Below the pieces are notes generated by a model. That model worked only from the letters and a program-made list of their open reading frames with translations, had not been told where the DNA came from and searched no databases. A program made the position numbers and the translations under genes. From assembly GCF_900167395.1 (NCBI RefSeq), contig NZ_FUWK01000060.1:1-10231 (forward strand): a stretch of DNA of 10,231 nucleotides, written 5' to 3'. The DNA comes from Nitrosomonas europaea (GTDB lineage Bacteria > Pseudomonadota > Gammaproteobacteria > Burkholderiales > Nitrosomonadaceae). Positions 1 to 10,231 of the stretch are shown piece by piece (the stretch's first letter is position 1; every line of letters starts with the position of its first letter).

Positions 1-1
1 C

Positions 2-274
2 GAACATTCCAAAACGAAAGCCAATCATCCGCAGACCAACGGTATTTGCGAACGCTTTCACAAAACCATCTTGCAGGAGTTCTACCAGGTGACATTCCGG
101 CGCAAGATTTACCAGTCCATTGAAGAGTTACAACACGATCTGGATGATTGGATGGCGTACTACAACAGTGTGCGGACTCACCAGGGAAAAATGTGCTGTG
201 GACGCACCCCGATGCAAACTTTAATTGACGCAAAGGAGATATGGGACGATAAAATTACCGAATTGAATAACTGA
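2..274 (+). CDS. DDE transposase (integrase-core/rve superfamily), C-terminal fragment. The 5' end is outside the window.
   Basis: Frame 2 is open from the window edge and reads EHSKTKANHPQTNGICERFHKTILQEFYQVTFRRKIYQSIEELQHDLDDWMAYYNSVRTHQGKMCCGRTPMQTL, with a TGA stop at 272-274. HPQTNG-x-x-ERFH followed by YN-x-x-R-x-HQ is the conserved C-terminal signature of rve-type IS transposases. The TTG at 71 in the ORF track is not the real start. Confidence 0.88.
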   Translation, partial: EHSKTKANHPQTNGICERFHKTILQEFYQVTFRRKIYQSIEELQHDLDDWMAYYNSVRTHQGKMCCGRTPMQTLIDAKEIWDDKITELNN

Positions 275-322
275 ATCTGATCTAACAGGCACTCGTCAAA
301 TCGGGTAACTGTCAGATCAGAT
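275..322. repeat. Subterminal inverted repeat (hairpin) inside the IS, just after the transposase stop codon.
   Basis: ATCTGATCTAACAG (275-288) pairs with CTGTCAGATCAGAT (309-322), 13 of 14 complementary with a 20-nt loop. The mirror image is present in copy B at about 10046-10093. Confidence 0.5.
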
Positions 323-330
323 CTCAACTA

Positions 331-1254
331 CTACATATAACCTGATGCCCCAACAAACACATCAAAAGCGCGAAAATAGCGAACCAGGGGATATACCGAA
401 ACCGGCTGCACACCCTCAGGTAGTACAACATCTTTAATGGATATGGGATTATTCGCCCAGACAACTTCAAAGCCTGCCTGTTGTAACTGCTGTATCAGAC
501 CCTCCCCGATATTTTCGACATCGTTGATATTACCGGCTCCCAGGGAAAACAAAGCGTAACGTCCGTTCTCACTCAATCCCATCGCCCTTCTGGCCTGTAC
601 CCTATCCAGCAACTCCTCTTCCCTCAATAGACAAACGGGTGGAACACGTACCTGCGGGCAGTCGAAATCACTCTCCTCCCAGCCAGATTCATCACCCGCC
701 TCACCCGGCTTGATAATCAGGCTGAACATATTCTTCTGATGCGGAAATGATTTAGCCTTATCTGCCTGGTGCAAACCCCGATGCGACCAGACAATCTTTG
801 CCTTGCCATATTCTCTACAGGCATTAATAAATCCCTGATATGGCCAGGTACCATCAAAGACAATGACTGACGGACGAACATGCTCCAGTATCAGGCCAAG
901 GCGAAAACACAATTCACGATTCCAGTCTGCGGAACTTGTACGAGACCAGTTGGGCGAAACGAAGTAATCTGCTGGAAAACCCATTTCCTCGATAATTTCG
1001 ATCGCTGAAGCCAGCGAAAAAAACATGATCTCGACCTGACCCTGCAACTGACGTGCATAAGACAAACAACGGGATAAATGACCCATGCCGGCACCATTTG
1101 TGCAGACAAACAGGATAGTTGGCAACTTTACAAACTCCGGATAAAGCAGCATGCCAAATGCATGACTGCCAGATTGAAAAACAATTTCGGAGTTATACCA
1201 TAAGCAAATTTTCTGGGTATTTCGATAGACCGAGAAAGGCAATACAGATAACAC
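331..1254 (-). pseudogene. GT-B fold glycosyltransferase (MurG/GT28-like or COG4671-like), 3'-truncated by the IS insertion.
   Basis: The N-terminal loop ILFVCTNGAGMGHLSRCLSYARQL matches the G-x-G-H-x-x-R motif of MurG/PseG/COG4671-type GT-B enzymes. The ORF ends AFDVFVGASGYM*. The TG of the Met codon and the TAG stop (331-333) lie inside the IS terminus (TGTAG). The break falls in the conserved GYN(S/T)-x-x-E nucleotide-sugar-binding motif, so the rest of the C-terminal domain is missing. The start is ambiguous: GTG at 1254 has AAGGTG 10 nt upstream, while ATG at 1152 would leave a more typical short N-terminus (MLLYPEFVKLPTILF...). Confidence 0.72.
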
Positions 1255-1428
1255 CGATAGAAATCACCTTGCGCCGTCGCACAACTCGCATCGCTTCGAG
1301 AAGTGTCATTCTTCAACCGTCCATCTTGCCATCCCACACAATATACAAGACATTTTTCCCAATAGCCCTGTGTACACCATCGTATAAATCAGGAATAGAT
1401 TAACTATCATCATGTGCCCCAAACAGCT

Positions 1429-2910
1429 TTACGAATTTTCATGCGATTCTCTTTTTGTTAACTGCTGATACATCCCAAGCCATTTTCTGCCCCAATTTCG
1501 CATCCCGAGAAACTTTGAACGGGGCCGCTGATATAACAAATCTGATATTCCCAGTGCCGCAAAAGTAGCGATATCGCGTTTATTTGGCTCCTTATCGGAA
1601 ATAAAATAACGATTCAAAGGTTTCAACATTTCCTGCAAAGCTGTTTTGAATGGCTGAATCAGTTCGGGTGGCAGTAATTTAAGTGTGTACTGAAAAGAAC
1701 CCATACGCTTTCTCAGAATAGTAGCCAGGGCTTTTCGCATAAACGGGTCTGCCAGATACATTTCCAGTTCGCGATGAAATTCCGTAATGTGGCTAAAAGC
1801 TCCCGACCCGGCTCGATTATCAGTGGTAGAGCCTTGCCGACCATAGCGGTGATGATAAAAACTTACAGAGACCTGAATTGTTTTCTCTGCATAAAAATGT
1901 GACCAGACCGAGAAGCAGAAATCTTCAGAGAAATGGGTGCGTGGGAAATAAGCACCGCTACGAAGCAGAATACTTCTGGCATAAATACGATTCCATATAT
2001 TGGAAAAAAACGAACCCTCCAGCACGTTGGCCGGTTCATTTTCAGGAATCGTAAAGCATTTCTGGAGGAGCGATTCGGTCCTATCTGGATAATGGCGGGT
2101 AAATCCGGCAGCTGTCGCAATATCAGCACTCATCTGCTGCATTTCATACAAAGCGGACGTATATTCCCCCGGCGAAATCCAATCATCAGCATCAATAAAA
2201 CCGAATGTATCGGTTTGCACACTTGCCAAACCGATATTACGCGGCACGGCGGGCAAACCGCTCGCCTTGCAAATAGAGATATGATCAATAATTTCCGGAT
2301 ACTGACTGGCAAAGCCAGCAATTACGCCATGTGTATCATCCAATGAGCCATCATCGACCACAACGAGCGTTTTATCACTTTCGATAACCAGCGCACTCGC
2401 AAGACAATCCGTCAGATACAAGTCGCAATCATGCGCCGGAATAATCAGGGTAAGCCCCTGTTCTCCCGGTTGGCAAGATAGTGTGCTTTTTTGCATCTCC
2501 ATCGCAACAGGAGGTGTAAAAAACGGTAATACCTTACGTAAAATCTTGACGCCGCTCTCATCACAATCAACCGACAGCACTACCTGCGAGCGGTAACGCG
2601 CCAGCCAGCGCCCCTGTGCTTCGAGTACTGTCGCCGATTTAGCCCGACGGTTAAGAATCGCATTTACCGAAGGAAAACGGGCACAGTATTTTCTTAACCA
2701 GACCTCATCGTCCGCGCACCGGATATTTGCCACGAGCAGAATTTCTTCCGCGTTCGATTCATTCAGAAAAGATTGGAGCGTGTTATCTATCTGCTGCCGC
2801 TGCGCCAGATCAGCCAGTAAAAATATCAGCGTCTGGCCAGTCTCAGATTCAGATGAACTATTGCCCGTTTTACTTTCAGAAAAATCAACATGCTCTGATA
2901 GTGACTTCAT
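1429..2910 (-). CDS. Family 2 glycosyltransferase (GT-A fold) with an extra N-terminal region and an alpha-helical C-terminal extension.
   Basis: This is a 493-codon ORF. The canonical GT2 motif run spans aa 153-243: LTLIIPAHDCDLYLTDCLASAL, LVVVDDGSLDDT, PRNIGLA, FGFIDADD (DxD). Its ATG at 2910 lies 12 nt after the stop of the upstream gene, so the two are probably co-transcribed. Confidence 0.88.
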   Translation of the reverse strand: MKSLSEHVDFSESKTGNSSSESETGQTLIFLLADLAQRQQIDNTLQSFLNESNAEEILLVANIRCADDEVWLRKYCARFPSVNAILNRRAKSATVLEAQGRWLARYRSQVVLSVDCDESGVKILRKVLPFFTPPVAMEMQKSTLSCQPGEQGLTLIIPAHDCDLYLTDCLASALVIESDKTLVVVDDGSLDDTHGVIAGFASQYPEIIDHISICKASGLPAVPRNIGLASVQTDTFGFIDADDWISPGEYTSALYEMQQMSADIATAAGFTRHYPDRTESLLQKCFTIPENEPANVLEGSFFSNIWNRIYARSILLRSGAYFPRTHFSEDFCFSVWSHFYAEKTIQVSVSFYHHRYGRQGSTTDNRAGSGAFSHITEFHRELEMYLADPFMRKALATILRKRMGSFQYTLKLLPPELIQPFKTALQEMLKPLNRYFISDKEPNKRDIATFAALGISDLLYQRPRSKFLGMRNWGRKWLGMYQQLTKRESHENS

Positions 2911-2922
2911 TGCTACTATCCG

Positions 2923-5900
2923 TTACTGGCTGCTGACAGTATCTCCAGCCGCATCAGGCAAACGCCTTGTGATCAGTCTGCGCAAGCCGGTTCGAATGCG
3001 CTGGAATATACCGACATTCTCAGATTCTTCCACAACGTGGTCGAGTGCCAGTATTGCCTGCAACACACGCTCGCAGCATTGGCCGTCACGCCAGGCGAAA
3101 GTATTATGCATGCGTTTCGCATATTCATCAGAGGGCTGACAATCGCGTGCCAGCAAGTCTGCCATGGCAGTCAACACTTCCTGCTTTTCCGTGCACACCG
3201 GACCAAAACCGTCGCGGCGATAATCAAAATAGCCTTTCTGATACGAGTGAGCCCCAGAGAAAAATTCTTCTTCATCAAACTGCCAATAAACCACCGGGCG
3301 CTTGAGATAGGCCATTTCAAATGCAACGGAGGAGTAGTCGGTAATCAGCAATGCTGCTCGCTGGAAAAGTGTCTGAATACTGCCATCCATGTGTGACAAC
3401 ACCTCAATGCCGGCCGGCAAGTTGAACTGATCAAGATAAGATTGTATGTTGGCATGAGGAAAAAAGACTATCCGGTAACCCCGCTGTTGCGCCAATGCCA
3501 TAAGAGCCGGCTCAGACAGCAAACCTCCCCATGAGCGCGCGTAGAGCGTATCCATAAAGCCCTCACGCATGATACGCTCACTGCTCTTATCAATTAATTC
3601 ACCAAGTAAGTATTTACGCCAGGTAGGCATGATTAGAATCAATTTTTCTTTCTGCCCAGTACCCTGCAATAGGGCATCATGACGCGGGAAACCCGTAAGG
3701 ATGACTTCCTTGGAAGTGAATTTATACCGATTACCATCCTCGGCAAATGAGACCTGTTCAATTGGTGAAGCAGTTACAAGCAAATCGATACGTCTACTAT
3801 TCAACCAACGCGATAAGTCATCTTTGGTGACACCATGCTGCAAAAAAATAAATTGACGTCGCTTGATACCGCCATCAATGAAAGGGTCGACCACATAAGG
3901 AGCGGCTTGAGAGCTCACCATCCTGGTACATTCTTGCATCGCCAGCCGGTGTTCTGCACTACCAAAAGCAATCAATTGAAACCCTTCTGCCTGCAGGCGT
4001 GGCCAGTCATGCGATTCTTCACGTAACAGGAAATAAACAGGCAGTTGCGGCATAGCGCGACACACATAACGGTACAGATGCTCGGCGTTGTCATCCGCCT
4101 GCGTATCCCGGTCCATAAACAGCCAGGCGCCGGCATATTTCCCCTCGCGCACAGGCTGAAGCGCAGAAAAATGTTCGCGGATCGCCTGCACATCAATTGT
4201 TTTCCCCACCTGTTTGCCACCCATGGAAATACGCGCTGCTACATTATCCAGCCGTACTTCCAGTTTCCCTTTTTGGCTCAGCGGCAGCCAGACCCTGCGA
4301 TCCTGTACAAAAGTACGCTCAAGAAAATCATGCGCAGTGATTTTTTCAAATGCCGGCGCAACAATTTTTTGATTAACAATAAATTCCTCAGCAGGTTGTT
4401 CGCCATGGAAATAACGCAACAGTACCTGCTGCCTGGCCCAATCGAAACTTTCTACATAGACGATCTGGAAGGGAGGTTTTAATTGCTTGAATGCGGAAAG
4501 TATTCCGACTTTGTGAAAAAACCAGCAGCCAGCCAGCTCAAATTCCACAATGGTATCCGTTGTAATAACGGAAAACAGCTTATCCAAGTGAGCAAGAAAG
4601 CGCCCTTTTTGAGAAGGTGCAAGAAATGCAACTGTTTCCGAACGATTTACGATTTTTCTTAAATACCAGACAAGATCATAAAGTACGGTACGTTGTACAT
4701 ATTTTGGAACATTGTAGCCTCGTGCAATATAAGCATCAAACAATGCCTGATAACTGTAAATCATCACCTCATCAAAGCGTTCTTCTTTTTGCCAACTGAT
4801 ATCAAGCATAGAATTGGCTTCCGTAAAATTCCGATAGTAATAACGTGGCGCAACCAGAAAAGCCACTTGCTTGCTTTTAAGTGGCTGAAGATAACAGCCG
4901 ACAAAATGGCCATCCTCAAAATTGGGTTTGATCCGCTCATCAAATAACCGGCTTTGTTCTCGCAGTAAAGACAGCCTGAAAAAAGCAGAATTAACTGTTA
5001 ACTGCAGGTGTTTCTCCAGATCATCTGCAGCAAAAATACGATCACCTTTGGCAAACCGGTACTTTAATGGGTGGGTATCGCTGAAGCTGTCCTGATTTTC
5101 CCGATAAAAAATAAAATTGCATGAAAGCAGTGCTAATTTTTCAGCTGTCTTTTTGGCGGCTTGCTGTGCCAGGAAATCATCCACTTTCTGAAAATAATCG
5201 GGAGCGACGAAATCATCGGGATCAATAAAGGTCACCCATTCAGTATGTGCCTGTTGCAACCCCAAATTACGTGCACTGGCCTGACCCCCATTTTCTTTAT
5301 GCAAATACAGGATATTTTCCGGGTAACTTGCCTGCCAACGCCGGATAATATCTGCTGAATGATCAGTAGAACCATCATCTACCATGATCAGGTAAATATG
5401 GGAACGGAAATCCAGTGTCTGGCACGTCATCGAGTAGAAGAAATCATCCAGATAGGCGGCTACGTTATAAACAGCTGAAACAACTGTGTATTTTTCATGA
5501 CCCGCTGTATTGCCGGTTTTGCCAAGATCGGTAATCTGTTTATCAAACAACCTTAACCATCGGTTGCAGGGATCGGCTTTCAGCCCCTCATAAAAACCGA
5601 TTTCCACGTAATGCAGCAGCGGGTTGAGATCGGTTTCCAAAATTTCCGGATGTTGTTCCAGATAACGTGATGTATCAAAAAAAGGGCCAGGGTTTTTCCC
5701 CTCAGCGGCTCCATGATAAAAATAGTGATCAACCGGGTCTGCCCCGCTCTCCCTAACCTCAGGATATTGGGTAAAGTACCAGGCGGCATCAAACCAGCTG
5801 CATTGCCGCAAAACCCGGATGACCTTTTCAGCAGGATATTGTTTCAATTTTTCCAGTTCCCGGCCTGGCTCGCGCGCCAGTTTCGCTTCTTTTTGTAATC

Positions 5901-6576
5901 TGCCTGCCTGTCGTGTCTCAGAACTGCTGAAGGGTGTATCTGCCGGCAGCAACTCCAACATCGCGGCTGCTTCAATGACATCACCGGCTTCATGCAGTCT
6001 GAAAGCGAGCCATTTCAATCGGTAGGGTTTCGGGTCAAGCGCATATGCACGCCGCGCGGCTTCCGCGGCATGGTCACGTTTGTTTTGCATCAAATGCCGG
6101 GATAACGCCGTCCAGGCATTAGCCTGCATGACGGGTGAAATGGATGGCCTGGTCAGCAGTTTTTCAACTGCTGCAAACCCTTCTTCCTGATAAGTGGAAA
6201 TGACCTTGCCAAACCCTTTGCCCCCCAGCACCGCAGGTGGCTTTTTACGTACTGACTGGCGCCAGATAGCGAGAAGCTTTCCAGGCACCGATAACAATGT
6301 GCTCGGAGAATCCACAGCCTGGATCAGAATATTACCAAGCCGCACATTGAGCGCATTATGCGTTTCAAGATGATGCAATTGACGCTGAGCATCCACTAAT
6401 GCATGTAAACGCCGATTTTCAGCCACAACACTTACCAGTTTCTGATCAACCGATCTTCGGTATTCAAGCTCTCCCTGATCTTGAAACGATAAAGATTCAT
6501 CTGCTTCTTTCAACCCGCCTGATTGAAAGTTCTCAACGGTATCGGGAACCTTAAGTAAGTTTGTTGGCTGATTCAT
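2923..6576 (-). CDS. Multidomain glycopolymer synthase: N-terminal coiled-coil/helical region, GT2 glycosyltransferase domain and TagB/TagF-type CDP-glycerol (or CDP-ribitol) polyol-phosphate transferase domain.
   Basis: This is a 1217-codon ORF. Its ATG at 6576 has GGGAGA (rc of 6588-6593) 11 nt upstream. The GT2 motifs at about aa 363-455 (nt about 4970-5490) are YTVVSAVYNVAAYLDDFF, LIMVDDGSTDHS, GGQASARNLGL and FIDPDD. The Glyphos_transf-type motifs at about aa 815-1175 (nt about 3052-4134) are WLFMDRDTQADDNAEHLYRY, FLQHGV, IMPTWR, FFPH and LITDYSSVAFEMAYLKRPVVY. The linker region YYYRNFTEANS...VLYDLVWYLRK resembles the region that joins these two domains in bifunctional GT2/TagF-like proteins. 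Confidence 0.92.
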   Translation of the reverse strand: MNQPTNLLKVPDTVENFQSGGLKEADESLSFQDQGELEYRRSVDQKLVSVVAENRRLHALVDAQRQLHHLETHNALNVRLGNILIQAVDSPSTLLSVPGKLLAIWRQSVRKKPPAVLGGKGFGKVISTYQEEGFAAVEKLLTRPSISPVMQANAWTALSRHLMQNKRDHAAEAARRAYALDPKPYRLKWLAFRLHEAGDVIEAAAMLELLPADTPFSSSETRQAGRLQKEAKLAREPGRELEKLKQYPAEKVIRVLRQCSWFDAAWYFTQYPEVRESGADPVDHYFYHGAAEGKNPGPFFDTSRYLEQHPEILETDLNPLLHYVEIGFYEGLKADPCNRWLRLFDKQITDLGKTGNTAGHEKYTVVSAVYNVAAYLDDFFYSMTCQTLDFRSHIYLIMVDDGSTDHSADIIRRWQASYPENILYLHKENGGQASARNLGLQQAHTEWVTFIDPDDFVAPDYFQKVDDFLAQQAAKKTAEKLALLSCNFIFYRENQDSFSDTHPLKYRFAKGDRIFAADDLEKHLQLTVNSAFFRLSLLREQSRLFDERIKPNFEDGHFVGCYLQPLKSKQVAFLVAPRYYYRNFTEANSMLDISWQKEERFDEVMIYSYQALFDAYIARGYNVPKYVQRTVLYDLVWYLRKIVNRSETVAFLAPSQKGRFLAHLDKLFSVITTDTIVEFELAGCWFFHKVGILSAFKQLKPPFQIVYVESFDWARQQVLLRYFHGEQPAEEFIVNQKIVAPAFEKITAHDFLERTFVQDRRVWLPLSQKGKLEVRLDNVAARISMGGKQVGKTIDVQAIREHFSALQPVREGKYAGAWLFMDRDTQADDNAEHLYRYVCRAMPQLPVYFLLREESHDWPRLQAEGFQLIAFGSAEHRLAMQECTRMVSSQAAPYVVDPFIDGGIKRRQFIFLQHGVTKDDLSRWLNSRRIDLLVTASPIEQVSFAEDGNRYKFTSKEVILTGFPRHDALLQGTGQKEKLILIMPTWRKYLLGELIDKSSERIMREGFMDTLYARSWGGLLSEPALMALAQQRGYRIVFFPHANIQSYLDQFNLPAGIEVLSHMDGSIQTLFQRAALLITDYSSVAFEMAYLKRPVVYWQFDEEEFFSGAHSYQKGYFDYRRDGFGPVCTEKQEVLTAMADLLARDCQPSDEYAKRMHNTFAWRDGQCCERVLQAILALDHVVEESENVGIFQRIRTGLRRLITRRLPDAAGDTVSSQ

Positions 6577-6913
6577 TGTTTATTGTTTCTCCCATACTAA
6601 AAGACAGAATCACTTTTTGTTAATTGTTCACATTTATGTCATATCCTATTCCAGATGCTGGCTTTCAAATCAGGAGTAAATGCCGATATCCCCCCTGTTA
6701 TCGGATCTTTATTCAGCATGATCGTGAATAACCAAGGTGTTTTTGGCGTCTTTCTTTTATGCAATGCAGATAAAACCTTCTACCAGCTCCATTCCGGATG
6801 ACGAAATGGACGGTTTTAATGTGAGGGATGCAGATTAACGCAGAGGGAAGACGCTAAAAGCCGGGAAATAGCGTTGTTTTAAATGCTGTAGAGAAGAATT
6901 TAATATAAATACA

Positions 6914-6945
6914 TTGATAAAATATCAAAATATTTATATTATCAA
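6914..6945 (+). promoter_or_regulatory. Candidate sigma70 promoter with an overlapping palindromic operator for the higBA-like module.
   Basis: TTGATA (6914-6919), a 17-nt spacer, then TATTAT (6937-6942). The -35 element is the left arm of a perfect palindrome TTGATA-aaa-TATCAA (6914-6928), and a third TATCAA half-site lies at 6940-6945. This is a motif-only prediction in an AT-rich stretch. Confidence 0.35.
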
Positions 6946-7262
6946 ACTCATTAAATTCATTGGTTCCAGTCTTGATGATCTGAAAAATTTTCCGGAAGAA
7001 GCTCGCAAAGCAGTCGGATTCGAGCTTTTCGCGGTACAGAGGAGGGCTGATGCCATCTGATTTCAAACCAATGCTTGCCGTTGGGCCGGGGGCTTACGAG
7101 ATCAGGATTCACATAATGGGTGAGTGGCGCGTAATTTACGTGGCAAAAATGCAGGACACAATATATGTCCTGCATACATTTCAGAAGAAAACACAGAAAA
7201 CCAGCAAGCACGATCGTTATAGGCAAATCATAAAGGAGATAACCAATGGAAAAAATAACTGA
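6941..7262 (+). pseudogene. HigB/RelE-superfamily toxin of the phage Gp49-like (DUF891) type, frameshifted and lacking a canonical start codon.
   Basis: The N-terminal half, IKLIKFIGSSLDDLKNFPEEARKAVGFELFAVQR, is in frame 2 and hits TGA at 7058-7060. The C-terminal half, GLMPSDFKPMLAVGPGAYEIRIHIMGEWRVIYVAKMQDTIYVLHTFQKKTQKTSKHD, is in frame 0, which is closed upstream by TGA at 6981-6983. Removing one base near 7040-7043 (in cagAGGAGGGctg) joins them into the family consensus ...AVQRGLMPSDFKPM.... There is no ATG, GTG or TTG where the family start (MK..F.GSS) is expected. The codon at that position is ATC (6941), and the nearest in-frame TTG is at 6914. Confidence 0.62.
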
Positions 7263-7524
7263 CTCCAGCGGAAATATATTTACTGACCTGGGATTCAACC
7301 CGGAGCAATCAGCTATCTATACCCTGCGAGCAGAATTGATGAGCAATTTGCGCAAAACGATCCGGGAACGTAAATGGACTCAGGAAGAAGCTGCCAAAGT
7401 GCTTAACATTGGACAATCCCGCGTATCCGATCTGATGCGTGGCAAATGGGAAAAATTCAGCCTGGATATGCTCATCACTCTGGCGATCCGGGTCGGCAAA
7501 CGGATTGGGATTACTGTTGTATAG
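7246..7524 (+). CDS. higA: HigA-like XRE-family helix-turn-helix antitoxin (full-length copy).
   Basis: This is a 92-aa ORF. AAGGAG (7233-7238) lies 7 nt before the ATG, and the gene overlaps the toxin reading frame by 17 nt. The HTH core WTQEEAAKVLNIGQSRVSDLMRGKWEKFSLDMLITLA and the N-terminal SGNIFTDLGF match antitoxins paired with Gp49-type toxins. Confidence 0.85.
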   Translation: MEKITDSSGNIFTDLGFNPEQSAIYTLRAELMSNLRKTIRERKWTQEEAAKVLNIGQSRVSDLMRGKWEKFSLDMLITLAIRVGKRIGITVV

Positions 7525-7551
7525 GGAATTAGTACACAAGCTAAAAACAAA
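7283..7551. repeat. Direct repeat copy 1 (269 bp), covering higA codon 13 to 27 nt past the stop codon.
   Basis: It matches 8500-8768 at an offset of 1217 bp, with one mismatch found (G 7359 versus A 8576, synonymous ACG/ACA). Identity breaks at 7282/8499 and at 7552/8769. Confidence 0.95.
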
Positions 7552-7554
7552 ATA

Positions 7555-7959
7555 TCAAGCAAAGGGATTTTGAATTAGAAGCCGATCATCAATTATTTGG
7601 CTGTTCTGCATATCTTCTGAATAAAGGATCGTGCAATCAGCCGATAATGCTGCGGCGATGATCAATGCATCATATATCGAAAATCCATAGTGTTCCGCTA
7701 TCCGGAGCCCTTGATCATGTACTTCGACAGTAACCGGCACTACGGAACATATCATGCGTATGTGTGAAAGAAATTCCTGGATTTCAGCAAAGGACATGTT
7801 CAGTTTCCTCCGGGCCACACTTGCGAATTCATTGAGCACCTGAACACTGATAAAGCCGCCAGCTGCAATAGTGTTTTCCGCCCGAACAGATTTTGTTTCA
7901 TCTTCGGATAAAAGATACAGCAGGATATTCGTATCCAGAAAAGCACTATGATCTTTCAT
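7555..7959 (-). CDS. vapC: PIN-domain ribonuclease toxin (VapC-type).
   Basis: The sequence MKDHSAFLDTNILLYLL...QVLNEFASV...IYDALIIAAAL...LYSEDMQ carries the four acidic PIN residues in the usual order and spacing. The ATG at 7959 overlaps the vapB stop by 14 nt. The longer GTG start at 8004 would overlap vapB by 59 nt and is disfavoured. Confidence 0.85.
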   Translation of the reverse strand: MKDHSAFLDTNILLYLLSEDETKSVRAENTIAAGGFISVQVLNEFASVARRKLNMSFAEIQEFLSHIRMICSVVPVTVEVHDQGLRIAEHYGFSIYDALIIAAALSADCTILYSEDMQNSQIIDDRLLIQNPFA

Positions 7960-8179
7960 GCGCTTCAAGGCGATCAAATTTGAAGTCTTTCGGTAATCGC
8001 CCACGGTATTTTCTCAGTCGTTCAAGGATTTCACGGGCTTCCGGTGTTTTCATGATTTCAATGTCACGGGCACCTGCCACGTGAATTTCAATAGAATCAC
8101 CTTCCTTGAGATCAAGTATTTCAACAACTGATGCGGGTAATCTGACTGCCAGACTGTTGCCCCATTTTGAAACCTGCAT
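7946..8179 (-). CDS. vapB: AbrB/MazE/SpoVT-fold antitoxin (VapB-type).
   Basis: This is a 77-aa ORF. MQVSKWGNSLAVRLPASVVEILDLKEGDSIEI is the classic SpoVT/AbrB swapped-hairpin N-terminus. GGGAGA lies 8 nt upstream of the ATG at 8179, and the gene sits immediately upstream of the PIN gene and overlaps it. Confidence 0.86.
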   Translation of the reverse strand: MQVSKWGNSLAVRLPASVVEILDLKEGDSIEIHVAGARDIEIMKTPEAREILERLRKYRGRLPKDFKFDRLEAHERS

Positions 8180-8199
8180 TAAATAATCTCCCTTAAAAG

Positions 8200-8222
8200 A
8201 TATACAGTCTTCTAGTGTATAT
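8200..8222 (-). promoter_or_regulatory. Candidate VapB operator palindrome in the vapBC promoter region.
   Basis: ATATACA (8200-8206), a 9-nt spacer, then TGTATAT (8216-8222), with perfect 7-bp arms 21-43 nt upstream of the vapB ATG. On the minus strand, weak -35/-10-like hexamers (TTGAGG, 17 nt, TACACT) overlap it. This is a motif-only prediction. Confidence 0.35.
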
Positions 8223-8390
8223 TTTTATATTATTATCCTCAAGCATCGCCGATGGGTTTGCAGAGCCGTAGAATCATCAGGACATAGGGTTGCTTAAATG
8301 AGAGGCATTATTGGCCATCACCACTCAGCGTGCCGAATGACTGGTGCAACGATTCTCTGCACACACTGATCCTGAGCCGTTCACCGCCTC

Positions 8391-8741
8391 GTGGATCGGG
8401 TCAAACTACTGACGATGTTGCGTGACCGAATATCGCGGGAACTGGTCAGTATTGAAACTAAAAAGCAGGGATTCATTGCATTCACCCCAACCTACCAGGC
8501 TGACCTGGGATTCAACCCGGAGCAATCAGCTATCTATACCCTGCGAGCAGAATTGATGAGCAATTTGCGCAAAACAATCCGGGAACGTAAATGGACTCAG
8601 GAAGAAGCTGCCAAAGTGCTTAACATTGGACAATCCCGCGTATCCGATCTGATGCGTGGCAAATGGGAAAAATTCAGCCTGGATATGCTCATCACTCTGG
8701 CGATCCGGGTCGGCAAACGGATTGGGATTACTGTTGTATAG
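8391..8741 (+). CDS. Second HigA-like XRE HTH reading frame: a duplicated 3' portion fused to unrelated 5' sequence (chimera, possibly not expressed).
   Basis: From DLGFNPEQSAIY onward the protein is identical to 7246-7524. The first 36 codons (GTG 8391, or ATG 8415) are unrelated (…RISRELVSIETKKQGFIAFTPTYQA). There is no Shine-Dalgarno sequence before either start and no adjacent toxin gene. Confidence 0.45.
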   Translation: MDRVKLLTMLRDRISRELVSIETKKQGFIAFTPTYQADLGFNPEQSAIYTLRAELMSNLRKTIRERKWTQEEAAKVLNIGQSRVSDLMRGKWEKFSLDMLITLAIRVGKRIGITVV

Positions 8742-8768
8742 GGAATTAGTACACAAGCTAAAAACAAA
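8500..8768. repeat. Direct repeat copy 2 (269 bp).
   Basis: See copy 1. I count 268 of 269 identical by eye, supported by the identical + strand translations and a single R/C difference in the antisense ORF translations. Confidence 0.95.
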
Positions 8769-8841
8769 GTATAAAAAGATCGCCGGGAAAGGCGAAAACC
8801 AAAAGGATAAAACGCTGCCATGGCACCTGGAAACCGACCAG

Positions 8842-8870
8842 TTGACTAACCGGCATCCAAACCATAAAGT
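8842..8870 (+). promoter_or_regulatory. Candidate sigma70 promoter for the AbrB-type antitoxin / PIN toxin operon.
   Basis: TTGACT (8842-8847), a 17-nt spacer, then TAAAGT (8865-8870), lying 32 nt upstream of the antitoxin ATG. This is a motif-only prediction. Confidence 0.3.
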
Positions 8871-8901
8871 AAGGATTCCTTACATTGACGAGGTGTTCGA
8901 T

Positions 8902-9144
8902 ATGCTTGCAAAAATGACAGCAAAAAATCAGTTGACCCTGCCCAAGAGCGTAACAACAGCTGTTGGTGCCGGTGAGTATTTTGAAATAGAGGTACGTAAC
9001 GGACAAATAGTACTGACGCCGGTACGCATTCAGCGAGCCGATGCAGTGCGCGCCAAGCTGGCAGAGTTGGATCTGGGTGAACGAGATATTATGGATGCTG
9101 TTACCTGGGCGCGCCAACCGGTAAAAGGATCGGCAACTGAATGA
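8902..9144 (+). CDS. AbrB/MazE/SpoVT-family antitoxin.
   Basis: GAGG (8890-8893) lies 8 nt before the ATG at 8902. The sequence MLAKMTAKNQLTLPKSVTTAVGAGEYFEIEVRNGQIVLTPV matches the SpoVT/AbrB DNA-binding fold pattern. The 162-aa ORF in the track is an upstream extension that runs through the repeat and is not credible. Confidence 0.8.
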   Translation: MLAKMTAKNQLTLPKSVTTAVGAGEYFEIEVRNGQIVLTPVRIQRADAVRAKLAELDLGERDIMDAVTWARQPVKGSATE

Positions 9145-9145
9145 A

Positions 9146-9379
9146 CCTAAAAACCGCAGTTGATCGCTGATCAGCCCCTGGAAACCCTGATGGGTAGTGA
9201 GCTTGCTGCTTTCACTCATGCCAACCCGACGGGTGAGGCCGCTACGTACCCGATTACACGCCTGGCACGCTGTCTGGCTGCGTTGCTCCTCGTTGCAGGG
9301 AATAACCATGCGCCTCGTCGCGCCTTGCCAGGCAGTGCGCCAGACGCACACTCGGATACGTCCAACCGCGGTTTTTAGG
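9146..9379. mobile_element. MITE-like non-autonomous element (234 bp) inserted between the antitoxin and toxin genes.
   Basis: The terminal inverted repeats are CCTAAAAACCGCAGTTG (9146-9162) and CAACCGCGGTTTTTAGG (9363-9379), 16 of 17 complementary. A direct ATGAA duplication flanks them (9141-9145 and 9380-9384). Precise in-silico excision recreates an ATGA stop/start overlap. The element has no credible ORF, and an internal imperfect inverted repeat lies at 9261-9278 / 9327-9344 (14 of 18). Confidence 0.72.
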
Positions 9380-9817
9380 ATGAAAATGAGCAAAGCCGTC
9401 AGCCGGGTGGTATTGGATACAAATCTGGTGTTGTCGGCGCTGGTATTCCAGAGTAGCCGCCTCACACCCTTACGAAATTTATGGCAAACGGGACGAATCC
9501 ATCCTTTGATCTCTCGGGAAACTGCTGCAGAGTTGATTCGTGCTCTGACTTACCCCAAGTTCAAGCTCACTGCGAGCGAACAGGAAGAATTACTGGCAGA
9601 TTATCTGCCTTATTGTTTAACGGCTATCATTCCCAACCCTCCTCCCGTAACACCACCCTGCCGTGATCAGGCGGATATACCGTTTCTGCAATTGGCCTTG
9701 GCTGGCAAAGCAGATGTACTGGTCACTGGAGATAAGGATTTGCTGGTGCTGGCAGGAATGTTCGATTGCCGGATCCTGGCCGCTGACGTTTTTTTAACTG
9801 AGTTTGCAGGTTGTTGA
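9380..9817 (+). CDS. PIN-domain toxin of the PIN_3 / TIGR00305-like type.
   Basis: The sequence MKMSKAVSRVVLDTNLVLSALVF...ISRETAAELIRALTYPKF...CRDQADIPFLQLALAGKADVLVTGDKDLL matches the PIN_3 pattern (VLDTN, E, D-x-x-FL-x-LA, LVTGDKDL). The ATG at 9380 is the ancestral start inferred from the duplicated ATGAA. The second ATG at 9386 has AGGA 5 nt upstream and may be the start used now. The 206-aa track ORF extends back through the inserted element and is rejected. Confidence 0.82.
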   Translation: MKMSKAVSRVVLDTNLVLSALVFQSSRLTPLRNLWQTGRIHPLISRETAAELIRALTYPKFKLTASEQEELLADYLPYCLTAIIPNPPPVTPPCRDQADIPFLQLALAGKADVLVTGDKDLLVLAGMFDCRILAADVFLTEFAGC

Positions 9818-9957
9818 AAATATACTCTCCCCTCTCACGCCAGCGGAAGAGGGAAGCAGAACAAAGCAGAAACAAGATTGAAATAACCTCCTTTCTTATT
9901 TTGACTCACAGGGGAATCCCCACGATTCCAACTAGAAGAAAAACGATCTAGGATTAG

Positions 9958-9983
9958 ATAACAAAAGGCCCGCAGGAGCGGGC
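9958..9983 (-). terminator. Rho-independent terminator oriented for minus-strand transcription, possibly weakly bidirectional.
   Basis: GCCCGC (9968-9973), loop AGGA, then GCGGGC (9978-9983). On the minus strand the hairpin is followed by CTTTTGTTAT. On the plus strand it is followed only by TGGCGTTTG. Confidence 0.5.
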
Positions 9984-10032
9984 TGGCGTTTGAAGTAGGA
10001 AGGGTTACAACTGCGGCCTATGGAAATTTATT

Positions 10033-10231
10033 TGTAGTAGTTGAGATCTGATCTGACAGTTACCCGATTTGACGAGTGCCTGTTAGATCAGATTCAGTTA
10101 TTCAATTCGGTAATTTTATCGTCCCATATCTCCTTTGCGTCAATTAAAGTTTGCATCGGGGTGCGTCCACAGCACATTTTTCCCTGGTGAGTCCGCACAC
10201 TGTTGTAGTACGCCATCCAATCATCCAGATC
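10033..10231 (-). mobile_element. Insertion sequence copy B, right-hand end only, inverted relative to copy A.
   Basis: It is the reverse complement of 137-335, with no mismatch found by eye. It begins TGTAGTAGTTGAGATC at 10033. Confidence 0.9.
10094..10231 (-). CDS. DDE (rve) transposase, C-terminal fragment of copy B. The 5' end is outside the window.
   Basis: It is the mirror of 137-274. The stop codon TGA is the reverse complement of 10094-10096, and the frame is open to the window edge. Confidence 0.88.
   Translation of the reverse strand, partial: DLDDWMAYYNSVRTHQGKMCCGRTPMQTLIDAKEIWDDKITELNN

Follow-up and report, generated by a model that had tools for sequence, protein, structure and literature searches.

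A 10,231-nt stretch of the Nitrosomonas europaea genome (hereafter the window) most likely carries a decaying toxin-antitoxin (TA) island, in which the second of two near-identical higA copies is an old, non-functional segmental duplicate that exchanges sequence with the first by homologous recombination. Situated on the margin of a polysaccharide gene cluster that varies among strains, the island is laid out as a higB pseudogene, higA (repeat copy A1), vapC and vapB in the opposite orientation (module B), a spacer, a truncated higA (repeat copy A2) and an AbrB-like/PIN_3 gene pair (module C). This is real but ordinary genome plasticity, with no new mechanism and no new gene family. Its value is as a sequence-resolved case of module rearrangement in a chromosomal TA island, in which the gene fragment left by an old duplication would supply enough homology for conversion and for the deletion, duplication or relocation of an adjoining module, with no need for mobile-element machinery. 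The features of the locus are as follows.

6941-7262, forward strand: pseudogene of higB (Gp49/RelE-type toxin); the start codon has become ATC (Met1 to Ile, at 6941), the frame shifts by +1 near 7043, and 6 codons present in other strains are deleted
7246-7524, forward strand: higA copy 1, which encodes a full-length XRE/HTH_37 antitoxin of 92 aa and retains the native N-terminus (Pfam HTH_37, E=2e-20)
7283-7551, forward strand: repeat copy A1 of 269 nt, which starts in higA codon 13 and extends 27 nt beyond the stop codon
7555-7959, reverse strand: vapC, a PIN-domain toxin gene of 134 aa, convergent with higA (Pfam PIN, E=7e-16)
7946-8179, reverse strand: vapB, an AbrB/MazE-fold antitoxin gene of 77 aa (Pfam MazE_antitoxin/AbrB, E=1e-13)
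8180-8250, reverse strand: vapBC leader, in which a Shine-Dalgarno (SD) sequence (AAGGGAG) and an operator-like inverted repeat, ATATACAG-N7-GTGTATAT at 8200-8222, can be read
8251-8450, no strand: non-coding spacer without an ORF in six frames, kept in all strains at 98-99% identity
8451-8482, forward strand: what is left of C', a partial and diverged second copy of the AbrB/PIN_3 promoter region with about 75% identity to 8855-8886
8469-8499, forward strand: 31-nt stretch that lies ahead of all truncated copies in all strains and forms half of the hairpin GTTGGGGT-N11-ACCCCAAC
8500-8768, forward strand: repeat copy A2, a 5'-truncated higA fragment inside a run-on GTG ORF (8391-8741)
8769-8901, forward strand: intergenic region upstream of module C, with a 61-nt motif (8773-8833), a promoter-like site (8842-8870) and a palindrome
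8902-9144, forward strand: AbrB-like antitoxin gene of module C, 80 aa (weak Pfam MazE_antitoxin and NCBIfam AbrB matches)
9146-9379, forward strand: MITE-like insertion of 234 nt that separates the two genes of module C, with terminal inverted repeats CCTAAAAACCGCAG and CCGCGGTTTTTAGG and a 5-nt duplication, ATGAA
9386-9817, forward strand: toxin gene of module C, PIN_3 family, 143 aa (Pfam PIN_3, E=1e-20; NCBIfam TIGR00305, E=1e-16)

A direct repeat on either side of vapBC

Position-by-position comparison at an offset of 1217 aligns 7283-7551 with 8500-8768 over 269 nt with a single mismatch, 7359 G versus 8576 A, and so upholds the A-B-A anatomy and the breakpoints given in an initial annotation of this DNA. 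The mismatch falls at the third position of codon 38 (ACG or ACA, Thr in both copies) and is synonymous, as had been stated. The repeat begins at the second base of higA codon 13 and ends 27 nt beyond the higA TAG stop; on its left similarity breaks off abruptly at 7282/8499, and on its right a weak similarity runs for 7 further nt (5/7 match) and then ceases. The whole window matches both AL954747.1 (N. europaea ATCC 19718) and CM135170.1 at 100%, including the single mismatch, and because these two independent assemblies agree the repeat is real. That the second copy is a duplication artefact of assembly, a possibility raised in the initial annotation, has next to no probability: short-read assemblers do break or mis-join at this repeat, but the finished genome of 2003 and a separate, independent assembly at chromosome level are the same base for base, and a 2.43-Mb contig of another strain has the identical layout with 7 differences between its copies.

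The 948 nt separating the copies hold two minus-strand genes, vapC and vapB, which overlap by 14 nt; 3 nt separate the vapC stop codon from the end of the repeat. VapC has all of the acidic residues D9, E44, D97 and D116, and together with the overlapping AbrB/MazE-type antitoxin gene these place the pair among VapBC modules. Between strains vapC differs by 1-6 substitutions, for the most part synonymous, and vapB is identical or differs by synonymous changes only; the exact VapB protein is indexed in 134 blocks of the searched collection. The module looks intact, and its toxicity and neutralisation are predicted indirectly from these mostly synonymous substitutions. The description of a complete minus-strand vapBC with its own promoter/operator region agrees with the intact gene pair, the SD and the inverted repeat; a consensus promoter scan of the leader gave no call exceeding shuffle expectation. 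Equally, when the approximately 250-300 nt between about 8250 and 8499 were translated in six frames, no credible ORF emerged, in line with the approximately 260 bp said to have no readable ORF, and no coding potential was found in 8180-8499 or in the longer spacer of other strains. A separate source locus had been envisaged for 8223-8499; the matches to this segment were confined to the same locus.

Two orphan antitoxin copies

We find that higB is a pseudogene in every strain examined, and both higA copies are therefore orphans. In the window, Pfam Gp49 covers just profile positions 26-81 in the ORF at 7050-7262, and tblastn with an intact 105-aa HigB from an N. eutropha C91 prophage gives a match split over two frames (6941-7042 and 7044-7238). 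The breakage differs from lineage to lineage: in other strains higB is reduced to its last 41 codons. Thus, of the features expected of a HigBA module, an intact toxin gene upstream of and overlapping the antitoxin gene is lacking, and an XRE/HTH_37 antitoxin of about 92-100 aa is present as copy 1, while copy 2 has the domain without the native N-terminus. HigA copy 1 has 762 homologues at E<=1e-10, and its N-terminal motif is common to hundreds of homologues of 92-100 aa. The decay of higB, and with it the orphan status of copy 1, is a point absent from the initial annotation. Clustered TA loci and two orphan higA genes have been reported for N. europaea (PMC2374986), which may or may not be these two. 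The likeness to such orphan antitoxins and decayed TA loci lies in two higA copies without a working toxin and in an island with pseudogenes, an IS element and a MITE; the difference is that the two reported orphans are not described as a near-identical direct repeat bracketing vapBC.

Copy 2 lies inside a 116-codon GTG ORF that has no SD and whose first 36 codons are unrelated to HigA, which sustains the earlier view that copy 1 keeps the native N-terminus and copy 2 is fused, SD-less and partnerless. The N-terminal extension varies by strain (ORF calls of 116, 124, 120, 115, 121 and 108 aa), and the 27-nt non-coding tail of the repeat is as conserved as the coding part. In the strain L009, copy 2 carries L35P, M64I and R86Q and an IS interrupts copy 3; L033 has a frameshift in its copy; and in L007 copy 1 has shrunk to a 38-nt remnant. 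The variable extension, missing SD, conserved tail, L35P, IS-cut copy and L007 remnant suggest that A2 is probably not a gene. If its near-identity were instead due to selection, copy 2 would be a working truncated HigA that might regulate the downstream AbrB/PIN_3 operon or act as an anti-addiction antitoxin against phage-borne HigB. Its complete HTH_37 domain, a reading frame open in most strains, the synonymous nature of about half of the coding variants and the presence on an N. eutropha prophage of a related higBA pair that is intact are consistent with such a role, but we consider it very unlikely given the absent SD, the strain-variable extension, the equal conservation of the non-coding tail, the three L009 substitutions, the IS interruption and the L033 frameshift.

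Age of the duplication and exchange between the copies

Judged by strain comparison, the duplication is older than the split of the sampled N. europaea lineages. The arrangement A1-B-A2-C recurs with base-identical left and right breakpoints in L001, L003, L005 (the 2.43-Mb contig), L006, L008 and L013, strains whose left-flank glycosyltransferase genes are entirely unlike those of the window, and all chromosome-level or megabase contigs have this order. Both repeat boundaries are identical in 12/12 aligned copies, as expected from a single origin. Since related genomes share the breakpoints and the copies differ by up to 7-9 nt, the duplication is not recent. The initial annotation had offered two explanations for the near-identity of the copies, of which a recent event conflicts with these data whereas ongoing gene conversion is borne out by the haplotype mosaics described below. 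It had also called for a comparison of orthologous loci for the presence or absence of 7552-8768; all N. europaea-lineage genomes retrieved have the same structure with identical breakpoints.

Outside this lineage, no second direct copy was found within +/-6 kb of HigA relatives in genomes of 34 other species (one locus has an inverted full copy), and we therefore regard the arrangement as lineage-specific. An exact 26-mer of the repeat had 0 matches in the genome-contig collection, where the source genome is apparently absent or masked, and occurred in 2 metagenome contigs. The higA homologues of N. eutropha and other Nitrosomonas diverge right after the stop codon, so the flanks cannot show which junction, A to B or A to C, is ancestral. 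A text search of the literature found no paper on the 269-nt repeat.

The strain comparison further points to exchange between the copies. Copy divergence is 1/269 in ATCC 19718, 7/269 in the L001/L005 type and 9/269 between copies 1 and 2 of L009, whose copy 2 has diverged furthest of all copies (9-12 differences); neighbouring segments differ by approximately 0-1.5% between strains. The paralogues are closer than the orthologues, with 1 nt between A1 and A2 of ATCC 19718 and 6 nt between its A1 and that of L001, and variants are shared across positions. For instance, 7372G, 7502A, 7538C and 7539G occur on the copy preceding vapBC in both L001 (A1) and L009 (copy 2), and A1 of ATCC 19718 has none of them and equals its own A2 except at 7359. 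This pattern, the one expected of concerted evolution, indicates that in ATCC 19718 the 3' haplotype of the copy preceding vapBC was overwritten by that of the other copy through gene conversion, an argument based on only about 13 variable sites. All four allele combinations are seen at the site pairs 7359/7372 and 7492/7502. The variant sites appear mosaic across copies and strains, and part of the mosaic may be import of diverged alleles from other strains; the 3' part of higB adjoining A1 differs at 13/113 nt between the window and L001. The identical copies of L008 and L013 were set aside as evidence for conversion; this zero-difference pair was left out because the assembler may have reused one repeat edge.

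Based on these data, we propose that A2 arose when the final 80 codons of higA and 27 nt of 3' flank were duplicated as a segment, and that it is non-functional. The direct copies exchange sequence by homologous recombination, as the strain comparison shows, and gene conversion has nearly wiped out the A1/A2 differences in ATCC 19718. Crossovers between copies could also delete, duplicate or relocate the intervening module, as deduced from a strain with the order A-C-A-B-A. The repeat would act as passive homology for general (RecA-type) recombination with no dedicated machinery, RecA dependence being presumed.

A2 could have originated by dispersed duplication or, long ago, by a Campbell-type insertion, or it could descend from an old paralogue. 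In the last case, carried to its full extent, two old adjacent paralogous higBA loci would have existed, copy 2 having lost its toxin and N-terminus by rearrangement and the rest having been homogenised by gene conversion. Paralogous modules are common in TA islands, conversion between the copies is supported, the clustered TA loci and two orphan higA genes already reported would suit this history, and so would the high divergence of L009 copy 2. We nevertheless think it improbable: at either end the homology stops at one and the same base in every copy and strain, 27-nt tail included, a uniformity not expected of independent conversion tracts, and no higB remnant lies upstream of the truncated copies. 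Moreover, these copies have in common a non-higA leader of 31-42 nt, and so derive from one another. The hairpin of which this leader forms part is intact in L009 copy 2.

Probable module rearrangement and the right flank

An A-B-A structure is also what a single crossover would produce, and the initial annotation had favoured a recent Campbell-type event, in which a circle bearing vapBC and part of higA integrated into one resident higA and could be excised again as a 1217-bp circle. Several contigs have the junctions that this would generate, namely higB-A-C in L014, L020 and L073 and spacer-A-B in L033, L081-84 and L080, the last a loop that closes with a period of 1217. In L009, module C comes immediately after higBA, with a truncated copy before vapBC elsewhere in the locus. 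Against this, the contigs with a deletion or circle junction all stem from short-read assemblies whose k (31-141) is below the 269-nt repeat length; because such de Bruijn assemblies can traverse the repeat in two alternative wrong ways, these contigs prove nothing. The source of L081-86 is PRJEB12287, a mock community made up of DNA from reference strains, and between them the six contigs contain both traversals (spacer then A to B, and A to C) of what is supposedly the same type-strain DNA. With several contigs traced to this source, we rejected the deletion and circle contigs as evidence of excision. The structure is also not recent, given breakpoints that are the same in all lineages and up to 7-9 differences between copies; plasmid and phage records contain nothing relevant to 6900-9900 by blastn, and hence no record of a plasmid or phage with the module; and the chromosome-level and megabase contigs are uniformly A1-B-A2-C. 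Taken together, we regard a recent integration as rather improbable. The locus does resemble Campbell-type integrants and direct-repeat amplifiable units in its topology and in its predicted ability to lose A+B as a 1217-bp loop or to amplify in tandem, and differs from them in having no donor replicon in plasmid or phage records, a structure fixed across the lineage and, for an empty site or a circle, junction contigs from short reads only. A practical warning follows: the repeat makes short-read assemblers output two spurious products, a "deletion allele" and a "1217-bp circle", that can be mistaken for biology, even from mock-community DNA that should be type strain.

Rearrangement of the modules is better seen in a three-copy allele, found in L009 and L087/L088 (five contigs, k=141) with the structure higB-A-C-link-A-B-C'-Y-A::IS3. 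Its order, A-C-A-B-A, is permuted relative to the window, and its middle copy has enough SNPs for resolution at k=141; all five assemblies come from one metagenomic study and probably from one strain. This allele supports reshuffling by recombination between copies. The suggestion that antitoxin fragments serve as portable homology for TA shuffling fits both the haplotype mosaics and this permuted order. A bolder version would have the 269-nt higA fragment and its hairpin leader act as a portable homology block, from which TA modules excise as small circles and re-insert at other copies in a RecA-driven, recombinase-independent "cassette array"; A-C-A-B-A would be one product, and type-strain cultures would contain low-frequency 1217-bp circles. 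We hold this version to be possible but unlikely.

Vibrio integron and superintegron cassette arrays carry TA cassettes. As here, they consist of discrete TA units separated by a recurring sequence, in an order that varies by strain. However, the recurring sequence here is a 269-nt gene fragment and not attC, and exchange is best explained by general homologous recombination. The intI and attC of an integron are missing: no intI integrase occurs in the gene tables of the 20-kb loci, where rve-domain genes are IS transposases only, no Rfam match was found, and the conserved hairpin at the left boundary is at most a candidate recombination site. Concerted evolution of dispersed duplicates by RecA-dependent gene conversion is known from tufA/tufB in Salmonella and from rRNA operons. 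There, as here, direct copies in one chromosome are closer than orthologues, haplotypes are mosaic, and inter-copy crossovers delete or duplicate the DNA between. The present case differs in that one copy is truncated, apparently non-coding and only 269 nt long, and in that the copies lie 948 bp apart with a self-contained TA module between them.

To the right of the repeat, the 61-nt motif upstream of module C is found again elsewhere in the genome, and a perfect palindrome, GTAAGGATTCCTTAC, lies at 8869-8883. An Rfam scan of 6500-10231 gave chance miRNA matches only, and promoter and terminator counts were at or below shuffled expectation. A further observation absent from the initial annotation is the remnant of a partial AbrB/PIN_3 module duplicate upstream of copy 2. 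Other strains keep 115 nt of this C' (90% match to window 8855-8969) and 123 nt of unrelated sequence, and the window lacks 220 nt of the two through a deletion between GGATTC repeats at 8470-8475. Lastly, the AbrB-like gene of module C is 100% conserved across strains, and the MITE-like insertion that follows it (fold z-score -4.85) has an empty site in L009 and an 87% copy in L027/L034.

The higA repeat and its surroundings

The window corresponds to AL954747.1 (N. europaea ATCC 19718, the type strain) around 1.49 Mb. Position-by-position comparison at an offset of 1217 nt bears out the A-B-A layout proposed in the initial annotation: 7283-7551 (copy 1) and 8500-8768 (copy 2) form a 269-nt direct repeat with a single mismatch (7359 G, 8576 A), at the third base of higA codon 38, where ACG and ACA both encode Thr. 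The left edge is abrupt and falls on base 2 of higA codon 13, and the right edge lies 27 nt past the TAG stop of higA, with the next 7 nt matching at 5/7. An assembly artefact, a concern raised at the outset, is excluded as the source of the repeat: a second, independent chromosome-level assembly (CM135170.1) agrees with the window at 100% across all 10231 nt. The genes at the locus are as follows.

7246-7524: HTH_37 (XRE) antitoxin higA, 92 aa
7555-7959, minus strand: VapC, PIN domain with D9/E44/D97/D116
7946-8179, minus strand: VapB, AbrB/MazE fold, overlapping vapC by 14 nt
8391-8741: GTG run-on ORF enclosing copy 2
8902-9144: AbrB-like antitoxin of module C
9386-9817: PIN_3 toxin of module C

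Upstream of vapB are a Shine-Dalgarno (SD) sequence and an operator-like inverted repeat at 8200-8222. As first described, the stretch between vapB and copy 2 has no readable ORF; six-frame translation of 8180-8499 yields a credible gene in none of the frames.

All truncated higA copies, in the window and in the loci from other assemblies and metagenomes (L numbers), share the 31-42 nt directly upstream, ending in GGATTCATTGCATTCACCCCAACCTACCAGG followed at the boundary by CTGACC. In locus L009, the stretch upstream of copy 2 is a perfect hairpin, GTTGGGGT-N11-ACCCCAAC, and the hairpin motif precedes every truncated copy (window 8465-8491, L009 1779-1818). The motif recurs with a 93% match in a different Nitrosomonas species (L027 7644-7670; also L034); there, an AbrB/MazE gene follows about 70 nt downstream, with an operator palindrome (GTAAGGAATCCTTAC) similar to the one in module C. 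The hairpin may be a REP-like element, a terminator or a recombination hotspot. The spacer of L001, L008 and L009 contains C', a 115-nt copy of the promoter of module C together with its first 22 codons (90% to window 8855-8969; L001 9615-9729), and then Y, an unrelated 123-nt sequence. A deletion between GGATTC repeats has removed 220 nt of C'/Y from the window and from L007, and what is left of C' in the window is 8451-8482 (about 75% to 8855-8886). With this duplicate upstream of copy 2, the locus thus contains partial duplications nested in one another. The native junction, A to B or A to C, is not readable from higA homologues of other species, as their 3' flanks diverge right after the stop. 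We also note a 61-nt motif (8773-8833) with the hairpin CGCCGGGAAAGGCG that begins 4 nt past the right end of copy 2 and recurs at 89-95% at an unrelated site of the same genome (L004 4341-4405, about 3.5 kb right of the window).

Age of the duplication and exchange between its copies

Surveys of N. europaea have described clustered TA loci and "two orphan higA genes" (PMC2374986); our literature search found no description of this repeat. The higA fragment is most plausibly an old segmental duplication within a TA island undergoing decay, its copies kept alike by gene conversion. The order higB'-A1-vapCB-spacer-A2-C is found in the N. europaea-lineage loci L001 (GCA_049306155.1), L003, L005 (GCA_021463265.1, on a 2.43-Mb contig), L006 and L008/L013, and both repeat boundaries are the same to the base in 12 aligned copies. 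This common layout with identical boundaries in several lineages shows that the duplication antedates the split of the sampled N. europaea lineages. Comparison of orthologous loci recovers the structure of 7552-8768 in several strains, with copies up to 7-9 of 269 sites apart, and the recent event first suggested is not borne out. In L007 (SRR23982699), vapBC-A2-C is kept and higBA copy 1 is reduced to a 38-nt internal remnant. Among HigA relatives from 34 other species, none has a second direct copy nearby.

Compared segment by segment, the island itself is nearly the same in these strains (vapB 0-2, vapC 1-6, AbrB gene 0, PIN_3 gene 0, spacer 1-3 mismatches). The repeat copies differ more, at 2-10 of 269 positions, and the 3' part of higB differs at 13/113. 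Within one genome, the copies differ at 1 position in ATCC 19718, 7 in the L001/L005 type and 9 in L009 (copies 1 vs 2). We tabulated the variable sites across repeat copies (n=13). The variants 7372G, 7502A, 7538C and 7539G occur on the vapBC-preceding copy of L001 (copy 1) and likewise on that of L009 (copy 2), and ATCC 19718 copy 1 has 0/4 of them. Instead, ATCC 19718 copy 1 equals its own copy 2 to within 12 nt of the boundary, while the adjoining vapC is near-identical among strains; the ATCC paralogues are 1 nt apart vs 6 for orthologous copy-1 sequences. For the site pairs 7359/7372 and 7492/7502, four of four allele combinations are found, and L019 carries 7425G and 7446G, the L001 copy-2 variants, at the copy-1 position. 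These shared and mosaic variants indicate gene conversion or double crossover between copies, in line with the ongoing conversion originally envisaged, although the variable sites are few and allele import between strains may account for some of the mosaic. Such exchange explains the near-identity in the type strain without a recent event. The zero-difference pair in L008/L013 was left out, since one repeat edge could have been used twice by the short-read assembler.

Junction contigs and module order

Contigs L014, L020 and L073 carry a deletion-type junction (higB to A to C), and L033, L080 and L081-84 carry a circle- or tandem-type junction (spacer to A to B), all with a period of 1217; the ends of L033 overlap by 99 nt and L080 is closed with a 30-nt overlap. 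All of these come from de Bruijn assemblies with k of 31-141, below the 269-nt repeat length, and the two junctions are exactly the two wrong paths through the repeat. L081-86 and L016 derive from PRJEB12287, a mock community of 59 reference genomes (PMC4787001), and match the window at 99.7-100% identity, which indicates type-strain DNA. In this data set the spacer runs into A to B as well as A to C. Because k is shorter than the repeat and both paths arise from mock-community data, we did not count junction contigs as evidence for or against excision. Short-read assembly of such a repeat yields circular-looking 1217-nt contigs and contigs that skip vapBC, a trap for studies of circular elements and structural variants.

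A three-copy allele, L009 (ERZ27309503, k141_27252), reads in window orientation higB, A, C, a 96-nt link, A, vapCB, spacer, C', Y, A, with the third copy interrupted at window position 7485 by an IS3-family element. The same order occurs in five contigs from several samples (L087/L088). We accept this order because the middle copy has SNPs sufficient for resolution at k=141 and the outer copies are told apart by the 7359 SNP and the IS junction. The modules between copies are permuted relative to the type strain, an outcome expected from excision and re-insertion at the copies or from unequal exchange there. Together with copy exchange, this fits the earlier idea that TA modules reshuffle by homologous recombination through an antitoxin fragment; the copies probably serve now and then as crossover sites, changing the order of nearby TA modules. 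We consider it unlikely that the locus is an active, RecA-driven system that shuffles TA cassettes and yields detectable circles. The locus has the topology of a Campbell integrant, but no donor for such an integration was found among plasmid and phage records, and the contigs compared gave no verified empty site or circle. Its likeness to an integron cassette array is superficial, since the gene tables of the loci contain no integrase and an Rfam search found no attC site. Rather, the locus behaves as dispersed duplicates under concerted evolution with direct-repeat-mediated rearrangement, one instance of an already known kind of genome plasticity.

Gene decay and the island borders

higB is non-functional in every strain examined, differently broken by lineage. 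In the window (6941-7262) it has Met1 changed to Ile, a +1 frameshift near 7043 and a 6-codon deletion; in L001, L008, L019 and L032 41 codons are left, the L001-type loss being a 5' deletion; in L009 it is one frame without ATG. Inactivation of the toxin appears to have been repeated or progressive, with higA staying intact, and both higA copies are therefore orphans. A prophage of N. eutropha C91 (L023 5677-6279; CP000450.1, about 1.557 Mb) carries the nearest intact pair (HigB 105 aa; HigA 85% identical), flanked by a VapE-like primase gene on one side and CII / S24-repressor genes on the other, which fits a putative phage origin of the higBA module. Copy 2 is unlikely to be a gene, because its N-terminal extension varies by strain (ORF calls of 108-124 aa), an SD is absent, as had been noted for this 5'-fused copy, and conservation of the repeat's non-coding tail equals that of its coding part. 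Damage is seen in individual truncated copies (L35P, an IS insertion, a frameshift). Every strain has an intact vapBC whose changes are mostly synonymous, and the module looks functional on this basis.

In module C, a GC-rich, MITE-like element of 234 nt (9146-9379) with terminal inverted repeats CCTAAAAACCGCAG / CCGCGGTTTTTAGG is flanked by duplicated ATGAA (9141-9145 and 9380-9384). It is strongly structured (z = -4.85) and sits precisely where the stop of the AbrB-like gene and the start of the PIN_3 gene overlap (ATGA), which uncouples the toxin from its antitoxin. The site is empty in L009, and a second Nitrosomonas species (L027, L034) has an 87% copy adjoining an MNT/HepT module.

The glycosyltransferase/polysaccharide genes left of the island (331-6576 in the window; left of 6740 in other strains) are wholly different in three strain groups, with products of 1217/493/307 aa in the window, 620/472/403/680 aa in L001-type strains and 302/1498/618 aa in L009. 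Strain-to-strain homology restarts only at 6740-6784 and 7133. The TA island is thus the edge of a swapped, horizontally exchanged cluster of polysaccharide (glycan) genes, and the duplication lies at the border of this cluster. Separately, inverted IS copies with rve/HTH_28-29 transposase domains lie at the window ends (1-340, 10028-10231; 204 nt, 100% complementary) and enclose 9.7 kb in which both the TA island and the glycosyltransferase genes lie. In other strains the IS is absent from this place, and a ParE-type module is found on the right instead.

Follow-up and report, generated by a model that had tools for sequence, protein, structure and literature searches.

A BOX element lies upstream of the pneumococcal yefM-yoeB toxin-antitoxin (TA) operon and adds a promoter to it. 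The Correia (NEMIS) elements of Neisseria and the ERIC elements of enterobacteria are miniature transposable elements (MITEs) that lie between genes, are co-transcribed and form long RNA hairpins. How they affect the processing and stability of mRNA depends on which way round they lie. Among the insertion sequences (ISs), members of the IS1380 family typically produce target-site duplications (TSDs) of 4-5 bp (ISfinder). The bcr1 elements of the Bacillus cereus group are about 155 bp long, are flanked by 5-bp direct repeats, vary between strains and keep their RNA structure by compensatory changes (PMC3184786).

Here we describe a MITE within a type II TA operon in a 10,231-nt stretch of Nitrosomonas europaea DNA (the window, meaning this whole stretch). 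Like BOX at yefM-yoeB, it is a small repeat at a type II TA operon whose expression signals it would alter. However, BOX lies upstream, whereas the present element lies between antitoxin and toxin, in their stop/start overlap. The intergenic location, the presumed co-transcription and the long RNA hairpin are shared with Correia and ERIC, but the termini, the duplication (TA for Correia) and the parent IS families differ; moreover, the mRNA effects of those elements are established experimentally, whereas for the present family they are predicted. It has in common with bcr1 small size, the non-autonomous state, 5-bp flanking repeats, variability between strains and an RNA structure maintained by compensatory change. 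On the other hand, the host phylum and the sequence are different, and the data on strand asymmetry and on orientation bias concern the present family alone. To our knowledge, bcr1 has not been described as having ends of the IS1380 type.

The antitoxin and toxin genes of the window are both intact and lie 235 nt apart (Table 1). The toxin belongs to the PIN domain proteins (Pfam PIN_3, 76.4 bits; NCBIfam TIGR00305, 60.9 bits at a cutoff of 29.15), whereas the antitoxin scores below the family cutoffs, with 17.8 bits for Pfam MazE_antitoxin (cutoff 24.7) and 20.1 bits for the NCBIfam AbrB domain (cutoff 28.3). The identical 80-aa antitoxin is encoded on at least 24 contigs. Metagenome contigs in which both antitoxin and toxin are 100% identical to those of the window exist in two states, empty and filled. 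The filled state, represented by 11 loci, contains the 234-bp element and the duplicated ATGAA, the element copies at this locus being 99.1-100% identical. The empty state was observed at six loci on five contigs (L001 and L012 on the same contig, L006, L008, L009 and L010). There the two genes are adjacent and co-directional, with a 4-nt ATGA overlap, and the junction reads ...ACTGAATGAAAATGAGC.... Thus the ATGA junction that the first-pass annotation had obtained by deleting the spacer in silico exists in natural alleles of the same TA pair. Indeed, the empty loci can be aligned without gaps to the window devoid of positions 9146-9384 (L006, 1193 nt, 99.25% identity; L012, 1153 nt, 99.48%). 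These uninterrupted versions of the locus prove that the 234-bp element is an insertion.

Table 1. Features of the TA locus and of the inserted element (positions in the window)
Feature	Position	Strand	Comment
Antitoxin gene, AbrB/MazE-like	8902-9144	+	80 aa; stop codon TGA 9142-9144 lies within the left TSD copy
Left TSD copy, ATGAA	9141-9145		single ATGAA in empty alleles; matches the family target consensus WTNAW
MITE	9146-9379	+	234 bp; "plus" orientation, IRL-like end on the left; missing from empty alleles
Left terminal inverted repeat (TIR)	9146-9162	+	CCTAAAAACCGCAGTTG; same as the end of the IS1380-family ISs in L037 and L093
Internal ORF	9190-9378	+	62 codons; ATG 9190, stop TAG 9376-9378 in the right TIR; 72 codons from TTG 9160
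Degenerate sub-terminal box	9222-9236		CAACC CGACG GGTGA; 2 mismatches to TCACC-N5-GGTGA
Long internal hairpin	9244-9361	-	covariation-conserved; best on the minus strand; contains the repeat 9261-9278/9327-9344
Right TIR	9363-9379	-	reads CAACCGCGGTTTTTAGG on the plus strand
Right TSD copy, ATGAA	9380-9384		provides the toxin start codon ATG 9380-9382
PIN-domain toxin gene	9380-9817	+	145 aa; 143 aa if the start is ATG 9386

Both states occur at flank identity of 99.2-99.7%, and the direction of the event is not polarised by these data. One possibility is that the filled state is ancestral and gave rise to the empty alleles, either through precise excision or through recombination of the two ATGAA copies, in which case the insertion would not be recent. 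However, the empty junction is the ATGA overlap canonical for type II TA operons. Besides, the element occurs in multiple copies with a different TSD at each locus, and it is insertion that makes such structures; we consider an ancestral filled state highly improbable. Whichever the direction, insertion or excision, the element is mobile DNA. The reading that we prefer, and consider very probably correct, is that a MITE with the ends of IS1380-family ISs was inserted into the ATGAA in which the stop codon of the antitoxin gene overlaps the start codon of the toxin gene.

The 9146-9379 region is a real MITE insertion. It is 234 bp long and contains no transposase gene, its sole ORF having 62-72 codons. 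Re-reading of the sequence confirmed all coordinates assigned earlier to the TIRs, the TSDs, and the stop and start codons, including two occurrences of ATGAA and the second in-frame ATG at 9386. A repeat search of the window gave TIR arms of 17 nt, 94% complementary (16/17) and separated by 200 nt. No other TIR sites with up to three mismatches occur in the window; the chance expectation is 0.04, and none of 200 shuffled sequences reached two sites. The body is richer in GC than its surroundings, as had been noted, with 59.8% compared with 47.7-48.6% on either side and 46.5% over the whole window. The second inverted repeat is also real, and forms a part of the longer hairpin. The element is unrelated to the ISs at the ends of the window, which belong to the IS481 family. 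Finally, whichever strand is taken, it folds far better than shuffled sequences (z = -5.2 and -6.8). The view of the first-pass annotation that a MITE-like element occupies the ATGA overlap is thus supported by empty alleles, by a multi-copy family, by TSDs belonging to each copy and by folding.

The family is large and widespread in Beta- and Gammaproteobacteria. It comprises 90 distinct TIR-bounded copies with conserved termini and 234 bp as the commonest length. Copies residing at other loci show 75-97% identity. A scan of the subfamily yielded 21 distinct insertion sites, the nearest copy beyond the TA locus being 97.0% identical; a scan of a genome collection yielded at least 120 matching stretches, with about 35 expected by our own estimate. 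At least three further copies occur in assembly GCA_964442505.1, and a copy is present on at least eight contigs of metagenome Ga0206106. The host contigs have GC content of 44-50%. Neither the terminal sequence of the element nor an IS1380-related MITE of such kind was found in a search confined to published papers, and the family is apparently undescribed and unnamed.

Perfect 5-bp TSDs flank 54 of the 90 copies, whereas 7.2 are obtained for shuffled pairings of flanks. As anticipated for a transposable element, the duplications differ between unrelated loci. TTTAA is found between norQ and norD, TTGAA within a siderophore operon and ATGAT within a TA island, and there are dozens of other such loci; in all, 17 different duplicated sequences were observed. 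The second position is T and the fourth position is A in all 54 cases, giving the target consensus WTNAW. Since the target always contains TNA, insertions lie at gene boundaries, with both stop and start codons regenerated. At the TA locus, the ATGAA target covers the end of the antitoxin gene together with the start codon of the toxin gene, and its duplication rebuilt TGA on the left and ATG on the right; thus both genes remained intact.

The element ends CCTARAAACCGCAGTTG, the 5-bp TSD and the TCACC-N5-GGTGA box at nt 77 match full-length elements of the IS1380 family, including ISEcp1. The left TIR coincides at 17 of 17 nucleotides with one end of the ISs in L037 (Methylosinus sp. Sm6) and L093, and at 15 of 17 with the right end of the IS (CCTAGAAACGGCAGTTA) from a plasmid of Polaromonas sp. 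P1-6 (CP087967.1, 343357-344986). The termini of ISEcp1 are CCTAGA/CCTAAA, and CCTAGA is common to ISEcp1 and the left TIR. The duplications of the full-length ISs are also 5 bp long, TTAAA in Polaromonas and GTGAA in L093. ISEcp1 produces 5-bp duplications as well, TATGA being one reported sequence (PMC2887853). The box occupies nt 77 in 38 of the 46 MITE copies, nt 76 in ISEcp1, nt 77 in the Polaromonas IS and nt 87-88 in the ISs of L037 and L093. There is exactly one match to the box in each 1.6-kb IS, and 73 matches in 1.17 Mb of fetched loci, compared with 1.1 expected. This conserved box may be a cis element for IS1380-family transposition.

The transposases of the full-length ISs have NF033539, the IS1380 family, as the best match (L037, 516 aa, E = 5.1e-45; L156 from Polaromonas, 510 aa, E = 1.6e-45), and the Polaromonas protein also matches Pfam DDE_Tnp_1_4 with 86.5 bits (cutoff 34.7). 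Their NF033539 scores, 153.8 and 155.5 bits, cover nearly the full profile but stay below the curated IS1380 cutoff of 180 bits. Thus the MITE resembles ISEcp1, the Polaromonas IS and the Methylosinus IS in the CCTAGA/CCTAAA termini, the 5-bp TSD and the box 76-88 nt from the left end. It differs from them in having 234 bp, no transposase and a dissimilar interior, which is a long covarying hairpin (the hairpin comparison covered the MITE copies alone). Shuffle tests detected no significant similarity of the MITE interior to the ISs beyond the ends and the box. An origin by simple internal deletion of one of the found ISs was considered and rejected, as the interior alignments had z = 0.7-0.8, apart from a single alignment that reached z = 3.0, and only the termini, the box and the spacing are common. 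The first-pass annotation had called the mobilising transposase unknown. The shared ends, TSD and box identify its likely type, the IS1380 family; neither the window nor contigs of the same organism yielded an autonomous element of this family.

The internal hairpin consists of 45 pairs and displays strong covariation, at least two types of canonical pairs being observed at 38 of the 45 positions. The strands were compared using alignment A1 and its reverse complement. On the minus strand 91.2% of pairs are canonical, compared with 70.6 +/- 0.6% in shuffled alignments and 27-43% after sliding of the partner. On this strand, which is antisense to the TA operon here, G-U strongly prevails over A-C (223 and 21), and it is only there that G-U is tolerated; for a structure built on the plus strand the two are about equally frequent (141 G-U, 150 A-C). 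In 45 of the 46 copies the RNA of the minus strand is the more stable one, the mean difference being 18.5 kcal/mol. These observations could mean that the hairpin has a function, as RNA or as single-stranded DNA, when read from the minus strand. It might, for example, serve in RNA processing or stabilisation, or be required in cis for transposition; the MITE would then be its vehicle, and here it would act antisense to the TA operon. However, a consensus scan of 9146-9379 revealed no promoter or terminator, and there is no space for a promoter upstream of the hairpin inside the element. Rfam has no match in the window (E <= 1) or in eight loci with typical copies (E <= 0.1). In most operon copies it is the other strand that is present in mRNA. 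Further, the structure was derived from the same sequences that were used to score it, and bcr1 already provides an example of compensatory change in the hairpin of a MITE (PMC3184786). We consider a functional role of the hairpin possible, but less likely than not.

Of 16 copies lying between co-directional neighbours, 14 have the sense orientation; if both neighbours are required to be verified, the count is 12 against one. For these counts, genes were called as the longest ORFs with the element masked, and the neighbours were then checked against Pfam; the longest-ORF caller was wrong on one flank of L024 compared with the official gene calls. A count based on every ORF of 100 aa or more was abandoned, since in genomes rich in GC it was dominated by shadow ORFs. 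This bias in orientation, like the strand specificity of the hairpin, suggests that selection acts on the behaviour of the element inside transcripts.

The internal ORF had been dismissed earlier as not credible. In fact, it is present and is called by gene callers, but its variation is not coding-like. An ORF of at least 55 aa is retained in 42 of the 46 copies, with a conserved ATG at nt 45, and runs to the right TIR. The entropies of the three codon positions are 0.69, 0.875 and 0.80, so that position 2 is the most variable and there is no codon periodicity. The ORF has no match in Pfam. Its homologues are limited to 14 clusters (58-126 aa); contigs were fetched for seven of these, and each of the seven is another copy of the element. 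Hence a conventional small protein was rejected. Two further candidates were also discarded. One was a strong ribosome-binding site before the internal ATG: the Shine-Dalgarno signal is weak, with a mean of -2.8 kcal/mol and -4 or better in 24% of copies. The other was a symmetrical mini-ORF on the minus strand ending at the TAG of the opposite TIR, which is kept in only 13 of the 46 copies.

It could be, nevertheless, that the family is adapted to operons: ribosomes translating the 62-codon ORF would be handed to the downstream start, which would restore coupling and prevent polarity. The preservation of the plus-strand ORF and the rarity of its minus-strand equivalent agree with this, as do the sense orientation and the frequent downstream starts 1-6 nt from the element end. 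The window reads UAG-G-AUG, the stop of the ORF being one base inside the right end. Open frames were observed in 23 of 25 copies, compared with 17 +/- 1.9 expected from a column-shuffle test, in which relatedness among the copies is ignored. On the other hand, the Shine-Dalgarno signal is weak, and codon periodicity is lacking, although an open frame alone would suffice for such a relay. Copies with a broken ORF are as frequent beside downstream genes as elsewhere. Finally, the spacing and the reading frame of the internal ATG and the box are the same as in the N-terminus of the transposase in the ISs of L037 and L093, so that vestigial origin explains the ATG. Thus a ribosome relay seems unlikely. 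The same low credence is given to the broader suggestion that the MITE is specialised for gene boundaries within operons and is translationally "transparent" owing to the stop triplet in WTNAW, the sense bias, the weaker hairpin in mRNA and the relay. By its shared spacing and frame, the internal ORF is probably a vestigial start of the transposase rather than a gene.

The following scheme can be proposed for the inserted MITE. A DDE transposase of the IS1380 family, acting in trans, would recognise the 17-bp termini, and probably the TCACC-N5-GGTGA box also, and insert the element at a WTNAW target, generating the 5-bp duplication. Translation of the toxin would become uncoupled from termination on the antitoxin gene. 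The predicted fold of the operon mRNA keeps the TIR stem, which would abut the start codon of the toxin gene, and with such a stem the synthesis of toxin should fall relative to that of antitoxin. A lower toxin/antitoxin ratio would be harmless for a TA module, and this would explain the persistence of the insertion. The first-pass annotation had suggested that AGGA, formed by the right end of the element and the duplicated A, may now serve translation of the toxin. The coordinates are correct, but AGGA lies within the predicted TIR stem and may be sequestered rather than helpful. The start at ATG 9386, giving the 143-aa toxin, is the one chosen by gene callers in several filled contigs.

The TA locus is a natural experiment on translational coupling, as the same proteins are encoded with or without a 239-nt spacer (the 234-bp element and the second ATGAA). 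Since the TA proteins are identical in the two states, the effect of the element on the toxin/antitoxin ratio is directly measurable. If the suggestion of a "transparent" transposon is true, this locus with its filled and empty alleles is a ready test case. The 62-72-codon ORF is routinely annotated as a hypothetical protein, and recognition of the family would delete many spurious calls. More generally, these data tie a widespread family of MITEs from Beta- and Gammaproteobacteria to the IS1380 family, whose member ISEcp1 mobilises blaCTX-M genes, and highlight a conserved sub-terminal box, about 76 nt from the left end, that may act in transposition.

The 234-bp element is a genuine MITE insertion in the stop/start overlap of the PIN/AbrB-type TA operon. 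Re-reading of positions 8700-10231 and an ORF listing confirmed all coordinates of the first-pass annotation, and a repeat search of the window recovered its terminal inverted repeats (TIRs) as 17-nt arms, 94% complementary. With up to three mismatches allowed, the terminus occurs at only two sites in the window, with 0.04 expected by chance. The element is, as had been noted, more GC-rich (59.8%) than its flanks (47.7-48.6%) and the window (46.5%). The toxin belongs clearly to PIN_3 / TIGR00305; the antitoxin scores with the AbrB/MazE models are below the cutoffs of those models.

Features of the toxin-antitoxin region, further MITE copies and related insertion sequences
Feature	Position or context	Properties	Duplication
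Antitoxin ORF	8902-9144	80 aa; stop TGA 9142-9144	
PIN toxin ORF	start ATG 9380	second in-frame ATG 9386	
234-bp element	9146-9379	starts CCTAAAAACCGCAGTTG, finishes CAACCGCGGTTTTTAGG	ATGAA, 9141-9145 and 9380-9384
HigA-like antitoxin, copy 1	7246-7524	after Gp49/HigB-like toxin gene 7050-7262	
HigA-like antitoxin, copy 2	8391-8741	different 5' end, without toxin partner	
Second PIN/MazE-type pair (VapBC-like)	7555-8179, minus strand	PIN toxin 59.3 bits, MazE_antitoxin 51.5 bits	
MITE copy L020	GCA_964442505.1, between norQ and norD	88.5% identical, perfect 17-bp TIR	TTTAA
MITE copy L021	GCA_964442505.1, upstream of TonB-dependent receptor	right end decayed	
MITE copy L023	GCA_964442505.1, near phosphate transporter	internally deleted	
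MITE copy, other contig	siderophore operon		TTGAA
MITE copy, other contig	TA island		ATGAT
IS L093 (second copy L099)	alphaproteobacterial MAG	1674 bp; ends CCTAAAAACCGCAGTTG / CCTAAATACCGCAGTTG	GTGAA
IS L037	Methylosinus sp. Sm6	1674 bp; one end identical to MITE terminus over 17 nt	
IS L156	Polaromonas sp. P1-6 plasmid	~1.63 kb; ends CCTATTTTCGGCAGTTAGC / CCTAGAAACGGCAGTTAGC	TTAAA

Metagenome contigs carrying the TA pair were gathered by exact-protein look-up of the toxin and antitoxin, and the allele state was read between 21-nt anchors on either side of the junction. Both states were found. In the empty contigs (L001/L012, L006, L008, L009, L010) the anchors are separated by four bases (TGAA), and the junction reads ...ACTGAATGAAAATGAGC..., the toxin ATG overlapping the antitoxin TGA. 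The filled contigs (L002, L004, L007, L011, L013-L019) have 243 bases, that is, the element and the second ATGAA. The window without positions 9146-9384 aligns to the empty contigs without gaps at 99.2-99.7% identity (L006, 1193 nt with 9 mismatches; L012, 1153 nt with 6 mismatches). Thus the deletion made in silico in the first-pass annotation is a real allele, and empty-site orthologues with the direct ATGA junction do exist. The toxin protein is identical in the two states, and the element copies at this locus differ by 0-2 bases among the filled contigs; this points to a recent event. That the toxin ORF is intact and unchanged is compatible with such a recent event as well as with continued expression.

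The element is a member of a widespread family. The translation of its internal ORF was used as a probe, since gene callers often call this ORF; it yielded 14 protein clusters, and all seven that were fetched were further copies. At least three reside in the assembly GCA_964442505.1, and the predicted copies with different 5-bp duplications were found there and elsewhere (see the table). A scan with CCTARAAACCRCRGTTGRNYG, one genome per species, gave at least 120 stretches, about 35 being expected by chance by our estimate. Among the matches listed almost all are from Beta- and Gammaproteobacteria, including Thiobacillus, Rhodocyclaceae, Gallionella, Rhodoferax, Polaromonas, Accumulibacter, Candidatus Thiodiazotropha, Microbulbifer and Nitrosomonas sp. 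Nm33. Scanning metagenomes with a 21-mer from the core, specific to the subfamily of the window, gave 28 stretches with 21 distinct flank pairs, at least eight contigs coming from one sample. The closest copies beyond the TA locus are 97.0% (L158) and 92.3% (L180) identical. No description of a family with such IS1380-type ends was found in the searchable literature.

All fetched loci together contain 90 distinct TIR-bounded elements, 49 of them 233-237 bp long, with smaller classes of 163, 145 and 289-291 bp. Judged from L108, L142 and L147, the 291-bp class corresponds to the 234-bp element plus ~57 nt inserted into the hairpin. The 163-bp class in Gammaproteobacteria (L081, L090, L092, L119, L125, L144, L146) retains the termini and the sub-terminal box described below around an unrelated AT-rich interior, and is far more stable on one strand (about -95 vs -69 kcal/mol). 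In Nitrosomonas sp. Nm33 there is a remnant of ~40 bp (L050, 7405-7440), in which a left terminus runs immediately into a degenerate right one (CCTAAAAACCGCAGTTGATCGCTGCGGTGTTAAAAACAGG). Over the first 24 nt it is identical to the window copy, and it may represent a footprint or a product of extreme deletion.

The 5-bp duplication is perfect in 54 of the 90 elements and matches at four of five positions in another 20, whereas shuffled flank pairings produce on average 7.2 perfect duplications (maximum 17). All 54 have T at position 2 and A at position 4; over 90% have A or T at positions 1 and 5, and position 3 varies freely with a preference for G. This gives the consensus WTNAW, and therefore every target contains TGA or TAA on one or the other strand. 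Such sites cluster at the ends of genes in GC-rich genomes. A natural target is the ATGA(A) overlap of a TA operon, the duplication restoring both the stop and the start codon.

Termini beginning with CC and an AT-rich 5-bp duplication suggested the IS1380 family as the parent, and this was put to the test. Full-length insertion sequences sharing the MITE terminus, as sought in the first-pass annotation, were found (L093, L037), and their transposases match NF033539, the IS1380-family profile. That of L093 is frameshifted, the halves matching profile positions 9-216 and 215-418. That of L037 is intact (516 aa; 153.8 bits, E = 5.1e-45, positions 19-418 of 419). The L156 transposase (510 aa) scores 155.5 bits with the same profile and 86.5 bits with Pfam DDE_Tnp_1_4; 360 bp downstream of this Polaromonas IS there is a MITE copy of 234 bp. 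As the L037 and L156 scores are under the NCBI cutoff of 180 bits, these transposases are probably divergent family members. The flanks of the L037 IS, TTCAT (4145-4149) and ATGAA (5823-5827), are mutual reverse complements and not a direct repeat, which could reflect an extension of the inverted repeats or a rearrangement between two copies. The ends of ISEcp1 from a Klebsiella plasmid are CCTAGATTCTACGT and CCTAAATTCCACGT; this element is reported to make 5-bp duplications (PMC2887853).

The strongest link of the MITE to the IS1380 family is a sub-terminal palindromic box, TCACC-N5-GGTGA. It starts at nt 77 in 34 of 46 MITE copies and at nt 75-78 in 38 (at most one mismatch); in the window copy it is degenerate (9222-9236). 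It starts at nt 76 in ISEcp1 (L185, 504-522), at nt 77 in the Polaromonas IS (L156, ~1466-1480; nt 76 of a slice starting one base inside), and, counted from the left end, at nt 87-88 in the IS of L037 and L093. Each IS examined has exactly one match, and 1.17 Mb of fetched DNA contain 73 vs 1.1 expected. Every IS1380-family element examined, ISEcp1 included, has the box 76-88 nt from the left end. We know of no described function for it; it could be a binding site of the transposase or a host factor. Outside the termini and the box, local alignments of the MITE interior with these IS are not significant.

Of 46 aligned copies, 42 keep open a frame of at least 55 codons that begins with a conserved ATG at nt 45 and reaches the right TIR, so the statement that the element has no credible ORF holds only insofar as this ORF does not behave as a conventional gene. 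Variability peaks at codon position 2 (entropies 0.69, 0.875 and 0.80), the Shine-Dalgarno match is weak, and there is no match in Pfam. Open frames, 23 of 25 vs 17 +/- 1.9 in column shuffles, are in modest excess, the shuffles ignoring the relatedness of copies. The IS of L037 and L093 have their transposase ATG 30 nt upstream of the box, and the box is read there in the frame it has in the MITE (H-x-x-G-E). Most simply, then, the internal ATG of the MITE would be a vestigial transposase start. One minus-strand frame of the element is stop-free in many family members, and in the window a 235-codon minus-strand ORF (8758-9465) crosses the element from end to end as well as the antitoxin gene, apparently as a shadow frame and not as a gene.

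RNAalifold analysis of 46 copies predicts, besides the TIR stem, a long internal hairpin rich in compensatory pairs; the reverse-complement alignment folds into a more stable consensus. On the minus strand the 45 hairpin pairs are 91.2% canonical, vs 70.6 +/- 0.6% with shuffled and 27-43% with slid partners, and 38 of them have at least two canonical pair types. Minus-strand G-U pairs outnumber A-C (223 vs 21), the plus strand being the mirror image, and the plus-strand-derived structure has no such bias (141 vs 150). In 45 of 46 copies the minus-strand RNA has the greater stability, the mean difference being 18.5 kcal/mol. Therefore the pairing is constrained on the strand antisense to the TA operon. 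Folding the window copy itself, as had been proposed, gave z = -6.8 for the minus and -5.2 for the plus strand. No promoter was predicted in the element, and it has no Rfam match. A sub-threshold Rfam match to Ysr141 at L105 4251-4509 (52 bits vs gathering score 196, E = 3.8e-11) is outside the element. Compensatory maintenance of MITE hairpins is already known from bcr1 (PMC3184786).

For the count of orientations within operons, the element was masked and genes were defined as the longest ORFs that do not overlap. Between co-directional genes the plus strand is sense in 14 copies and antisense in two. With both neighbours verified by Pfam or the collection's own gene calls, the counts are 12 and 1 (two-sided binomial p ~0.003); examples are aat-ate (Microbulbifer), bamE-dapB and hslR-grpE. 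The upstream stop and downstream start are typically 1-12 nt from the element ends, the window included. The sense mRNA carries the weaker version of the hairpin and an open frame ending with UAG one base before the duplicated start (UAG-G-AUG in the window). The pattern fits selection against the very stable antisense hairpin inside transcripts. It is also compatible with a translational relay, in which the open frame ends just before the downstream start. This reading is attractive, but the support for it is weak and we consider it improbable.

The TIRs had been described as unlike those of the IS at the window ends; indeed, the latter belongs to the IS481 family and is unrelated to the MITE. 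Two inverted IS481 copies bracket the window (1-340 and 10028-10231) and share a 204-nt repeat, 100% identical (137-340 / 10028-10231); the transposase C-terminus matches NF033577 (E = 5.8e-24). Their 3' ends face a 9.7-kb segment of glycosyltransferase and TA genes, and hence the layout is composite-transposon-like. Each window end contains a 48-nt near-palindrome (275-322 and 10046-10093). A small island of three TA modules adjoins the polysaccharide-synthesis genes. A 276-bp direct repeat, 99% identical (7283-7558 / 8500-8775), contains most of an HTH_37 (HigA-like) antitoxin gene, which is thereby present twice. The same TA cassettes occur in other orders on related contigs, which suggests that they are shuffled by recombination.

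The predicted fold of positions 9100-9420 includes the TIR stem, which borders directly on the toxin AUG. The AGGA suggested as a new ribosome-binding site is inside this predicted stem and so may be sequestered. At the filled locus, coupling of toxin translation to antitoxin termination would be lost. The likeliest outcome would be lower toxin translation, which would be harmless to the cell.
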